From IMG/VR virus record IMGVR_UViG_3300048033_000725, positions 5,037 to 69,036 of that record: DNA of 64,000 bases. One strand, written 5' to 3'. Positions 1 to 64,000 of the stretch are shown one piece after another. The translations under genes were made by a program, and so were the position numbers. How positions within the stretch are numbered: the first letter of the stretch is position 1; every line of letters begins with the position of its first letter. The notes beneath the pieces were generated by a model that did no database searches, was not told the DNA's origin, and saw only the letters and a program-made list of their open reading frames with translations. This DNA comes from a virus.

Positions 1-446
1 TTCTTGGCGGCTGCCGCGGCAACAACAAAGTCACCAGCATCTTCATCAGTGATTTCTTCAGGAAGTTCGATATCTTCATACATTTTAGATGAACGAATAT
101 TGACCTTAAATAGTTTTTCAGCCGTCTTGGTACCAAGATTATTTGCAACCATCATAATGATTAAATCTCTTGGTTCCGTGTCTAAGCCATTAACAAACTT
201 GACAAGGTCTTTCATCTTATTGGCTTTCATCATGTCAGCCGCTTTCATCATGTCTTTCTTGTCAATACCGCCATTTGCCTTAGCATATGCTTCAAGTTCT
301 TTTGCGACATTTTGAATACTTTCATTCATGGAACATGCACCCTCGGCGTGCATTTTACCACATGCTTCGCACATGACTTTACCTTCCATGATGCTCTCTG
401 CAACATCAGCAAGTGCCTTTGTCAACGGGTCTCTGAATAGTGACAT
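1..446 (-). CDS. Hypothetical protein, runs off the window's left edge; possible internal head protein
   Basis: Not in the ORF track. Read manually: AAGGAG RBS, ATG at 446, MSLFRDPLTKALADVAESIMEGKVMCEACGKMHAEGACSMNES..., open to position 1. Contains a CxxC..H..C motif. Confidence 0.75.
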   Translation of the reverse strand, partial: MSLFRDPLTKALADVAESIMEGKVMCEACGKMHAEGACSMNESIQNVAKELEAYAKANGGIDKKDMMKAADMMKANKMKDLVKFVNGLDTEPRDLIIMMVANNLGTKTAEKLFKVNIRSSKMYEDIELPEEITDEDAGDFVVAAAAAK

Positions 447-448
447 TG

Positions 449-703
449 TTAGTTCTCCTTAATTTGAATTTTTAAATCTGTCGTGCCTTTGATAATGCGA
501 TGATACTCAAATGCTTCTATGGATATTTCATCACCTACATTCAGATGAATAGGCAGTTCATTGTCTCTCTGAAACTTCCAACCTTCACCTTCAAGTATCG
601 CAACTGTTCTATCTTCTCTATCTCTATGCCATACTAACTCTTCTGCTAGTACGTCTTTAGAGAAAGTTCTAATATCACTTTCGTCTTTGTACGGGTTTAC
701 CAA
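449..703 (-). CDS. Small cupin-like protein
   Basis: 84 aa; WHRDRE...EYHRIIKG resembles the cupin His motifs. Confidence 0.6.
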   Translation of the reverse strand: MVNPYKDESDIRTFSKDVLAEELVWHRDREDRTVAILEGEGWKFQRDNELPIHLNVGDEISIEAFEYHRIIKGTTDLKIQIKEN

Positions 704-3700
704 AAATATTGCCCCCCGCCTTCCAGACCGAGTTCTTTCGCATACATAGGCAATCTACATGCCCAGTAACCAGGCGTAGTTTTATCTTTTTTAGTATCGC
801 ATTGGTGACGTGCCGCAAAACTCTTTGCCGCTTCTTTGTCATTTATCTTTGCTTTAAGACCAGATGTATCACCAAAACTAACTTTGACCACATTACCCTT
901 ATCGTTTTTTACATAAACATAGAATTTCTTTGAACCGCCTCTTTTGGGGCTGTTTAGTTCAACGTCTTTCTCTTCGTCAATCCAACCTTCTACAAGAGGA
1001 ATGTCAAGGGGAACAAACTCACCCTCATAACGCTCAAACTTGCCAATATCAGTATCGTCTATCAAGTATTTATCCATTCCCTCCAGGACAACATCCAAGT
1101 CTCTTGCAACATCAAAGAGTTCGTAATACATCTCTGAATGAGGGCGATACACGCTATGAAGAGGAATGTTGTTTTCTTTGGCGTAGAATACTGCTTCTGT
1201 CGCTAGAATTTTCCTTGCTGTTTTCGCTAGAATTCTAGGTTCTAATTTAGAACCGACCATACGAATAAGTTCACCAGCGTAATAATCTAAGGAGTGTCTC
1301 TTAGTTTTTGGGTCTTCTTTTTCGATATAACGCAGAAGTCCTTGCGCCGCTTTTTCGTACTTATTCTGTTGGAAGTATTTCGCAATAAGTTCTTTAACCC
1401 AAAGAGGGGCTTCTTCTAGTTCTTCACCAGGAGTTGCTTCTTTGTATGCCTTCACAAGTTCATCAGAACCGTACTCTAGTGCTTCTCTATAGTAAGCATC
1501 TTGTCTTACTTTCAGATTGTCATCTTTTGCTTGAAGGTCACCTGGATTGTATGCTCTTTGGCGATACTCACCACGAACTTCTGCATCAGTTACACGTTCA
1601 ATGTACTCAATATCATCCATACGCTTCAGTGTCATACGAATAGCAGAACGTACTTTTGCAACGCTAACTGAATACAAATAAAACTCAGGGAACCCTTTAA
1701 TCTTTACTGCATAGGGAACAAAACGTACTTGAATATCTTTGTACGGGTCTTCATCACCTTGGTCAGGCAAATCGTTTGAAGTGACCTCGTTGATATGTTC
1801 TTGGCGAATGTCTTTAAGAGTTCTCTTTTCAAAACTCTCTTTGAATTCTTGGTGAACGTCATCTACATCAACACCAGTGTGTTTTTTGATGTAGTTTCTT
1901 GCTTCTTTCCAATCCATACCTTCTTTTTCAGCAAGTGCCTTTACTGCACCAACAACAAGAGTTCTAATTGTCGGGTGAGTAATCCACTTCCAACCAAACT
2001 TAATTGCTTGAAGTGCATCTGCTTCTTTACCAGATTGCATGTATTTGTTTACAAGACTTGTGGCAGTCATAACGTCACGAACACGGAAACCTTCGTCAAG
2101 TTCAACTTCTTCACCACGCACTTTTGCGGCAAGGTCTGCATCTGCTTTGCCCCATGTACCTTTACCTTTAGTAACAAAAGAATTAACTCTTGCAAACGCC
2201 CATTGCTGTGCAGTAGCGCCAGGTCTGTGTCCAGTCTTGTACGCCGCCATACCTCTATCGTAAACTTTCTTTAGAATACTATATGATATACCAGTCTTTT
2301 CTGCTTTGTCAACAAGTCCTTTGATTTTTTCTTCATCAAGTTCACTGAACAATTCACCAAACATTTGTTGATATTTCTTAGTGTGCTTAGATGGTTTTGT
2401 TTCTGCCGAAGCATCGCCAGGAGCAGGTCCACTCTTCTTCTTATTGAAGTGAGCGGCACGTTTTTCTTTCGTGGACTTTGACATGTCACCTGCGTAATAC
2501 TTTTTTGGCTGGCTGCCCTCTCTGTCTTTAATGTCTGGGTCTTGTGCAACACCTTCATCAACAGGAACGTAACCATACCCACTGACAACTAGTTTTTGGT
2601 CGGGTGTTTTAAAGTCCCTCTTACGCATGACTGTTTTTGCAACCATGTCGAGTTCTTTATTCTTTGCATCCCACTTCAATACGAATGGCATGTTTACATC
2701 AGTTTTAATATCATTCAATACTGCTTCTGCGTCAGGTCCGAGTTGAGCAATCTTCTTGCCGTACTGCGAATATGTCTGCTTGAACAGACGAACAAGTTCT
2801 GCAGGTGTAATCTGTTTCTTATTACGAGCATCATTTACACGGTCTAGGAAGTGCTTTGTAAACTCTACGTCAATGCCAACTTTCGCAAACAATTTATCTG
2901 CATGTTTTTCGATGGCATCTAGGTGTGCTTTTGTGACTTCACCTTCTTCTACAAGAACAACCTTTTCCCGCAACATATCGAATGAGAGACTTCTGTAGTC
3001 TCTAAATTCTTCTTCGAACAAGTCATTGATATTTTGTGGAGCCCAACTTTCGTCCAACTCCTCATCAATATTCCACTCTTCTTCTTGCTCTTTAATCTTA
3101 TCTTTGTGCATTTTCCATGCAGTAGCGTACATGACCTTTTCCCAGTCATCGCCATATCTGTCTTTGAATTCTGCCTTAGTTTCTGGCTTCTCTAACCACT
3201 TTTCGATATCAGCATCAGGTGGTGCTTTCTCTGAAATAAGTTCTTGTTCTTCGTTTAGCAACGCTTCACCAAACAGCAATTCAAACATTTCGTTGATTGC
3301 CGCCAGTTTCATACCTGTGCGAATTTTGTTAAATAGTACACGCTTATCTGTTGTACCTAGTGTATCTGGTACACCCTTTGCAAATGTATCAAAATCACCG
3401 TCAGCGGCATGCTTGCGTAGTAGTGATGCAGACATAGCATCAGCCGTCATCTCCTTTGCTTCATCACTGTCTGGGTCTGCACGATTACCAGCAGACTTGA
3501 TTTCTACTCCATTTTCAAACTCATAAAACCCGTGACGACCTTCGACACCGTTATACTTGTTTAGAAGTTTATCAAACTCACCCACACGGTCACCACCGAC
3601 AACCATGGTCACTCTTGTGTAACCCATGTCGTAAAGTTTAGATACAACGTCAAATGCTGTTTTGATTGATTTGTCTGCAACGATATTCTTCGCATAACTG

Positions 3701-3927
3701 CGGAACATCTTACGCATAAACTTCACTTTGTCAGCAAAGGAGAGTGGATTCTTTTTGGGGTCTTGAGATTGTGACGGAAAGATTTTTAGGTCAGCACCTT
3801 GCGCTTTCGCAACCGAAGATGCCGCTTTAATCAACTTTTCGTGCCCAGTAGTTGGTGGGTTAAATCTACCAAAAGAAAAGACAACACTCTTTTCCTTTGC
3901 TTCGCCCAAATCTTTATACTTTTTCAT
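697..3927 (-). CDS. Multidomain protein with N-terminal cytidyltransferase-like (HIGH-class) nucleotidyltransferase; candidate head-packaged polyprotein
   Basis: FSFGRFNPPTTGHEKL (HxGH-type), VVGGDR and MSAS motifs in the first ~207 aa, then several small domains separated by acidic linkers. Confidence 0.8.
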   Translation of the reverse strand: MKKYKDLGEAKEKSVVFSFGRFNPPTTGHEKLIKAASSVAKAQGADLKIFPSQSQDPKKNPLSFADKVKFMRKMFRSYAKNIVADKSIKTAFDVVSKLYDMGYTRVTMVVGGDRVGEFDKLLNKYNGVEGRHGFYEFENGVEIKSAGNRADPDSDEAKEMTADAMSASLLRKHAADGDFDTFAKGVPDTLGTTDKRVLFNKIRTGMKLAAINEMFELLFGEALLNEEQELISEKAPPDADIEKWLEKPETKAEFKDRYGDDWEKVMYATAWKMHKDKIKEQEEEWNIDEELDESWAPQNINDLFEEEFRDYRSLSFDMLREKVVLVEEGEVTKAHLDAIEKHADKLFAKVGIDVEFTKHFLDRVNDARNKKQITPAELVRLFKQTYSQYGKKIAQLGPDAEAVLNDIKTDVNMPFVLKWDAKNKELDMVAKTVMRKRDFKTPDQKLVVSGYGYVPVDEGVAQDPDIKDREGSQPKKYYAGDMSKSTKEKRAAHFNKKKSGPAPGDASAETKPSKHTKKYQQMFGELFSELDEEKIKGLVDKAEKTGISYSILKKVYDRGMAAYKTGHRPGATAQQWAFARVNSFVTKGKGTWGKADADLAAKVRGEEVELDEGFRVRDVMTATSLVNKYMQSGKEADALQAIKFGWKWITHPTIRTLVVGAVKALAEKEGMDWKEARNYIKKHTGVDVDDVHQEFKESFEKRTLKDIRQEHINEVTSNDLPDQGDEDPYKDIQVRFVPYAVKIKGFPEFYLYSVSVAKVRSAIRMTLKRMDDIEYIERVTDAEVRGEYRQRAYNPGDLQAKDDNLKVRQDAYYREALEYGSDELVKAYKEATPGEELEEAPLWVKELIAKYFQQNKYEKAAQGLLRYIEKEDPKTKRHSLDYYAGELIRMVGSKLEPRILAKTARKILATEAVFYAKENNIPLHSVYRPHSEMYYELFDVARDLDVVLEGMDKYLIDDTDIGKFERYEGEFVPLDIPLVEGWIDEEKDVELNSPKRGGSKKFYVYVKNDKGNVVKVSFGDTSGLKAKINDKEAAKSFAARHQCDTKKDKTTPGYWACRLPMYAKELGLEGGGQYFW

Positions 3928-3951
3928 TTCCTAATTATCCTTTATCTATAT

Positions 3952-5208
3952 TCACTTAGTCCAATTTTTTGCGGCAGTAAAGTTGTTGTACGAAAATGTC
4001 AGTCTGTCTACCAGTTTTACTGCATCGCCACCAACTTTGTCAACTGCTACAAACCCCTCAGGTTCAGTTACTTCATAACCGTTCGAGGTTCTATTGAACG
4101 TTTTAGTCATTTGTTTCACGCTTTCTAATTTACGAACAAGCATAACCTTTGCTTCGTTAATCAGAGAGTAAAATGCAAATACGGCAGTTAAAGTCTTTTT
4201 ATATTTTTGCGTCAACCTCATATATTCATCACGCAACTGCGCTTTTTGGTCTTTCGCTTTCTGTGTCTTTACTTTTGCGATTTGCTTCTCATTAAAATAT
4301 GTCTCTATGTATTTAGTATATTCAGCCGCGGCAGAAGCAGGTTTTACATTACTTTGTTGTCTAATTTTGCTATTAATGTATGTCTTAATAGATGCACCAG
4401 CAATGCCTCCAGTCATAGATTCCTGCATTTTGAGGATTTCTTTAAATTCTTTTGAGTTAATCCCATTGAATGCTTTGCCCGCTTTTGAGAGTAAAACATC
4501 AAGTTCTGTTGTCTCTTTTGAAGTCAGCGTAGCATTACCCGAAACGTCTTTGTATTCTGCATCCTGATACCAAAGACCAGACACTTTACCAAAACCAGAT
4601 ACGTCAATATTGAATGTCGCACTCATATCTTGTAGTGTGGGTCCACCCGAATATTTGGTGTGAATGATGATACCCATCTTTGATTTGCTAATCTCTTTGC
4701 CTAAATCACTATCCGCAGGTACTGCGTAAACAATTGTGTTTGGTTGAAATGTGACTAGTTTTTCACCTTCAATCGTTTCAGTCTTTAAGTCCTGTGAAGT
4801 ATACATCAAGTCGCCTTGATATACATCGCCACCAAGTTTCAATTTCTGTAGATAATCAAATGAGATTTTTAGTTTTGTTGACAGGTCGCCTGAAGTGTCT
4901 GCATCAATATCAGCATGTGACTTGTAAACTTTAGGGTTCTTATTGAAGATACCCTTCTTCGCAACAAAGAATTGACCATCTTCTGGGTCAATACCAAAGA
5001 AGACTGCGGGCGCACCATCCCACTTTACAGTGACATTCACTTTACTTTTTGTGTCTCCACGGAGCATGTCACGCAATGAACGTAAGAAGTTAATCGCCGC
5101 ACGACCGCCAGCAATACCATTGTTAAACAGTTCATCTTCAAGGTGTTCGAGGTGTAAATTTTTACCTGCCGCCTCATCCAACTGTTGGTGCTGTAAAAAA
5201 CTCTTCAT
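3952..5208 (-). CDS. DUF6267-like protein with ATP-dependent ligase/nucleotidyltransferase-superfamily motifs
   Basis: NLHLEHLED N-terminus; KWDG (motif I), YQGDLMY (III), EPEGFV (IV), VKLVDR (V). Confidence 0.7.
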   Translation of the reverse strand: MKSFLQHQQLDEAAGKNLHLEHLEDELFNNGIAGGRAAINFLRSLRDMLRGDTKSKVNVTVKWDGAPAVFFGIDPEDGQFFVAKKGIFNKNPKVYKSHADIDADTSGDLSTKLKISFDYLQKLKLGGDVYQGDLMYTSQDLKTETIEGEKLVTFQPNTIVYAVPADSDLGKEISKSKMGIIIHTKYSGGPTLQDMSATFNIDVSGFGKVSGLWYQDAEYKDVSGNATLTSKETTELDVLLSKAGKAFNGINSKEFKEILKMQESMTGGIAGASIKTYINSKIRQQSNVKPASAAAEYTKYIETYFNEKQIAKVKTQKAKDQKAQLRDEYMRLTQKYKKTLTAVFAFYSLINEAKVMLVRKLESVKQMTKTFNRTSNGYEVTEPEGFVAVDKVGGDAVKLVDRLTFSYNNFTAAKNWTK

Positions 5209-6164
5209 CGTTTAACTACCTTTACATTACGGTTGATACGAGATTTCTTAACTGCAAGAACACGCAAACCAGGGATTTTAGAACCCTTGCGTGAACTATC
5301 ATTTCTAATCAAGAAATACACTTCGTATTCACCCTTCAATTCTCTTGGGCTTGTAATAATCTTTGTTACATCAATTATAACGCTTTCTGTGTCTGCGTCA
5401 ATCTTATATTTACCATTAAATGTCTTTTCCAAAACAGCACCATTCGGCAGAATATCTGTACCGAATACAACGTTCTTTACTTCTTTTGCGTCTGCTTTAA
5501 CTGCTAGATTTGGGGTGAGTGTAAATACGGAACGAACTTTAGGGTGCGGTTCAACTTTGACATTACCCGCTTTTTGTTCACGTTCAACGATTGCTTTCAT
5601 ATCTTTACCCCAATAAGAATCCGCAGATTCCCACATTTCTGCTTTATCTTTTTTGAGGGAGAGGGGGAACTTATTGCCGTCAATGTCTACGATATTTACG
5701 TCTGATTTTTTGCGGTCTTTAGTATCACCACCAACTGCTTCTGCACGAACAGCCATAGGAACAGTAAAATCTTTACCCTTCGCTTGGAATACTAGATTGA
5801 GTGGACCGTCAGCAAGGGCAGTGTTAATCATATTGATTAGAGTGTATTCGTTTTGAATACCTGCACTTGCTTTGCCTTGTTTTGATTTTGGTGCCGCACC
5901 GATAGCAAATGAACCGATACGAACCATACCTACTGAGGATGAACCAAAGTCTTGGTCATATACTGCATCAAATGCAGAAAAGTGTTGTGCGATTTTCTCA
6001 AGCAACTCAACACGATTTTCATCAGTCAAAACTGAAAAACGCTTTGAACTGATTTTCTTAAAATCTGTCAGACCGAGTTCTTTTAGGGAGTTCTGGAGTT
6101 CGCCAACATCGGCTGGCATAGCAACTGCCTGCTCCATAAACTGAGTGAATGTTTTTGCTACCAT
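5205..6164 (-). CDS. Putative PD-(D/E)XK-like nuclease
   Basis: GIQNE...KSDVNIV...PLSLKK fits the E...D...SxK variant of the restriction-endonuclease fold. Confidence 0.5.
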   Translation of the reverse strand: MVAKTFTQFMEQAVAMPADVGELQNSLKELGLTDFKKISSKRFSVLTDENRVELLEKIAQHFSAFDAVYDQDFGSSSVGMVRIGSFAIGAAPKSKQGKASAGIQNEYTLINMINTALADGPLNLVFQAKGKDFTVPMAVRAEAVGGDTKDRKKSDVNIVDIDGNKFPLSLKKDKAEMWESADSYWGKDMKAIVEREQKAGNVKVEPHPKVRSVFTLTPNLAVKADAKEVKNVVFGTDILPNGAVLEKTFNGKYKIDADTESVIIDVTKIITSPRELKGEYEVYFLIRNDSSRKGSKIPGLRVLAVKKSRINRNVKVVKR

Positions 6165-6207
6165 CTTAGACTATCCTCAATATAGTTATTTTCAACTTAT
6201 TCACTTA

Positions 6208-6215
6208 TATTTATA
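6208..6215 (-). promoter_or_regulatory. T4-type late promoter TATAAATA
   Basis: Exact consensus 44 nt upstream of the 6164 start. Confidence 0.8.
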
Positions 6216-6242
6216 AGACAGAAGGATGATAGCAAAACTCAA

Positions 6243-6428
6243 TTAATTGTTTGAAAGTTGATTTTCTATTCTAGTAATCTCATCCTTTAGGCGCAATTTT
6301 TCAACTTTATTCAAATTGATTAATGCATCTGGTGCATTTTCTGCATCTAGGGCTTCAATAATTTTCCCAAGTTTAGTGTGTTTTGTTCTTAGGGAATCTA
6401 GGCGGTTCTGTAGTTTATCTGGATTCAT
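6243..6428 (-). CDS. DUF465/YdcH-like small coiled-coil protein
   Basis: LRTKH...KVEKLRLKDEI motif; GAGG RBS. Confidence 0.65.
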   Translation of the reverse strand: MNPDKLQNRLDSLRTKHTKLGKIIEALDAENAPDALINLNKVEKLRLKDEITRIENQLSNN

Positions 6429-6446
6429 TAATTACCTCTTTTGATT

Positions 6447-6485
6447 AAAAGGAGGGGGGACTGGCGACCAAACCAATCCCCCCTT
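6447..6485 (-). terminator. Rho-independent terminator
   Basis: GGGGGGATTGG-loop-CCAGTCCCCCC followed by TCCTTTT. Confidence 0.75.
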
Positions 6486-6498
6486 AGTCATCGCTGTC

Positions 6499-6843
6499 TT
6501 AAAGGTAGAGAGGACCTGTCCAGCGAATTTCGTAAGCACCGAAGATATTTCCTCGTGCTTTGTTTCGAGCAGGAGCATTGTAGCCAGCGGCTTTTAGAAT
6601 GTCTCCATACTGAAACTTCTTATCGTTATCAGTATTTACAATGAAACCCCAAACAGCACGGTCTTTGATAATCTTAATATATTTCTGACCAGGGCGAACT
6701 TCAATATTTTCGTAGAAGTTTTCTAACTGCTCTTTCATATAACCACACAACTCTTTTGTGCCGTTACGGGTAGCAAAGTTTTCATAATCTACTTTAATCA
6801 TTTCAATCAAAGTGTTTACTGCTTTGTTCATTTGCTCATTCAT
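6499..6843 (-). CDS. Conserved early hypothetical protein of T4-like phages
   Basis: KYIKII...VWGFIV...GDILKAAGYNAPARNKARGNI. Start moved to ATG 6843, downstream of the promoter. Confidence 0.75.
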   Translation of the reverse strand: MNEQMNKAVNTLIEMIKVDYENFATRNGTKELCGYMKEQLENFYENIEVRPGQKYIKIIKDRAVWGFIVNTDNDKKFQYGDILKAAGYNAPARNKARGNIFGAYEIRWTGPLYL

Positions 6844-6875
6844 AATGTATCTCTCTTTCTCAACGTTATGTAAGT

Positions 6876-6904
6876 ATTGTAGCAAAGTGTTGGGAGAATG
6901 TCAA
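6876..6904 (-). promoter_or_regulatory. sigma70-type early promoter
   Basis: TTGACA-17-TACAAT. Confidence 0.8.
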
Positions 6905-6924
6905 TGGTTAATTTGGTGGTTTTC

Positions 6925-7338
6925 CTAAATATCTTGGAAGCACAATAGAGCAAGTTCACGCTCAACTCTAAATGCTTCTTTCTCCCAAGGCAAGTCAGAA
7001 TATGCAGTCTTTTCTGGAACACGACTTTTCTTCCACATCATCGCACCGATTTTGCTGTTGAAGCGCATTTCTTTTCGTGCATACTGCTTAACATGAACCA
7101 TCTCATGGCAGACAGTGCTAACCAAATCGTAGAGACTTAATCCCTTACGGATTTCAAGGGAAAATGTCCTGTTGTCTTCTTCCTCCATACAGTAACCATA
7201 CGCATCAATCTTTGCAAGTTTTACATCAATACTTAGTGTTCTCATACGAGGCATCATATGCTTGATACACCACGCAACTGCTTTTTCAACAATCTCACGT
7301 TCTGACTTAGTACCACCACGAACAAATACAACATTCAT
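6925..7338 (-). CDS. Zincin/SprT-like metallopeptidase-domain protein
   Basis: HEMVH (HExxH) and downstream PWEKEA. Confidence 0.65.
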   Translation of the reverse strand: MNVVFVRGGTKSEREIVEKAVAWCIKHMMPRMRTLSIDVKLAKIDAYGYCMEEEDNRTFSLEIRKGLSLYDLVSTVCHEMVHVKQYARKEMRFNSKIGAMMWKKSRVPEKTAYSDLPWEKEAFRVERELALLCFQDI

Positions 7339-7350
7339 ACTGACTACCTC

Positions 7351-7599
7351 TTAAAACAACTGTTTCATGTTTTCGAAAACAACATTATACGCATTGACTT
7401 CATAGCAATAGTTCTCATAGAAGTCATCATCACATTCAAAACGAGCAAACTCTTTGTCCTGACTTGCGAGATATTCTTCCCAAGCACGGTCCATCGCTTG
7501 CATACCTTCAAGCAGGTCACCACGCCCGTGGGCAGTCATCACTTTGACTGCATCATCAAAAGTTGTCTCTTCTTGGTGGAAATGGGGAATGCGAAACAT
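7351..7599 (-). CDS. Early hypothetical protein
   Basis: 82-aa ORF directly after an early promoter and GA-rich leader. Confidence 0.7.
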   Translation of the reverse strand: MFRIPHFHQEETTFDDAVKVMTAHGRGDLLEGMQAMDRAWEEYLASQDKEFARFECDDDFYENYCYEVNAYNVVFENMKQLF

Positions 7600-7633
7600 A
7601 GTTTTCTCTCTCTTTCTCTCAACTTACATATAC

Positions 7634-7662
7634 ATTGTACGTCAAGAATAAGGGATAGTCAA
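7634..7662 (-). promoter_or_regulatory. sigma70-type early promoter
   Basis: TTGACT-17-TACAAT. Confidence 0.8.
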
Positions 7663-7758
7663 GGAAAACCTTGGTTCGTAAGTGGTTGATTTATATGGGA
7701 TTACCAAAAAAGTTGAAATAATTTGGTAAGATGTTGTCGAAATATGGTGATTTTAGAC

Positions 7759-7797
7759 AAAAAAAAGGGGCGTTGCCCCGTGGAAGAGCAACACCCC
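7759..7797 (-). terminator. Rho-independent terminator
   Basis: GGGGTGTTGC...GCAACGCCCC followed by T8. Confidence 0.85.
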
Positions 7798-7980
7798 TAG
7801 GTGTCTATCGAATGCGGTGAGAAACCCCCACTCACGACTACATGCGCCGCCTTTGCCCGCTTTCCTTTACTTGGATTTGATTTGTACAATAAATACGTCT
7901 CCAACACTTCCTTACGCTGATTAATTTGTACCTCAGCAATTCTTTTGACACCTTAACTCTCACCCACACATTATCATTAA
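7759..7980 (-). ncRNA. Candidate late-expressed structured ncRNA (~220 nt)
   Basis: Lies between a TATAAATA promoter and a strong terminator with no convincing ORF/RBS; several complementary segments (AGGTGTC/GACACCT, GCTGA/TCAGC, TTGGA/TCCAA, GTGAG/CTCAC). Confidence 0.5.
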
Positions 7981-7983
7981 TAT

Positions 7984-7991
7984 TATTTATA
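7984..7991 (-). promoter_or_regulatory. T4-type late promoter TATAAATA
   Basis: Exact consensus just after the stop of 7997..8689. Confidence 0.75.
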
Positions 7992-7996
7992 TGGCA

Positions 7997-8689
7997 TTAC
8001 ACCATTGTGACATGACTTTTTACCAAAAAGTTCTCATTATTACCAATATTTGTTAGTGCATATGGGTATGTCCACACTGACGGAAATACAACCAAACGAC
8101 CAGCCTTTGCACTTACTGTATTCTGCACATCAAAAAACCCAATTTCAAAGTCATCATCTGTTGTGAGAAACCAAATGAATGTCAAGTAACGCTTCACCTG
8201 AGCAAGATTAGATACGTCAACACCGATATCTTTGTAATCGTTTTCATCACGAAACTGATACACATAGAAGTCTTCAAGCACAGATTGTTCAGGAAACTGT
8301 GATTGGTGTGGGGCAACAGATTTCGCATACACAGGCATTGTTGCTTCAACAATCTGTCTCTGAGTATATGAAACCTTTTCCCACGATGCAGACTTTTCAA
8401 TGTTGCATGATACAAAATTCTCTGTACCACTATCACGCACAATATGATTATCAGCATCTTCACGGAACAGTTTAATAATCTTATCGCAATACGACTGAGG
8501 AAGTGCATCATCAAATACTTTGATGTACTTGGTCAATCTAAAATCGACTTTAACCTCTTCTTCATCAACTGTGTCTGCAAGGTCTTCTCCAGGAAGTTCG
8601 AATTTGTCTTCTGGTGATTGTGCATCTTCTATCGGCATCTCCAGAGAGATTGCCCCACCTTTTGCGCTTGCTAAACCATTACTCTTCAT
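7997..8689 (-). CDS. 2OG-Fe(II) oxygenase-like protein with degenerate metal ligands
   Basis: YIKVFDDAL...RYLTFIWFL...AKAGRLVVFPSVWTYP matches phage 2OG oxygenases, but the HxD and distal His positions read IGVD and YPY. Confidence 0.6.
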   Translation of the reverse strand: MKSNGLASAKGGAISLEMPIEDAQSPEDKFELPGEDLADTVDEEEVKVDFRLTKYIKVFDDALPQSYCDKIIKLFREDADNHIVRDSGTENFVSCNIEKSASWEKVSYTQRQIVEATMPVYAKSVAPHQSQFPEQSVLEDFYVYQFRDENDYKDIGVDVSNLAQVKRYLTFIWFLTTDDDFEIGFFDVQNTVSAKAGRLVVFPSVWTYPYALTNIGNNENFLVKSHVTMV

Positions 8690-8864
8690 TATATTCTCCT
8701 AGTGCCATGAATGGTGGTGTTCTACCTTGAAAACCACACCCATTTTTCTGATTATGTATAAACTTTTCTGCATCCCATAAACGAAGGTTCTTAGTAATTA
8801 TCAGATTGGTATCATTCTCTACAATCCCATAAGTCCCGTCATTAAACCCCACAACATTATACAT
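8679..8864 (-). CDS. Hypothetical protein (61 aa)
   Basis: MYNVVGFNDG...GFQGRTPPFM; start re-placed at ATG 8864, overlapping the gp41 stop. Confidence 0.6.
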   Translation of the reverse strand: MYNVVGFNDGTYGIVENDTNLIITKNLRLWDAEKFIHNQKNGCGFQGRTPPFMALGEYNEE

Positions 8865-10299
8865 TGATTCCATCAAACTTTCGCCCCTTTGTCTTTCTAA
8901 GAGAATAACTCTCTTCAGCCATGCTTTCACCAAAACTACTATTGTCAAATGCTGGTCTATCGTCAGCCTTTTTACGCCCACCTCGACCAGTATCAACCAA
9001 CTCATCTTGTGCGTCTTGCTCACAGTCATAAAGACGCATCTTGCTTCTGTCTACACCAACAACAAATCGCTTATGCATGTTTGGGTCACCATAACGGTTC
9101 TTCAACTGCTTAATCATAATCTGACCAAGTTCTTCAAGTTCTTCTGTGCTAATCAAGGCAAACATAAAGTCAGCGGTGGCTGGCAGACCAAAGGATTCTG
9201 AGGTATCTTCAAGACCAACATCAGAGTTCGAAAACCCAGAGCGAGTTGTCTGAGTAGCAGACACAATGGGAACACCAAACTCAACAGCCAGACCACGCAA
9301 TTCTTCTGCAATAGACTTAATCATTGTATAAGAATTTGCATTTGCACCCGCTTTGATACGAGATGAAGCACAAATATTCAGATAGTCAATGTAGATAATG
9401 TCAGGACGAAAGTTCTTCTTCAAGTTAAGTTCATTCAACAAGTGACGAAAGTGACCTGCGTGGGCAGAAGCAGTAGGAAACTCTTTAACAACAAGTTTAC
9501 CTTGTGTCTTCTTCTGCAAACGATTGATTTTCTTATCGTACATATCTTTTGAAAGAACACCCAAATCATCAAGTGCAACATCAAGCAAGTTTGCGTCAAT
9601 ACGTTCTGCAATCTTTTCCTCTGCCATCTCCATTGTAATATAGAGAACATTTTTACCGATGTTGAGATTTGCACCTGCACAGTGACACATGAACAAAGAT
9701 TTACCAACACCAGTACCAGCAAGAGCAATATTCAATGTTTTGTTTGGTAGACCACCCTTTGTGATATCGTTCAACAACTCAAGGTCAAACGGAATCTTTT
9801 CTTCTACACGGTGATAGAAGTCAAAACGCTCATCTGACTGTTCAAGAAAATCGTGACCAATATGACTATCAAAAGAAACACCCAAAGCATCACTCAGAAT
9901 TTTAGGGATAGAACCCTTTTCTTTATCTTTCGCATTGCCGTCAAGAATTTGGATACTTTCCATTACTGCATTGTAAACCGCTTTCTCTTGACACCAGCCT
10001 TCTGTTTTTTCAAGGAGCCAGTCGAGATTTTCTTTTGTGTCTTGGGTTTGGAGGCAGGTTTCGATACTTGTGATGGCACCGCTGTATTCTGCTTCCGAAA
10101 GATTTTTCTCACCCAATGCAATGACCACAGCCTCTTTTGTAGGTAGCGCATTGTAGCGAGAAATATAATCATTAACCTCACGATAAACGACCTTCTCAAC
10201 ATTCTGGTGAAAGAATTCCTCGTTGATGAATGGGATAACTTTTCTTGCATAGTCTTCATCAATGAATAGATGCTTTAGTATCTGTTGTTCCATGCTCAT
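8857..10299 (-). CDS. 41: Replicative DNA helicase (T4 gp41)
   Basis: AGTGVGKS Walker A, YITMEM, IDYLNIC, ATQTTRSG, KQLKNRY. Confidence 0.97.
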   Translation of the reverse strand: MSMEQQILKHLFIDEDYARKVIPFINEEFFHQNVEKVVYREVNDYISRYNALPTKEAVVIALGEKNLSEAEYSGAITSIETCLQTQDTKENLDWLLEKTEGWCQEKAVYNAVMESIQILDGNAKDKEKGSIPKILSDALGVSFDSHIGHDFLEQSDERFDFYHRVEEKIPFDLELLNDITKGGLPNKTLNIALAGTGVGKSLFMCHCAGANLNIGKNVLYITMEMAEEKIAERIDANLLDVALDDLGVLSKDMYDKKINRLQKKTQGKLVVKEFPTASAHAGHFRHLLNELNLKKNFRPDIIYIDYLNICASSRIKAGANANSYTMIKSIAEELRGLAVEFGVPIVSATQTTRSGFSNSDVGLEDTSESFGLPATADFMFALISTEELEELGQIMIKQLKNRYGDPNMHKRFVVGVDRSKMRLYDCEQDAQDELVDTGRGGRKKADDRPAFDNSSFGESMAEESYSLRKTKGRKFDGINV

Positions 10300-10627
10300 T
10301 TTTTGATTTATGCTCCAGTTCGTTTTCCATAATATCTACAAGAATATCACCTAGCATATTCTCGAATTCATAATATTCTTCGTCTTCAACCTCTGCTTCA
10401 TCCAGATGTGGAGGTAAAGTAATAATATCATAATCAAACGCCAATGTCAAGGGCGCATCTGGACCAGCATCCTCTTCTGCTTCAGTGAAACCAACTTTAC
10501 CATATCGAAACACTACATCAGCCCAATCACCCTGCAGGATTCTAATGTGCATTTCGTCACCCTCAGGTCCATAAACGAAATCATACAGCCCTTCAGTGTC
10601 GTAAACACCATCATCATACTTCCTCAT
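10259..10627 (-). CDS. Acidic hypothetical protein at the gp40 position
   Basis: 122-aa ORF between uvsX and 41; function suggested by synteny only. Confidence 0.6.
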
Positions 10628-11696
10628 TATCGACTACCTCATCAAGTTCTGCCATCTCTTCATCAAGTTCTTCTTCAGAAGGTTTACCATACAAGAATGT
10701 CTTACCAACATGCTTTTCTAGTTGTTGCAGTACATCGTCAGTGAAATACTTCTCTGGGTTCTGGTTGATTGATTTACCAAACTGCTTTGAACCATCTGGG
10801 AGTTCATATCGTGTTGATACTTTCTTAAAGATGCCTGCTTCTTCGGCAAGTTCAAGCAAACCGTAATAACGATTTAGACCTTCATCATATGTCAACAGAA
10901 CTTCTACAAGTTTGTTTTCTTTCGTCAAACGTGACTTGTGGTTTGCAACTTTAATGATGTTACCAACAATCTCATTACCATCTTTCTCTTTCTTCTTTGA
11001 CAAGAACAAGATATTAGATGCCGCATACTTCAGACCAGAACCACCAGACATTTCTTTCATTGGGACATATGAACCAATGACTGCATATGTGTGATTGGTA
11101 ATCAGCATGGGTACTTTTGCACGACCAAGTTTCAATGTGAGTGTGCGGAAGATGCCACGAATTTTAGGTGCCCGTGTCATATCACGCTTATCTGAACCAC
11201 TTTCTGTGTCAGTCATTTCTTTGACTGTTGAAAGCATACCAAGACTATCAAGCACAATCAAAATAGGTTGCCGTTGACTTTCTGGTTGCTCAAGGTACTT
11301 ATCAAGTGTCTTAACTGCTTGAGTACCAAACTCCTCGATTGTTGCAACAGGCACCATTGCGATACGTTTTGTATCAATACCACGTTCACTAATCATTTTC
11401 TTTGTCAAAGCACTTTCGGATTCAAAGTAAATCACACCACCATCTGGATGGTCATTCAAAAACTGCTGTACTGCACCTAGAACGAAAAAAGTTTTACCAG
11501 TTGCACTTTCGCCTGCAAAAGCAGTAATTTTATTGTTTGGAATCCCACCAAACAAACTTCCCGATACAAGAGCATTAAGCACATAACTGCCAGTATCAAT
11601 ATATCCATCTACGTCTCCCGCTACGATTCCATCTTCTACAATTCCTGCGAATTCATTACCAATAGTCTTACCAAGACCGCTAAGAAAATCACTCAT
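10614..11696 (-). CDS. uvsX: RecA-like recombinase UvsX
   Basis: [31 protein letters not shown]. Confidence 0.96.
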
Positions 11697-11732
11697 ATAA
11701 TATACTCCATTGTTTTGGTTAATATATGATAC

Positions 11733-11761
11733 ATTATACCCTATAACGTATCAAATGTCAA
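11733..11761 (-). promoter_or_regulatory. sigma70-type promoter for uvsX
   Basis: Perfect TTGACA-17-TATAAT with upstream A-tracts. Confidence 0.9.
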
Positions 11762-11795
11762 GTAAAATCTACATTGTTTTTAGATTTTTTTTTCA

Positions 11796-12254
11796 TCAAC
11801 CTTCCATCTCTCGGATTGCCTGATTTATTTCGTCACTTGTAATGACACCCTCACGCAATAGTTTCTGTCTGTTTGCTTCATGCTTCAAAGCAATCTCTTC
11901 TTTGCTTCCGCCGAAGTATGCAACAGCGTGACCTTCTTCAATAAGAATGTCTGTTACTTTCGTATCTTCAATTTCAAAGTCACCTAGAATACGTCCAAAC
12001 TTACCTTTGGCGTCATACTCTTCTACGACTAGAACTTGCATACTACCAATTGGGAGTAAATCTTTAAGTTTTTGCTTTGAAGCCAATCCGAAAAGTTTTT
12101 CGACTTTATCTCTGGTTCGACTTTCAGGTGTGTCGATTCCCATAATTCGCACTCGCTCCTTATGGAGCCACACCCCGAAACCAAGGTCAATGTCAACATC
12201 AACAGTGTCCCCATCAACAATCCTTTTAATTTTGACATGATATTTGTATTCCAA
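11796..12254 (-). CDS. Thermonuclease (SNase-like)
   Basis: IVDGDTVD, RIMGIDTPE, GKFGRILG; TTG start. Confidence 0.9.
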   Translation of the reverse strand: MEYKYHVKIKRIVDGDTVDVDIDLGFGVWLHKERVRIMGIDTPESRTRDKVEKLFGLASKQKLKDLLPIGSMQVLVVEEYDAKGKFGRILGDFEIEDTKVTDILIEEGHAVAYFGGSKEEIALKHEANRQKLLREGVITSDEINQAIREMEG

Positions 12255-12255
12255 T

Positions 12256-13542
12256 TTACTGTTCCTTCTTTGCTCTCAGTTCTGGGTAGTTTCTATCGTC
12301 CTTAACATCAGTCGGATATGAAACAAAATTAAACTCCGCCGTCTTTTCATCATATTGGACTTCAACATCAGCGTCTTTTACTTTGACGACCTTTTCTTCT
12401 GTAACCACAACTGTATCATTTTTAGACGGTGCTTCAACTGCTTCGTCCTGTCGTGTTCCAGACATGCTTTGATTAACTTGTTTTGACGTTTCTCTATCTT
12501 CTTGTCTATCCCCATCTTTCCTCCTTACATGACCGTGATTAGATGCAATCAATAGCAAAACAGCAAGCGGGTCGAATACGAATATCAATAGCAATATTAC
12601 AATTCTTACTGCATCATCTAGTTTTGCTTCAGCCTCTGCTCCATACATTAACTCAGAGATATATTTGACTGGACCAAACTCTGCTTCCAGTTTTCTAAAC
12701 TCTGTTTCAAACTCAAACTTTTGTTCTTGTAGTGTTAATACTTGTGTCTGTAACTGTCCGATTTGTTCTGCGTCTACAACTATTGTTCCGATTTCAGCCT
12801 GCAACCGTCGGTTTGCTTCCGCAAGCGAACTAATTTCAGAAAGTTGCAAGTCACGCAACTCTGCAATTCTACTCCTGGCTTCCGACACAATTCGTTCGGA
12901 TGCTTGCGTCTCCCGTTCTCTGAATGCTTCAACCCTTCTGGCAGTACCAGACCCAAACTCGCCATCTACTTTCGCTCCTACAAGTGCTTGTATTTTTCTT
13001 ACATCATTCGCTTCAATATATTTGTCTAGCAAATTCAAGTTTTGCTGTGCATCTGCAATGTAACTATTTTGTTCTTCAATAAGTTCTACATATCGTACAT
13101 TGATATCATCAATCTGTTTCTCATTGTTTACAATTTGGGCGTTTTGTTTCTCATTGTTTACAGAACCTGCTTCTTGCAGTGTTTGAATTCGTGTTTCTTT
13201 TTGAACAATTTCATCTTCAATTCTTTCGATGGTCGCCTGATTTTGGTCTGCTTTTGCTGTTTGTTCAATATGTGCTTTACTTAAAAAACCAAAAATACCC
13301 ATGCTGGTAATCAACATGAGTACAACAACTGCGGCTGTCAAGTAGGTCTTTAACCACCAACTTATGTCTTTCCAATTTCGGTACAACCAAGTTGCAGTGA
13401 CAAGTTTCCCTATCTCAAGCACAGTACCCATAATCGCAACTGGAATTACAGAAGCCGCAAAGATAGTTATTAGACCAATAATGGAATAGTATGCGGCGAC
13501 TGCTGAAATAGAAATCGCAACTAAAAATACTAGTATCGTCAT
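12256..13542 (-). CDS. Membrane protein with long coiled coil
   Basis: Three N-terminal hydrophobic segments, coiled coil, C-terminal TM (IFVFDPLAVLLLIA). Start moved to ATG 13542 after a GAGG RBS. Confidence 0.75.
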   Translation of the reverse strand: MTILVFLVAISISAVAAYYSIIGLITIFAASVIPVAIMGTVLEIGKLVTATWLYRNWKDISWWLKTYLTAAVVVLMLITSMGIFGFLSKAHIEQTAKADQNQATIERIEDEIVQKETRIQTLQEAGSVNNEKQNAQIVNNEKQIDDINVRYVELIEEQNSYIADAQQNLNLLDKYIEANDVRKIQALVGAKVDGEFGSGTARRVEAFRERETQASERIVSEARSRIAELRDLQLSEISSLAEANRRLQAEIGTIVVDAEQIGQLQTQVLTLQEQKFEFETEFRKLEAEFGPVKYISELMYGAEAEAKLDDAVRIVILLLIFVFDPLAVLLLIASNHGHVRRKDGDRQEDRETSKQVNQSMSGTRQDEAVEAPSKNDTVVVTEEKVVKVKDADVEVQYDEKTAEFNFVSYPTDVKDDRNYPELRAKKEQ

Positions 13543-13546
13543 TTTA

Positions 13547-13939
13547 TCATCCTCGAGTGATTGCAAGCAACTTGTCGATTTGTGCTTGAATTGCAGGACC
13601 TCTGTCTTCCCACTTGATATATTCTTTGTCTGCGGTTTTCAGAAGTTTTACGAGTAGAGGCATAATAAGTTTTTCAACATCTTCAAGTTTTTCTTTTACA
13701 TCTTGCTCAACTTCTAATTTACGCTGTTCAATTTCTTGAGATTGCCCAGCCATTGCATCAAGCAACATATCAATCTTACCCTCAAGGCGAGAAACGCCTT
13801 CAGTGGTACCCGCAACTGCTTCTGCAACTGCGGATGCTGTTTCAGCATCTTGTTCTACTCTTTTAACTTCACTCTCATCAACTGCACTGAAACCAAAATC
13901 AATTGACGTATCTAAATATTCCTGAGGTATGTTTGACAT
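13547..13939 (-). CDS. Conserved hypothetical protein
   Basis: DFGFSAVDE...LIMPLL...KEYIKW; directly downstream of gp43. Confidence 0.7.
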   Translation of the reverse strand: MSNIPQEYLDTSIDFGFSAVDESEVKRVEQDAETASAVAEAVAGTTEGVSRLEGKIDMLLDAMAGQSQEIEQRKLEVEQDVKEKLEDVEKLIMPLLVKLLKTADKEYIKWEDRGPAIQAQIDKLLAITRG

Positions 13940-16455
13940 TACCAGAAGTCCTCCAATGATAGACCGGGACGCTCAGAATGCCAGCCGATTGCCGAAAGGA
14001 TTGTCTGAAGTGGTTCGACATACGCTTTACTGAATTGCAAATCATAATCGACATACTTATGCAGACCCATCTCTTTGGGCAATGAAGAAGGAAAAGAAAC
14101 CACGTTCTGCATTGAAGGATTTGGTTCTTTCATATAGCAGAATTTAATCTTTTCGCCTTCTTGTACGACTGGATATCTACGGTCCAGTTTTTGTTCTTTT
14201 AGCATATGGTTATAAGAAAGAGCGCCTCTAACATGAATAGGCGTACCCTTAGTAAAAATGGTTATGCTACTCTTGTATTTAGACAACCCGTTAACCCCAC
14301 GAGGAAATGCAATATCTTCTGGACCAAGAGTTTGAAATTCTTCTTTGAAGTTTGCAATAAAGTCTTGTACATCATGCTCAGTACCCTGCATGATAATTTT
14401 AAGAGCCTCTTTAATCTTGTCACGGCAGACTGAAGGCGTAGACGATTTTACTGCTTCGATGCCCATGATTTTGAGTTTAGGTTCTTCAAAACGAACACCC
14501 TCAATATCCCAAGCGTTTAGAATGTACCTTTTCTTTGCAGTCCAGATGCCCTTATCAGCGATAACCTCTCTCGCCATTTGCATCTTTTGGTCATATGCAT
14601 TCACATAATCAGCAAGACTTTGATAACTTTTATCAATAAAAGGTTCAATTTTCTGTGTAGCAACTTTGTCCAAGAAAGATACCACTTTGTTCTTGTAGTC
14701 GTTTTCCGATAAATCTCCTCGGTCCGTAAACACTTTATCAACCAACTTGTCAAAGCGGATGTATACCGAATCGGTATCCGAGGCAACAACGAAATCTTCA
14801 TCTTTAGTCTCCAATAATTTATTCATGTATTCATTGATTGCTCTTTCAATCCAACGAATACTAACTTGACCTGACATAGTAATTGCTTCTGCCATACGCA
14901 AATCGTAGTGACGGAAATATTGATTACCAATCGCACCATAAGCAGAGTTCAACTGAATTTTCTTTGCCATCTGCGTATTATTATATGTAGACACCTTATA
15001 TTCAAGTTCTCTTCTTCGGTCTGCGTTTTTCTCAGTCTGAAGTTCAGATTGTGCTTCAAGCATCATTTTCTTGTAACGCTTGCGGTCATCATACATTCTT
15101 TGCATCATCGCAGGCAAGAAACCCTGCTCATCAGTTCTAAACATAGCGCCATTTGCACAGATAGTTTTATCTGTAAGGTGTGATAAGTCAACTTCTTTGG
15201 CAAGAAGTTTATCAACAGACACATCCATACGCTCATCTTGTACGAGAGTTTCTGGAGAAATATTGTATTGCATAATCAAGTGAGGATATAGAGAGTTCAA
15301 GTCAAAACTCATCATCCACTTATGTTGACCTACTTGTGGGTCTTTTACATATGCACCAGCATATTTTTCGTTCTTCGAAACAGATTTCTTGTCGGGTAGA
15401 ACAATGTGATTATCACGCAAGTGGTTGAAAATAAGAGTATCCCACATACGCACCTGAGAAAACACATCATTGATATTCACCTTGGCGTCATACGCAAGAC
15501 CAACGACCATCTCAATAAGTTTCATCTTCTCTTCAAGTTTATCAACAAGTTCAACGTCTTTGATGTTGTATTCAATATACTTTTGAAAGTCTGTCTTATA
15601 CAATTGGTGAAGTGTTTCGACTTCTGAATAGTCAAGTTTACGTTCACCAAGTTCAACGTGAGCAATATAGTCTAGGCGATAACTCTCTTGGTTCGTGTAT
15701 GTAAACTTCTTATACAGTTCAATGTAATCAAGTACAGAGATGCCTGGCAGGTCATAGGTGTACAGAGTTCTACCCATCAGAGTGACTTTCCGTTCACCAA
15801 CGATTTTCCACGGAGAAAGACGTTTAGCATCTTTCTCACCCATCACTTTACAGATACGATTGTAGAGATATGGAATATCAAAGAACTGGACGTTCCAGCC
15901 AGTCAGAATATCAGGCGCAACACCTTCCCACAAATCAAGGAACAGCCGACACATTTCATACTCATCATCACACTTGATATAATCGACATTGGTATATGCG
16001 CTAGGGTCAAACTCACCACAGCCAAGAACAAAGTATTTACCTTTCGCCTTGAATGTGATTGCTGTTAGAGGTTCTTTTGCTTCATCTGGGTCTGGGAAAC
16101 CATTCTCAGAACCCACCTCAATATCAATGTTTGCGATAACAAGGCGGTCTTTGGAATACTCAATTACACCACGATATTCGTCAGAGATATAGCAATATGT
16201 GTAGTTTTGATAACCGTAGATATCAAAGCCTTCTACGTCTTGATACTGCTTAACCCAGTCACGGGTATCTCTGATACCACCAGGCTGAATGGGAGCAACA
16301 TACTTACCGTCAAGTGTCGTATGCTTAGTGGGTTTCTTTGAAGGAATAAACAGAGTTGGTTTGTACGGCAGACGATACTGCTTTCTTTCACCCCGGTCAT
16401 ATTCTCTTACCAGAAGGTTATCACCGACAACTTGTACGTTAGTATAAAATCTCAT
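13939..16455 (-). CDS. 43: Family B DNA polymerase (T4 gp43)
   Basis: DIEV exonuclease motif, SFDLNSLYPH, KIQLNSAYG, DTDS, KKRY. Confidence 0.98.
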   Translation of the reverse strand: MRFYTNVQVVGDNLLVREYDRGERKQYRLPYKPTLFIPSKKPTKHTTLDGKYVAPIQPGGIRDTRDWVKQYQDVEGFDIYGYQNYTYCYISDEYRGVIEYSKDRLVIANIDIEVGSENGFPDPDEAKEPLTAITFKAKGKYFVLGCGEFDPSAYTNVDYIKCDDEYEMCRLFLDLWEGVAPDILTGWNVQFFDIPYLYNRICKVMGEKDAKRLSPWKIVGERKVTLMGRTLYTYDLPGISVLDYIELYKKFTYTNQESYRLDYIAHVELGERKLDYSEVETLHQLYKTDFQKYIEYNIKDVELVDKLEEKMKLIEMVVGLAYDAKVNINDVFSQVRMWDTLIFNHLRDNHIVLPDKKSVSKNEKYAGAYVKDPQVGQHKWMMSFDLNSLYPHLIMQYNISPETLVQDERMDVSVDKLLAKEVDLSHLTDKTICANGAMFRTDEQGFLPAMMQRMYDDRKRYKKMMLEAQSELQTEKNADRRRELEYKVSTYNNTQMAKKIQLNSAYGAIGNQYFRHYDLRMAEAITMSGQVSIRWIERAINEYMNKLLETKDEDFVVASDTDSVYIRFDKLVDKVFTDRGDLSENDYKNKVVSFLDKVATQKIEPFIDKSYQSLADYVNAYDQKMQMAREVIADKGIWTAKKRYILNAWDIEGVRFEEPKLKIMGIEAVKSSTPSVCRDKIKEALKIIMQGTEHDVQDFIANFKEEFQTLGPEDIAFPRGVNGLSKYKSSITIFTKGTPIHVRGALSYNHMLKEQKLDRRYPVVQEGEKIKFCYMKEPNPSMQNVVSFPSSLPKEMGLHKYVDYDLQFSKAYVEPLQTILSAIGWHSERPGLSLEDFW

Positions 16456-16732
16456 TATTAATAATTCTCACAGTCTTATCTTGAAGGGTTTCGTCAACTA
16501 CTACTTGGCAACTTAGACGACTATTATACTCCACATTGTCTGCAATGTCAAGGGTAAATTTTTCGTCATCTGAAGGAGGTTCGATTGGCGGGTCTATCTT
16601 AACGTGACATGTAGAGCATATATTCTCTCCACCACAGTCACCCATGACACCAAGGGCAAGCATAAGATTGTCTCCTATGCTTGCCTCTGCTTGTATTTTC
16701 TCACCATTTCTAATAATATAAAATGTCACCAT
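16439..16732 (-). CDS. 2Fe-2S ferredoxin (adrenodoxin/ISC type)
   Basis: CGGENICSTCH...SRLSCQ. Confidence 0.88.
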   Translation of the reverse strand: MVTFYIIRNGEKIQAEASIGDNLMLALGVMGDCGGENICSTCHVKIDPPIEPPSDDEKFTLDIADNVEYNSRLSCQVVVDETLQDKTVRIINNEILY

Positions 16733-17019
16733 TAAATGATAAGTTCTTTCGTTGGCGGAGTAATAAGTCCGCTACCGAAGTTGGCGTTATACTCTTTAAC
16801 CAATTCATCAACAGGTTCACCTTTAAATACGATATTCGCACTATCAATAGATACACCTTCATCAGACTGCGTACCTTTAACATACGGCATCCACGGCATA
16901 ATTGCAATTCCACCCTGTTGGTTTGGGATTAGACATGCAACTTTACTGTATTTGCCAAGTTTAGTTTCTTTTGTAATAAGTTCTTCACCTGTAGTCAGGC
17001 GTAGTAGTACAACACTCAT
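16732..17019 (-). CDS. Conserved hypothetical protein (Sm-like fold suspected)
   Basis: LLRLTTGEELI...MPWMPY pattern typical of small T4-like phage proteins. Confidence 0.65.
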   Translation of the reverse strand: MSVVLLRLTTGEELITKETKLGKYSKVACLIPNQQGGIAIMPWMPYVKGTQSDEGVSIDSANIVFKGEPVDELVKEYNANFGSGLITPPTKELII

Positions 17020-17028
17020 AATATTTCC

Positions 17029-17901
17029 TTAATCAAATAGTTTATCAAATGTGGCGGGACCTGCAATACCATCTGCTACAAGACCGTTTTCACCTTGCCA
17101 CTTTTTCAATGCTCTTTCAGTGCCTGGACCAAAGTCGCCGTCTGCACTAATACCCAACGCTTCTTGCATCAACTTGACGCCTTCACCCTTAGAACCTTTG
17201 CGTAGTACACCAATGTCATCAAGAATATCTTGAATGTCATCATCGGTCTCCGTTTTCAAAACAGTATCCATACCCAAAATGCGTAGTGCATTACTATAAC
17301 GCTTCTGTCGGTCTTCTAGTCCAATCGAACCACCATTGATTTTCTTGGTCATGCGCTTAACATCGTCTGTGTCTGCAATGGCGTTTAGTTTGTTTGTGTC
17401 CCAAAACCAACATGCACTTTCGATAGCGCCAGCAGGTGTTGCAACATATTCTGCCGCTTCTTCTGCCGTCATACCGATGCTTTTACCAAAGCGGGTGTAG
17501 TTCTCACGCCCTGTAAGTTGCTTTAGACCACGACCACGGAAACGCCAGCCATCACCTTCTTGTGTGTTGCCCATCTTGTACTTACGGAATTCATCCATGT
17601 AAACATAGTTAGCAATCATTTCGGGTTTGCGGTGATACTCATCTGCATCACGCTTTGGTGCTGGACCAAAGTAACGTCCAAACACTGCACGAAGAGATTT
17701 TGCGCTATAGTTAAGATTTTCTTCTAGTCGTTTGAATCCACCACTTTCGTGGGCGCACTGACTTAGAAAGTGTGCTACACGGCGTTCAGTTGTAATGCCG
17801 TATTTTGGTAGCAGTTCGCATAGAGCATCATACCAGTTGTCTGGGTTATCTGAAATAATCTCCCCAAGATGCTCTTTAGTAAATTCGAATTGAAAACTCA
17901 T
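17029..17901 (-). CDS. GH19 endolysin with C-terminal peptidoglycan-binding domain
   Basis: FLSQCAHES, EENLNYS, RGRGLKQLTG, TKKINGG; C-terminal DGDFGPGT...DGIAGPAT. Confidence 0.93.
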   Translation of the reverse strand: MSFQFEFTKEHLGEIISDNPDNWYDALCELLPKYGITTERRVAHFLSQCAHESGGFKRLEENLNYSAKSLRAVFGRYFGPAPKRDADEYHRKPEMIANYVYMDEFRKYKMGNTQEGDGWRFRGRGLKQLTGRENYTRFGKSIGMTAEEAAEYVATPAGAIESACWFWDTNKLNAIADTDDVKRMTKKINGGSIGLEDRQKRYSNALRILGMDTVLKTETDDDIQDILDDIGVLRKGSKGEGVKLMQEALGISADGDFGPGTERALKKWQGENGLVADGIAGPATFDKLFD

Positions 17902-17923
17902 TTTCTCACCTTTTCTTTACATT

Positions 17924-17956
17924 AAAAGAAAGGGTAGCAAGAACACTACCCTTCCC
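17924..17956 (-). terminator. Rho-independent terminator after hsp20
   Basis: AAGGGTAG...CTACCCTT followed by TCTTTT. Confidence 0.65.
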
Positions 17957-17961
17957 AATTC

Positions 17962-18387
17962 TTAATCCAAAATAGCAATCTTCTTAGGCTTCTGTGCTTC
18001 TGGCACAAACTCCTCAAGTAGAATTCGAAGCATACCATCTTTTAGGTCTGCACTCTTAACTTCTACATTATCTGCAATTTTGAATTTATGATTGAATCCA
18101 CGTTTAGCAATTCCTCGATGAATCCATTGAACATTGTTAGCGTCATCTTCAAGAGGGTTTCCAGGATTACCAGATACCTCAAGAGTATTCTTAACAAGTT
18201 CAATATCAATAGAACCTTTGCTAAAGCCAGCAACTGCCATTTCAATCAAATACTGATTTTCGGTTTTGCTGACGTTGTATGGTGGGTATGTTACTTTTTT
18301 AGTTTGGGCACCCTTTTGAATACGTTCAATATCATCAAATAGGGTTCCGATACCGTCTACAAAAAACGGGTCTATTAGTCTTGTCAT
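17962..18387 (-). CDS. Small heat-shock protein (Hsp20/IbpA-like)
   Basis: YPPYN, IEMAVAGF, HRGIAKR, DGMLRI. Confidence 0.95.
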   Translation of the reverse strand: MTRLIDPFFVDGIGTLFDDIERIQKGAQTKKVTYPPYNVSKTENQYLIEMAVAGFSKGSIDIELVKNTLEVSGNPGNPLEDDANNVQWIHRGIAKRGFNHKFKIADNVEVKSADLKDGMLRILLEEFVPEAQKPKKIAILD

Positions 18388-18446
18388 TTTGTTCTCCTTT
18401 AAAAAAAAGCAAGATTAGTTTATTGTACCCTTACGGCGTACAACAG
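18388..18446 (-). promoter_or_regulatory. ROSE-like RNA thermometer candidate in the hsp20 5' UTR
   Basis: 5' hairpin TTGTAC...GTACAA, then TCTTGCT-T-rich loop-AAGGAGA (Shine-Dalgarno). Confidence 0.55.
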
Positions 18447-18454
18447 TATTTATA
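18447..18454 (-). promoter_or_regulatory. T4-type late promoter TATAAATA
   Basis: Exact consensus overlapping the dUTPase stop codon. Confidence 0.7.
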
Positions 18455-18968
18455 CACCAGTCGAACCAAAACCACCATCTCGGTCAGTTTTTTGTGCTGG
18501 TGAATTTTGCAGAGGCATGATTGCAAAGTTTGGTTGATATACCAGTTCTGCTTGACAGATACGTTCACCATTTTCAATAGTGACTTGTGTATCTGAGATA
18601 TTTGTAATCATTGCGAATACTGGGTCAACGTAATCTTCATCAATTACACCTTCTGCATTTGCAAGAACAAGTCCTTGCTTCAGTGACAAACCAGACCGTG
18701 CATGTAATCGTACACTACACTGGTTTGGAATGTCAAAGATTAGTCCTGTCGGTACTAGATACCGAGCGCCAGGATGAATGGCAAGTTTACCATTAACAGC
18801 AAACGATTCCAATTTTGCATTCATAGAACTGTAGCATTTAATTTCAGTATCTTCTGGAATATATGCATGTAAGTCAAAACACGCACTGCCTGATGTTGCT
18901 ACCACAGGGTCTTTTACGTCATCATTTAGTTTATAGTAACCAAGAGGTTGCTGTACAGTCAATTGCAT
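18450..18968 (-). CDS. dut: Trimeric dUTPase
   Basis: SACFDL, ARSGL, GVIDEDY, RDGGFGSTG. Confidence 0.95.
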   Translation of the reverse strand: MQLTVQQPLGYYKLNDDVKDPVVATSGSACFDLHAYIPEDTEIKCYSSMNAKLESFAVNGKLAIHPGARYLVPTGLIFDIPNQCSVRLHARSGLSLKQGLVLANAEGVIDEDYVDPVFAMITNISDTQVTIENGERICQAELVYQPNFAIMPLQNSPAQKTDRDGGFGSTGV

Positions 18969-18971
18969 AAT

Positions 18972-19376
18972 TTAAGATGCCTTCTTTTTTCCAATGTTAT
19001 ATTTTGCCACAAGTTCCCAAGAATTTCGTTCTTTGTGCGGAAGAATTTTAATCTGAGATAGTGGTGCAATAGGTTCTGCAATCTTATCAGCATCAGTAAC
19101 AGAAATCAATTTCCATTCGACAAGAAGATTTACAATCGTATTTCGCCGTGCAATATCACCCTCAGCGAAATTGCTAGGCTTGCCATCCAGACCAAAAAGT
19201 TCTTTGAAGTGTACGATATAATACTTACCTTTCTTGTGCAAAATATGACAAGACTGGTACAGTTTTTTATCTTTTCTCGAGGCGACACCAATTCTGGTTA
19301 GCGTCTCTCGCACCTTGAGAAAGTCATCTTCTTTCTCCAACTTCACCTCAACTAGGTCTTCTACTACTACGTTCAT
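18972..19376 (-). CDS. regA: Translational repressor RegA
   Basis: DFLKVRETLTRIG, LYQSCHILHK, YYIVHFKEL. Confidence 0.96.
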   Translation of the reverse strand: MNVVVEDLVEVKLEKEDDFLKVRETLTRIGVASRKDKKLYQSCHILHKKGKYYIVHFKELFGLDGKPSNFAEGDIARRNTIVNLLVEWKLISVTDADKIAEPIAPLSQIKILPHKERNSWELVAKYNIGKKKAS

Positions 19377-19768
19377 TTCATCAATCCACCTTTATTTAAT
19401 TTATTTTTTATTTCATTAATATGTTCATTAGTCAGAATTTTCGCCGCCTCTTCAGCCTTTGAGCGACTATAACCGTAGAACTCCTGTATCATAGATAACT
19501 CTGCGTTTTTCTCTGGTTTAATCCATTTAGAAAACCGCTTACGCTTTCTAATAGTATTTAGCAGGAATTCATACTGTAGAATTTTATCTGCTCCAGAACG
19601 AAAGTTCATCTCATTTGCCATACCGACAGTATCTTCAAAATACGATAATGAACGGTTTGCAAGAAATGGTTCATAACCTTTTTCTGCAAGTTCGTCATTT
19701 TCAGTATCTCTCATAAGATTTGTCTTAGTGAGATTGATACTATTAACATATTCAAAAGGGTTACTCAT
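19373..19768 (-). CDS. 62: Clamp loader small subunit (gp62)
   Basis: NRSLS, QYEFLLNTIRKRKRFSKW; synteny 45-44-62-regA. Confidence 0.9.
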   Translation of the reverse strand: MSNPFEYVNSINLTKTNLMRDTENDELAEKGYEPFLANRSLSYFEDTVGMANEMNFRSGADKILQYEFLLNTIRKRKRFSKWIKPEKNAELSMIQEFYGYSRSKAEEAAKILTNEHINEIKNKLNKGGLMK

Positions 19769-19779
19769 TATATATGCTC

Positions 19780-20718
19780 CTAGTTAAACTCACATTCAAC
19801 CATGATTTCGGTTAGACATGCTACAAGATTAATTTCTTGGTCTGCAACAAATGCGGATTTGTATTGATAATCTGCAAGTGTTACAACCAATTGGGGGATT
19901 GACCGTGACGCAACATGTGTTGACGCACCATCATATAGTTTGCGAAACAATTGGGCTGGGTCATTATCCAGATTTAACGCAACCCATTTGCGAACCTCTT
20001 TGAAGTTTTTGGTCTTCAATTCTCGCACGAGGTCTTTGAAGTTTGCATCACTCGATACCTGCAAGATACCTTCATCAATGACACCACTCGCCCCATATCG
20101 CTGTAGTTCATTTAGAATACGGCGATTGTCTGGGAAGTGTCGATTGATTAGTTCAGCAACAACCTTATCATTCGCCTGTACTTCTTCTGTTTTAAGTACA
20201 GTCAAAACTCGCTTAAAGAATTGACCTGCAAGTTTTGGTTTCTCTGCATTATCAATTTTAAAATCAATTACAGAACACCGACTGTGCAGAGGCGCAATGA
20301 TACGGTTCTTAAAGTTGCATGTGAGAATAAAAGAACAGTTCTTAGAAAACTCTTCAATAAACCCACGCAACGCTGGCTGAGTAGACTGTGGATTGAGATA
20401 GTCTGCCTCATCCAGAATAACAACTTTACGACCGCCACCAAGAGAAACAGTAGAAGCAAAGTTTTTGATATCGTTGCGGAGTGTATCAATACCACCGTTC
20501 ATAGAACCGTTGATAACGATATAATCAGCACCGATTTGCTCACACAAGGCACGGGCAACAGTAGTCTTACCAGTACCTTGTGTGCCAGACAATAGAAGGT
20601 TTGGTAACTCTTCATTGTCTACAAACTCCTGAAATGTCTTTTTTAGACCTGCAGGAAGAATAGTATCTTCAATTTTTGTCGGGCGATACTTCTCAACCCA
20701 AAGAAATTCATCACGCAT
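19780..20718 (-). CDS. 44: Clamp loader large subunit (gp44)
   Basis: LWVEKYRP, GTGKTT, ILDEAD, SRC. Confidence 0.96.
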   Translation of the reverse strand: MRDEFLWVEKYRPTKIEDTILPAGLKKTFQEFVDNEELPNLLLSGTQGTGKTTVARALCEQIGADYIVINGSMNGGIDTLRNDIKNFASTVSLGGGRKVVILDEADYLNPQSTQPALRGFIEEFSKNCSFILTCNFKNRIIAPLHSRCSVIDFKIDNAEKPKLAGQFFKRVLTVLKTEEVQANDKVVAELINRHFPDNRRILNELQRYGASGVIDEGILQVSSDANFKDLVRELKTKNFKEVRKWVALNLDNDPAQLFRKLYDGASTHVASRSIPQLVVTLADYQYKSAFVADQEINLVACLTEIMVECEFN

Positions 20719-20743
20719 AGTTCACCTCATAATATAATTTAGA

Positions 20744-21409
20744 TTAAGCAGTATAGGTCGAAGCAGATTCCGTGGTGATGAAATATGTCACCTTAGACCC
20801 AGTCCAACGACTAATACCCTTAGATGTAATTTCTACATCATAGTCACCTGCAATCATTTTGAGGTTTTCAGTACGGAAAATCATTTTGAAAACTGCGCTA
20901 GTCTCAGCACCAACTTCAACATCAAATGTGTTTGAAGTAGAGTTTTTACTATCGAATGCAGTCAAAGTGATTTCGCCATTTGAACCAACAACAGCAACCT
21001 CTGGTGCAGACAAAATAGATGCCGCACGAAGGACTTCTGCAATCTGACCCTGAGTTACACGGAATTTGATTTCTGCGCTTTCCAAGAGAGGTGATAGGTC
21101 TTTGTCTGGTGGCGTGACAATCATTGATTTGTCAGTGTAGTAATATGTTGACTTGTTCTTACCCGAAGAAACAACAACAGAGTTTTCACCAAAATCGAAT
21201 TCTGGGTTTTCAAACAAAGAGATTGTTGCGAGAAATTGGTTCAAGTCATAAATCGCAAATGGTACATCAAAGGATTCTGAAACATCTGCTTGGGCAAGAA
21301 TGTTTTTTTGACTACTCACTGTTCGCAATGCACCACCTTCAACTGCGATGCCTGTGTTGATGGTGGAAAAGTTCTTCAATACGCTCAAGGTATCATTACT
21401 GATTTTCAT
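20744..21409 (-). CDS. 45: Sliding clamp (gp45)
   Basis: LKNFSTIN, FAIYDLNQFL, ENLK...GDY. Confidence 0.94.
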   Translation of the reverse strand: MKISNDTLSVLKNFSTINTGIAVEGGALRTVSSQKNILAQADVSESFDVPFAIYDLNQFLATISLFENPEFDFGENSVVVSSGKNKSTYYYTDKSMIVTPPDKDLSPLLESAEIKFRVTQGQIAEVLRAASILSAPEVAVVGSNGEITLTAFDSKNSTSNTFDVEVGAETSAVFKMIFRTENLKMIAGDYDVEITSKGISRWTGSKVTYFITTESASTYTA

Positions 21410-21837
21410 AGGGATTCTCCGTTCATAATTTTGTTTGCGTCTTCTAATGTAGATTTAATCCACTTAGCACACTCTTTTGCGGTAAATGCTTGCTTATCAA
21501 CAGCAGGCAATCTATCATCTTGACCAATACCTCTAATCACAGATGCAGATAGCATCATAGCAGAGGACATAATCAAGGCAACATGTGGTAGACCGCTACC
21601 ACCTTCAGCGTCATCATAATCGTGACCACGCTCAAAGTCTTCAATATGTCGTTTCAGACTATCAATCATTTGTTGGTAGGGTAGACCCTTTTCCCAATTT
21701 CGATTGTCATATTTTTGGGCACCATATTCAAGTGCGGCGGCACCTGCCGCTAATGCCTCTAAGGGCAACTGTCGAAAGTAAGGTACACCAATTGCTTCAC
21801 GCATTGCACCAGTTTCTGATTTATTCCAATTACTCAT
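21406..21837 (-). CDS. dATP/dGTP diphosphohydrolase-domain protein (DUF5664-like)
   Basis: TGAMRE, GAQKYDNRNWEKG, SLKRH, SGLPH. Confidence 0.75.
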   Translation of the reverse strand: MSNWNKSETGAMREAIGVPYFRQLPLEALAAGAAALEYGAQKYDNRNWEKGLPYQQMIDSLKRHIEDFERGHDYDDAEGGSGLPHVALIMSSAMMLSASVIRGIGQDDRLPAVDKQAFTAKECAKWIKSTLEDANKIMNGESL

Positions 21838-21861
21838 TTTTTCTCCATAATCAATATAACC

Positions 21862-21890
21862 ATAATAGCAGGTAATGGGAGGAATGTCAA
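21862..21890 (-). promoter_or_regulatory. sigma70-type promoter
   Basis: TTGACA-17-TATTAT, with the -35 box inside a GGGAGG/CCTCCC inverted repeat. Confidence 0.75.
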
Positions 21891-21908
21891 CCCTCCCTCC
21901 AATCGAAT

Positions 21909-23066
21909 TTAGAAGGGTGCATATTCTTCAACTGCACCTTCTTCTTCTGTGGTACCGACTTCACCATCGACCTTAGTGTAAAGGTCGAGAAATGAGGTCT
22001 TAGTTTCTTCATCAAAGCGGTTCACACACAGTTCAATGGCTTTCATTTTGTCACCAAAGATTGAGTATGCTTTCACAATGTGAACCAGACGGCGGGTTGC
22101 GATAATCTCATCAACGCCACCCTCATAGAAGGTCTTGCGAATGATATCAGCCCAATCGACCAACTTACCGATGAAGCCATCATCTTCAAGGTTCAGACTA
22201 TCGAAAACCTTCTTCAGGATTTTCTTTTCAACTGTATTGCTGGCATATTCTTGCTCAACAGTAATCGGGAAACGCTCAAGGAACGCTTCATCAAGGATTT
22301 GAGCGGCGATGAAACGACCGTCATCAGAACCCTTACCTTTAGTGTTGGCAGTAGCAACAATGTTGAAACCAGGAGCAGGTTCGACAATCTCACCAGTCTT
22401 TTTATTGATGTAAGGCTTGCCTTCTGCAATCGCCTGAATGGCAAGCAACTTGTTACCACCACGGTCGATTTCATCAAGAACTAGAACAGCACCACGGCGC
22501 ATCGCATTCAGTACAGGACCTTCACGATAGACCACGTTACCATTGACTAGTGTATTGCCACCAATCAAATCGTCTTCATCAGTTTCGATAGAGACAGACA
22601 CTTTAATCATTTCACGCCCAGAAGCGGCACATGCCTGTTCAACCATGAACGTCTTACCGTTACCAGACAGACCAGTAACCATGACAGGATAGAACATCTT
22701 AGAAACAAGAATGTTTTTCAAATCATTGAAGAAGCCGAAAGGCACATAGAGAGGGTCTTTCGCAGGAACGAAATTCTCAGTAACAGTCTGGGTCATAGTC
22801 GCAGGTTTCATTGGGATAACTGCGGCAGCCGCCATAGCAGGTGCTTCTACTACTGGAGCAGGAGTTGCAGTCTGTGGTTGATTAACCATCGGGAGGCGAT
22901 ACTGACCACGCCCGACACGGTTTTCGTTCTTGGTGAAGATAAAGCGTGGGCGCTTGGCACCAATCTCTTCAGCAAGGTCGCAGATTTCTTGCTTGGTAAC
23001 AACAGCACCGAATTTTTCGAATGCAGTTTCAACGAAGCGGGTTTGTTCAGAAGTAAGATTTTTCAT
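21909..23066 (-). CDS. CobS-like MoxR AAA+ ATPase
   Basis: GLSGNGKT, LDEID, ATANTKG, AFLERF; start at ATG 23066. Confidence 0.9.
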   Translation of the reverse strand: MKNLTSEQTRFVETAFEKFGAVVTKQEICDLAEEIGAKRPRFIFTKNENRVGRGQYRLPMVNQPQTATPAPVVEAPAMAAAAVIPMKPATMTQTVTENFVPAKDPLYVPFGFFNDLKNILVSKMFYPVMVTGLSGNGKTFMVEQACAASGREMIKVSVSIETDEDDLIGGNTLVNGNVVYREGPVLNAMRRGAVLVLDEIDRGGNKLLAIQAIAEGKPYINKKTGEIVEPAPGFNIVATANTKGKGSDDGRFIAAQILDEAFLERFPITVEQEYASNTVEKKILKKVFDSLNLEDDGFIGKLVDWADIIRKTFYEGGVDEIIATRRLVHIVKAYSIFGDKMKAIELCVNRFDEETKTSFLDLYTKVDGEVGTTEEEGAVEEYAPF

Positions 23067-23123
23067 AATATAGCCTCTTTCAGAGTTTTCACATTGGGAC
23101 ACTTTCGCCCCATCAACATATAC

Positions 23124-23152
23124 ATTATAGGCTATCTAGCCTAAGAAGTCAA
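23124..23152 (-). promoter_or_regulatory. sigma70-type early promoter
   Basis: TTGACT-17-TATAAT. Confidence 0.85.
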
Positions 23153-23319
23153 GGATTATTTTGGTTCTTTTGGTGGTTTTTTTGGTTTTTTTCATCAATG
23201 AGCATATCGAAAATCAGTTTCGTATTTTCAATCTGTTCTCGGTTGCCGTTTCGAACTGCCATCATATGATTATCATATGCCATACGAAGGTCTGGGTCGA
23301 GGTCTTTTCTTTCTACCAT
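23149..23319 (-). CDS. Small hypothetical protein (56 aa), below the ORF-track cutoff
   Basis: MVERKDLDPDLRMAYDNHMMAVRNGNREQIENTKLIFDMLIDE...; TGATG overlap with the upstream stop. Confidence 0.55.
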   Translation of the reverse strand: MVERKDLDPDLRMAYDNHMMAVRNGNREQIENTKLIFDMLIDEKNQKNHQKNQNNP

Positions 23320-25505
23320 CATGCCGCAATCTCCATCAAGCGGTTCAACAATACACGGTTCGCTGTTTTGCTTTTAGAGTTTTTCATAAACGCAGTACGC
23401 AGTTTTGCTTTACTTGCACCAGCATCAACTTGAAGACCATCATCATTGGTCATCATATCGTCACCACCAGGGATTAAGAAGTAAGACTGGAAGCCAGCAT
23501 TTTTCACTTCAAGGAACTTGTTGGTACGAATGCTTTTCACTACGTCTTGGTCATAGATACCGTAGCGGGCAGCCTGACCACGAATTTCACGAGGCTTGTT
23601 ATCCATCACAAAGAACCCGATTGTGTTTACGCCGCAACGGTCACCAATAATTTCGATTAGAGTGTTAGACAGTGTTCGGTCTTTAACCTGATATTGCTGT
23701 TTAGTGACAGTATCTTGAACAACCGTCTGGGTGCGATAAGAACCACAGTAAACACCAGCGGTTGCTTTTTCACCGGCATACTCGACAACAGCCTCCGTAC
23801 CGTGACTGTCGCCATCAGTTAGAACGACCAGATTAGCAATCTGAATGCGTGATGCCTCAACAAACTTTTTAATCACTGAAGGCATACAAAGCAATGCATC
23901 ATCAAGAGGTGTACCACCCAGACCCAAAGGCTGTGGGATAAAGAATGAATAGTAACGACCATTTTCAAGACATTCACGCATTGCCATCATACCGAGGCAA
24001 GCATCGTTAAAATCAGAGAGTTTCATTTTGCTATCAAACAAGGTCATCAAAGCAAACTCACGGTCACCAGGAACAAGGGTACCAACTGGGTTTTGAAGCA
24101 ACTTTTCTTTAATCGCCTTGTAGTCTTGTGTTTCACCATAACCATAGTAGTGGTCACTGAAAGCATAGACTTCAAATGGGATTTTAACTTTTTTGCAGAA
24201 CATTACGAGGTTCAGCAACTGGTCGATTGTTGAAGACATGTTTGGTGCCATAGAACCAGACCAATCAAGTAGCATTACGAACCCGTGGTTCTTGCCACCT
24301 TGAATTGTAGTAACACGCTTAAAGAGGTCATCATTATACTTGTATGAGAAGATTTTCGCCATATCAAGTTCACCAGATTTTGCAGTGGTTGCCCGCTTGA
24401 ATTCGTCTGCCTTTTTACGCATTTCGAATTCTTTGACCATGTAGTTCACGACCTTCTGGTTTGAAGCACGCCACTCAGTCCACTTGGCTGTGATAGTGTT
24501 TTTGATTGATGGGTTGTCTTGCCAAATTTTTCGGTATTGCTTATTCACCTCAGCAAAGGGAACGACAAAATCTTTGGCATCAACAGTACCCATTGTCAAA
24601 TACTGATATTCTTTACCAGTGTTTTTGATAAGAGAACCTTCGTTTTGACGGAATGCTTTATCAGTCTGACTTTCAACAACCTCTTCAGGAGAAGTTGGTT
24701 CATCATTATAATCATCAAGGTCATAGTCATCATCTTCATAATCACCGTAACCTGCACCGTCTTCATCACCGTCTTCATCAGAAGCAGTGCCTTGACCATT
24801 CATATCAAAATCTTCTTGGTCACCCTCATCATCACCGTTCGCATCAGAACCGTCAGTTTGAGTATCTTCATTTTCTTGGGCGTCATCATTTTGAGCGCCT
24901 TTAAGAAGTTCCTCAACTTCATCTTCTAATTGCTCTTCAGCCTGTTCGATTTGCTGACCGTAAAGAGTTTCGGCAATCTCAACAACATCATCCCAAGTCT
25001 CAGCATTGGCAATTTTTTCAACCCACTCAGCCTCTTTACCCTCAAACTTGAGATTTACAAGAGTACCGAGTTTAAAGTGAAGATTGATACGGTCAATGAA
25101 AGCCATTTGAGTGATATCAGTACCAGCGATGCCGAAGAAATCACGCTGGAGCAAATCTGCATACCCCTCACGATATGCTTTCGCAAGACCGGGGTATTTT
25201 GCTTTAATCTTCTTTTCAATCCGAGCGTCTTCAATGACGTTCAGGTAGCCTTTCATTACACCAGACTGGTCATTAACAACGGCATCATGCCACCCATCTT
25301 CTGGAGTCCAGAGGGCGTGCCCAACTTCGTGGCTTGTCATCAAATCATAGAGATTGACGTTCAGACCGTCTTCTAAATTAGGAAGAGTAAGAACACGATT
25401 TTTAACATCAAACATCGCAGTTGGGACGTTTTGATGCTGTACAGTAATATTCTCTGTCGCCATTAGTTTGGCGAGTTGAGATTTTGTATTTGCTAGTTTG
25501 TTCAT
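23319..25505 (-). CDS. CobT-like protein: HExxH peptidase-like N-terminus, acidic linker, VWA domain
   Basis: HEVGH, NVIEDARIE, MIDAS DWSGSM...GGTPL...LTDG; start at ATG 25505. Confidence 0.85.
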   Translation of the reverse strand: MNKLANTKSQLAKLMATENITVQHQNVPTAMFDVKNRVLTLPNLEDGLNVNLYDLMTSHEVGHALWTPEDGWHDAVVNDQSGVMKGYLNVIEDARIEKKIKAKYPGLAKAYREGYADLLQRDFFGIAGTDITQMAFIDRINLHFKLGTLVNLKFEGKEAEWVEKIANAETWDDVVEIAETLYGQQIEQAEEQLEDEVEELLKGAQNDDAQENEDTQTDGSDANGDDEGDQEDFDMNGQGTASDEDGDEDGAGYGDYEDDDYDLDDYNDEPTSPEEVVESQTDKAFRQNEGSLIKNTGKEYQYLTMGTVDAKDFVVPFAEVNKQYRKIWQDNPSIKNTITAKWTEWRASNQKVVNYMVKEFEMRKKADEFKRATTAKSGELDMAKIFSYKYNDDLFKRVTTIQGGKNHGFVMLLDWSGSMAPNMSSTIDQLLNLVMFCKKVKIPFEVYAFSDHYYGYGETQDYKAIKEKLLQNPVGTLVPGDREFALMTLFDSKMKLSDFNDACLGMMAMRECLENGRYYSFFIPQPLGLGGTPLDDALLCMPSVIKKFVEASRIQIANLVVLTDGDSHGTEAVVEYAGEKATAGVYCGSYRTQTVVQDTVTKQQYQVKDRTLSNTLIEIIGDRCGVNTIGFFVMDNKPREIRGQAARYGIYDQDVVKSIRTNKFLEVKNAGFQSYFLIPGGDDMMTNDDGLQVDAGASKAKLRTAFMKNSKSKTANRVLLNRLMEIAA

Positions 25506-25537
25506 AATGTATCTCACTCTTTTCACTCTATATATGC

Positions 25538-25566
25538 ATTCTACATGGCATAAACAAAGAAGTCAA
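25538..25566 (-). promoter_or_regulatory. sigma70-type early promoter
   Basis: TTGACT-17-TAGAAT; shares AAAATAATCCTTGACTTCTT with the promoter at 23124-23152. Confidence 0.8.
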
Positions 25567-25626
25567 GGATTATTTTGGTATTTTTCAAACTTTTTTTGGA
25601 AGCAGAAAAACCCCATCAACACTACT

Positions 25627-25655
25627 AATATAGTGCATGATGAGGCATTTGTCAA
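25627..25655 (-). promoter_or_regulatory. Second, tandem sigma70-type promoter
   Basis: TTGACA-17-TATATT. Confidence 0.55.
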
Positions 25656-25679
25656 GGGTGTGAACCAAATTAATTTGGT

Positions 25680-26363
25680 TTATTTGATAGCGATTGCACC
25701 CACGAACAAGTGGTTCTGCCAGAACGTCTGAACACTTTCGAAACCAGCAATCTCAAGCATTTCATTAAGTTCAGACCATGTGTTGGGTTTGAGCATGTGT
25801 CGTAGTGTTTGCTCTTTATCCATGATATCTTCGGCTTCGAAACTCTCACGCTTGAAATCGTAGTACATGAAAGTAAGCATGTCTTGTACCTTTGAGGAAC
25901 AGGAATATGTCTTTTCACCAAAAATAAATGCACCACCTGGATTCAGTGCTTCGTACACTTGGTTAAGTGTTTCTTGTCGGTCTGCACGAGGCATGAACTG
26001 CAAAGTGAAGATTGAAGTAATCAGAGATGCATTGTACATATCTGCATTACGAATATCTTCACTTTGCAACTCAAGGTCATCGGTCTCATATTCCATCATA
26101 CGCTTCTGCATATCTTCATAGAAACCAGCCGCACATTCAATACCAACGTAATGTGCGTCTGGTGCGAAAGTACGATTTTGGTCAATCATTGCACCAAGTG
26201 TCTTACCTGTCGAACAACCCAAGTCATATACATGTGTGTGGTCTTCAACAAAGTATTGTGACATTTTTACAATATCATCGTGTAGTGTAGAATAGTGACG
26301 AATTGATTTGTCAATGTGGTTATCGAAACCCTCATCACGGTGTGCAAAAGTAAAATCAGCCAT
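25680..26363 (-). CDS. cmoA: CmoA-like carboxy-S-adenosylmethionine synthase
   Basis: FDNHIDKSIRHY, VYDLGCSTG, FTLQF, LNPGGAFIFGEK, and C-terminal similarity to CmoA. Confidence 0.8.
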   Translation of the reverse strand: MADFTFAHRDEGFDNHIDKSIRHYSTLHDDIVKMSQYFVEDHTHVYDLGCSTGKTLGAMIDQNRTFAPDAHYVGIECAAGFYEDMQKRMMEYETDDLELQSEDIRNADMYNASLITSIFTLQFMPRADRQETLNQVYEALNPGGAFIFGEKTYSCSSKVQDMLTFMYYDFKRESFEAEDIMDKEQTLRHMLKPNTWSELNEMLEIAGFESVQTFWQNHLFVGAIAIK

Positions 26364-27495
26364 TATTAAATTCCTTTAGAATGTTCTCATATATTGAAGT
26401 AGCAACTGCTTTATACATCAATGGTGCAACTGCACGACCAAGACGCTCAACTTGAGCATCAAATTCACCTGTTAGAATATAATCTTCTGGGAAACCCATC
26501 AGACGTTTACATTCTTTGATTGTCAATTTACGATTTGCTTCTGGGTGAAACACACCAGACATACCACGCTTCTGACCTTGCTGAGTTAGAGTTGGAGAAG
26601 GCATATCAGGACACGGACGTATCATATTGAAACAACTTGCCTTCGGGTTCCAATCTCTAAACTGTGGGTCACTTGGTTTTGTGTGCTTTGGTGGGTTGAA
26701 CGGAAGAGGTTCAATAAACTTCTTCTGGTATGAACCCTCGACAAAATCAAGCAACATCTGAACTTCTTCTTCATCATTTTCAATATCAGCAAGTGCTTCA
26801 CGCATACTAATATGCTTTTCTATAGTCGGTTGAGGGAATACATTATGCAAATTCAACCAAGAGATACCAACTTTATCGCATACATCTTCACGAACACAAA
26901 TAAAGATTGTGCGTTCTCTTGCTTGAGGTACACCATAATTTGCACCATTCAAAACTTCATAAGTTACATTATAACCAATCTCTTCGAATGCATTGATAAA
27001 CGCATTTAATTTACCTTTCGCTTCACCGAAAGTAATGCCCTTAACATTTTCTGCAACGATAACTTTTGGCTGTACACCTTCAGCAATGCGAATAAATTCA
27101 TAAAAGAGGTCTTCGATTGCGACTTGCTTTTTACCGTCTGAGTAGTTCTTCTCTTTACCCCAACCCTTTTCTCGCTTTCCTGCGACTGAGAAAGCAGAGC
27201 AAGGAGGTGAACCGTCAAGTATGTCGAGTTCGCCTTTAGCAACTCCCGCCATATTAAGAAAGTCTTCTGGTGTGTATTTTTTGATATCATCGACAAGTAC
27301 CTTTGTGTCAGGGAAGTTTGCAGTATATGTCTCCACTGCCGCCTCTACAAACTCATTAATCAAAAGTATGTTCGAACCAGCCAAACGATAACCAAGAGAC
27401 GAACCGCCGCCCCCTGCAAAGCAACTAATTGTAGTAAATTTTTTCTGAGATGATAGTGCTTTCACATCATCAACAGTATATTTTTCATATCTCAT
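26356..27495 (-). CDS. C5 DNA cytosine methyltransferase homolog; probable carboxymethyltransferase
   Basis: FAGGGG (I), GSPPC (IV), ENV (VI), QARER (VIII), RLMGFP (IX), GRAV (X; normally GNAV). Confidence 0.88.
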   Translation of the reverse strand: MRYEKYTVDDVKALSSQKKFTTISCFAGGGGSSLGYRLAGSNILLINEFVEAAVETYTANFPDTKVLVDDIKKYTPEDFLNMAGVAKGELDILDGSPPCSAFSVAGKREKGWGKEKNYSDGKKQVAIEDLFYEFIRIAEGVQPKVIVAENVKGITFGEAKGKLNAFINAFEEIGYNVTYEVLNGANYGVPQARERTIFICVREDVCDKVGISWLNLHNVFPQPTIEKHISMREALADIENDEEEVQMLLDFVEGSYQKKFIEPLPFNPPKHTKPSDPQFRDWNPKASCFNMIRPCPDMPSPTLTQQGQKRGMSGVFHPEANRKLTIKECKRLMGFPEDYILTGEFDAQVERLGRAVAPLMYKAVATSIYENILKEFNNG

Positions 27496-27500
27496 ATCAA

Positions 27501-27548
27501 CACTTTTCTGCGGTTATTTTAAGTATTATCGCACACTTTTATGCGGTT
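27501..27548. repeat. 15-bp direct repeat flanking the promoter -10 box
   Basis: CACTTTTCTGCGGTT (27501-27515) and CACTTTTATGCGGTT (27534-27548). Confidence 0.7.
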
Positions 27549-27553
27549 GTCAA
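27525..27553 (-). promoter_or_regulatory. sigma70-type promoter for the MTase-cmoA pair
   Basis: TTGACA-17-GATAAT with TG extension. Confidence 0.7.
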
Positions 27554-28362
27554 GTAAAAAGTGAAGATGAGGGCGAATAATTTACATAGTCCCGAACCAA
27601 ATCCATAGTGCGACCTCTATTGCGATAATTCAACTCATTGTCTTCAAGCAACTTTTCAAAGTATTCTGGAATACCTGCGACAAGTTGAAGGTTTGCATGT
27701 TTACGTTTCTTGGGCAGTTCGTTGAATTCTTCATATGCTTCAATGATTGGTGCTTTCTGATATGGCTTGTTAAAGAAGTCATGGTCATACTGCATCATCC
27801 AGTCTTTCACACTTTCACGCACATAAGGTGCGACTAAGTTTGCCTCAATCTCTTCGCATAACTGCTCTTGCTGTCTAATGCCTGCTGGATTGTCTGCACC
27901 GAAGTAGTCATTGCGAAACTTGTCGAACAACTCTTTCGTATGTTTAAAATGAATATTCGCACGTTTAGATACGCCATACCACCCATCTGCCGCAACACCC
28001 GAAAGTACATGCTTCTCTTTAATATGCGGATAAACATACAAGAAAGGGAATGTACATTCAACGTGAGTTTTTTTCTTACAATCGTAATATCGCATCAACC
28101 GCAAAAAGTCATCTTTAACATTACTCACTGGAACATCAATTTCATGGTGGTCCCAACCAAAAATCTCCGCCGCTTCTTTTGCGGCAATACTGTCTGGAGT
28201 TTCTTGACCATTCACATACATTGTATATGTATGAACATTCTTACCCAAACGCATTGCAGAAAATGCACATGTTAAACTATCAACACCACCAGACATTAAC
28301 ACGGCAACATCCTTGCTTGGTGCTTCTTCATCTACAATCTGTGTGATTAGTTTATCAATCAT
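27550..28362 (-). CDS. Asparagine synthetase-like ATP-dependent amide ligase (synthetase domain only)
   Basis: PP-loop LMSGGVDS, LSGVAADGWYG, APY; no N-terminal glutaminase domain. Confidence 0.8.
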   Translation of the reverse strand: MIDKLITQIVDEEAPSKDVAVLMSGGVDSLTCAFSAMRLGKNVHTYTMYVNGQETPDSIAAKEAAEIFGWDHHEIDVPVSNVKDDFLRLMRYYDCKKKTHVECTFPFLYVYPHIKEKHVLSGVAADGWYGVSKRANIHFKHTKELFDKFRNDYFGADNPAGIRQQEQLCEEIEANLVAPYVRESVKDWMMQYDHDFFNKPYQKAPIIEAYEEFNELPKKRKHANLQLVAGIPEYFEKLLEDNELNYRNRGRTMDLVRDYVNYSPSSSLFT

Positions 28363-28772
28363 ATCTTACTCACCTGTACGCCACTTTTAAGTAAAAAGTT
28401 AATCCCATCTCTACTTTTATAGTGGTCCCTATAATATATTGTTTTTATGCCTGACTGATATATCAGTTTTGCACAATCAATGCATGGAGATGCAGTACAG
28501 AACAATATTGCACCATCTGCGCTTTCTGTGCTTTTCGCAATCTTTGTGATTGCATTCGCCTCAGCATGTAATACTTCTCTCTTAGTAACTAAACCAGATT
28601 TCGTTTCTTCTTCACATACGTTAGTCCAACCAGCGGGCATTCCATTATAACCAATACTAACAATCTTATCATCTTTTACAACCACACACCCAACTTTAAG
28701 ACGTACCGCAGAAGATAACTGTGCGTATACTTCTGCGGCATCCATATGGGCTTTAATGAACTTCTGCTTCAT
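28359..28772 (-). CDS. cd: dCMP deaminase
   Basis: GYNG, HAEANAI, SPCIDC; start at ATG 28772 (MKQKFIKAH). Confidence 0.93.
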   Translation of the reverse strand: MKQKFIKAHMDAAEVYAQLSSAVRLKVGCVVVKDDKIVSIGYNGMPAGWTNVCEEETKSGLVTKREVLHAEANAITKIAKSTESADGAILFCTASPCIDCAKLIYQSGIKTIYYRDHYKSRDGINFLLKSGVQVSKI

Positions 28773-29139
28773 CACTATCCTCAATTTGCATTTGCTCAAG
28801 TGCCTCTGGTGGCATTTCTTCATACAAGTCTTGGTTCTTATGCCAAACATTGAATACATCTTGAACGTTAGCGTGGCGAGTTGTTTCCATATCGGCAACT
28901 TCTTCGTAGATTTTCTTTTCAAACTCACCGAATGTTGGGTTCATCCACATATGAAGTTCATTGCCAGTTTCCATATCAGTCACTTCAACAAATACGATTT
29001 CTTGCGTCTCTAAAACAAACACGGCTGTCATAGCATCGTCAAACTGTAGCACCCAGGAATCGCCAAAATCTTCAAACATAAATGGTCCGCCCTCAACAAT
29101 GCGTAACCCTGTTGCTTCAATCAAGTCATTAAATTTCAT
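28753..29139 (-). CDS. Acidic hypothetical protein
   Basis: 128-aa ORF with AGGAG RBS. Confidence 0.65.
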   Translation of the reverse strand: MKFNDLIEATGLRIVEGGPFMFEDFGDSWVLQFDDAMTAVFVLETQEIVFVEVTDMETGNELHMWMNPTFGEFEKKIYEEVADMETTRHANVQDVFNVWHKNQDLYEEMPPEALEQMQIEDSDEAEVH

Positions 29140-29151
29140 ACTATTGTCTCC

Positions 29152-29835
29152 TTAAATAAGTCTATTAATTGCGTATGTTTTACCAAGTCTCTTATTGCGT
29201 TTTCTCAGCGCAATGTTTCTCTGAAGTGGAGAAGCAAATTTCCAAAAAGGCTTGCCTCTACTTAATGCGTAGTTTTGCACAAAGTATCTCGACCATTCGT
29301 GCTTCACTCTTTCTTTGTTTTCCTGATTATATACATCATAGTAAATAATATCAGCAAACACTGGACGCTCAATTTTCAAATATAGTGCTGGATAACTACC
29401 AGAAATCTCATCACCCTTATGACCCTCTTCAGACAAAGAAACAATCTTCGAATTTATGAACGTTTCATACTCTGGTTCATCGTCTGCACGTTCTTCTTTT
29501 GCTTTAGGGTTAACGATAATAAAGAAGTCATAATTAACACCAACTTGTGATGCATGGATTGTCGGTGCGTTTCTATCTTTAGAAAACTTGAAAAGAACTT
29601 CTGCTAAAACTGAAGCCTCAAGAACAAAAGTGAATCCATCGTTCATCTTCAGAACTGGTGGTTTGTCAAATGGATAGTGGGCGCACAACTTAAATGGCGT
29701 CATATTCATCTTATCTAAATCTGTCTTAAACTTAAAGTATTTCACCAACTTAGAAACATCAGGTACTTGCTCAACAGCCCTAATCATTTCAGCGACTTCC
29801 TGTCGGTCTGATTTCACTTGTTCTAATTCACTCAT
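29152..29835 (-). CDS. Peptide deformylase-like protein with degenerate active site
   Basis: IHASQVG, FINSKI, EISGSYP, IERP, SRYFVQNY align to PDF motifs, but EGCLS and QHExDH are lost. Confidence 0.55.
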   Translation of the reverse strand: MSELEQVKSDRQEVAEMIRAVEQVPDVSKLVKYFKFKTDLDKMNMTPFKLCAHYPFDKPPVLKMNDGFTFVLEASVLAEVLFKFSKDRNAPTIHASQVGVNYDFFIIVNPKAKEERADDEPEYETFINSKIVSLSEEGHKGDEISGSYPALYLKIERPVFADIIYYDVYNQENKERVKHEWSRYFVQNYALSRGKPFWKFASPLQRNIALRKRNKRLGKTYAINRLI

Positions 29836-31541
29836 TTTGCAATCCTCGAATAATTTTTTACTTTCTCAAATTGAATGACGCTATGGAATTTGTCAAACAA
29901 TTGGTCACCCTTGTGTGAGATAACAAACACATTAGTATCATTACTTATGGTGTTCAAAATCTTCATAAACTCATCAGTGCCACCACCGTCAAGAGAACTA
30001 TCAAATACTTCATCAAGAACCAAAAGATTTGTATTGATAGAATTCTTCATTTTTGCAACGGCACGCCATGTAAACAATAGAGACAAGTCAATACGCATTT
30101 TCTCACCTTCAGAGAAACTATCGTATGAAAAGTCATCTCTGTGGCGTGATTTGATTGTTTCGTTGAATGCTTCATCAAGTTCAAACTGAACAAAGAAGTC
30201 CATGCTTGACAAATACTTGTTTACGAGTTTGTTAATAATTGGCAGATATTGACGAATGATTTTTGTCTTAATACCAGTGTCTTTCAATAACGTTGCCGCA
30301 TAGTTATTTACATACTGTTGTCCAATCAACTTTTCTTTTGCTGTAGAAAGAACCTTAATTGCATCTGTTAGTTCTGCAATCTTATCTTCATCTGCAACAC
30401 TATCTTGTTTCAAGAGGTTTGACAACTGTTTTTGCATTTGAGTAATGTACTTCTGCAACCCATTAATACTAGATTGCTCAACAGAAATATCACTATTCAT
30501 GGAACTAATTTCACGTTGAATATCTGATATTGCATCAAGGCGTTCTTGTGTCTCAGCAAGTTTATCTTTTAGTTGAGGCAATGCACCTTCAACTTCAACA
30601 ATCTTATCACCATATTCAGATACTTTACCAACCTTAAAGTTGTCATCAATATGTTGGTCACATGTTGGGCAATGCTCATTCTCTTCGTAAAAATCAATCT
30701 CTTCTTTATACTTTTTGATTGTTCGGTTGAGTTTTGTACGCATAGAACCGAGGTCAGACTGAAGTTTTTCAGTCTTCGCTTTGTCTATAATTTGTTGCTG
30801 TAAGGCACCAATTTGCTCTGACAACTCTTCGACTTTTGCTTCATGTGTTGCAATCGCCGCTTCTGACTTTGTAATCTCAACTTGACTTTCTTTACGTTTC
30901 GTTTCATTATCTGTCTTCAATGTCTCTAGGTATTCGTTTTGTAAACGATACTTTTCTTTGCTAATGTCCAATTGATATTGACATTGCTCCAAGTCTGTTT
31001 TGAGTTTGTTTTGTTTTGTTTTCAGCAAAGAGTTCATAATACTGAAAATCTCAATATCAAGCAAGTTCTCAATAACTTCTCTTCGATTTGAGGCAGACAA
31101 CTGCATGAAAGGTGTGAATGATGCACTACCCAAAATAACAACTTGAGTAAATGCTTTATAATTCAATTTCAGAATTGTCTTCTCAAGCATCTCTTGTTGG
31201 TCACGAATATTTGCATTCTCATCAATCGTACTGCCATTAAGTTCGATTTCAAAGATGTTCTTTTTGATACCTCTGCGAACAAGATAATCTTTTCGCCCAA
31301 TACTAAATTCTACCTCAACAAGTGCGCCGCCACCATTGATACTATTAATCAACTGACCTTTACTAATCTTACGAAAAGGTTTGCCGAATAGCGCAAAGGT
31401 CAACGCATCTAAGATGGTTGACTTACCAGCACCGTTGTTACCAACAATCAATGTGTTTGGCGAACGGTCTAGTTGTACTTCAGTAAAGTGATTACCTGTC
31501 GAAAGAAAATTCTTCCATCTTATAGTCTTAAATATAATCAT
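29832..31541 (-). CDS. 46: Recombination endonuclease subunit (gp46, SbcC/Rad50-like)
   Basis: GNNGAGKS, CPTC hook, FSEGEK, LDEVFD. Confidence 0.96.
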   Translation of the reverse strand: MIIFKTIRWKNFLSTGNHFTEVQLDRSPNTLIVGNNGAGKSTILDALTFALFGKPFRKISKGQLINSINGGGALVEVEFSIGRKDYLVRRGIKKNIFEIELNGSTIDENANIRDQQEMLEKTILKLNYKAFTQVVILGSASFTPFMQLSASNRREVIENLLDIEIFSIMNSLLKTKQNKLKTDLEQCQYQLDISKEKYRLQNEYLETLKTDNETKRKESQVEITKSEAAIATHEAKVEELSEQIGALQQQIIDKAKTEKLQSDLGSMRTKLNRTIKKYKEEIDFYEENEHCPTCDQHIDDNFKVGKVSEYGDKIVEVEGALPQLKDKLAETQERLDAISDIQREISSMNSDISVEQSSINGLQKYITQMQKQLSNLLKQDSVADEDKIAELTDAIKVLSTAKEKLIGQQYVNNYAATLLKDTGIKTKIIRQYLPIINKLVNKYLSSMDFFVQFELDEAFNETIKSRHRDDFSYDSFSEGEKMRIDLSLLFTWRAVAKMKNSINTNLLVLDEVFDSSLDGGGTDEFMKILNTISNDTNVFVISHKGDQLFDKFHSVIQFEKVKNYSRIAK

Positions 31542-32614
31542 ACTGTTTCAATCGCCATTGCTTCTTGGTATAGGTTTCTCATCAAAGAATTCAACTTCTT
31601 CTTATCAGCGTCAATTTCAAGGCTGTCAATGTACTTTTCTAAGATAGTCAATGTATCGTCAACCTCACTTACAATGTCATCATCATCTAGTTCATCCATG
31701 TTCCCATGGTCTTCAGAAATAGAAATCTGGGCAGGGTCAGTCTGATGTAACTGGTCTACAAACATGTCAAACCAATACGGGTTATTCTTAGACTGAACTA
31801 CTACCTTGATGTTCTTACCAGTATACTCTAAAAGTTTCTCTTTGTCAAGTTCTAATTCGGAGAATTCTGCAACGGTACTATCGTTGTAGAAGACTTTATG
31901 GAACATTCTGTACGGATTTCTGATAAATTCAAGGTTACGAGTATCAGTATCAAAGACATGAAACCCACGGTAATCATTATAGTCTGACCACGTAAGTTCA
32001 TAAGGGTTGCCCAAATAATAAATACGCCCATCATCACTTTTATGATGATAGTGACCTGTAAATACTGTGTCATAACGATTGAACAGAGACTTATCCATTC
32101 CGTGGTCATTTTCAAAACCTTTCATCATAGCAAACCCAGACAACTCTAGGTGACCCATGAGAATATCTGTTTTCGCTGTTTCGATAAATTTGAGACTGTC
32201 TGCGTAGTTACCAGAGCAAATCCACGGTAGCATCGCAATAGGGGTACCATCAAACTCAACAACTCTTGCATCTGGATATGTGATAATATTGTCATAGTCT
32301 GACAACAACAAATCAGGAGAGTTGACTTCGTTTGTGTTCTTGTAGTAAGTATCGTGGTTACCAATCAAGGTATGTACTTTGATATTGCGTTCACGCAAAG
32401 GTTCAAACCACATCTTCTTCGCACGTTCAAGTGTATAGAAGTTTACATACTTACGTCTATCAAATGTATCACCAAGGTCGATAATAGTATCAATGTTATT
32501 ATCATCAATGTATGGTATGACAATATTTGTGTAGAACTGTTCGTAGTAATCTAAAAAAGCCTGACTGTCATTCCTAGCACCAAAGTGCTGGTCCGTAATC
32601 AACAACAATTTCAT
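31538..32614 (-). CDS. 47: Recombination endonuclease subunit (gp47, SbcD/Mre11-like)
   Basis: TDQHFG, LGDTFD, GNHD, GHYH. Confidence 0.96.
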   Translation of the reverse strand: MKLLLITDQHFGARNDSQAFLDYYEQFYTNIVIPYIDDNNIDTIIDLGDTFDRRKYVNFYTLERAKKMWFEPLRERNIKVHTLIGNHDTYYKNTNEVNSPDLLLSDYDNIITYPDARVVEFDGTPIAMLPWICSGNYADSLKFIETAKTDILMGHLELSGFAMMKGFENDHGMDKSLFNRYDTVFTGHYHHKSDDGRIYYLGNPYELTWSDYNDYRGFHVFDTDTRNLEFIRNPYRMFHKVFYNDSTVAEFSELELDKEKLLEYTGKNIKVVVQSKNNPYWFDMFVDQLHQTDPAQISISEDHGNMDELDDDDIVSEVDDTLTILEKYIDSLEIDADKKKLNSLMRNLYQEAMAIETV

Positions 32615-33204
32615 TAAGCATCTCCGTTTTCATCATCAATTCTGTTTTCTGCTTCTTTTTCTTCTAGCAGTTTTTCAATACCTCGTGCTTTACGCTTTTC
32701 ATTTTTCTTACGCTTCGTTTCTTCATAGTCCCCAATAAAGGATTCCATATGACCGTTTGAAATGTAGTGAATTTCTTCTAGGTCATCACTATGCTCACTC
32801 AATTCAGCAAGTTCACCGAAAATGCTTGCTTTTTCTGTTGCTTTGTATTTAATATAAGTCTGACGTTTTTCTTTTTGAATACGTCTAATGTACGCATAGT
32901 AAATAATTTGCGTAAAATATGCAAATGGATTATTTGATTTTTCTGGATTGAAGTTGTCAATATATGCGAGTGCATTTTCAATACCGTCACTAATCATATC
33001 ATCTTTATATGTGTAATTCATAAAGTTTGGTCGATATGAAAGTCTTTGTGCGATTAGAAGAAAACACTGTCCAATATACTCTGTCACTCTAGGACGAGGT
33101 TCGCCTGATGCTTCAGCCTCAAGAACACTGTTACGATACTCAGTTAGCGCCTCGAGAAATTTCTTATTGTCAACGTAATGATTGCTTGTAGATTTCTTTG
33201 TCAT
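32614..33204 (-). CDS. 55: Late transcription sigma factor (gp55)
   Basis: HYVDN, RPNFMNYTY, MISDGIEN, NPFAYFTQI. Confidence 0.95.
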   Translation of the reverse strand: MTKKSTSNHYVDNKKFLEALTEYRNSVLEAEASGEPRPRVTEYIGQCFLLIAQRLSYRPNFMNYTYKDDMISDGIENALAYIDNFNPEKSNNPFAYFTQIIYYAYIRRIQKEKRQTYIKYKATEKASIFGELAELSEHSDDLEEIHYISNGHMESFIGDYEETKRKKNEKRKARGIEKLLEEKEAENRIDDENGDA

Positions 33205-33274
33205 GTATTTCCCTTATTAAATGTCCTGTTTCAGATATGTTATCTGCTCTTGGAAGCATGTCTAATTAAGTACC

Positions 33275-33303
33275 ATCATACTACATGTTGATACGTTTGT
33301 CAA
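33275..33303 (-). promoter_or_regulatory. sigma70-type promoter for gp55
   Basis: TTGACA-17-TATGAT. Confidence 0.8.
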
Positions 33304-33349
33304 GGGAATAATAGGATTATTTTATTTTGGTGAATATAACAGAAAGCCC

Positions 33350-33378
33350 TTGACAAATATCAAATACCCTGTTATTAT
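33350..33378 (+). promoter_or_regulatory. Divergent plus-strand sigma70-type promoter
   Basis: TTGACA-17-TATTAT with TG extension; points antisense into 33434..33868. Confidence 0.6.
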
Positions 33379-33433
33379 ACAGATGTTGCCAATGAAATAC
33401 ATAGAAGTATTTAATGCTTTTAGTGCTTTGTGA

Positions 33434-33868
33434 CTAATGAAATGTCTTGCCTTTGCTTTGAGCAACTGCATCCATTTCTTCCATCAAGTCAAGTTCTTCG
33501 TCCGAAGGACCCCTCAGTTCATCAAGTTTATCACTTGAAGATTTGAAGTCAAAGTCATCGTCATCTGACGCCCACTTCTTCTGTATGTTTATATAGTATT
33601 CTTGAAAAGAGGGTAGTGGATTCACAACTGTCACTACTGTGTCGTAGTAGATTGGAATGAACTCATCTGAGGTAAATGGAATCCAGGGAGTGACACTCAT
33701 AAGAGATGTTTCTGCACTTCTACCTGAAATAACATTAACTTGAAATACGTTTTTACCAAACACAACAGCATTTCCATTTGCATCTTCACCTTCAAACATT
33801 TCACATATCACATCTTCCATGCTTACAAGTTTGATAATTTTGACACCGTTTGATTTTGTAATTTTCAT
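33434..33868 (-). CDS. Conserved hypothetical protein (Sm-like fold suspected)
   Basis: IIKLVSMEDVI...PWIPFT; usual position between uvsW and 55 in marine T4-like phages. Confidence 0.7.
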   Translation of the reverse strand: MKITKSNGVKIIKLVSMEDVICEMFEGEDANGNAVVFGKNVFQVNVISGRSAETSLMSVTPWIPFTSDEFIPIYYDTVVTVVNPLPSFQEYYINIQKKWASDDDDFDFKSSSDKLDELRGPSDEELDLMEEMDAVAQSKGKTFH

Positions 33869-35316
33869 ATGTCTATCTTATACATCTTTACTTTGAACTT
33901 TTCTTCATTGTATATTTTCATACGTTCTAAGAAGTGTTCTAGTGTGAAGTTCCTTTTGCTTTTCCATTTTAAATCGTCAACAATATCATATAAAGTTGCC
34001 GAACTTTTTGTATCACTCTTTCGCAGTCCTCTACCAATAGACTGAAGATTTCTTACTCTCGACTTCGATGGTGAAGCAAAGATAATGTTATGCAGGTTGC
34101 GAATATTTACACCCGTAGAGAATGTACCGTAACTTGCAATGATAATAGCATTCTCCGATTGCTCTGTAATTCTTCTGATTTCTTCACGGTCTGTAGAATC
34201 CGTACCACCATGTACAAAGAATACTTTTCTTTCTTGTCCTACACGATTATTTATATCATCAAAAAGTACCCGCCCATGCTTTTCAACATATTGAAACAGT
34301 AATAGTGTATTACCTTCTTGGCTGATTGTCAAGTTTCTTATGAACCTATTTCTCTTTTCATGTCGTACAATGAAGTCCATCTCTTGCTGATATGTCATCT
34401 TCACTGCGTCTTTACGTTCTTGGTCACTGTAACTAAGTGCGAGAGTTTTGATTTGAAACTCTGCTAGTTGCTTATTATCTATAAGTTCTTTTGTAGTGGT
34501 TACTTTCTTCACAGGACCAAATAGACCTTCAAGCACAAGTTTGTGTGTCAATGTACCATCTAGTGTACCCGTCAAACCAAAACGATATTTTGTATCTGTC
34601 ATCTTTTCCAAGATGCTTGTGAGAGATTTTGCTTTAAACAAATGCGCTTCATCACCAATAATAACATCGAATTGGTCAAAATATTCTTTACGCATTTTGT
34701 AGATAGATTGCCAAGTAGAAACAATAATCTGCTTATCTGATACTTTGTCTAATCCAGCCATTACTTTATGACAATGATTATCTGCGTCCCAACCATAGTC
34801 GGCAAAGTCAGAAACCAACTGGTGTACGAGTGAAGTGGTAGGAACAATAACAAGTGTCTTTGCGCTGTACCAACGAACAAGTAAATAGATGATTAGTGAC
34901 TTACCAGATGCTGTGGGTGACAATAGTAGACACCTGCGGTTTCTTACTGCATGAATAAACGCTTTGAATTGATAGTCTCTTGGACTGAATGGTAGAGACA
35001 ATTCATCAGCAAATTCTTTTGCTTCAATCGCAGAAAATTCATCCGCCGCTTCAACCGAACTATCGTACTCAATTTGGTAGTCTCTGCTTTCTGCAAATTT
35101 TACGAGATACGGCAGTAGACCGAGATAAAGTCTTTTTGTCATCACATTGTATAGACGTATCTTGCCATCCCACATCTTATTGCGAAATGATGGCATGAAC
35201 TGGTGACCAGGTACAAGAAACGTAAAGTAATCTTGTATCTCATACGCTGTACCTGCGTCACACGAAATTTTAATATGAACTTCGTCTATCTGTGAGACAA
35301 AAAGAGTTTCACTCAT
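33865..35316 (-). CDS. uvsW: SF2 helicase UvsW
   Basis: SPTASGKS, GDEAH, GLTGT, QSIGRGLR. Confidence 0.95.
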   Translation of the reverse strand: MSETLFVSQIDEVHIKISCDAGTAYEIQDYFTFLVPGHQFMPSFRNKMWDGKIRLYNVMTKRLYLGLLPYLVKFAESRDYQIEYDSSVEAADEFSAIEAKEFADELSLPFSPRDYQFKAFIHAVRNRRCLLLSPTASGKSLIIYLLVRWYSAKTLVIVPTTSLVHQLVSDFADYGWDADNHCHKVMAGLDKVSDKQIIVSTWQSIYKMRKEYFDQFDVIIGDEAHLFKAKSLTSILEKMTDTKYRFGLTGTLDGTLTHKLVLEGLFGPVKKVTTTKELIDNKQLAEFQIKTLALSYSDQERKDAVKMTYQQEMDFIVRHEKRNRFIRNLTISQEGNTLLLFQYVEKHGRVLFDDINNRVGQERKVFFVHGGTDSTDREEIRRITEQSENAIIIASYGTFSTGVNIRNLHNIIFASPSKSRVRNLQSIGRGLRKSDTKSSATLYDIVDDLKWKSKRNFTLEHFLERMKIYNEEKFKVKMYKIDI

Positions 35317-35754
35317 TTAGATTGCGCCGTTGGTGAATTTTCGCCAGTCGATGGCTGATTTGATTAAAAAGCCACGGTCACGCAATGATTTAATAATTGC
35401 GTCACAGAAATCAACTTTTTCTTTTTGGTGAGCGATTTTTAATGTTCTCTCAATCACTTGTCTGTCACTATCTACATGCCGTGGGATATCTGCCCGAAGA
35501 ACTTTTTTAGGGAAAGGCTCCCAGCCATATTCCCGCAAGTCTTCTTCTGCCAACTCGCCTGCATAGAATTCGTATTTGATTGATTGGAATATTTTTAAGT
35601 CTGCTTCTAGTTTGCGTAGAAGGAGTTTTTCTGTTGTGTAGATTTTGTAGTATTTTTGATGAAGTCTAGGGATTTTAAGTGCCTCTTCATCAAGCATGTC
35701 ATCAACAAAATTCACATCTTCTTTCCAAAGATTTTGTATATCTTCAAGTTTCAT
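35317..35754 (-). CDS. uvsY: Recombination mediator UvsY
   Basis: IPRLHQKY, RGFLIKSAIDWRKF. Confidence 0.9.
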   Translation of the reverse strand: MKLEDIQNLWKEDVNFVDDMLDEEALKIPRLHQKYYKIYTTEKLLLRKLEADLKIFQSIKYEFYAGELAEEDLREYGWEPFPKKVLRADIPRHVDSDRQVIERTLKIAHQKEKVDFCDAIIKSLRDRGFLIKSAIDWRKFTNGAI

Positions 35755-35806
35755 TCAATGTACCTCAATATTGTAATCATTCTATACAAGTATATATGCT
35801 TGTAAT

Positions 35807-36295
35807 TTATAGTCTATTTAGTTCGTATGCTCTAAATCTAAATGATGCTGAACCAAGAACAGTGTCGGCGTTTCCTGCATTCGAAAACTGTAAGTCTGCA
35901 TTTGATGTTGGGAATATATCAATAAACGTAACTTCAAGAATAGGGTTGCCCGAATTTGACAGTATAGTAAGTGTTGCGTCCTTATACTGTTCTTCACCCT
36001 TAAACTGAGAAAAGTTATCTGGGAATGCAAGTTTCGTCATCCAATCGTGAATTTCTTGCCAGTTGCGTAGTTCTTCATCAACAATATACTCTATAGATAA
36101 TTCACCATAAGTTATCTTGTCGCCAGGAACAGGTCTGTCAATGAGCGGTGATGGTTGCACTGCTTCTCCAAGTGTCATTGACGGTATATTGCAATCCGTG
36201 ACAAAGAATTCAAACGTAGGAAGACCTTGAATTCCAAATTTGAAATTGTTAATCTTTGCCTCGCTCAGATTTTGTGGTTGATTTTGAACACTCAT
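35807..36295 (-). CDS. 3: Tail completion protein (gp3)
   Basis: NIPS, PGDKITY, IVDEELRNWQEIHDW, FPTS. Confidence 0.88.
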   Translation of the reverse strand: MSVQNQPQNLSEAKINNFKFGIQGLPTFEFFVTDCNIPSMTLGEAVQPSPLIDRPVPGDKITYGELSIEYIVDEELRNWQEIHDWMTKLAFPDNFSQFKGEEQYKDATLTILSNSGNPILEVTFIDIFPTSNADLQFSNAGNADTVLGSASFRFRAYELNRL

Positions 36296-36504
36296 TTCTT
36301 ATTCCTAATGTTTTCTTTTAAGTCCATGACCTTTTCAGTTTCGATAATATTGATAATCGTTTCGGTAAGGTCAATTTCTTTTTTGACCCACCACATCTTT
36401 TGCTGTAACTTTTCAAGTTCTGTTTGATAAAATTCTAGTTCTTGTTCTTTACGCAATTTAGTATCAATTAAATCTTGTATCAAGATTATCTTGCCGTCAT
36501 TCAT
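36292..36504 (-). CDS. Small coiled-coil hypothetical protein
   Basis: RKEQELEFYQTEL; follows a late promoter. Confidence 0.65.
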   Translation of the reverse strand: MNDGKIILIQDLIDTKLRKEQELEFYQTELEKLQQKMWWVKKEIDLTETIINIIETEKVMDLKENIRNKK

Positions 36505-36533
36505 TGAACCCTCATTTACTTAGACTTCAATAC

Positions 36534-36541
36534 TATTTATA
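36534..36541 (-). promoter_or_regulatory. T4-type late promoter TATAAATA
   Basis: Exact consensus. Confidence 0.8.
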
Positions 36542-36546
36542 AGAAC

Positions 36547-36573
36547 AAAAAAGGGCGCCCCGAAGGACGCCCT
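36547..36573 (-). terminator. Terminator after the major capsid gene
   Basis: AGGGCGTCC-TTCG-GGGCGCCCT followed by a T-run (C-UUCG-G tetraloop). Confidence 0.9.
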
Positions 36574-36616
36574 GAAGTGCGAGGGTAGTGAACCTACCTC
36601 TTATTGTAACTCTAGT

Positions 36617-37873
36617 TTACAGCAAGTTGCTTACTGAGAAACCACGGTAGTATGTGTTAGTACGGGCGTTAAGAGCGCCTGCGCCAGCAGTAGTACCTTG
36701 AGCAAATGGGTTCGCAACCATGCCGTAGCGAGTTTTGAAACCGATTTTTGGTTGGAAAGTGTTCTCACCAACTGCACGAACCATCTGAAGTGGTACGTAT
36801 GGGCAGTAGAAGATACCAGCATCGTATGCGCTGTCGCCTTTATAACCTGTAACAACAAAGTCGTTACCTGCATATGGGTCAACGTATACTTTAGTGCGAC
36901 CGTTCAGTACACCAGCAAATGTGTTGCCAGTTGTGTCTACGTTCAGGTTGGTGTTCAACGCTGGGTTGTAGTCCATGATACCTGCGGCTGCCAAAGCAGA
37001 TGCAACATCAGAAGAAACAATGATAAAGTTACCTTTACCACGGCGTGTTTCTTTTGCGATTGTGTTTGCTTCACGCTCGATTTGGAACATCAAACCTTTG
37101 TAACGCTCAACTGACCAACGACCATCGGCATCAGCGGCAACGTCAAACGCACCAGCAGTTGCACCGAGTTTCGCAGAACGGTAGATTGTACGCATTACTT
37201 CGCGGTTGATTTCAGCAAGAATTTCGCCAGACAAGATGTTGGCAAGTTCTGTTTCTGCGTCAAGACCGTGAACTGCTTTCAAGTCTTGTGCAAGTTCAAC
37301 AGTGTATTCTGCTTTCAGCGCACGGGTTTTGGCTTCAACAGAAATCTTCTCTACAGAGAATTGCATTTCGTTGAAAGTACCTTCACCAGCGGAACCGAGA
37401 CCTTCACCAGCGGCTGTAGTCATACCAGTACCAGCAGTGTACTCAGTACCAACGCCATCTGGGTCAGCAACCATTGGGTCAGTACCTGCATGAGTACCAG
37501 CACCAGAGAAATCTGTGTCGGCTTCATTGTAGAATACTTCGTTGCCTGCGCCATCTTTGGCACGCATTGCAAAGATAAGACCTGTTGGTGCAGTCATTGG
37601 CTGAACACCAGCAACATCATATGCAATCAACTGAGGCATAGAACGGCGAACAAGTGAAATCAGGACTGGGTCAAAGTTAGAAACGTTGGCAGTACCGTTC
37701 AGAGGGGCGGCTTCGAAAAGACCCATCTGCTCACGCTGTTCATTAATTGCCTTTTCTTGGTTCTCAAGAAGGACGGCAGTTACCGCTTTTTTATACGGGT
37801 CTTGGATAGCAGGCGCATCGGCATGCTCCAGGATTGGTTCCCATTTTTTCTGGGATTGTTCAGAAAGATACAT
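36617..37873 (-). CDS. 23: Major capsid protein (gp23)
   Basis: LLENQE, GVQPMTAPTGLIFAMR, ELAQDLKAVHGLDAE, FQPKIGFKTRYG. Confidence 0.98.
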   Translation of the reverse strand: MYLSEQSQKKWEPILEHADAPAIQDPYKKAVTAVLLENQEKAINEQREQMGLFEAAPLNGTANVSNFDPVLISLVRRSMPQLIAYDVAGVQPMTAPTGLIFAMRAKDGAGNEVFYNEADTDFSGAGTHAGTDPMVADPDGVGTEYTAGTGMTTAAGEGLGSAGEGTFNEMQFSVEKISVEAKTRALKAEYTVELAQDLKAVHGLDAETELANILSGEILAEINREVMRTIYRSAKLGATAGAFDVAADADGRWSVERYKGLMFQIEREANTIAKETRRGKGNFIIVSSDVASALAAAGIMDYNPALNTNLNVDTTGNTFAGVLNGRTKVYVDPYAGNDFVVTGYKGDSAYDAGIFYCPYVPLQMVRAVGENTFQPKIGFKTRYGMVANPFAQGTTAGAGALNARTNTYYRGFSVSNLL

Positions 37874-37947
37874 ATCTTTTCTCCTTAAAGTTTATTGTTA
37901 AGTCAAACTGTTAATATAAACATTCAAAAGTGTCATATTCATATTAT

Positions 37948-37955
37948 TATTTATA
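37948..37955 (-). promoter_or_regulatory. T4-type late promoter TATAAATA
   Basis: Exact consensus upstream of gp23. Confidence 0.85.
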
Positions 37956-37960
37956 TGACA

Positions 37961-39028
37961 TTACTTTTTCATGCTTGAAAGTGTTCTAGCATAAATACTC
38001 ATACTTTCGCTAAGTGATTCCGCTTGCGGAGCATCCACACTATCTTCTTTTTCTGCGCCAGTTGCCCTTACTTTAGGGAAATATGATTCCTTGATAGTTT
38101 CTAACTTCTCACGGTACTGGTCAATTGTTTCGAACTCTACGCCTTCAGCCAAAGACTTTACTTTCTCTGCTTGTGTGTCAGTCAGACCAACCACTGCTTC
38201 TGAAAGTGCATTCTCTGCTTTAATAGCATCAAGTTCTTTCTTCATAGCAACGTTCTTTTCAAACTCTTCATTGAGTTTTGCTTCCAAGTCTTCAGATTTA
38301 GTTGCAAGTTCTTCAACTAGGTCTGCTTTCTCTTCTGGAACGTCAATATAATTTTCTACGAACAGATTTTTCAATCCACCCATAAATTCTTCGGCAATCT
38401 CTGTACGGATGCCACGCTCAATTGCAAGTGCGTTATCTTTAACCCACTCTTCAACAACGTAGTTCAGATAACCATCAACTTTTTCTGCAAGTTCGCCACG
38501 GGCTTCTTCCAGTTTAGTTTCAAACTCAGCCTGTGCGGCTTCTTGAATGGCATCCAGTTGTTCTGCAACTTTTGCTTTAACTGCGGCTTCGAAAATCGTA
38601 GTCGCTTTTTCTTTAAATTCTTCTGACAATTCAGCATCAGAACCAGCAAGAAGTGCATCAACGTCTTCTGCAACGTCAACAGTAAGTTCTACTTCTTCCT
38701 TTTTCATTTTCTTTTTAGACGCATAAAGTTTCTGCTCTTCTGCTTCTTCAGCATCGTCATCATCTTCGTCTTCGTCTTCTGCGTCATCATCGCCATCTTC
38801 GTCTTCTGCGTCATCGTCTTCTTCTTCAGACTTGACAGACTTTTTGGCTTCTTCAATTTCTTCAGCCGCTTCTTCAGCAACTACTTCAGTTGCTTCTTCA
38901 GCAACATCTTCCGCAACAACTTCTTCAGTCGTATCTTCGGATTCTTGAATTGCTTCAAGGTCCTCAGAAATTACTTCTTCTGTTGTTACTTCTTCTTCAT
39001 TGATTTGCTCTGCAAATTTCTTTAGCAT
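37961..39028 (-). CDS. 22: Prohead scaffold (gp22)
   Basis: KATTIFEAAV, YLNYVVEEW, IKESYF; highly acidic. Confidence 0.93.
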   Translation of the reverse strand: MLKKFAEQINEEEVTTEEVISEDLEAIQESEDTTEEVVAEDVAEEATEVVAEEAAEEIEEAKKSVKSEEEDDDAEDEDGDDDAEDEDEDDDDAEEAEEQKLYASKKKMKKEEVELTVDVAEDVDALLAGSDAELSEEFKEKATTIFEAAVKAKVAEQLDAIQEAAQAEFETKLEEARGELAEKVDGYLNYVVEEWVKDNALAIERGIRTEIAEEFMGGLKNLFVENYIDVPEEKADLVEELATKSEDLEAKLNEEFEKNVAMKKELDAIKAENALSEAVVGLTDTQAEKVKSLAEGVEFETIDQYREKLETIKESYFPKVRATGAEKEDSVDAPQAESLSESMSIYARTLSSMKK

Positions 39029-39065
39029 GAGATTAATCTCCTTTTATGAAAGTTATTATCATATG

Positions 39066-39073
39066 TATTTATA
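39066..39073 (-). promoter_or_regulatory. T4-type late promoter TATAAATA
   Basis: Exact consensus upstream of gp22. Confidence 0.85.
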
Positions 39074-39076
39074 CAC

Positions 39077-39721
39077 TTACAATTTTTGAATGAAGTCAGA
39101 GAATAACCTAATCTTTACTTCTTCAAGTTGGAATGATGAAGCAGATTTAATTTGCTTTTCATATTCTCCGATGGTGCTTTCTCGCAATACACCGTTATCC
39201 CAAATCCACTCTTTACCCTCCATGATACCGTCTACAAACGCATCTGGTGCAGACGGGTCTGCAACAATGTCGGCGGCGGTGGCAAGATAGAAATCTTGTT
39301 GCACAATATTTGTGCCGTTAGATTGTTTAAGCGAACCCATACCACGAGAAGATACTCCCAAACGGGCACCTTCTTGCATAAGGTTCTTCACGATTTTGCC
39401 CATTGGCGTATCCATGATTTTTGCTTTACCGATAAAGTTGTCACCATCACGGTATAGTTCTTTAATCATGTGAGATACACGGTCTAAATTGATAGTAGGA
39501 CCATCAGGATGTCCTAGTTCACCGAATGCTCTGTTACTAGTAATGTACGCATCAGTATAACGCTTTACTTCTTTTTCAAGAACGTCTGCGGGATATACAC
39601 GCCCATTCCTATTCTTTTTATTCGCCTGCATAAAGACGCCAGAGATATAAAACTGTTTTTCGCCAGCGACTTCTTCAGTGATATATTCTACGTCTTCAAC
39701 TGTTTCTGCAATAAGTTTCAT
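39077..39721 (-). CDS. 21: Prohead protease (gp21)
   Basis: NRNGRVYP, GELGHP, GVSSRGMGS, DIVADPSAPDA. Confidence 0.97.
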   Translation of the reverse strand: MKLIAETVEDVEYITEEVAGEKQFYISGVFMQANKKNRNGRVYPADVLEKEVKRYTDAYITSNRAFGELGHPDGPTINLDRVSHMIKELYRDGDNFIGKAKIMDTPMGKIVKNLMQEGARLGVSSRGMGSLKQSNGTNIVQQDFYLATAADIVADPSAPDAFVDGIMEGKEWIWDNGVLRESTIGEYEKQIKSASSFQLEEVKIRLFSDFIQKL

Positions 39722-40140
39722 TTGTTGAAGCCCCTTGTTTGTCTTTTTCTATTAGTCAATTTACGTTTGATACCAGCCCTACTAGATTTTGCCGCTCTCT
39801 TTCGTGCCGCTTTTTTCTGAGCAATTTTGCGATTGCGTCTTTCAGAAGCAGACATTCTTACAACGTTTTGACTTCCATCACCTTTACTTCTGTATTTAGA
39901 ATCCGTTGCAACGATTTTACGTCTCTGTACAACTCCACCACGAATACGATTAACACGCTTTACTCTTGCTTCGTCAACCTCTTCATCACCGTCTTCAATC
40001 TCTTCAAGCATATCATTTGCGATTAACTCTTTGAATTCTTTAAATAGTTCATCTACCTTACTATTTATAACGGATTCAAACACTTTATTTGTTTCAAGTG
40101 CATCACCCTTTTCAATAGCGTCAATCAAATGTTTGCTCAT
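39718..40140 (-). CDS. Prohead core protein (gp67-like N-terminus, gp68-like basic C-terminus)
   Basis: MSKHLIDAIEKGDAL... then VDEA and an Arg/Lys-rich tail; start at ATG 40140. Confidence 0.65.
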   Translation of the reverse strand: MSKHLIDAIEKGDALETNKVFESVINSKVDELFKEFKELIANDMLEEIEDGDEEVDEARVKRVNRIRGGVVQRRKIVATDSKYRSKGDGSQNVVRMSASERRNRKIAQKKAARKRAAKSSRAGIKRKLTNRKRQTRGFNK

Positions 40141-40514
40141 TTTACTGCACCCCAAGAGAAGTCAACTGCTTTCTGGAAGTTTGCCTTACTCTTACCTAGC
40201 ATGTCCGTAAACTTAGACTTATTTTTATCGTTAAGTGCATCAATAACTTTTAAAATAACATTTGCTGTCTGCATATCAACTTTAACAGATTTACCATCTT
40301 TAAGTTTAACGCTCATTGCTTGTTTATTTTTAGCAATGGATTTGATTGTGTCGATAGCATCTTCATCAATCATAAATGAATCCGCTTCGGTGTCAAGAAC
40401 ATCTTCTACGTCAATGTTGTCAATTTCAAACTCAACATCTTTATCTTGAATGCGTAGGTGACCGTCTTCCGATTCGGAAACCAATGATGCCTTTAACTCT
40501 CTAAAGGTTTTCAT
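40137..40514 (-). CDS. Putative prohead core/internal protein
   Basis: MKTFRELK N-terminus; lies between gp20 and gp21. Confidence 0.6.
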   Translation of the reverse strand: MKTFRELKASLVSESEDGHLRIQDKDVEFEIDNIDVEDVLDTEADSFMIDEDAIDTIKSIAKNKQAMSVKLKDGKSVKVDMQTANVILKVIDALNDKNKSKFTDMLGKSKANFQKAVDFSWGAVK

Positions 40515-40515
40515 A

Positions 40516-40683
40516 CTAATCTTCCTTTTCAGTTGGAACAGTCAGCATGTTAGATGCAACATCTCTTTTCATATTCTCAATTTTTTCGAATGCCTTCTTA
40601 GACAAAACTGAGTTTACTGTATCTTGCAACTGTAATGCGTCTGTTGTTTCTGCGTTCTTAATAATGTCAAGTGTCGTATTCAT
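40516..40683 (-). CDS. Small gp67-like core protein (55 aa), below the ORF-track cutoff
   Basis: MNTTLDIIKNAETTDALQLQDTVNSVLSKKAFEKIENMKRDVASNML...; immediately after the portal gene. Confidence 0.6.
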   Translation of the reverse strand: MNTTLDIIKNAETTDALQLQDTVNSVLSKKAFEKIENMKRDVASNMLTVPTEKED

Positions 40684-40685
40684 TT

Positions 40686-42170
40686 TTAAAAGCCCTCATC
40701 TTCAATTTCAATTTCGCCGCTCTTTATCTCTTTAGCAATCTGAGCATCCAATTCTTCGATTTCTTCATCAGTATATTTTAGAATATCTTTCATAACTTGT
40801 TGACGAGAAAAATACTTTCCTACATACTGGTCATACTCTGAAACAAGCGCAAGTCTTTCACGCATAATCTCTTGGTTTTTAATCTCCGTGAAGTATGTAT
40901 CTGCCCTAAAATCGTAATAGATTCCATCTTTAATTTCATCCCACTCTTCGGGTGAAATGACACCTTTCAAAATCAACTGTTTTTTCAGCAAATCGTCAAA
41001 CAAGTGTGAGAAACGAATTCTAATCTTTTTGATGAATTTGTTGAACTTGATTTCGTCTCTTGTAATCTCTTCACTTCGTCCAATAGAGAATTGATTTTCT
41101 GAATCCAAACGAGATGAAGGTACATTAAGTGACTTATATAATTTATTTTTGAAGTAGTTTACATCTTCCATTTCGCCTAAGTTTGCGCCACCGGCAAGTG
41201 TAGTAACTTCAGTACCTCTACCACCCTCACGGCGTGGCATCCAAAAATCTTCAAGCATTGACATGTGTTTTCTGTCACCGTCAATTTCTCCAGTAGAAGC
41301 ATTGTAAACAATTTTGTTTTTGTAGCGTGCCATGATATCACGCAAATATGCTTCTGCTTTACCCTTAGGTAAGTTACCAACATCTACATAGAAAATGCGG
41401 CGCTCTGGCGCTCTTGATAGTCTGTAAATAACAACTGCATCTTCAACTGCACGGAGTTGGTTCAGTGGTTTGATTGCTTTATGTAAATATGATTGCACTT
41501 GTTTACCTGATGGGTCTAGTAGACCAGAAGTAACATATGATACCGAATCCTTAGATATCTTTACACCACTTCCTGCACCTTCTAAACCATTTTCATTAAA
41601 TACAAAATATTCTTCATACTCTTTATATGTTTCTACGTTGGTTTCTTCGTCTTTTTCTTTTATAGGTTTACGAACCTTTTTAATCTGTCTTGGGTCGATA
41701 TATCGTAATTCCTTCAGTCCAGCCGAAGGTTCATTTACGTCAATTACGTTGTGATAATGAAGTCGACCATCAATATACCAACGCTTAAAAATGTCTGCGC
41801 CATAATTCCCGAAGTCGAGAAGTCGCAAAACATTACTAAATTCTTCTGTGATACGCTTCTTAACAGAAGCACCGTAATCTAAATTGTCAGTAATAACCTC
41901 TACAGGCGTTTCTGTTCCTTCTTGCACAACTGCTTCATTGATAATATCATCAATTGCAGTTTCACATTCAGGTGTTGCCGCCATATCACGATAACGATTA
42001 ATTAAATCTGTTTCGTTTTTGGACACACCTTCCAAGTCAATATATTGACCGAAAACACCACCTTCCGATACCTGAACAGCCCCATCGTCATTTGTCGGTG
42101 GGACAAACGAGGGGGTATCCTGATTATCTTCAGAAGCACGGTTTATTTCGAATCCGAATAACTTTGCCAT
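40686..42170 (-). CDS. 20: Portal protein (gp20)
   Basis: WYIDGR, RAPERRIFYVDVGNLP, EDFWMPRREGGRGTE. Confidence 0.98.
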   Translation of the reverse strand: MAKLFGFEINRASEDNQDTPSFVPPTNDDGAVQVSEGGVFGQYIDLEGVSKNETDLINRYRDMAATPECETAIDDIINEAVVQEGTETPVEVITDNLDYGASVKKRITEEFSNVLRLLDFGNYGADIFKRWYIDGRLHYHNVIDVNEPSAGLKELRYIDPRQIKKVRKPIKEKDEETNVETYKEYEEYFVFNENGLEGAGSGVKISKDSVSYVTSGLLDPSGKQVQSYLHKAIKPLNQLRAVEDAVVIYRLSRAPERRIFYVDVGNLPKGKAEAYLRDIMARYKNKIVYNASTGEIDGDRKHMSMLEDFWMPRREGGRGTEVTTLAGGANLGEMEDVNYFKNKLYKSLNVPSSRLDSENQFSIGRSEEITRDEIKFNKFIKKIRIRFSHLFDDLLKKQLILKGVISPEEWDEIKDGIYYDFRADTYFTEIKNQEIMRERLALVSEYDQYVGKYFSRQQVMKDILKYTDEEIEELDAQIAKEIKSGEIEIEDEGF

Positions 42171-42215
42171 AAATTAAAATCCTATCTAATGTTCATAATG
42201 AGGGAGCCTACAATA

Positions 42216-42223
42216 TATTTATA
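42216..42223 (-). promoter_or_regulatory. T4-type late promoter TATAAATA
   Basis: Exact consensus upstream of gp20. Confidence 0.85.
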
Positions 42224-42239
42224 GACCCCCTCAGAACGA

Positions 42240-42761
42240 TTAGATTACCGCATTGCTTACGTCTGTCCAGTAATCATACTGGAATGTGACTGTAAACTCT
42301 TCGATAGTGTCGTTTGAATACCAAGCAACATCAATCGGTGAAAGGTCTACTGGGAAGATACCAATAAATTGATATGTCTTCAGTACGTCCCCACCTTTAC
42401 CAAACTGTTTGATAGAACCTTCTGACTTCTGAAGAAGTGGTGAAGGTGTACCAATGTTTGCGACATGCGAGTTGATAGAACTCATCCAACGCTCCAGACC
42501 ATTGCGTACTGCAAAGTCTTCGTCATTGATTACAGTAACAGTCCATTCAGCGAATGTTCTGTTTCCTGCGATTTTCATGGTGCGACCGAAGTATGGTACT
42601 TCGATAACACCGAGTGTGTCTCCTGGCAACTGAGATGCTTTTGCCATGAATGTGAATTTATCAGAACCACCAAATGGGTTTGTGATTTCACATTCAAACA
42701 GATTGCTTCTTGCGCCGCCACCGGTAAGTTCACTTCTGAACCCGTCAATTGTAAAAGCCAT
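42240..42761 (-). CDS. 19: Tail tube protein (gp19)
   Basis: GGARSNLF, AGNRTFAEWTVT, IEEFTVTF. Confidence 0.95.
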   Translation of the reverse strand: MAFTIDGFRSELTGGGARSNLFECEITNPFGGSDKFTFMAKASQLPGDTLGVIEVPYFGRTMKIAGNRTFAEWTVTVINDEDFAVRNGLERWMSSINSHVANIGTPSPLLQKSEGSIKQFGKGGDVLKTYQFIGIFPVDLSPIDVAWYSNDTIEEFTVTFQYDYWTDVSNAVI

Positions 42762-42788
42762 GTTTTTTTCTCCTAGTTATCTGTGTTA

Positions 42789-44660
42789 TTAAAATTGACC
42801 TACAACTTCAGAGAAGTCTACGCCTGTTCTAACTGCAACAAAGTTCAACTGGATAAAGTTGATTGAACGAGCAGGCTTGATGTAGATATCACCAATGAAT
42901 TCGTTTCTATCAATTACTTCGCCAGTGTTGTTGCTCTCATCACATACAACTCGGAAGTCATAAATACCGCGGCGACCCTGTACATCACGCAAGAACGGTT
43001 CAACAAGATTGCGGAACTGTGAGCGGGTGAATTGGTCGTTAAACTCAAACAGTGAGTATTTAGCGGCAGTTGCGATTGCTTTCTCAAGCACGATAAACAA
43101 ACGTCTTACGTTAATTCTATCAAATGCGCTTGGTTTGGCAAGTAGCGTCTTATCACCGAACAAGATTGTACCTTCGCCTGGGAATGTAAGAATTGGGTTA
43201 ACACCGTTCTTGTACAATTCGTCACGGAAAGTTTTGCTTGGGGACCATGCAGTTTTAACAACGTTCTTAATCTGACCGCGGTTAAATCCAGCAGGAGACC
43301 ACCATGCGTCTCTTGTATCTGTTGCACGAACAACTAGACCAGCAACGTCACCATTAAATGGAACCCAACGATATACGTCATTGTATTTGTCGTACTGGTA
43401 TTTCCAGTTACCGTCAAGCATTGCGTATGAAGTCGATGGCAGAGTGTTGCGGAAGGCTACGATATCTGCGGCTTCACTACCTGCGTTATTTACACAGTCA
43501 GCAAACTCAGGCGACAAGAAGACAACACAATCAAGTCTTGCTTCGGCAATCGAAATCAAGTGAAGTGCAATTGTTTGGTTAGCATCAGCACCCAAAATCA
43601 GGGATACATCAACTTCTTCAGCATTTGAAAACAGGTCGTAACCAGAGATGATTTGTGCATCTGTAGCGGCATCGCCGTTTGCGCCACCACCAAGTGACCA
43701 AGTACCTGCAACAGTAATTGCTGTGCTGTTATAGTCAACACCGTCAGCGGCAGCAACATCCCAGTCGTTGGCGCCCATATCGTGGTCCATCCAACGAACC
43801 CAGTTAGAACGTCTTGCGATTACTTGTTTGTATGCGTTAGTAGAACCATCTGCATTCAAAGCGGCTGGCGCTTTAGAAACAAATGCAAACTTCTCAATAA
43901 CTTCACCTTTAGTACCTGTAAGTTCACCATCTTCGTCAATGACTGCAATGTGAAGTTCATCGTTAGATGCTCCACGCTTTTCTGCGTATGGTGATGTACC
44001 TGGCGCACCATCAAAAGATGTTGCATATTCCCACTGGAATGTTACTTCTGCGGCAGTCAAATCTGCTTCAAAAGCACTGTTCAGTGTTGCACCAGTATTA
44101 TCTACTGCGGTTACAATCTTAGTTTCGCCACCATTAATGACAAGTGAACCTACTGCAAGATGGTCATCTGCATCAGTAAGTGTAAGTGCTGTACCGACAG
44201 TATCTACTGTATGTGTGCTTTCAAAAGCGGCGGCAGATGCACAGATAGACACTTTCAGAGTGTTACCAATTTTACCTGCGAATTTCGCCGCAAAATACAA
44301 ATCAGCAACAGTGTTTTGTCCGCCTTCCCAATTTGATTCCCAATCGTCATCGTTTTCGATGAGTACGCCAGACCCTGCGGTCGTTGCGTTCAATTGGTTG
44401 TCTTGAGCAACACGAACTACTTGAAGGTTGTTACCGTATGCTAAGAAGTTAGCACCAGTATAAAAATGGATTGCTGTTTCATTGGTTGGTTTACCAAACA
44501 TATTGGCAAGCGAATCCTCGTTTCCGAGCAACTTGCGTTCCATGATTGGACCCCACCCAAAATTGCCAGCAAGACAACCACCAGTCGCCGCAACGGCTGG
44601 TACTACGGTAGTTAAGTCAATTTCTGTGACATTAACACCTGGACTTAGTTGAAATGGCAT
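42789..44660 (-). CDS. 18: Tail sheath protein (gp18)
   Basis: SPGVNVTEIDLT, SPAGFNRG, FDRINVRRLF, IKPARSINFI. Confidence 0.97.
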   Translation of the reverse strand: MPFQLSPGVNVTEIDLTTVVPAVAATGGCLAGNFGWGPIMERKLLGNEDSLANMFGKPTNETAIHFYTGANFLAYGNNLQVVRVAQDNQLNATTAGSGVLIENDDDWESNWEGGQNTVADLYFAAKFAGKIGNTLKVSICASAAAFESTHTVDTVGTALTLTDADDHLAVGSLVINGGETKIVTAVDNTGATLNSAFEADLTAAEVTFQWEYATSFDGAPGTSPYAEKRGASNDELHIAVIDEDGELTGTKGEVIEKFAFVSKAPAALNADGSTNAYKQVIARRSNWVRWMDHDMGANDWDVAAADGVDYNSTAITVAGTWSLGGGANGDAATDAQIISGYDLFSNAEEVDVSLILGADANQTIALHLISIAEARLDCVVFLSPEFADCVNNAGSEAADIVAFRNTLPSTSYAMLDGNWKYQYDKYNDVYRWVPFNGDVAGLVVRATDTRDAWWSPAGFNRGQIKNVVKTAWSPSKTFRDELYKNGVNPILTFPGEGTILFGDKTLLAKPSAFDRINVRRLFIVLEKAIATAAKYSLFEFNDQFTRSQFRNLVEPFLRDVQGRRGIYDFRVVCDESNNTGEVIDRNEFIGDIYIKPARSINFIQLNFVAVRTGVDFSEVVGQF

Positions 44661-44734
44661 ATTTCATTCTCCTTTGTTTAAAATTCAAATTGTTTTGAAG
44701 AATATGGGTTAATCAAATTCTTGTTTAACAATAT

Positions 44735-44742
44735 TATTTAGT
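44735..44742 (-). promoter_or_regulatory. Late promoter variant ACTAAATA
   Basis: Upstream of gp18; same variant as upstream of gp13. Confidence 0.6.
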
Positions 44743-44760
44743 ATTCTTCAGTTTTACAGA

Positions 44761-46398
44761 TTACCAATCATTTCCCCATCTAAGTGCTTTTTCAGTGGAC
44801 CAGAGTGTACCACTATTATCAACATATGTTGTATCGGATGCACTTACGCCATCATCAATAAATCCGAACGGGGTTAATTCTTCATCAATCATCTCACGGT
44901 TATATTCTTCTAGTTTTCGTCTGAAATCCATATTTGTAAGTTCTTTGAAATACTTCTGAGAAGTCATCCATGAAAATAGAACAAGACACATAACTAAGTC
45001 ATCATGCGAACCGCTCTCTGCTTCATAAGACTGCGCCTTACTTACAAATGTGTTTAATTCAGATATAATATCAAAATCATTCAAAATCAATTGGTCAGAC
45101 ACAATTAAATCTTTTAGTGTCTGACACCCAACACGTTTTACATACTTAGACGTTTTAACGCCCATAGTTACATTCTTACCGAAACCTGCACCGATTTGTT
45201 GACCCGCTCTACCCATTTGGGCAACACTCATCAAATTTTCATACTCCAAATCAGAATGCAGAATATCTGCTACTTGTTGACCTACATCATTAACCTCAAC
45301 AAGAACGTATGCTTCATTGTATTTAGTCCCGGCTGTTTTTACAACTTGCGGATAAAGCAGTGGCGATATGTTTTTGTTTCTATATTTTGCAACTATCTTA
45401 TACGGCAGAACTGATATATCAACAACAACAAATGCAGAATAATCTGCTCCTGTGCCTCGAGAAGTATCAACTACTATTGCATAGGAATGTTCAGGTTGTG
45501 GTTCTTCATATATTGAAGTGCCTTCTTTATTATATTTAGCCGTTTCGTATGTTAGAGTCCTGAGTTTTGAACCTGGGATTAGAGTGTTCGATGAACCAAT
45601 AAATTCACACTCAAATTCTACCCTAAATTGGTCTTCAGATGTGTTTGCAATCTGTTCATTTTTCCACTTCTCATCACGCCCTGGTATGTCTGACCAGTGA
45701 ACATCAACTCTCTTATATGAGTTGCGCCCCTTCTCACTATCAGCCCATAACTTGTAGAACATGTTAAGACCGTTTGGTGTAGAGGTTATCAAAACTTTTG
45801 TGGTCTTACCACTTGAAATTGTGGGGTATACAGAAGCAAAGAATTCGTCTTGCAAATTTGCAGGAATAAATGCAAATTCGTCTAAGTAAATCAAGTTAAA
45901 TGAACCACCACGAATAGCAGAAGAAGATGTAGCAGAACTTAGAATTTTTGAACCATTCTCTAGTTCAATGTTACCCTTGTTCCACTCTACAACACCTTGT
46001 TGCATCCACTTGGGTAGTGCTTCATACGCACGTTGAATACGGGAAAGAATTTCTCTCGCCTGTGCGAGTTTGTGTGCTAGAATAGCAATATTGTATTCTT
46101 CATTAAAAAGAACTGCATGTAATAGAAGTGCGGCAATCGTAGTAGTCTTACCAGACTGTCGAGGCATCTTACATATAACAAATCTGTTTTCTTGTACTTT
46201 ACTGATGATATCCCTCTGAAACTCATATGGTTCAAAAGGTATGAAACCTTCGTCTACGTTGACAATCTTTACATAATGTGTGATAAAGTATTGTGGGTCA
46301 TTCGCACATGTAACCCATTCGTTGATTTGTTCTTGTGTAAACTCACTTTCAACGTTTGCTCTTTTTAGATTAGGATTGCCTAGATAGTTTTCACTCAT
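44761..46398 (-). CDS. 17: Terminase large subunit (gp17)
   Basis: YLGNPNLK, RQSGKTT, YLDEFAF, STPNG, HDDLVM. Confidence 0.98.
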   Translation of the reverse strand: MSENYLGNPNLKRANVESEFTQEQINEWVTCANDPQYFITHYVKIVNVDEGFIPFEPYEFQRDIISKVQENRFVICKMPRQSGKTTTIAALLLHAVLFNEEYNIAILAHKLAQAREILSRIQRAYEALPKWMQQGVVEWNKGNIELENGSKILSSATSSSAIRGGSFNLIYLDEFAFIPANLQDEFFASVYPTISSGKTTKVLITSTPNGLNMFYKLWADSEKGRNSYKRVDVHWSDIPGRDEKWKNEQIANTSEDQFRVEFECEFIGSSNTLIPGSKLRTLTYETAKYNKEGTSIYEEPQPEHSYAIVVDTSRGTGADYSAFVVVDISVLPYKIVAKYRNKNISPLLYPQVVKTAGTKYNEAYVLVEVNDVGQQVADILHSDLEYENLMSVAQMGRAGQQIGAGFGKNVTMGVKTSKYVKRVGCQTLKDLIVSDQLILNDFDIISELNTFVSKAQSYEAESGSHDDLVMCLVLFSWMTSQKYFKELTNMDFRRKLEEYNREMIDEELTPFGFIDDGVSASDTTYVDNSGTLWSTEKALRWGNDW

Positions 46399-46825
46399 TA
46401 TCTTCTACTCTTGCGCCTTTTGCAAGTTGAAGCAATTGTTGCTGTAACTCTTTTGTACTACCTACAAATACGGTATTATTTTGAACCGCTTTTGCTGGTC
46501 CAGAATATTCTTCTTTATCTAGTTCTTTTTTCTGCTTATGTACATCAAGCAATTCTTTGTTTGCTTCAACCATAGTCTTAATCAACGTAGACGCAACTTC
46601 ATATGCACGAGGCTGTTCGCTCTCCTTTGCAAGTTGCAAGATACCATTAACTGCCTCTTCACCCTTTTCAATGAGTTTAGCAATATTGTCTTTTGCTTTA
46701 GAGAAGTCTTCATCAGCATCACTACCAGAAACAACTACAGGTGCAAATACTTCTTGTTCTGCTTCAATAATTTCTGAATTGATATTCAACGCATCTTCTA
46801 ATTTTTCTTCTACAGTCTTTTTCAT
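46391..46825 (-). CDS. 16: Terminase small subunit (gp16)
   Basis: PRAYEVA, NNTVFVGSTKELQ. Confidence 0.9.
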   Translation of the reverse strand: MKKTVEEKLEDALNINSEIIEAEQEVFAPVVVSGSDADEDFSKAKDNIAKLIEKGEEAVNGILQLAKESEQPRAYEVASTLIKTMVEANKELLDVHKQKKELDKEEYSGPAKAVQNNTVFVGSTKELQQQLLQLAKGARVEDNE

Positions 46826-46844
46826 TCTATAGCAATCCTATATT

Positions 46845-47609
46845 TTATGGAGCCCCACCAGGAGTTACATCTTCAGTGAAACCAAAGTCGCCAGTCGTAA
46901 GTCCGTCTGGGTCATTATTTTGTAAGTCCGTTTTGGTACCTTCAAATTGACCATCGCCACTTGGAGTTTCACCAATTGCACTAACAATAGAACTTTGAAC
47001 AAGTTGACCATCACGAACTGCTCCGTAAATATTACTCTTTACAGTGAAGCCTAATGTCCATATCAATGAACGTCTTGATAAAAAGTCACCCTCATAAACG
47101 TCTTCTTGTGTCAAACTATTTAGAATGACTGGAATATCTCTTGTTATATCCAAATCAGGGAATTCTTTAATCGTCACATTGAAATGCGGTGTGAAGTACG
47201 GTAAAATCTGCTCAAGAATTTGCGTACCATCTTCTGCATTTTTTGTCATAATATACAAAGAAAAATCAAAAGTATATGGTACAGGAGCAAAGGTAAATTT
47301 TACGCTTTCGCCATCTTTTTGATTTGTAATTCTCTGACTTGAATTAATCTTTCTTTCTGCATCATATGTCATGGTGTCCATTTCAAACGCCATGCGTGGG
47401 AGAGTTATTGCAGTTTCTTGTTCAAAAGTATCTACATCAAGTCGTGCAAGAAACTTCTGCTTTGGACCATAAGAAACAGGAACTTTTCTTCTCTCAATTT
47501 CTGCACCAGCACTGTCAAATCGTCTAACGTATATATCGTTAAATAGATTACCAAAAACGATAACCATCTTTCTGATAGAAGCGTGGTAGAATGTATGTCC
47601 TAATGCCAT
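46845..47609 (-). CDS. 15: Tail terminator/sheath stabilizer (gp15)
   Basis: FGNLFNDI, VPVSYGPKQKF, LPRMAFE, EQILPYF. Confidence 0.93.
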   Translation of the reverse strand: MALGHTFYHASIRKMVIVFGNLFNDIYVRRFDSAGAEIERRKVPVSYGPKQKFLARLDVDTFEQETAITLPRMAFEMDTMTYDAERKINSSQRITNQKDGESVKFTFAPVPYTFDFSLYIMTKNAEDGTQILEQILPYFTPHFNVTIKEFPDLDITRDIPVILNSLTQEDVYEGDFLSRRSLIWTLGFTVKSNIYGAVRDGQLVQSSIVSAIGETPSGDGQFEGTKTDLQNNDPDGLTTGDFGFTEDVTPGGAP

Positions 47610-47612
47610 AAT

Positions 47613-48476
47613 TTAGTATTCCTCACTGAATGGGTTGTCTTCGGTAAAGTCAATGATACTGTCTGCACTTGCTTTGAAAGCATCATTATCTGCTTCATCT
47701 GCGGCAGGCATAACCATAGTCTCTTTGACGCCAAGAACATAAGATGCACCTGAAGTGTCGCCGTTCACTGTGCCACCAGTGTTGAAGTTACCATTAATTG
47801 TTTTGATTGTAAGAATTTTGTCTGTTGGATTCCAATCAGATACTATCGCCTTTGCAGTAAAGTCTGCCAGAGTAGCACCTTGATACACTTCTTCACTTAT
47901 CGTAAAGTCACCAGTACCATCACCCAATGTTAATTGAATTGTGTATTGAAGTTCTGTTACTTCATTATCTATTTCTTCAACACCAGTATTAATAGTTTCA
48001 CCATTGTATTCAAACAATTCTGTAGATAGTCTGTAGATGTAAGTTTTACCGATTTGATAATATACTTCTTCATCTTCAACAAATTTAATTTCTAGTAGAT
48101 TATCTGTTAGTGGAAAGTATAAAAGGTCGCCTTCTCTTGGTTTTGTGAATGACATACCTGCGGTTGTTGCGTCTTCTGCAAACCGTGTAACTGCTACAAT
48201 AAAGTTCTGTGTATCTCTAATCTCTACACCGAACTTAGACAGAAGGTCTCCGTCACCAGCAAACCCATCAACACCTTGCACATACATTTCAATAGTAAAC
48301 TCCTCTTCAAAAGAAGAGTTTCGTACTTCATTGAAAATGTCATCAACGTGTGTATACTGCCGAGGAATATACCTAATGTCAGCACCGTAAATTTGAATTG
48401 CTTCAACTACGAGGTCATTAGTTAGTGACTGTTCTTCAATGTTTGTGTAGAAGTTGAAATACTGGTTAGTTGCCAT
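47613..48476 (-). CDS. 14: Neck protein (gp14)
   Basis: EAIQIYG, LLSKFG, PREGDLLYFP, DFTEDNPF. Confidence 0.93.
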   Translation of the reverse strand: MATNQYFNFYTNIEEQSLTNDLVVEAIQIYGADIRYIPRQYTHVDDIFNEVRNSSFEEEFTIEMYVQGVDGFAGDGDLLSKFGVEIRDTQNFIVAVTRFAEDATTAGMSFTKPREGDLLYFPLTDNLLEIKFVEDEEVYYQIGKTYIYRLSTELFEYNGETINTGVEEIDNEVTELQYTIQLTLGDGTGDFTISEEVYQGATLADFTAKAIVSDWNPTDKILTIKTINGNFNTGGTVNGDTSGASYVLGVKETMVMPAADEADNDAFKASADSIIDFTEDNPFSEEY

Positions 48477-48482
48477 GTCATG

Positions 48483-49226
48483 TTATCCCGTGTAAAAATC
48501 AACGGGCAACTCATGCATCAAACTCATCTGTTCTTCAAGTTCAGCAATTTCTTGCTTTGCTTCGTCCAGAATAGCACGACCATTCATTGTGACACCACCA
48601 GGCAAAGAAATGCCTTCATACTTAGAAACATTCATACCCCATTGCTCTTTGATTAGTGCAGTTGTATATTCTCTAAGGAATCTGTCACCCCAAACTTGTG
48701 AGTGTAGAGTAGGGTCAATAATTTTATAGCATTCTATGATGATGTAATCATCAACAGCAAGATTATCCGACCAATTCATGTCAATATGAACACGGTCAGT
48801 ATGTCTTTCGTAACGAATTGGGTTGACACCGTTGAACAAATCATCTAACATAGTTAAATGTGAGCGCATTGTTACATACTCTGAAGATGATACTGAAGTA
48901 AAATCGAAAACATCATTTAAGTGCATTTGATATCGAACATCAAACATACTTGAAGAAGAAGATGCATTGTCAATACTCAAGACACGCAAAACACTTGTCA
49001 CAGTATCGTCTACTGTAATGTATTCGTTGTCAATATCGTCTTGTGTGATTTGATGTTTTACATATGTGCGAGTGATAGCATCAGAGTGATAGTCCTGAAA
49101 ATATTCAAGAGCATCATCTACTCTATCCTCAACTTGAGCATCAGATACGTTAATTTGAATAACGCCCTTACCTAATTTTCTTAGGCAATATTCTTTAAAA
49201 TCTGCTCTGCTGGTTGGTGTTGCCAT
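48483..49226 (-). CDS. 13: Neck protein (gp13)
   Basis: YCLRKLG, INVSDAQ, LIKEQWG, LPGGVTMNG. Confidence 0.93.
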   Translation of the reverse strand: MATPTSRADFKEYCLRKLGKGVIQINVSDAQVEDRVDDALEYFQDYHSDAITRTYVKHQITQDDIDNEYITVDDTVTSVLRVLSIDNASSSSSMFDVRYQMHLNDVFDFTSVSSSEYVTMRSHLTMLDDLFNGVNPIRYERHTDRVHIDMNWSDNLAVDDYIIIECYKIIDPTLHSQVWGDRFLREYTTALIKEQWGMNVSKYEGISLPGGVTMNGRAILDEAKQEIAELEEQMSLMHELPVDFYTG

Positions 49227-49262
49227 AGTCCTTATACCCTTTGAAATGCTGTTCTATAATAC

Positions 49263-49270
49263 TATTTAGT
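49263..49270 (-). promoter_or_regulatory. Late promoter variant ACTAAATA
   Basis: Upstream of gp13. Confidence 0.6.
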
Positions 49271-49296
49271 TCACAAAGAACTACCAGCGACAAGTA

Positions 49297-49320
49297 AGTG
49301 TGGGGGTTGCCCCCCACACT
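49297..49320. terminator. GC-rich hairpin, probable terminator
   Basis: AGTGTGGGGG-TTGC-CCCCCACACT, a perfect 10-bp stem after the 49333 stop. Confidence 0.65.
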
Positions 49321-49332
49321 CTTTTGCTTTTC

Positions 49333-52300
49333 TTAGGCTTGACTTTCTGACCAGGATAGTTTACCAGTTACGAAGAATGGGTTACTACCTGAAATGTCGG
49401 ATGTTGACTGTGGCTGAACTGCAAGAGTTAGCAAGTCAGGTCCGTTCGGGAAGATACCATCACCACCTAGAATTGAGTTACCAAGTTCAAGTAGTTCTTC
49501 AAGTGCAATGTCAAGTGAACCAGCAGAACCTTTTACAGAGTAAATGGTCGTACCGCCATCTAGGGTATCACCGTGGTCGTGGTCAATAATCTGTGACAAC
49601 GATGGTGATTCCGCACCTTGGAAATCTGCTTTCGATGGAATCGCATTAAGGATTAGGAAAATCTCAACGTCTTTCGAAGTTGTGATACCTGCTTGACGCA
49701 ATCTCAACTGCATTCTGTTAATGATTTCACGCTCACCAACTGCACCAGTCAAAGCAGAATCCACTGAAGGTGAAAGTCTGAGAGACACAAGCGGAATTGG
49801 TTGGTCAAGTTCAATTGGTGTAACTTCACCGTTAAGCAGTGTCGAAGCACTCGCAATGTTTGCAGTACCTGGTTCTGTGTTTGTCGCAGGGTAAGATGTA
49901 AACACTTTAGAAGTTGCACCGTCAAGTTTAACTTGTGTTACATATGTACCTTCAGGCAAGATTGTCGAACCACTAACTGTAATCTGAGAACCTACAACTG
50001 TTGCAGTAGCGTTTGCTTCTGTACATGGAATTCCATATACGAATACTCGGCTACCATTCAGTGTAATAACATCGAATGTTGATTCCGCATTTGAAGCAAA
50101 ACTTCTGCTTGCGCCGTTGGTAAATGCGAACGGTTTAGAGTTACGAGAGAACAAGTACGCTTTATCGTCATCAAATCTACCATCCATGATGATTGAAGTA
50201 CCGAAGTGGAACAGTGTAGGCGCAGTAGTTGCGGCTGGACCGTTTTCAATCTCATAGCGCCCTGGAAGGTTACCAGAACGGAAGTAGGATTCGCCAAGTC
50301 TGTTGTTGTGAACAAACTCATGCATGTAGCGGATATGTCCTTCACGGTCTTTGAAACCGAAGCGAACTTTACCAGCACCGTACCAAGAGTAGTCAGCATA
50401 ACACATATGCAACTTGGTTGTATCAAGTTTAAATCCTGATGGACCTTGACCATTAGCAGTATCAATATTCCAGTCTCTTTGCGGTACTCTACGGTCAATT
50501 GTCTTAGTGACTTTAATGCCCTTAGAAGTAATACCACGATATGCAGGCTGTACAACCATTCTCAAGTCAGAAGATACTTCAACAATCTTGTAAGACTGTC
50601 CGCGGATAACTACTTTATCACCCTTGGTAACTTGAGTTGTGAATGATGTATCATTACCTTGAATTACCTGAGAGTTTCTTGTTGCTGTAACAGAACCCGC
50701 CAACTGCAATGTAGATGAACGTACAACACATGCTAGTTCAGAACCATCGTACTCAAAGAAGAATCCGTTTTGGTCATCAAACATACCTGCACGAACATAA
50801 CTATCTTGCCAGCCATTTCTCACATATGTTGGGAATCCAGATGCTTTTGCTTCATCAGGAACCTCAGACATTTGGTATGAGAATGAGAATGGAGACGGAG
50901 TTTCACTCACCGCAAATGTACCATTGTATGGGTTATTTGACAGTGGTCCAGTTTCAGCACCTGCAATAGTAACAAGGTCACCAACTTTTAGGTTATGTTG
51001 TTCTTGCGTATTAACTGTTGCCGTATCTGTCTCAGACTTAATCAAAGACCTCAAAACACGAGGTGGGTTGAAGTTGATTGCCAGAGAGTTCTGAATGCCT
51101 TTACCAGACTGGTATCTGAAGTATTTACGAGATTGACGAACAATCTTACTATCAGGAGAAGTACCTGCCGTAATATCGACACCACCATCAAATGATTTAT
51201 GCAGTGAGTATCCATCAGGACGAAGCATAATCTGAGTAGTGAAGTAGTATGGTGATGCAACTGCAACTGTTTCTTCTGGTGCATCAAATACACGAAGTTT
51301 TTCGTCTGTTTGAATGTCACGAACAGTTAGTGCATAAACATAGTCATTACCTTTTACATAAATTTGGTCAAAACGCTTGAATGTAGTCAAGAATGATGTA
51401 CCAGAACCTGTAATTTCAATGCTACCGGCTTCAAATGTAATCAGACCGGCACCAGTAATCGACTTAATCAAAGACCGTGCTTTGAGTGAGTGTGTACCAG
51501 TTTGTGCTGATAGACCTGTTTCGATATTATTAACAGCAGAATCCGCAGATACAGCAAGTTTGATTGTATTCGTTCCTGTGCTAATCACGTTAAAGACATT
51601 ATCTGTCTCATCAGTTAGCATAGAAGTTCCATCTGGTGTGTATGTAACAACTTCACCAGTAATCAAGTTATGCTCAAATCCTAGGTCAATTTCGCCAGTA
51701 AGTACATCAATGTCTGTGCTGTCGAATGTATATTCACGGGACGGGATTTTAAAGTCTGTTGCAAGAATAAACTCATTTGGATTTGGAGTTTCTTCAATGA
51801 TTGCAAATACGCCATCATAAGCACCTCTAAGTGAATCCACAACAAATTCTTGTTCACCCACAACACCAGTGCTGTCAAGTATAACTGAACCAGTAGCACC
51901 TGTGACAATAAAGCGGATTTCCCACCAATTGGTCATACTACCAACTCTGCGGTTGATACGAGATGTTGGGTCAAACTCTACGTTCACGCCAAGGCTACCA
52001 CCACTATCAACAAGAAGTGCTGATACATCTTTTGTAGTCCAGTTCTGGTCATTTCTGAATGTAGTTGTATCGGCACCACCATTACGACCGATGAAATATT
52101 CAGTACCATCGCCAGTAAATGTAATCTTAACATATTCACGGGTTTCGTTGAAGTCACCACGATACTGAACATCAATAATAGATGCTCCAGTTGGGGTAAT
52201 TCCCAATGGTGTTTCAAAGTTGATAAACTCTGTAATTGTTGAGTTATTTGCTCGACCGACTGTTGCAGTTGTAGCAGATGCGGTTGTATCAACAACTTGA

Positions 52301-55300
52301 GAAAGTGATAGACGGGAATCGTTTACACGGTTCAAGTTATATGCAGTGTTGTTTACTGCACCACCAATTGCGTTTGATACAATATGACTTTCGAAATAGA
52401 TGAAGTTAGCATCTGCACCGCCAGTATACTTAGTGGAATCTGGAGCATTTACTGAGATAGCAATGTCATCATCTGTAGTAGCACTTGCAGTCCAAGTAAT
52501 TGTACGAATATCTGGGTCAGTAGCATCGTCAATTACCATGCTATATTCTGTAGTTGCTTCTGTCCAAGCACCACCAGAACCGTACCAGATAGTAGGTCTG
52601 TCGCCTGTAGCAACACTAGTCAATCCACTAATCGCAACTGAATATGCTTGACCCTCGTACATACGCACTGTTGGGTTGACTTCATTCTCACCGATATTGC
52701 GACCATTAGCAGTATATGTGCCGTCAGATTCCAGAACAACTTCATACGCAACTGTAGCAGGTTCGTTGTTACCAGAAGACAAGTATGTTGCTTCAGACTG
52801 AGAGATAATTTTGTGGTTGTTCACATAAATTGTATTATACAGGTCGTTTTCTGTATTATACTGAACACTGAAATTATCTGGGAATGCTGTGATATCATCA
52901 GTATTTGGAGCAACATTCAGAGTAATTCTGAATGTGTCTGGTGAAACAACAGCAAGTGTTGCGGCGAAGGAATCGGCTTCAATAGTCTGTTCAACACCTG
53001 CACTGTCAGCAAATTTAAATCTCTGACCAGCGGCATAATCTGTAGCATCAACTGTAATAGTTGCGTCTTGACCACCAGTAATTCCATGACCTACTTGATA
53101 TACAGTATTTCTATCTGCATTAAGGTCTGCAACAAACATGTAGTATACGTCAGAATTATTTTCAGCAATACCTGTACGTGTGGAGTTACTTGTGAAGTAT
53201 GAAAACTCATCAGACGCAGTACCCATGTCGAAGTTGTGTCTGAATGTACCATCACCCATTACACTGTAACCGTTTACAGTTCCAGTTTGAGTTCTTAGTA
53301 CATTACTTCTGACTGGTTTAATTACACCAAAACGAGAGTTTCTCATATCGGTACGGCTTGAGAAAGTATCTTTAGTCAAGTCACCAGCGCCACCCGAGGC
53401 TCCGTCAGATTTACCTTGGAAACACAAAACTCTTGAAGGATTAACGCCACCACGACCGAAGCCACCTGGATATAGCGCCAAGTCAGCACCAGAATTTTCA
53501 TATTGTGCGGCTTTGAACAATGCTCTCTGTGCTTCGGTAAGTTCTAGTCTAAAGTAGAATGAACCGTAGCCACTGGAAATGTAAGTGCTGGATTCGTTCA
53601 GGTCATATCGAATTTGACCGGTACTACCGTAAGTGGACGAATTCTGTAGAAGAGCATCTGTAACATCTCGGCGACCGAAAAGTTCAGTATTAGATTCCGA
53701 ATCAACACCATCGCCTTCGGGGTCAGTCGGTCCAGTACCAAATGTGATAGACGCATTACCAGATGGGTCATATATTGTTACAGTGTTGAGTTCGTTGGAT
53801 GCCTCAAGGTCTCCACCTGCTTCACCCATGTAATCCAACCAAACTTTTGCACCGCCAGCAATTAGGTCTTCAAGATAACCAGTCCAGCCACCAAATGCTT
53901 CTGACACATTCAGCCTTTGTTGGTTTTCGCCATTCATGTTGCCACGAAGATGGACTGAAGTAACTTTATATTGGTTTGCAGTTACAGGAGATGCTGGACC
54001 ACCGACACCCTCATCAGCGGTAGAGTAAGTAGTATTGTAGTAACTTGCGTCATTATATGGGGCATTATATTCAGTATAGATTTGGTCATTTCGTGACCAT
54101 GCTTTCCAAGCCTTATATACAAGACCAAGACGTGGAGAACCTTTATCTCCAGTAATTGCAGAAAGAGTTAGTTCACTACCAAGAGCGGCATTCGTATGAA
54201 GTTTGATTGTGTTGGCATCCACAACTTCTGCAAAGTAAACAGTACCATCATTCATTCCACCGTCTGAAGCACCTTTAAATGGTGAGTTGAACAGCAAAGC
54301 AGATTTGTTCGGAATGTCATGTGAAGGCCATGAAATAGTATTTGTGTCTGTATCGACCGAAGAAGTCTGTAAGTAAAGTGAATGTGTTGATTGGTGGTCC
54401 CATGTTACAACAGCATTCTGTCTTACGTTACCACGACCCGTATCTGACCCCGCAACAATATCAAAGTTCGTGATAAAGTTTGCGTCAGTATCAAGGTATG
54501 GACGACCATCAGGTGCAGTTGCTTGTGGGTCATTAATAATCAAAGACTTAGGTCCAATTGTGTTACGAAGATATACTTTCGTACCAATTGCAAAACCGTG
54601 TGTCTCAGAAGTTACAACGTCAATCTTAGACGGAGAACCGCCATCTGTCTGTGCGCCATCAATGACGGAAACTGGGAGAGGACTTCCTTCAAAGAATTTA
54701 GCAGGCACGATTGTAGTATAACCACCAGAAATGTCTCCAGTAGAAGATGCAGGAACATCCAATTCGAAGAAGAATGTGTTCTGACCATCAACACCCGAGA
54801 TAGTAAAGAAACCCTCTGCTTGATAGTCATCAAGACCTTGAACAGAAACTGGGTTGCCAAGTTCAAGTGAGTGAGGAATTGAAGTTGTAACTTTAACCTG
54901 CTTAGAACCAGCAACTGCGTCAACAGCAATAATACCATCAATTGGTTTATCACCAGAAGAAGAGTATACTGTTGGAATGTTGTTTACTGATTGAAGTGTT
55001 TCCCACTTAGTTGACTGTAGACCATATTCAAAGTCAGTATCAATCAAGTTACCTGGGTTAGATACACGAATTTTACCAACAGCATCAAGCAAATCTTCAG
55101 CAACAGTCATAACTTCGGAATCTTTGTTTACAAAGACCTGAATAGTATCACCACCGTTAATATCGTCATCGCTTGCGGTATCATAATCGAGGTTGATTGT
55201 TGTCATTTCAGTTAATTCACTGAATGACCAAGAACCCTTATAGTTTTGTGAATTGAATTGGTATAGTGTTTTCGCCGCAGTTACATCAGTAATGAGAAGA

Positions 55301-55392
55301 ACTTTCTCCTTACTGTGGTGCCCTTTGAACGACACTGTACCAGCATCTTTGTCAAACGTGACATATGCCGATGGAATTAAATGTCTTGCCAT
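49333..55392 (-). CDS. Large virion structural protein (2019 aa; tail/fibre-associated)
   Basis: Gly/Thr/Ser/Asp-rich beta repeats; IDTDFEYGLQSTKWE, RQSRKYFRYQSGKG, YSWYGAG; late promoter upstream. Confidence 0.75.
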   Translation of the reverse strand: MARHLIPSAYVTFDKDAGTVSFKGHHSKEKVLLITDVTAAKTLYQFNSQNYKGSWSFSELTEMTTINLDYDTASDDDINGGDTIQVFVNKDSEVMTVAEDLLDAVGKIRVSNPGNLIDTDFEYGLQSTKWETLQSVNNIPTVYSSSGDKPIDGIIAVDAVAGSKQVKVTTSIPHSLELGNPVSVQGLDDYQAEGFFTISGVDGQNTFFFELDVPASSTGDISGGYTTIVPAKFFEGSPLPVSVIDGAQTDGGSPSKIDVVTSETHGFAIGTKVYLRNTIGPKSLIINDPQATAPDGRPYLDTDANFITNFDIVAGSDTGRGNVRQNAVVTWDHQSTHSLYLQTSSVDTDTNTISWPSHDIPNKSALLFNSPFKGASDGGMNDGTVYFAEVVDANTIKLHTNAALGSELTLSAITGDKGSPRLGLVYKAWKAWSRNDQIYTEYNAPYNDASYYNTTYSTADEGVGGPASPVTANQYKVTSVHLRGNMNGENQQRLNVSEAFGGWTGYLEDLIAGGAKVWLDYMGEAGGDLEASNELNTVTIYDPSGNASITFGTGPTDPEGDGVDSESNTELFGRRDVTDALLQNSSTYGSTGQIRYDLNESSTYISSGYGSFYFRLELTEAQRALFKAAQYENSGADLALYPGGFGRGGVNPSRVLCFQGKSDGASGGAGDLTKDTFSSRTDMRNSRFGVIKPVRSNVLRTQTGTVNGYSVMGDGTFRHNFDMGTASDEFSYFTSNSTRTGIAENNSDVYYMFVADLNADRNTVYQVGHGITGGQDATITVDATDYAAGQRFKFADSAGVEQTIEADSFAATLAVVSPDTFRITLNVAPNTDDITAFPDNFSVQYNTENDLYNTIYVNNHKIISQSEATYLSSGNNEPATVAYEVVLESDGTYTANGRNIGENEVNPTVRMYEGQAYSVAISGLTSVATGDRPTIWYGSGGAWTEATTEYSMVIDDATDPDIRTITWTASATTDDDIAISVNAPDSTKYTGGADANFIYFESHIVSNAIGGAVNNTAYNLNRVNDSRLSLSQVVDTTASATTATVGRANNSTITEFINFETPLGITPTGASIIDVQYRGDFNETREYVKITFTGDGTEYFIGRNGGADTTTFRNDQNWTTKDVSALLVDSGGSLGVNVEFDPTSRINRRVGSMTNWWEIRFIVTGATGSVILDSTGVVGEQEFVVDSLRGAYDGVFAIIEETPNPNEFILATDFKIPSREYTFDSTDIDVLTGEIDLGFEHNLITGEVVTYTPDGTSMLTDETDNVFNVISTGTNTIKLAVSADSAVNNIETGLSAQTGTHSLKARSLIKSITGAGLITFEAGSIEITGSGTSFLTTFKRFDQIYVKGNDYVYALTVRDIQTDEKLRVFDAPEETVAVASPYYFTTQIMLRPDGYSLHKSFDGGVDITAGTSPDSKIVRQSRKYFRYQSGKGIQNSLAINFNPPRVLRSLIKSETDTATVNTQEQHNLKVGDLVTIAGAETGPLSNNPYNGTFAVSETPSPFSFSYQMSEVPDEAKASGFPTYVRNGWQDSYVRAGMFDDQNGFFFEYDGSELACVVRSSTLQLAGSVTATRNSQVIQGNDTSFTTQVTKGDKVVIRGQSYKIVEVSSDLRMVVQPAYRGITSKGIKVTKTIDRRVPQRDWNIDTANGQGPSGFKLDTTKLHMCYADYSWYGAGKVRFGFKDREGHIRYMHEFVHNNRLGESYFRSGNLPGRYEIENGPAATTAPTLFHFGTSIIMDGRFDDDKAYLFSRNSKPFAFTNGASRSFASNAESTFDVITLNGSRVFVYGIPCTEANATATVVGSQITVSGSTILPEGTYVTQVKLDGATSKVFTSYPATNTEPGTANIASASTLLNGEVTPIELDQPIPLVSLRLSPSVDSALTGAVGEREIINRMQLRLRQAGITTSKDVEIFLILNAIPSKADFQGAESPSLSQIIDHDHGDTLDGGTTIYSVKGSAGSLDIALEELLELGNSILGGDGIFPNGPDLLTLAVQPQSTSDISGSNPFFVTGKLSWSESQA

Positions 55393-55438
55393 TTCTTGTT
55401 TTCTCCCAAAATTTACATTAAGATTTGTTTATCAAATA

Positions 55439-55446
55439 TATTTATA
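55439..55446 (-). promoter_or_regulatory. T4-type late promoter TATAAATA
   Basis: Exact consensus. Confidence 0.8.
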
Positions 55447-55454
55447 CGACAAAA

Positions 55455-55697
55455 TTATCCGCCGAAGCCGATATGATATGCCGTAATATAGTCTCTAATA
55501 TCTTCATCCTGAATTCTCAATGTACCTCGAATGTTGATATCTGTTGCCAGTTTGCTTGATTGTACTGCCGCATCAGCAATACGCTGTGTTGTGATTGCTT
55601 GGTCAGCATCAAGGACGTTGACTACGTTAATTAAGTCGTTTGTTCTAGTTACCCACTGAGTAATAGAGTTTGAATTGTTTAATGTTGCGATTGCCAT
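55455..55697 (-). CDS. Small virion-associated hypothetical protein
   Basis: WVTRTN motif typical of fibre-attachment N-termini; late promoter upstream. Confidence 0.6.
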   Translation of the reverse strand: MAIATLNNSNSITQWVTRTNDLINVVNVLDADQAITTQRIADAAVQSSKLATDINIRGTLRIQDEDIRDYITAYHIGFGG

Positions 55698-55714
55698 TGG
55701 TTTCCCCTATGCTT

Positions 55715-55975
55715 TTATTTATTTATAAGTTGAGTGAGTAAAGATTTGATATCTTTTATGTCATCTTCCAAACTATTTAGTCTTTTCGTATTCGCTGCCT
55801 GTTCTTCACGAAGTCTTTTCTTTTCCAAGTATTCGTTGATTTCTTGGTCACTTAGGGACACTAATACAGCCTTTGAGTATGGGTCACGAACATAGTTGGG
55901 ATTATCCTGAACCCCCAAGAAAACATCGTCTTCTTGGGGTTTGATTTCAGTTGGCATCAAATTTTTATCTGGCAT
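55715..55975 (-). CDS. Small hypothetical structural protein
   Basis: VRDPYSKAV...LEDDIKDIKSLL coiled coil; follows the VrlC-like gene. Confidence 0.65.
   Translation of the reverse strand: MPDKNLMPTEIKPQEDDVFLGVQDNPNYVRDPYSKAVLVSLSDQEINEYLEKKRLREEQAANTKRLNSLEDDIKDIKSLLTQLINK
55720..55727 (-). promoter_or_regulatory. T4-type late promoter TATAAATA
   Basis: Exact consensus within the 3' end of the upstream gene. Confidence 0.65.
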
Positions 55976-58900
55976 TAAGTGCTACCTGTTAAAATTCTCA
56001 AATCTTGTGCATAAGGTACTCTTGCTTTACTATCCGTAAACAAACATACTTTTACTGCAAATGTTACAAAGTTACCAAATTCAACACCGTTAGCATTTGT
56101 GTATGATACAGTCCCGCCCGCTGGCTTCCATTCATAGTCAAAGGTATCACCTTCATATTCTGAGAATGTCTGCTTTTGTTGTAGGTCCATACGAACATAT
56201 GGTGTATCATCAAAATCACTGTCATCACCAGCAGAGATAATTTTATAGTAAACTTCAATCTCTGAACCACGTGGGCGATAGCAACGCATTCTGACATTAA
56301 TATTGTCGGATGCAACTCTATCTTCAGGAATTGTTACTTGTTTTGTAACATATCTTGCAAGAGCATTACCATCAACTGCACTTGTTTCGCCTGAAACAAC
56401 AAATATTGGTGCCACTTGTGCGCCCGTTGCCGCAATTGTCAGTGTAGGTGTTTCGTAGTAACCGACACCACCATTCGTTACACGAATACCGATGAAGTCT
56501 CCACTATTATATAGTCCATCAAATTCTGTACCATCTGAGATAACACCTTCTGCCTGGAAGCCACTACCTACGCCAGTCATAATTATGCCGCCATTGTCAG
56601 TAGTCGGAACGTTTGCTGGGTCATAACCAGTACCTACTTTCTGGAGTATAATTTCTTCTGAAGAAATATCACCATCATTAATAAGTTGGTCAATCAACAA
56701 CGCTCTTGCAGGTTCAATATCAATTGCAGGTGATACATCAACATTGGTAGAAGTTAGTGTGTACTTGAAGTAGAATGTTCCTGCCTCAGGTCCTGCACCC
56801 ATTTCTCTATTTGCAAATACGTTCTCATCTGGAATGTATTCTTTCCAATCAGCATCAATCGCCTGTTCTGGTTCAAGTTGCTCATCTTCGGCATTTACCA
56901 AAGTTGTACCTTTATAGTAGAACTTAATATCTGTCGCATCACTTGGGTCAATAGTCTCAACAATTGATTTAAACACTTGCCAAGGATACATATCCTCAGT
57001 TTCGTATTGACCAAGAATTGCTTCACCAACAACAGAAGTATCAAAGTTTGCTTTGTACAGTCTGAACATCAAATCCTGGGTTTGCTCTGCGGTCCATGTT
57101 GAAGCGTTTTGTGACTTAAACAAAGAACCAGCATATGGCTGTTCTGTAATTCTATTAGAAGAACCTAAGATTTCAGCCCCCATTTCAGTGATATATGTCT
57201 CATAATTGTTAGAGTTCGACAAAAGAACAACTGCATATTCACCAGGCTCCAAGTAGACTGGAGATGGGAATGCAACTTCTGTTGGTGCAGAGAGGACACT
57301 TTCAGCATCGAAAGGATTCTCTGGCAGAACAACATCAGCAGGCGGAATATCTACCTTACCGAACGGGACAATCAATGCACTGTCTGGGTAACCATTGTTT
57401 GTTGGGCGAATTTGAACAGATACAGGAATTGCTTCATCTTTAGTTTTAAAGAACAAGTCAATCTTTGTAATGTAAACACCATTTGGGTGTTTCTGTGCAT
57501 CGACCAAGATTGTTTCTGCAACTGGGTCATACCAACCAACAACTCTGCTTGAACGGCGGCGAGAAGTAATTCTACTTGTTGCCGAACGTACAGTTCTTGT
57601 TTGCGTAACAGTCTCACGAATAAGCGCAGGTACACGGGTTGTAATCGTAGTATTCTGCATAATTTTCTTCTGACCTGTTGCACGATAAGTTGCATCAGCC
57701 GAAGTTGTACAATCTCTTGGGTCAGCCTTATTTGGGTCATCAAGAATTCGGAATACACGTTCACCAGTTTTGAAGCGCAATCCATCTTCACCCTCATTAG
57801 GCAACTCAAACACACCAGCAAGGCGACCAGAACCGTCAGTCTTCAACGCATCACCAGGAGCCGCTCTTGTCAAACCAGACAAACGGGCAGTTGGTGGTCT
57901 ACGAGTGATTGTCGCACCATTAGCGTCTTGCACAGAGGATACTGTTCCTACAATTTCCAAAGTCCTAGAGTTGTCAGCAACAATCTGGTCAATCTCTGCT
58001 TGAGAACCTGGGTTTTGTTCAGTAATGATATCATCAACTGTACGCTTAATGTCATATGTCGCTTCAAATTGGAATTTGATTTCATAATAATTTGTCATTG
58101 GTCCAGGACCATAGTTCACACGACCAGTCGGGTTAATCCAAATACGGAGATACTGCTTACCTTTTCTAGTATATACGCCAGCAAGAACATTACGCCCATT
58201 TGGATATGTAGCAGTCCAGTTAGTATCTGTTTGGAAAACAGAACCCGCACGAACACCAGAGAAGCGACCTGCCAAGAAGCGGTTTGTGCTAAAGCGCCAC
58301 CACCAGCGGCGTCTCCACCAACGTCTAAACCAACGTCTGCGTACATTCGGGAATCTAACAACAATGTATTCGCTAGAAGCATTCAGGTCTCCACGAACTT
58401 GAATACCAGTTACCTTGAGTGTTTTCGCACTAATATCATTACCATTTTCATCAGGACCCAAAATGTCTGTAATATTATACGTCTTAATGATACGTCTTCT
58501 ATGTCTACGACCAACGGCAGGAGACCATTTACCTGATACTGTTGCAGACTGAATAACAGTACGTTTAACAATACGAGTTGAGAATGTATCTTCTGAAGTT
58601 AGTCCTTCAACAACGAGTTTACCTGTCGAACCATCGTGACCAGATACGATATTACCACGACCCAAAGTTGTAGATGGGTCATCAACATCGTATACTAAGA
58701 CTTCTTCTTTTTCTAAGAAACGTCTTTCCTGTGGAAGCGCATCATTAGGGAATGTCAACTGAGTACCAACAATGTCAAGTGTATTTGCTGGCTTACAATA
58801 TGCGGCAACAGATGTGTTGTCGAACCAAGGGAAAACTGTAGTGTTTGGCTTCATGCCTGCCACTGTAAAGAATACTTCTTTTGCTCTCATCCATGGGATG

Positions 58901-61900
58901 ATAGTCAAGTCAACAACCTTGTTACCCAAAGAACGTTTAACAGTCTTCATACCCCAACGTGTACGAATACCTGTACGAGTTTGTTTACGAGTTGTTACTG
59001 TTGTTCTTCTTGTAATTACAGACCTTCTGCGAATAACCGCACGACCCCGAACAGACCGTGATGCCGCAGATGTGAAAGATGGGTCACGGAATGTACTATT
59101 TCTTACACTAGTTCTTGTATTTGTAGTACGTCCAGTCCATGTAGTCTGCCAGTTATTCCACTGAACACCACCACCAAATCGTCTGCGATTTCTTGTTCTG
59201 CGATTAAGTCTGCCTAGAATGCCGCGGAAGGCATCGTTCTCGCCTGCAATGTTTACGTTGACAGTCGGACGCTGTTCAGTATCAATCCAGTTATCAGTAT
59301 GTGGAGAAAGTTCCATTGTACCGACAAAGTTTGCAATGTTATATGGGTTAACGTTAATCGCTTTAGAACACAGAGGAATTTCAACAAAAACTTCTGGTGT
59401 GTATGGCAGAGTAATAAGTTCTCCAGTCAAAAGAACATCATTACTGTCATCTTCATCAAATTCCATTGCGACATTTTCTGTCTCAAATGGGGGACGAAGT
59501 TCACCCTCTTCAAAGTCAATCGAACAGTCGTGGTCTGGATTTGAAACATCACCGATTTGGTGACCATTGAACCCGTCAACAAGCATCCCAGTTTTAAGAC
59601 CGACAGTCCCATCTGGGTTTTGAATTGTTAGTGTGTCTGCTTCAGTTTCTAGTGAATTCAAAGCAGTCATATATTCTAGGTCATTCAGTCGAGTTTCGAT
59701 ATCAGCAATATCCCTAGAAGTATAATTCTTCTGTGGAATATATTCATACAGAACATCATCAGGTTCGAATGTATATGCAGGAATATCAAGCAAGAACAAT
59801 GTCAATGCAGTTTCTGGTTCTGGTGGATAGTCTGGACGTAACGAAGATACGCCCTTAACAAGTTTAAATTCTTGGTCGGCAGTCAGAATTAAGCGGTCTC
59901 TGCGGTCAAGGTAGTATGAAAAGTCAACTTCAACTGTGCTTGTTGGTAGAGGAATTAGAGAACCCTCCAAGTCAGTGAATGTAGTAACATTAGACTTTGT
60001 TTCATCTACAATATTACCAGAAATAATAGCATCCTGGCGTCTTCCGCGGAAATCGAGAACGTTTCTTAGTTCATACAATTGACCGTTTGTTGTGGATGAG
60101 AATTGAGGAATTTCATCGTATCCTACATCCGAATATGAGTTTACTGTAAAGATGCCAGATGCACCAGACGTAATATGCTGGAAGTATCTGAATTGAACTA
60201 CTAGTTGCCCGACAGGAGCCGTAGAACCTGTAATAAATTTCAAAGAACCATAGTCATAGTAATTGTCTTTTTGACCATTATTCAATTCGAAACTTGACGC
60301 TAAGTTCTGGAATGCAATATCACCTTCTGCATCAACAAGATTGCCTCCAGCATCAATAGTATAATCTGTTAGCGTAATGCCTGCTTCAGTATCACCAGAA
60401 TCCCAAATACCTGTAATATCAAAAATATCTGAGGTATAAAGGTTAAGAATTGGGTTAGTATCTACACCAGGTACTTCATATGTCAAAGTTTTTGATGCAA
60501 GCGTTTTCGCTTTTTCTGCACCATTATTCAAGTTTAGTGTTGTTAGGATATTGAACGTAGTTCCCGCAGAAGGCGCAACTGCTCCAGTCACAACATCTGT
60601 TGCAGGGAAAGCAACACGCAAAGTGTCTGCGGCGTCATCTGGACGACCCAAGTCAATAGAAAGTTCTACACCAGATGTTGGACCTAAATCGACAACATCG
60701 CCTGGACCATAACTATACCCATTACTATCTGTAAATCCTCCAGAAGCAATTGTCATTGTGTAGAACAATTGTGCTACTGTACCAGAGATAGAACCTGCGC
60801 TTGGGTAGAATAAGTTATTACTGTCTGAAGAAACAATAGGTGCGGAATCTACACCACCACTACCTGCGTTAGGGATAGTAATATTATTATACAATACTTG
60901 ATATGAATAGTCAATATCGTTCTGACCGCCTTCACTTGCAAGAAGACCACCAGATTTAATTGAGCGAATATTTTCGTAAGGAAGTTCAAAAATTAGAGAG
61001 TTGATGCCCGCTTCAAACAGAATTGCTGTATTGTTTTCTTCTTCATTTACTTTACCATCAACAGCAATTCTTGCCGCCACTTCATATTCATAGCCACCAC
61101 TGGCTAATGTAGATACGGCGATTGTTTCGAGGTTGTCGAATGTATCTCTAAGAATTGAGATTTCATATAGATATGTTCTATTTTTAATATCTACTACATT
61201 ACCAGCACCAAAGTCTGTAATGTCTTTTTCTGAGAAGCGAACCATGCGTACTTTTGCAGTACCAATCTTTGCATAGTTTTCATATACCCACTGTGGAATA
61301 CTATTTACAGTAATTGCTTCACCATTATCAGATGATGTTGTAAACAGTTCAGTAGTACCGTCAGCCGCAAAGATGTCTACAGCCCGACTAGACTGCCCAA
61401 TTGCAGAACCATCCCAGTCATCTACTGTAAGAATAGAGTAGTCATCACCAATTCCAGTTGTGCCTGTTAGTCGATACCAAGTCTTATCGCCAGATGTGTC
61501 TGTTGCAATTTCTGCAATCACACCCCAACGATTTCCACCGTTTGCATTAAATCGTAGTAAATTACCAACTTCAACATCAGTTTGTGAAGTAGATGCTGTA
61601 AGTGTAGATGTTGTAACAGTAACCCAAGCGCCGTTGTCATATCCCAACTGATACTGAACATTCAGTAGGTCTACTTGTTCTTGGTTATCAACGTCAAACA
61701 TGTTGAAATGTCTATTTGTGATAACATAGTTACCAAATTCAACACCAATATTATTGCTTTCTGCAACATCATATTCTCTTGCTTTATCTAAGGTTGCAAG
61801 AGTTTGTATTGGAGTTTCGAATGAACGACCCCCAATGTAAGCACGCCCTGGACCAATATCCAGAGTGAGTTTAGTTTCATCGCTTTCTACATGATTGATT

Positions 61901-62901
61901 ACATCAAGAGAGAATGGGTCTACAACAAAGTTACCGTGAAGGTCATATACTGTTCTTGCCATCTCATCGCCAATAGCAGAATAGATTGGGACCTTAACAT
62001 GTCTATCGACACCACCCTGATTGATACGAGCGATTTCAATAAAGTCAATATCAGAAACGCCGCCAATGACTTCAGCACTAGTTGCGTCTGGACCAGGAGT
62101 GTATGTATTTTTACGAATTAAGTCCAAATCCATACGATATCTATGACCGCCTGGGGCTGTATAGTTATACGAACCTTCGGCTGGGTCTAGTAGTGTAGTA
62201 TCGTCATCTTCATCAATAATTGTATGCGTAATCTGCATACCAACACGACATGTTGCTGGATGATTTCCATCAAATTCTGAAGAGATAACTAAAGATTGTG
62301 AGGGGTTATGTACGAACAATTTATTGATGTAGAATATACCATCATCAATAGAAATTGTTGTTGCATTACCTTCACGACCACCACCTGCAACACCAGTTTG
62401 TGCAGATGTGGATACCGCCGCAAGCGCCGTTTGGTTCCCATCGGTCTCCAAGTATATTAACTCGGAGCCGAGGGTACCAGTACCCGATACTAGGGTACAA
62501 AACAACAACGGAGGGGTAGTGTCCGATGAGGCACGATAGTCAATAACATACCATCTAGTTTCTTCAAACGAGGGAATTGGCGTTACTGCATTATCCCTTG
62601 TCTTAATAAACTTGCCTTTCATAGAGGCGAGCGTTTCTTCGGTTACGTCAACACCATCCAACTGCTCCTGCAAAACAATGTATTTTGCGCCATTGTTAAT
62701 AGAAGACTGTGCGCCGTAAACGATACTTCCCTCTCGGTAAATACCGTTACCAAATTCACCCATCTGATTTTGAATGATGGTCTGAAGTTGTGTCAGTTCT
62801 CTTGCCTGAACAGCATAACCTGGACGGAAGAGAATTCTTAGAAAATCCTTCTCTCCGTCATAGTCATCATAGTATGGATTAATATTAAAATTAATTGGCA
62901 T
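55975..62901 (-). CDS. VrlC-like (DUF4815-type) giant virion protein, 2308 aa
   Basis: NPYYDDY, LFRPGYAVQARELTQLQ, APGGHRY, GSLFKSQNASTW. Confidence 0.85.
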   Translation of the reverse strand: MPINFNINPYYDDYDGEKDFLRILFRPGYAVQARELTQLQTIIQNQMGEFGNGIYREGSIVYGAQSSINNGAKYIVLQEQLDGVDVTEETLASMKGKFIKTRDNAVTPIPSFEETRWYVIDYRASSDTTPPLLFCTLVSGTGTLGSELIYLETDGNQTALAAVSTSAQTGVAGGGREGNATTISIDDGIFYINKLFVHNPSQSLVISSEFDGNHPATCRVGMQITHTIIDEDDDTTLLDPAEGSYNYTAPGGHRYRMDLDLIRKNTYTPGPDATSAEVIGGVSDIDFIEIARINQGGVDRHVKVPIYSAIGDEMARTVYDLHGNFVVDPFSLDVINHVESDETKLTLDIGPGRAYIGGRSFETPIQTLATLDKAREYDVAESNNIGVEFGNYVITNRHFNMFDVDNQEQVDLLNVQYQLGYDNGAWVTVTTSTLTASTSQTDVEVGNLLRFNANGGNRWGVIAEIATDTSGDKTWYRLTGTTGIGDDYSILTVDDWDGSAIGQSSRAVDIFAADGTTELFTTSSDNGEAITVNSIPQWVYENYAKIGTAKVRMVRFSEKDITDFGAGNVVDIKNRTYLYEISILRDTFDNLETIAVSTLASGGYEYEVAARIAVDGKVNEEENNTAILFEAGINSLIFELPYENIRSIKSGGLLASEGGQNDIDYSYQVLYNNITIPNAGSGGVDSAPIVSSDSNNLFYPSAGSISGTVAQLFYTMTIASGGFTDSNGYSYGPGDVVDLGPTSGVELSIDLGRPDDAADTLRVAFPATDVVTGAVAPSAGTTFNILTTLNLNNGAEKAKTLASKTLTYEVPGVDTNPILNLYTSDIFDITGIWDSGDTEAGITLTDYTIDAGGNLVDAEGDIAFQNLASSFELNNGQKDNYYDYGSLKFITGSTAPVGQLVVQFRYFQHITSGASGIFTVNSYSDVGYDEIPQFSSTTNGQLYELRNVLDFRGRRQDAIISGNIVDETKSNVTTFTDLEGSLIPLPTSTVEVDFSYYLDRRDRLILTADQEFKLVKGVSSLRPDYPPEPETALTLFLLDIPAYTFEPDDVLYEYIPQKNYTSRDIADIETRLNDLEYMTALNSLETEADTLTIQNPDGTVGLKTGMLVDGFNGHQIGDVSNPDHDCSIDFEEGELRPPFETENVAMEFDEDDSNDVLLTGELITLPYTPEVFVEIPLCSKAINVNPYNIANFVGTMELSPHTDNWIDTEQRPTVNVNIAGENDAFRGILGRLNRRTRNRRRFGGGVQWNNWQTTWTGRTTNTRTSVRNSTFRDPSFTSAASRSVRGRAVIRRRSVITRRTTVTTRKQTRTGIRTRWGMKTVKRSLGNKVVDLTIIPWMRAKEVFFTVAGMKPNTTVFPWFDNTSVAAYCKPANTLDIVGTQLTFPNDALPQERRFLEKEEVLVYDVDDPSTTLGRGNIVSGHDGSTGKLVVEGLTSEDTFSTRIVKRTVIQSATVSGKWSPAVGRRHRRRIIKTYNITDILGPDENGNDISAKTLKVTGIQVRGDLNASSEYIVVRFPNVRRRWFRRWWRRRWWWRFSTNRFLAGRFSGVRAGSVFQTDTNWTATYPNGRNVLAGVYTRKGKQYLRIWINPTGRVNYGPGPMTNYYEIKFQFEATYDIKRTVDDIITEQNPGSQAEIDQIVADNSRTLEIVGTVSSVQDANGATITRRPPTARLSGLTRAAPGDALKTDGSGRLAGVFELPNEGEDGLRFKTGERVFRILDDPNKADPRDCTTSADATYRATGQKKIMQNTTITTRVPALIRETVTQTRTVRSATSRITSRRRSSRVVGWYDPVAETILVDAQKHPNGVYITKIDLFFKTKDEAIPVSVQIRPTNNGYPDSALIVPFGKVDIPPADVVLPENPFDAESVLSAPTEVAFPSPVYLEPGEYAVVLLSNSNNYETYITEMGAEILGSSNRITEQPYAGSLFKSQNASTWTAEQTQDLMFRLYKANFDTSVVGEAILGQYETEDMYPWQVFKSIVETIDPSDATDIKFYYKGTTLVNAEDEQLEPEQAIDADWKEYIPDENVFANREMGAGPEAGTFYFKYTLTSTNVDVSPAIDIEPARALLIDQLINDGDISSEEIILQKVGTGYDPANVPTTDNGGIIMTGVGSGFQAEGVISDGTEFDGLYNSGDFIGIRVTNGGVGYYETPTLTIAATGAQVAPIFVVSGETSAVDGNALARYVTKQVTIPEDRVASDNINVRMRCYRPRGSEIEVYYKIISAGDDSDFDDTPYVRMDLQQKQTFSEYEGDTFDYEWKPAGGTVSYTNANGVEFGNFVTFAVKVCLFTDSKARVPYAQDLRILTGST

Positions 62902-62974
62902 AATCGTTTTCTCGCTATCCTAAATTCATCGGTTATAATTAAGTCTTATTTCACAACTATTTATTACCGTGAAA

Positions 62975-64000
62975 TTAGAATTCAACGATAAGTTTGATAT
63001 CTTCAATTTGGTCAGCGGCACGAGTAATCGGGCGTCTGTACTCAACATAAAGAATATCACCTGTATAGCGATTAAGGTCACCACCATCTACACCACCAGT
63101 ATCAATAGCGGCAGTTGCGGCAGAACCTCCACCAGTAATAGTTTCACCTTCTGCAAATGTACCTACAACGTTAATCAAAGACAAGATTGCGTTTGCAGTA
63201 TCATATGCAAGGACTTTACCAGTTGCACCAGATGTACCGCCAGTAATAACTTCATCTTCAACGAATGAACCAGAAACACCAGTCATTGTCAAGTTCCAGT
63301 CTTGAGCGTAAGTGCTGTTGCCTGCAACTGCATTGTCTGAGGTTTGAGTTGGGTCACGAAGAATACCGATTTTACGATAGTCGTTGTTTGTTGGGAAGTT
63401 ACCACCTTCACCATACTCAAGGCGAGAGTTAAGCATTACATAGAAGCCACCAAGTTCGTGGATTGGGTCAAATGCATGTCCACCTTTTGGTGCAATAATT
63501 GCACGGGCAGTTGCGCCTGAACCAGTACCATCAGTGATAGCAATGTTAGCAAACGAATAGTCTTGTCCGCGGTTCTGAACAGTGATTTTGGTGATAACAC
63601 CATTGTCAACAGTTGCAGTTGCAGTTGCGCTTGCACCGTCACCAGTGATAGTGATAGTTGGAGTTGCTGAGTAGTTTGTACCACCAGCAGTTACTAGAAT
63701 AACGTCTAGTGCGCCATCTGTAGCAGACTGAGATGTTGCCGTATCCGCACGAACAGGTACCCACTCAGGAGTAACAAATTTCAGCGTTTCAGCGGCTGTG
63801 ATTGTATACATGTATTGCCACTTGTATTCATCAGCAGTAGAGAATGGGTCTGCGGCTGTACCAGTAGGTTCAACTGTAGAAGCACCACCACCGTTGTTGA
63901 AAAGACACTTATAAACATCAAATGAAGCGTTTACAACGTAAAACTCATTTGAGAAAAGTGTGGAATCTTCATGGTCATACTGAGAATATACAGTACCAGA
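62975..64000 (-). CDS. 8: Baseplate wedge subunit (gp8), 5' part outside the window
   Basis: Frame open to 64000; VYKCLFN, YKWQYMYTI, C-terminal RRPITRAADQIEDIKLIVEF. Confidence 0.85.
   Translation of the reverse strand, partial: SGTVYSQYDHEDSTLFSNEFYVVNASFDVYKCLFNNGGGASTVEPTGTAADPFSTADEYKWQYMYTITAAETLKFVTPEWVPVRADTATSQSATDGALDVILVTAGGTNYSATPTITITGDGASATATATVDNGVITKITVQNRGQDYSFANIAITDGTGSGATARAIIAPKGGHAFDPIHELGGFYVMLNSRLEYGEGGNFPTNNDYRKIGILRDPTQTSDNAVAGNSTYAQDWNLTMTGVSGSFVEDEVITGGTSGATGKVLAYDTANAILSLINVVGTFAEGETITGGGSAATAAIDTGGVDGGDLNRYTGDILYVEYRRPITRAADQIEDIKLIVEF

Follow-up and report, generated by a model that had tools for sequence, protein, structure and literature searches.

Predicted hypermodification of cytosine by a CmoA-CmoX-CmoY module of an uncultured marine T4-like phage

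Does a cluster of three neighbouring genes in an uncultured marine phage encode a route that hypermodifies cytosine in its DNA, and is such a route new? The original prediction for this locus proposed that carboxy-SAM (Cx-SAM) is used to form 5-carboxymethylcytosine in DNA, which is then amidated, and pointed to a similar pathway in a cyanophage while leaving room for novelty. The cyanophage precedent is correct: the pathway of Synechococcus phage S-B43 consists of CmoA, CmoX and CmoY (Yang et al., Nat Commun 2025, PMC12783734). In that system, SpCmoA produces Cx-SAM, wild-type SpCmoX uses Cx-SAM exclusively and forms 5cxmdC at GC sites, and SpCmoY consumes ATP and glycine to yield 5gcxmdC, which was detected in S-B43 virion DNA; carboxymethylated DNA resisted HhaI (PMC12783734). 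The implied novelty, on the other hand, is not supported, since 5,615 CmoX, 4,257 CmoA and 2,251 ligase candidates from IMG/VR v4, UniProtKB and MGnify have already been reported (PMC12783734), and the sequence studied here may itself be among the IMG/VR candidates. Our search of the accessible literature for natural phage systems with such cytosine chemistry found none besides this one. With close relatives of the three cyanophage enzymes, the present cluster adds another instance to an established system and does not represent a new one; the Cx-SAM donor, the carboxylate handle, the AsnB-like ligase and the wide distribution are all in print. What it adds is a predicted extension of this hypermodification to an uncultured marine T4-like lineage of abundant ocean viruses, whose capsid is nearest to those of Methylophilales and SAR11-type phages.

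The gene cluster and its phage

The cluster was found in a 64-kb stretch of viral DNA (hereafter the window), which comes from an IMG/VR-type virus record of 69,036 bases with an estimated completeness of 38%. As predicted, three adjacent genes, homologous to cmoY, cmoX and cmoA, are co-oriented on the minus strand and fill positions 25680-28362 (Table 1). The cmoX stop and the cmoA start overlap by 8 nt (26356-26363), and the distance from cmoY to cmoX is 54 nt. Inspection of the junction sequence revealed that the stop of the adjoining dCMP deaminase gene overlaps the cmoY ATG as ATGA; the true start of the deaminase is probably an internal ATG.

Table 1. Features of the cmoY-cmoX-cmoA locus, in window coordinates
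Feature	Position	Strand	Description
dCMP deaminase	28359..28928	-	Neighbour outside the conserved module; PF00383 E 3.7e-22 (residues 59-166); phrog_174
cmoY homologue	27550..28362	-	270 aa; PF00733 Asn_synthase, phrog_26038
Sigma-70-like promoter candidate	27525..27553	-	TTGACA-17 nt-GATAAT, TG before -10; consensus match only
Two direct repeats	27546-27534 and 27513-27501 (span 27501..27546)	-	CCGCA[T/G]AAAAGTG
cmoX homologue	26356..27495	-	379 aa; PF00145 C-5 DNA methylase
cmoA homologue	25680..26363	-	227 aa; TIGR00740, phrog_4752

The source phage is an uncultured marine T4-like myovirus. Its major capsid protein was nearest to those of phages of Methylophilales and Pelagibacter (65-60%) and not to those of cyanophages, which makes a heterotrophic marine bacterium the probable host. 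A search of 50,697 phage records with 4 kb of the sequence gave no near-identical DNA, and the phage is without a close cultured relative. Several other features were examined on the record or in the window. First, no CmoB-type protein (PF08003) was found on the 69,036-base record, which agrees with the predicted lack of cmoB in the window; since the record is only about 38% complete, a genome-wide absence does not follow. Second, the incomplete 69-kb record contained no chorismate mutase (PF01817), so that prephenate would be supplied by the host, and no ParB_N domain protein, a type reported for many CmoX contigs. Third, the window contained no tRNA genes, and PADLOC returned only generic methyltransferase and QueC matches in it. 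Finally, the window showed no depletion of the GC dinucleotide (2,559 observed, 2,517 expected), a result that bears neither way.

Enzyme families and active-site residues

The best NCBIfam family of window CmoA was TIGR00740 (CmoA; E 1.5e-37, 129.6 bits), which agrees with the predicted assignment of the gene that overlaps the methyltransferase stop. The protein also matched phrog_4752 (E 1.3e-64), the PHROG that contains SpCmoA, and was 56% identical over 229 residues to this biochemically validated enzyme. Full-length matches (E ~8e-27) were obtained to E. coli CmoA (4GEK) and H. influenzae YecO (1IM8), with which window CmoA aligned end to end; the Cx-SAM synthase step is shared with the E. 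coli CmoA/CmoB pathway for tRNA cmo5U, whereas in the window a homologue of C5 DNA methyltransferases takes the place of CmoB as the acceptor enzyme. Window CmoA scored below the NCBIfam equivalog cut-offs (129.6 versus 193.3 bits for TIGR00740 and 101.6 versus 285 bits for NF011995). However, SpCmoA also fell below them despite its validation (115.6 and 102 bits, respectively), and these cut-offs therefore describe bacterial tRNA-pathway enzymes rather than activity. The passages of a review that were searched (PMC10491745) name no CmoA residues. Overall similarity supports the prediction that window CmoA is a Cx-SAM synthase acting on SAM and prephenate.

The second protein contains a C-5 DNA methylase domain (PF00145, E 5.6e-59), in agreement with the original prediction. 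Its best PDB match was 8YF3 (E 3.7e-110), the structure of SpCmoX (PMC12783734), followed by M.HaeIII (E 5.4e-25), and it was 51% identical to SpCmoX. In SpCmoX, R350 binds the carboxylate of Cx-SAM and stands where M.HhaI has its motif X Asn, the SPPC motif comprises S95-P96-P97-C98, and F25, E47, F48 and D69 contact the cofactor (PMC12783734). Every Cx-SAM-binding or catalytic residue named in that paper is kept in window CmoX: the catalytic motif S96-P97-P98-C99 aligned with SpCmoX 95-98, F26, E48, F49 and D70 occupy the positions of the four contacts, and R354 occupies that of R350, so that Arg replaces the canonical Asn. The four contacts are also kept in the C5-methyltransferase of Methylophilales phage Melnitz (MZ577097) and thus do not discriminate. 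Arg at the R350 column, by comparison, was present in all 29 aligned non-Melnitz sequences that reach the column (26 viral-contig loci together with the window, S-B43 and S-CRM01), and another locus ends before it. An engineered enzyme provides a parallel, as M.MpeI N374K, in which a basic residue takes the place of the motif X Asn, is a C5 methyltransferase that can use Cx-SAM, although it is engineered, CG-specific and without a downstream ligase (PMC12783734). These residues support the prediction that window CmoX is a DNA cytosine C5-carboxymethyltransferase. Its recognition region (residues 206-318) is another matter: this part is longer than that of SpCmoX and was only 35% identical to it (35 of 101 aligned positions, with 13 gap columns), whereas motifs I-VIII were 64% identical. 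Therefore, the GC specificity of SpCmoX should not be assumed for window CmoX.

The third protein matched PF00733 (E 7.7e-17) at residues 17-138 only, and a domain profile search revealed no glutaminase domain, as had been predicted for the ligase; SpCmoY is likewise a synthetase domain without a glutaminase domain (Supplementary Table 1 of PMC12783734). Across 263 of the 270 residues, the two proteins were 49% identical (E 5e-91), and both belong to the same family, phrog_26038. The PP-loop of window CmoY is SGGVDS at residues 24-29 (S24-G-G-V-D28-S29), and 61 columns, many of them charged, were invariant across 16 CmoY homologues including SpCmoY. In an AF2 model (pLDDT 75.7), the nearest structures were the beta-lactam synthetase and AsnB synthetase domains (TMq 0.65-0.71). 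Window CmoY shares the adenylating synthetase-domain fold and the PP-loop with AsnB, beta-lactam synthetase and carbapenam synthetase (1CT9, 1MC1 and 1Q15), but its sequence was only 14-18% identical to these enzymes; compared with AsnB, it is without the N-terminal glutaminase domain and its proposed substrate is a carboxylate on DNA. Window CmoY is accordingly not a glutamine-hydrolysing AsnB, as it scored 47.6 versus 267.1 bits against TIGR01536, covering profile positions 239-368 only. Assignment as QueC was also rejected, because only residues 20-81, the PP-loop region, matched TIGR00364 (25.5 versus 150.3 bits). The prediction of an ATP-dependent amide ligase made of an AsnB-type synthetase (PP-loop) domain alone is supported by these comparisons.

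Gene order, related systems and the proposed pathway

To place the cluster among its relatives, 30 related viral-contig loci were collected by searching with the ligase. The neighbourhood survey suggested by the original prediction gave a clear pattern: cmoX was next to cmoY in 27 of the 27 loci that extend past cmoY, and cmoA was next to cmoX in 21 of the 26 that extend past cmoX, and such a gene arrangement is not due to chance. The dCMP deaminase gene adjoined cmoY in eight of the 30 loci (L005-L011 and L030). The simplest reading of the 21/26 adjacency, together with the 8-nt overlap of cmoX and cmoA, is that CmoA supplies the cofactor.

Three phages help to place the cluster among known systems. 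S-B43 (locus L001, with gene coordinates identical to the source data of the paper) carries the same three families, each aligned over its full length at the identities given above, and the PHROGs of CmoA and CmoY are shared. Both phages are T4-like marine myoviruses with the module in the replication-gene region. However, the gene order in S-B43 is A-Y-X, compared with Y-X-A in the window, S-B43 is a cyanophage whereas the window capsid is nearest to those of Methylophilales and Pelagibacter phages, and in the window phage the interval between cmoY and cmoX carries a promoter-like site together with a conserved direct repeat. S-CRM01 (NC_015569) encodes a CmoA and a CmoX that were 57% and 48% identical to those of the window, with Arg at the R350 column, but its cmoA-cmoX pair has no adjoining cmoY; the predicted product there is thus unamidated 5cxmC. 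Melnitz, whose capsid (65%) makes it the nearest cultured relative, served as a negative control. Its C5-methyltransferase was 43% identical to window CmoX and carries Leu at the R350 column; the next gene encodes a TET/JBP-type oxygenase. No CmoA or CmoY match was found in the 10,194 bases examined (L003) of the 141,548-base Melnitz record, and the whole record had no CmoY match among the matches listed. This arrangement points to a 5mC-oxidation route in Melnitz, a chemistry different from that of the window.

Taken as a whole, the cluster likely represents a CmoA-CmoX-CmoY DNA hypermodification module; this reading and all its steps are based on homology to characterized enzymes. The route from Cx-SAM through 5-carboxymethylcytosine to an ATP-dependent amidation, as originally proposed, is the same as that demonstrated for S-B43, at 49-56% identity and with the CmoX-defining residues present. 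CmoA would convert host SAM and prephenate to Cx-SAM. CmoX would then flip out the target cytosine for attack of Cys99 on C6 and move the carboxymethyl group from Cx-SAM to C5 while Arg354 holds the cofactor carboxylate; the product would be 5-carboxymethylcytosine in duplex DNA after replication. CmoY would adenylate the carboxylate of 5cxmC with ATP via its PP-loop and couple an amine, and with glycine as the amine the end product would be 5-glycylcarboxymethylcytosine. DNA modified in this way should be protected from host restriction enzymes, and perhaps also from further defences that target DNA. The genes are located in the early/replication module.

It could be argued that the three genes are unrelated neighbours, with a SAM-dependent 5mC enzyme, a CmoA that serves tRNA cmo5U together with host CmoB, and a QueC-like or NAD-synthetase-like ligase. 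The PHROGs label of the CmoA family is indeed 'tRNA methyltransferase', the PP-loop of the ligase gave weak matches to QueC (PF06508/TIGR00364), ThiI, MnmA and NadE, and CmoB or further modification genes could lie elsewhere in a genome of which about 38% is at hand. However, the QueC-type matches span the first ~60-80 residues and are far below full-length cut-offs, no CmoB is encoded on the 69-kb record, and the tight synteny (27/27 and 21/26) is conserved. Moreover, Arg354 stands in place of the motif X Asn, and wild-type SpCmoX takes only Cx-SAM (PMC12783734). We consider such a chance assembly extremely improbable.

The role of CmoA itself has a second explanation, in which the phage enzyme mainly depletes or diverts host SAM and blunts SAM-dependent defences, DNA modification being secondary. 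This was posed as an open question in the Discussion of PMC12783734. In addition, cmoY-cmoX occurs without cmoA at that position in five of the 26 relatives, so that the DNA pathway apparently has access to a different source of Cx-SAM, which separates the two roles. cmoA was not found elsewhere on the contigs of these five relatives (0/5), whose records are 6-33% complete. In contrast, the translational overlap of cmoA with cmoX and its adjacency in the other 21 relatives argue for a role in the DNA pathway. SAM diversion as the main role therefore seems very unlikely, and supply of Cx-SAM to CmoX is the preferred reading.

The amine, the target motif and a candidate regulatory site

Which mark would the module write? 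The original prediction considered ammonia, an amino acid or a polyamine as the amine, and the characterized homologue uses an amino acid (glycine), for which residues that bind its carboxylate are shown in Supplementary Fig. 8 of PMC12783734. On the basis of its overall similarity to SpCmoY, window CmoY would on balance use glycine; at the least, an alpha-amino acid is strongly favoured. A variant of the same route to 5-carboxymethylcytosine is conceivable, in which the amine coupled by CmoY is not glycine but ammonia, a polyamine or a different alpha-amino acid and/or the motif of CmoX is not GC, so that the base or its distribution would differ from that in S-B43. Such a difference could be accommodated by the moderate identity of the ligases (just 49%) and by the longer recognition region of CmoX, 35% identical to that of SpCmoX. 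On the other hand, the 61 columns that the window clade and SpCmoY share without change include many charged positions, the glutaminase domain is missing from both ligases, and the CmoY E-value (5e-91) lies well beyond the cluster threshold of 1e-56 used in PMC12783734, although E-values are not strictly comparable. We regard this variant as possible but rather doubtful, and the S-B43-like mark remains the preferred one.

The region between cmoY and cmoX contains a promoter candidate that overlaps the cmoY stop upstream of cmoX and matches the consensus at 11 of 12 positions. Its -35 hexamer was invariant in the window and four relatives. A separate sigma-70-like promoter for cmoX-cmoA is possible. 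One of the two direct repeats is located in the promoter spacer and the other downstream of the -10 box, before the cmoX ATG, and the motif has two exact matches in the whole 64-kb window, both at this site. Both repeats were kept in L005, L007, L009 and L010 with 0-2 changes each, while the -10 region between them varied. The pair may be an operator or may have been left by a tandem duplication. As an operator, the conserved CCGCANAAAAGTG repeat pair around the promoter candidate of cmoX could time the expression of the modification enzyme or feed back on it. A joint reading of these features is that the non-cyanophage CmoX/CmoY clade may write a different mark, with a non-GC motif and/or another amino acid on the cytosine, and that the repeats act as an operator. 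We put this forward tentatively, as the less probable course; if another amino acid is indeed attached, the mark would be a hypermodified cytosine so far undescribed.

Surveys of such phages by sequencing, restriction or nanopore methods could be biased by modified cytosines. In addition, natural CmoX enzymes with a different recognition region, together with CmoY variants, may serve site-selective carboxymethylation or amide tagging of DNA.

Finally, the sequence was recovered from metagenomes, with 20 runs from nine studies listed (marine, seawater and marsh); four of these runs, all in the form of contigs, were compared with the locus. The whole 4.5-kb stretch was covered in DNA run X1, mostly at ≥99% likeness and possibly from the source sample, and in DNA run X3 by a variant with many substitutions; this coverage shows that the sequence exists in these metagenomes and nothing more. 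In metatranscriptome runs X19 and X20, six contigs of ~175 nt with a depth of ~2 matched the 4.5-kb stretch, DNA being possible in such libraries and gaps in coverage carrying no weight. Three of them were located on cmoY, and the others on the dCMP deaminase gene, orf128 and a cobT-like gene.

Cluster architecture and the pathway established in S-B43

The ORF listing showed that positions 25680-28362 are exactly filled by three consecutive minus-strand ORFs for a ligase, a C5 methyltransferase and a CmoA homologue, in agreement with the three adjacent, co-oriented genes of the original prediction (PF00733, PF00145 and TIGR00740, respectively). In window CmoY, the PF00733 match (E 7.7e-17) was confined to residues 17-138; the PP-loop families QueC, ThiI and NAD synthase matched more weakly, and a Pfam search found no glutaminase domain in this protein, as had been proposed. 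Window CmoX matched PF00145 end to end (E 5.6e-59), and the top NCBIfam family for window CmoA was the CmoA equivalog (E 1.5e-37). Direct reading of the junctions placed the cmoA ATG 8 nt within the methyltransferase ORF, which is the overlap noticed earlier; it also showed that the cmoY ATG and the TGA of the upstream dCMP deaminase gene overlap as ATGA, and that 54 nt separate the cmoY stop from the cmoX start.

The route proposed for this cluster, from carboxy-SAM (Cx-SAM) through 5-carboxymethylcytosine (5cxmC) in DNA to an amide, has been shown experimentally for homologues from Synechococcus phage S-B43 that are about 50% identical (Yang et al., 2025; PMC12783734). There, SpCmoA turns SAM and prephenate into Cx-SAM; SpCmoX, a C5-methyltransferase homologue, uses Cx-SAM, not SAM, to form 5-carboxymethyl-dC at GC motifs in duplex DNA and works in E. 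coli only with a CmoA present; and SpCmoY, which is homologous to asparagine synthetase but has no glutaminase domain, couples glycine to 5cxmC in an ATP-driven reaction. The glycine amide is present and free 5cxmC absent in S-B43 virion DNA, HhaI is blocked by carboxymethylated DNA, and in structure 8YF3 Arg350, replacing Asn304 of M.HhaI, touches the carboxymethyl group of the cofactor (Yang et al., 2025). The same study surveyed IMG/VR v4, UniProtKB and MGnify-derived phage sequences and reported 5,615 candidate CmoX (criterion SPPC plus R350), 4,257 CmoA and 2,251 AMP-forming ligases, among which the window cluster was possibly already counted. In the literature collection searched, no further natural system of the kind came up. 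The cluster is a new member of this known kind of system; it belongs to a marine T4-like lineage outside the cyanophages, and its genes are ordered differently.

Features of the cluster and other regions of the window
Feature	Position	Strand	Remarks
1,076-aa protein	697-3927	-	N-terminal cytidylyltransferase-like region (phrog_3041/395) and DUF5824; first of a conserved phage trio
418-aa protein	3952-5208	-	DUF6267; second of the trio
319-aa protein	5205-6164	-	Unknown PHROG; third of the trio
230-aa protein	7997-8689	-	phrog_61, a 2OG-Fe(II) oxygenase family (E 3.7e-14); Pfam search at E 0.001 negative
TTGACA-N16-18-TANNNT sites (examples)	11733-11761, 16523-16551, 21862-21890, 25627-25655, 33275-33303	mostly -	
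CobS-like AAA_5 ATPase paired with 735-aa CobT-like protein	21909-25526	-	phrog_249, phrog_459
cmoA homologue, 227 aa	26363..25680	-	TIGR00740 CmoA; phrog_4752 (labelled tRNA methyltransferase)
cmoX homologue, methyltransferase, 379 aa	27495..26356	-	PF00145 C-5 DNA methylase; phrog_116 (DNA methyltransferase)
Sigma-70-like promoter candidate, TTGACA-17 nt-GATAAT, TG-extended	in 27501-27553	-	cmoY-cmoX spacer, overlaps cmoY stop; 11/12 consensus positions
Two copies of CCGCA[T/G]AAAAGTG	in 27501-27553	-	Flank the -10 box; sole exact copies in 64 kb; both kept in relatives
cmoY homologue, ligase, 270 aa	28362..27550	-	PF00733 Asn_synthase; phrog_26038 (unknown function)
dCMP deaminase ORF	28359-29139 region	-	Listed start GTG; first ~50 codons overlap the 128-aa ORF in another frame; true start probably an internal ATG
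128-aa ORF	28753-29139	-	Conserved in relatives (35-79% identity)
Peptide-deformylase-like protein, 227 aa	29152-29835	-	PF01327, E 3.3e-11; no PHROG match

Comparison with the characterized enzymes

The S-B43 reference region has gene coordinates equal to those in the source data of Yang et al. (2025). BLASTP alignments with it were essentially full length, with identities of 56% over 229 residues for CmoA, 51% over 380 for CmoX and 49% over 263 for CmoY. Among all PDB sequences, 8YF3 was the best match of window CmoX (E 3.7e-110), followed by M.HaeIII (E 5.4e-25). We then mapped the published SpCmoX residues onto window CmoX through a 31-sequence alignment, a mapping that is valid because the numbering of the S-B43 translation agrees with the publication. 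First, the cofactor contacts F25, E47, F48 and D69 were kept as F26, E48, F49 and D70. Second, the catalytic motif S95-P96-P97-C98 was kept at S96-C99. Finally, the Cx-SAM-contacting R350 corresponded to R354. At the sequence level, the cluster has every published defining feature of CmoX, and the predicted CmoA and CmoY are full-length homologues of the validated enzymes.

The methyltransferase of Melnitz (MZ577097) served as a negative control. It is 43% identical to window CmoX and keeps all generic contacts, but the residue aligned with R350 is Leu; its gene is followed by one for a 328-aa TET/JBP oxygenase-domain protein (PF12851, E 3.6e-11) and not by CmoA or CmoY genes, the pair (L003:4010-6194, the Melnitz region) probably representing a 5mC-oxidation pathway. 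Melnitz is the nearest cultured relative of the window phage by capsid, and thus the Arg tracks Cx-SAM gene context rather than phage lineage.

Window CmoA scored below the NCBIfam equivalog cut-off (129.6 versus 193.3 bits). On the same model the validated SpCmoA scored 115.6 bits, under window CmoA, and the missed cut-off reflects the bacterial tRNA-pathway family, not activity.

C5 methyltransferases read their target through the variable region between motifs VIII and IX. Window CmoX and SpCmoX were 64% identical (131/204) in motifs I-VIII and 45% in motifs IX-X. In the variable region (window residues 206-318) identity fell to only 35% (35/101; 13 columns with gaps), and this region was no more like SpCmoX than like the Melnitz enzyme (29%), which lies outside the Cx-SAM group. 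Therefore, the GC specificity of SpCmoX is only a default guess for window CmoX. GC dinucleotides occurred 2,559 times in the window against 2,517 expected, so composition gives no hint of the motif. The CmoX homologues shown from L012-L029, a group of related viral-contig loci (e.g., L012:4807-6015), carry an insertion of ~27 residues just past motif IV, after REKGW, which is absent in window CmoX; a different insertion, of 8 residues, lies close by in SpCmoX.

For the ligase, an alignment of 16 homologues including SpCmoY contained 61 invariant columns, among them PP-loop residues S24, G26, D28 and S29 and many charged or polar positions, including K97, K98, T99, E102, K133, H138, K140, K143, R150, K199, K203, H222, R249 and R251. 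An AlphaFold2 model from 15 sequences (mean pLDDT 75.7, pTM 0.79; low confidence at 130-140 and 246-270) found its closest structural matches in beta-lactam synthetase, E. coli AsnB, human ASNS and carbapenam synthetase, through their synthetase domains (TMq 0.61-0.71, identity 14-18%), a predicted fold that agrees with carboxylate adenylation followed by amide formation. The match to SpCmoY (E 5e-91) lies far past the published clustering threshold of 1e-56, but these E-values cannot be compared in a strict sense. Judged from homology, the amine coupled by window CmoY is likely to be an alpha-amino acid of some kind, with glycine itself slightly favored.

Gene order, phage context and environmental occurrence

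The neighborhood survey suggested with the original prediction was performed by scanning viral contigs with window CmoY, which gave 30 loci (42-95% identity), and locating neighbors by local tblastn with the window proteins. It upheld the arrangement: downstream, cmoX immediately followed cmoY in all 27 loci reaching past cmoY (the other three end at or within it), and cmoA immediately followed cmoX in 21 of 26 reaching past cmoX (one ends within it). In the remaining five loci (L023-L027), cmoY-cmoX is followed after ~300 nt by a CobT-like gene, with no cmoA between them; the rest of these contigs, only 6-33% complete, also yielded no cmoA. Such phages may draw their Cx-SAM from the host. Only 8 of the 30 loci have the dCMP deaminase gene next to cmoY, and it is therefore a neighbor, not a module member. 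The order is Y-X-A in the window, whereas it is A-Y-X in S-B43 and A-X without Y in S-CRM01. In Erwinia/Dickeya jumbo phage records (e.g., NC_061441 and NC_048054), the CmoX-like match comprises two pieces over ~2,034 bp, the gene being longer or interrupted, and a CmoY-like gene (34-36% identical) lies ~15 kb away, not adjacent.

The source record is linear, 69,036 bases long and an estimated 38% complete; the window spans its positions 5037-69036. PHROG matches for another 54 ORFs showed a T4-like myovirus, with replication and repair genes (DNA polymerase, clamp and clamp loader, UvsX/UvsY/UvsW-type, gp46/47-type nuclease, RegA and late sigma factor) and structure and packaging genes (major head protein, portal, sheath, tube and terminase). 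The cluster is flanked on one side by a gp46-like gene with the peptide-deformylase-like gene and dCMP deaminase, and on the other by the CobT/CobS-like pair; as auxiliary genes, the peptide-deformylase-like and CobS/CobT-like ones are typical for marine phages of the T4-like type. The major capsid protein was closest to that of the Methylophilales phage Melnitz (64.7%); identities were 61-59.5% to the Pelagibacter phages Mosig and HTVC008M and at most 60% to cyanophages, and no near-identical DNA was found among 50,697 phage records. The source is an uncultured marine phage, probably with a heterotrophic host. The lack of cmoB noted for the window extended to the whole record, on which neither CmoB (PF08003) nor a ParB_N protein or chorismate mutase was found; because the record is incomplete, these may still be elsewhere in the genome.

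The 2.7-kb cluster stretch or parts of it occurred in 20 listed runs from nine studies with seawater, marine, marine plankton and marsh metagenome labels. Two DNA runs cover the whole 4.5 kb around the cluster: the first has almost the same sequence and may be the source sample, and the second holds a variant that differs by many substitutions. Two metatranscriptome runs had few read-length contigs at a depth of ~2 and were not counted as expression evidence.

Promoter-like sites

In the cmoY-cmoX spacer, the -35 hexamer of the promoter candidate is unchanged between the window and four relatives; the -10 region differs among them but retains TAnnnT. Together with the repeat pair, the candidate resembles an operator pair or a tandem duplication of 33 nt. 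Across the window, TTGACA-N16-18-TANNNT sites were enriched (15 versus 4.2 expected; none of 100 shuffles reached 15), 12 of the 15 lay on the coding strand, and several fell in intergenic gaps of the replication module. As consensus matches only, these sites fit candidate sigma-70-type early promoters of that module.

Follow-up and report, generated by a model that had tools for sequence, protein, structure and literature searches.

An open reading frame of an uncultivated virus, P0001, most probably encodes a CmoX-type DNA cytosine C5-carboxymethyltransferase and belongs to a three-gene module, cmoY–cmoX–cmoA, whose pathway would run as in Synechococcus phage S-B43. We place the probability of this reading at roughly 0.88. 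The sequence analysed, hereafter the window, is a stretch of 64,000 nucleotides from a linear viral record of 69,036 bases that is estimated to be 38% complete. Our reading draws on sequence homology and residue conservation, on the genes around P0001 and on its modelled fold, with identities to characterised enzymes of only 49–56% for P0001, CmoA and CmoY; reaction chemistry, target motif and amine are those expected from the orthologues.

The reference system was described by Yang et al. (Nat Commun 2025, PMC12783734), who showed that the CmoX of phage S-B43 (SpCmoX) makes 5-carboxymethylcytosine (5cxmC) from carboxy-SAM (Cx-SAM). SpCmoX acts at GC motifs and with Cx-SAM only, the wild-type enzyme refusing SAM (PMC12783734). 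Its cofactor is produced by SpCmoA from SAM and prephenate, and SpCmoY, with ATP and glycine, yields 5gcxmC, which is present in S-B43 virion DNA (PMC12783734). In the 1.9 Å structure of SpCmoX with Cx-SAM (8YF3), Arg350, located at the position of HhaI Asn304, directly contacts the carboxymethyl group, and further cofactor contacts are made by F25, E47, F48 and D69; the authors liken Arg350 to the engineered N374K substitution of M.MpeI (PMC12783734). Using SPPC plus R350 as a marker, they retrieved 5,615 candidates from IMG/VR v4, UniProtKB and MGnify, with 4,257 CmoA proteins and 2,251 ligases encoded on the same contigs (PMC12783734). The sequence specificities of other CmoX enzymes and the amide products of the 5cxmC pathway are left open by the authors (PMC12783734). 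Because IMG/VR was searched, the contig that carries P0001 is probably among the 5,615 candidates.

These results bear directly on a first-pass annotation of the same sequence, which had proposed that a natural basic residue in motif X binds the Cx-SAM carboxylate and that this residue could serve as a marker for finding other carboxymethyltransferases. The binding role is what 8YF3 shows for SpCmoX Arg350, with which Arg354 of P0001 aligns, and the marker use is the one already made of SPPC and R350 (PMC12783734). The proposal was right and, with both in print, is no longer new. The annotation had also suggested following cofactor preference in an R-to-N mutant. The published R350N variant of SpCmoX accepts neither SAM nor Cx-SAM (PMC12783734), so that the R-to-N change abolished activity and brought about no cofactor switch.

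The features of the module are collected in the table below. Profile searches confirmed ORF 26356–27495 as a homologue of C5 cytosine DNA methyltransferases at the level of its protein sequence: PF00145 was matched at E 5.6e-59 over residues 20–369, covering profile positions 1–323 of 324, and TIGR00675 (dcm) at 177.5 bits. The minus-strand translation includes ...AQVERLGRAVAPLMYK... and ...FDAQVERLGRAVAPLMYK.... The Arg of G-R-A-V is encoded by CGT (minus-strand reading; ACG in plus-strand letters), and the nonapeptide ERLGRAVAP occupies minus-strand positions 26422–26448; the peptide and the Arg codon had been read correctly before, under a motif range (26425–26450) that is two to three bases off and was given without a strand. 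In an alignment of 28 sequences, P98 and C99 are invariant, as are E149, R193 and R195 of P0001, looked at for the cytosine-binding Glu and Arg expected of a CmoX. The motif-X Arg is retained in all 16 same-clade members aligned, and with this conservation across the clade it is more than an accident in a single protein.

Table. Features of the cmoY–cmoX–cmoA region, in window coordinates
Feature	Position	Strand	Basis
cmoA, carboxy-SAM synthase homologue, 227 aa, class-I methyltransferase fold	25680..26363	-	TIGR00740, identity to SpCmoA
cmoX, DNA cytosine C5-carboxymethyltransferase homologue P0001, 379 aa	26356..27495	-	PF00145, match to 8yf3_A
Arg354 codon, motif X, equivalent to SpCmoX Arg350 and the M.HhaI Asn304 position	26434..26436	-	sequence and alignments
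motif IV S96-P97-P98-C99 with catalytic Cys, equivalent to SpCmoX S95-C98	27199..27210	-	alignment
sigma-70-like promoter match, TTGACA, 17 nt spacer, TG-extended GATAAT, 11/12	27525..27553	-	consensus match only
cmoY, ATP-dependent amide ligase homologue, 270 aa	27550..28362	-	PF00733, identity to SpCmoY

Comparison with proteins of known structure placed P0001 closest to SpCmoX. It matched 8yf3_A end to end (E 3.7e-110 over residues 6–374), and the next PDB matches, HaeIII, DNMT1 and HhaI, came in at 5e-25 or worse. BLASTP against the S-B43 CmoX gave 51% identity over the full length. R354 lies opposite R350 in both the phmmer and the BLASTP alignments; counted on the latter, S96–C99 fall opposite S95–C98, and F26, E48, F49 and D70 fall opposite the cofactor-contacting F25, E47, F48 and D69. 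An AF2 model of P0001, computed with the 28-sequence alignment as input, reached a pLDDT of 91.5, and a Foldseek search with this model returned 8yf3 first (E 7.8e-40, TM 0.82/0.93, TMt 0.93), with the runner-up at 1.1e-20. On account of the homology to 8YF3, the Arg354 side chain is predicted to face the Cx-SAM carboxylate. P0001 can thus be regarded as an uncharacterised CmoX relative that would use Cx-SAM and make 5cxmC.

The three genes form a tight row on the minus strand, in which the cmoX stop and the cmoA start overlap by 8 bases. The best NCBIfam match of the cmoA product is TIGR00740 (CmoA), at 129.6 bits. This lies under the cut-off of 193.3 bits, but a sub-cut-off score was dropped as an argument against CmoA membership since the verified SpCmoA scores lower still, at 115.6 bits. 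The window CmoA is 56% identical to SpCmoA and matches the CmoA/YecO structures 1im8 and 4gek over its full length (E about 8e-27); by analogy, SAM and prephenate would be its substrates for Cx-SAM synthesis. The cmoY product consists of the asparagine-synthetase C-terminal PP-loop domain only, the glutaminase domain being absent (PF00733, E 7.7e-17; TIGR01536 matched at positions 239–368 only). Against SpCmoY it aligns across 263 aa with 49% identity (E 5e-91), the SGGVDS PP-loop being kept. The 54-base gap that precedes cmoX contains a promoter-like match, in a region with 17 sigma-70-like matches against 14.1 expected from shuffled sequences. A dCMP deaminase gene directly upstream of the row (28359–28928) was considered as a further member and rejected, being a common T4-like nucleotide-metabolism gene that lies apart from the module in S-B43. 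At the nucleotide level (megablast), the three genes together had no match in the phage collection; relatives surfaced at the protein level.

Since tRNA modification is the role that cellular CmoA serves (PMC12783734), the phage CmoA might instead feed tRNA cmo5U modification and so boost host translation, its place beside a methyltransferase gene being a coincidence. CmoB (PF08003) had no match in the 69-kb record, a result that fits a DNA rather than a tRNA use of Cx-SAM; it is weak evidence because the record is a fragment and a CmoB gene could sit elsewhere. S-B43, whose CmoA serves the DNA pathway, likewise has no CmoB (PMC12783734). The 8-base overlap and the recurrence of the CmoA–CmoX pairing in 22 related loci further argue against coincidence, and we consider a tRNA role of this gene exceedingly unlikely. 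Carboxymethylation of DNA remains our preferred reading.

Co-occurrence of a motif-X Arg with a neighbouring cmoA, a check put forward in the first-pass annotation, was assessed in 74 related viral-contig loci. The residue opposite R354 (tblastn; MAFFT) decided the class of each locus, and every ORF of 90 aa or more was searched with our own CmoA HMM built from seven sequences; no rows were dropped, and the loci in which motif X was not visible were kept as a class of their own. The predicted association was recovered: a CmoA-like ORF (E ≤ 1.6e-71) was found in 22 of 23 Arg-type loci as against 0 of 43 loci with Asn (30), Met (12) or another residue (1), counts that do not represent independent events, as the loci are related to one another. 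None of the 8 loci with motif X not seen carried such an ORF. For the weakest tblastn CmoA matches (L020–L024), the best NCBIfam match is still CmoA. One locus (L035) that a second tblastn HSP had suggested to be Asn-type was counted as Met-type, because MAFFT alignment of its ORF shows GMSVPP. The single Arg-type locus lacking CmoA (L018) is a contig of 4.1 kb; it carries tandem C5-methyltransferase genes (L018:1-1982), with an incomplete gene, at the edge of the contig, lying directly upstream of the Arg-type one.

A second set of 20 loci, in which two contigs occur twice, gave CmoA in 3 of 5 Arg-type and 0 of 10 Asn-type loci, motif X being unseen in the other 5; in both Arg-type loci without CmoA the methyltransferase gene lies at the contig edge. 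All four cultured phages with an Arg-type enzyme (S-B43, S-CRM01, Moraxella Mcat8 and Dickeya AD1) carry a CmoA-like gene, and no CmoA-like gene was found in the complete 141,372-base genome of the Leu-type phage Melnitz. In a maximum-likelihood tree of 38 rows, the Arg enzymes fall into one clade with support 99/98, which also includes two long-branched non-Arg rows, Melnitz (Leu) and L025 (Asn), both without CmoA. The L025 gene (L025:10001-11140), nested in the Arg clade, reads ARIGNSVAPP, which we read as a reversion; its placement is uncertain because the branch is long. No CmoA was found in the 10 kb upstream of it, and on the downstream side about 700 bases remain before the contig end.

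Two of the cultured phages show variant arrangements. The Arg-type CmoX-like gene of Dickeya AD1 (L080:4956-7085, 709 aa) contains an intein (Hint_2 / Intein_splicing matches) directly after the catalytic PC motif, and an intein-bearing Arg-type form likewise occurs in Erwinia jumbo phages. In AD1 the CmoA-like gene, which the model matched in two pieces, lies about 17 kb from the CmoX-like gene. In the 40-kb Moraxella catarrhalis phage Mcat8 (L079:4445-6645), genes for ParB_N, an Arg-type CmoX-like protein and a CmoA-like protein stand in a row just upstream of the terminase; the CmoA-like gene is distant (62 bits), and all three are annotated as hypothetical.

P0001 passes every generic C5-methyltransferase model, and motif X tolerates Leu, Met and Lys in related, presumably active enzymes. 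It could accordingly be an ordinary SAM-dependent 5-methylcytosine methyltransferase in which the Arg is incidental, with the CmoA-like neighbour serving another purpose. Such an enzyme is at odds with the behaviour of wild-type SpCmoX, which refuses SAM (PMC12783734) and is 51% identical to P0001, and with an Arg that is kept across the clade and tracks CmoA, the clade members that lost the Arg being also without CmoA. We judge it very unlikely, and continue with P0001 as a carboxymethyltransferase.

To survey the range of residues found at motif X, 1.84 billion representatives were scanned with phmmer, with 28,516 matches at E ≤ 1e-3, 1,029 of them at E ≤ 1e-30. Among the best 150 of the 28,516 matches plus the query (n = 151), the residue is Arg in 103, Asn in 28, Leu in 5, Lys and Met in 2 each, and Tyr, Gln and Asp in 1 each, with 8 fragments off the site. 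The two natural Lys variants, P0014 (IGKSVPP) and P0125 (MGKMVAP), echo the engineered M.MpeI N374K. Searches for Lys-type contigs, comprising viral-contig scans with both and a metagenome-contig scan with P0014, gave relatives of at most 46% identity, none with Lys.

Leu at motif X (IGLMVAP) characterises the CmoX-clade relatives in Methylophilales phage Melnitz-3 (L003:4001-6185) and in loci L108–L116. The Melnitz enzyme is 43% identical to P0001, and the next gene downstream encodes a Tet_JBP dioxygenase (PF12851, E 3.6e-11). In all nine Leu-type loci fetched, the start of the TET-like gene lies within about 35 bases of the methyltransferase stop, and CmoA is present in none of the nine; a TET-like match was found in 0 of the 94 other loci. 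The substrate of phage TETs is 5mC that their associated C5-methyltransferases have placed at GpC (PMC8256090). The product of the Leu-type enzymes is presumably 5mC, for subsequent oxidation to 5hmC. The motif-X residue thus seems to track partner chemistry in this methyltransferase clade, Arg going with CmoA and Leu with TET. The main text of the CmoX paper (PMC12783734) contains none of the terms 'TET', 'dioxygenase' and 'Melnitz'. A sister class of phage C5-methyltransferases (L029–L035, L037–L041), sharing the 'REKGWGKEK' segment after motif IV, has Met at motif X (GMSVPP) and neither CmoA nor TET nearby. In three of these loci (L029, L031, L039), a ParB_N protein is encoded directly upstream of the methyltransferase, near terminase genes.

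The part of P0001 that would recognise the target is far less similar to SpCmoX than the rest. Residues 206–300, between motifs VIII and IX, are 32% identical to SpCmoX, as against 64% for residues 1–205. The target motif may therefore differ from that of SpCmoX, and GpC is only a candidate target here. The window is 39.9% GC, with a GpC observed/expected ratio of 1.02, and certain 4-base palindromes are extremely scarce: AGCT occurs 0 times (122 expected), GGCC once (60), GATC 0 times (213), CGCG 9 times (88) and CCGG 10 times (63), with GCGC, TGCA and others near expectation. This avoidance is common to the close relatives L005, L006 and L008; it is not seen in 50 kb of S-B43. The purging of AGCT and GGCC is unlike what would be expected if every GpC were reliably protected, which suggests that GpC-containing AGCT and GGCC sites are not, and it is an odd avoidance in a phage that presumably modifies GpC.

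The diverged recognition region and the purged sites are what favours the same CmoA–CmoX chemistry directed at a motif other than plain GpC, coupled to an amine other than glycine, or both; in addition, several ligase clusters probably use other amines (PMC12783734). On the other side, the window CmoY shares nearly half of its residues with the glycine-using SpCmoY, and phage C5-methyltransferases of related clades generally favour GpC (PMC8256090). We regard this variant as rather doubtful, and retain the S-B43 pathway as the working reading. Equally tentative is a combined proposal in which motif X acts as a switch (Arg with CmoA and 5cxmC, Leu with TET/JBP and 5hmC, Met with ParB_N, and rare Lys) and the window phage, avoiding AGCT, GGCC and GATC, modifies a motif that is not plain GpC or attaches an amine that is not glycine.

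The window derives from an uncultivated T4-like marine phage. Its genes, nearly all on the minus strand, include those for gp23 capsid, scaffold, UvsY, UvsW, gp45 clamp, gp44 clamp loader and a gp46/47-like pair. The capsid protein is nearest to that of the Methylophilales phage Melnitz (65%), followed by Pelagibacter myophages and others at about 60%. Downstream of cmoA (21909–25526, minus strand) lie a 735-aa ORF that neither Pfam nor NCBIfam matches and an AAA_5 ATPase of 397 aa, an arrangement that resembles the CobS and 'peptidase' pair annotated in S-B43. For a 143-aa protein encoded at 21406–21837 (minus strand), the Pfam match is the dATP/dGTP diphosphohydrolase N-terminal domain (PF18909, E 7.9e-22), a family known from phage purine-replacement pathways.

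In the pathway that we propose for the module, CmoA would convert SAM and host prephenate into carboxy-SAM. CmoX would then flip the cytosine out of the DNA, attack its C6 with Cys99 and transfer the carboxymethyl group of Cx-SAM to C5, with Arg354, in place of the Asn of ordinary methyltransferases, holding the extra carboxylate of the cofactor. CmoY would adenylate the new carboxylate and ligate an amine to it, most likely glycine, giving 5-glycylcarboxymethylcytosine. The modification may shield the phage DNA from host restriction enzymes.

The mechanism itself was shown experimentally in December 2025 (PMC12783734), and the window adds no new principle to it. What is new is an uncharacterised CmoY–CmoX–CmoA module, about 50% diverged from the one studied and carried by a T4-like phage of marine origin, with a capsid nearest to those of phages of heterotrophic bacteria (Methylophilales, Pelagibacter). 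Since both the module and its DNA-recognition region have diverged, it is a reasonable candidate for widening the known 5cxmC specificities and amide products. Arg, Leu or Met at one position, sorting the clade by partner (CmoA, TET or ParB_N), offers a cheap predictor of the modification chemistry of uncultivated phages.

Among known systems, P0001 most resembles SpCmoX (8YF3), sharing with it the SPPC motif, the motif-X Arg, the adenine and ribose contacts, and the CmoA and CmoY partners. It differs in gene order, which is Y-X-A in the window and A-Y-X in S-B43, in a target-recognition region only about one-third identical (about 32%), and in a phage background whose capsid is nearest to Melnitz and Pelagibacter myophages, not to cyanophages. 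The phage TET-associated GpC C5-methyltransferases (PMC8256090) belong to the same methyltransferase clade, the Melnitz enzyme nesting among the Arg-type ones, and are likewise post-replicative installers of a 'handle' for hypermodification, whereas the TET-linked enzymes of Melnitz and the fetched loci are set apart from P0001 by Leu at motif X, a downstream TET/JBP gene and the lack of CmoA. With M.HhaI and M.HaeIII, P0001 shares the fold and the catalytic motifs (PDB E 1e-19 to 5e-25; Foldseek TMt about 0.75); in those enzymes the motif-X residue is Asn (HhaI N304, PMC12783734) and the cofactor is SAM, and in the alignment the CmoX family has an added 'AGKREKGWGKEK' segment after motif IV. 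In M.MpeI N374K, as in P0001, a basic residue occupies the motif-X Asn position and enables Cx-SAM use (PMC12783734); there it is an engineered Lys in a bacterial CpG enzyme, whereas the window has a natural Arg in a phage enzyme accompanied by its own putative Cx-SAM synthase.
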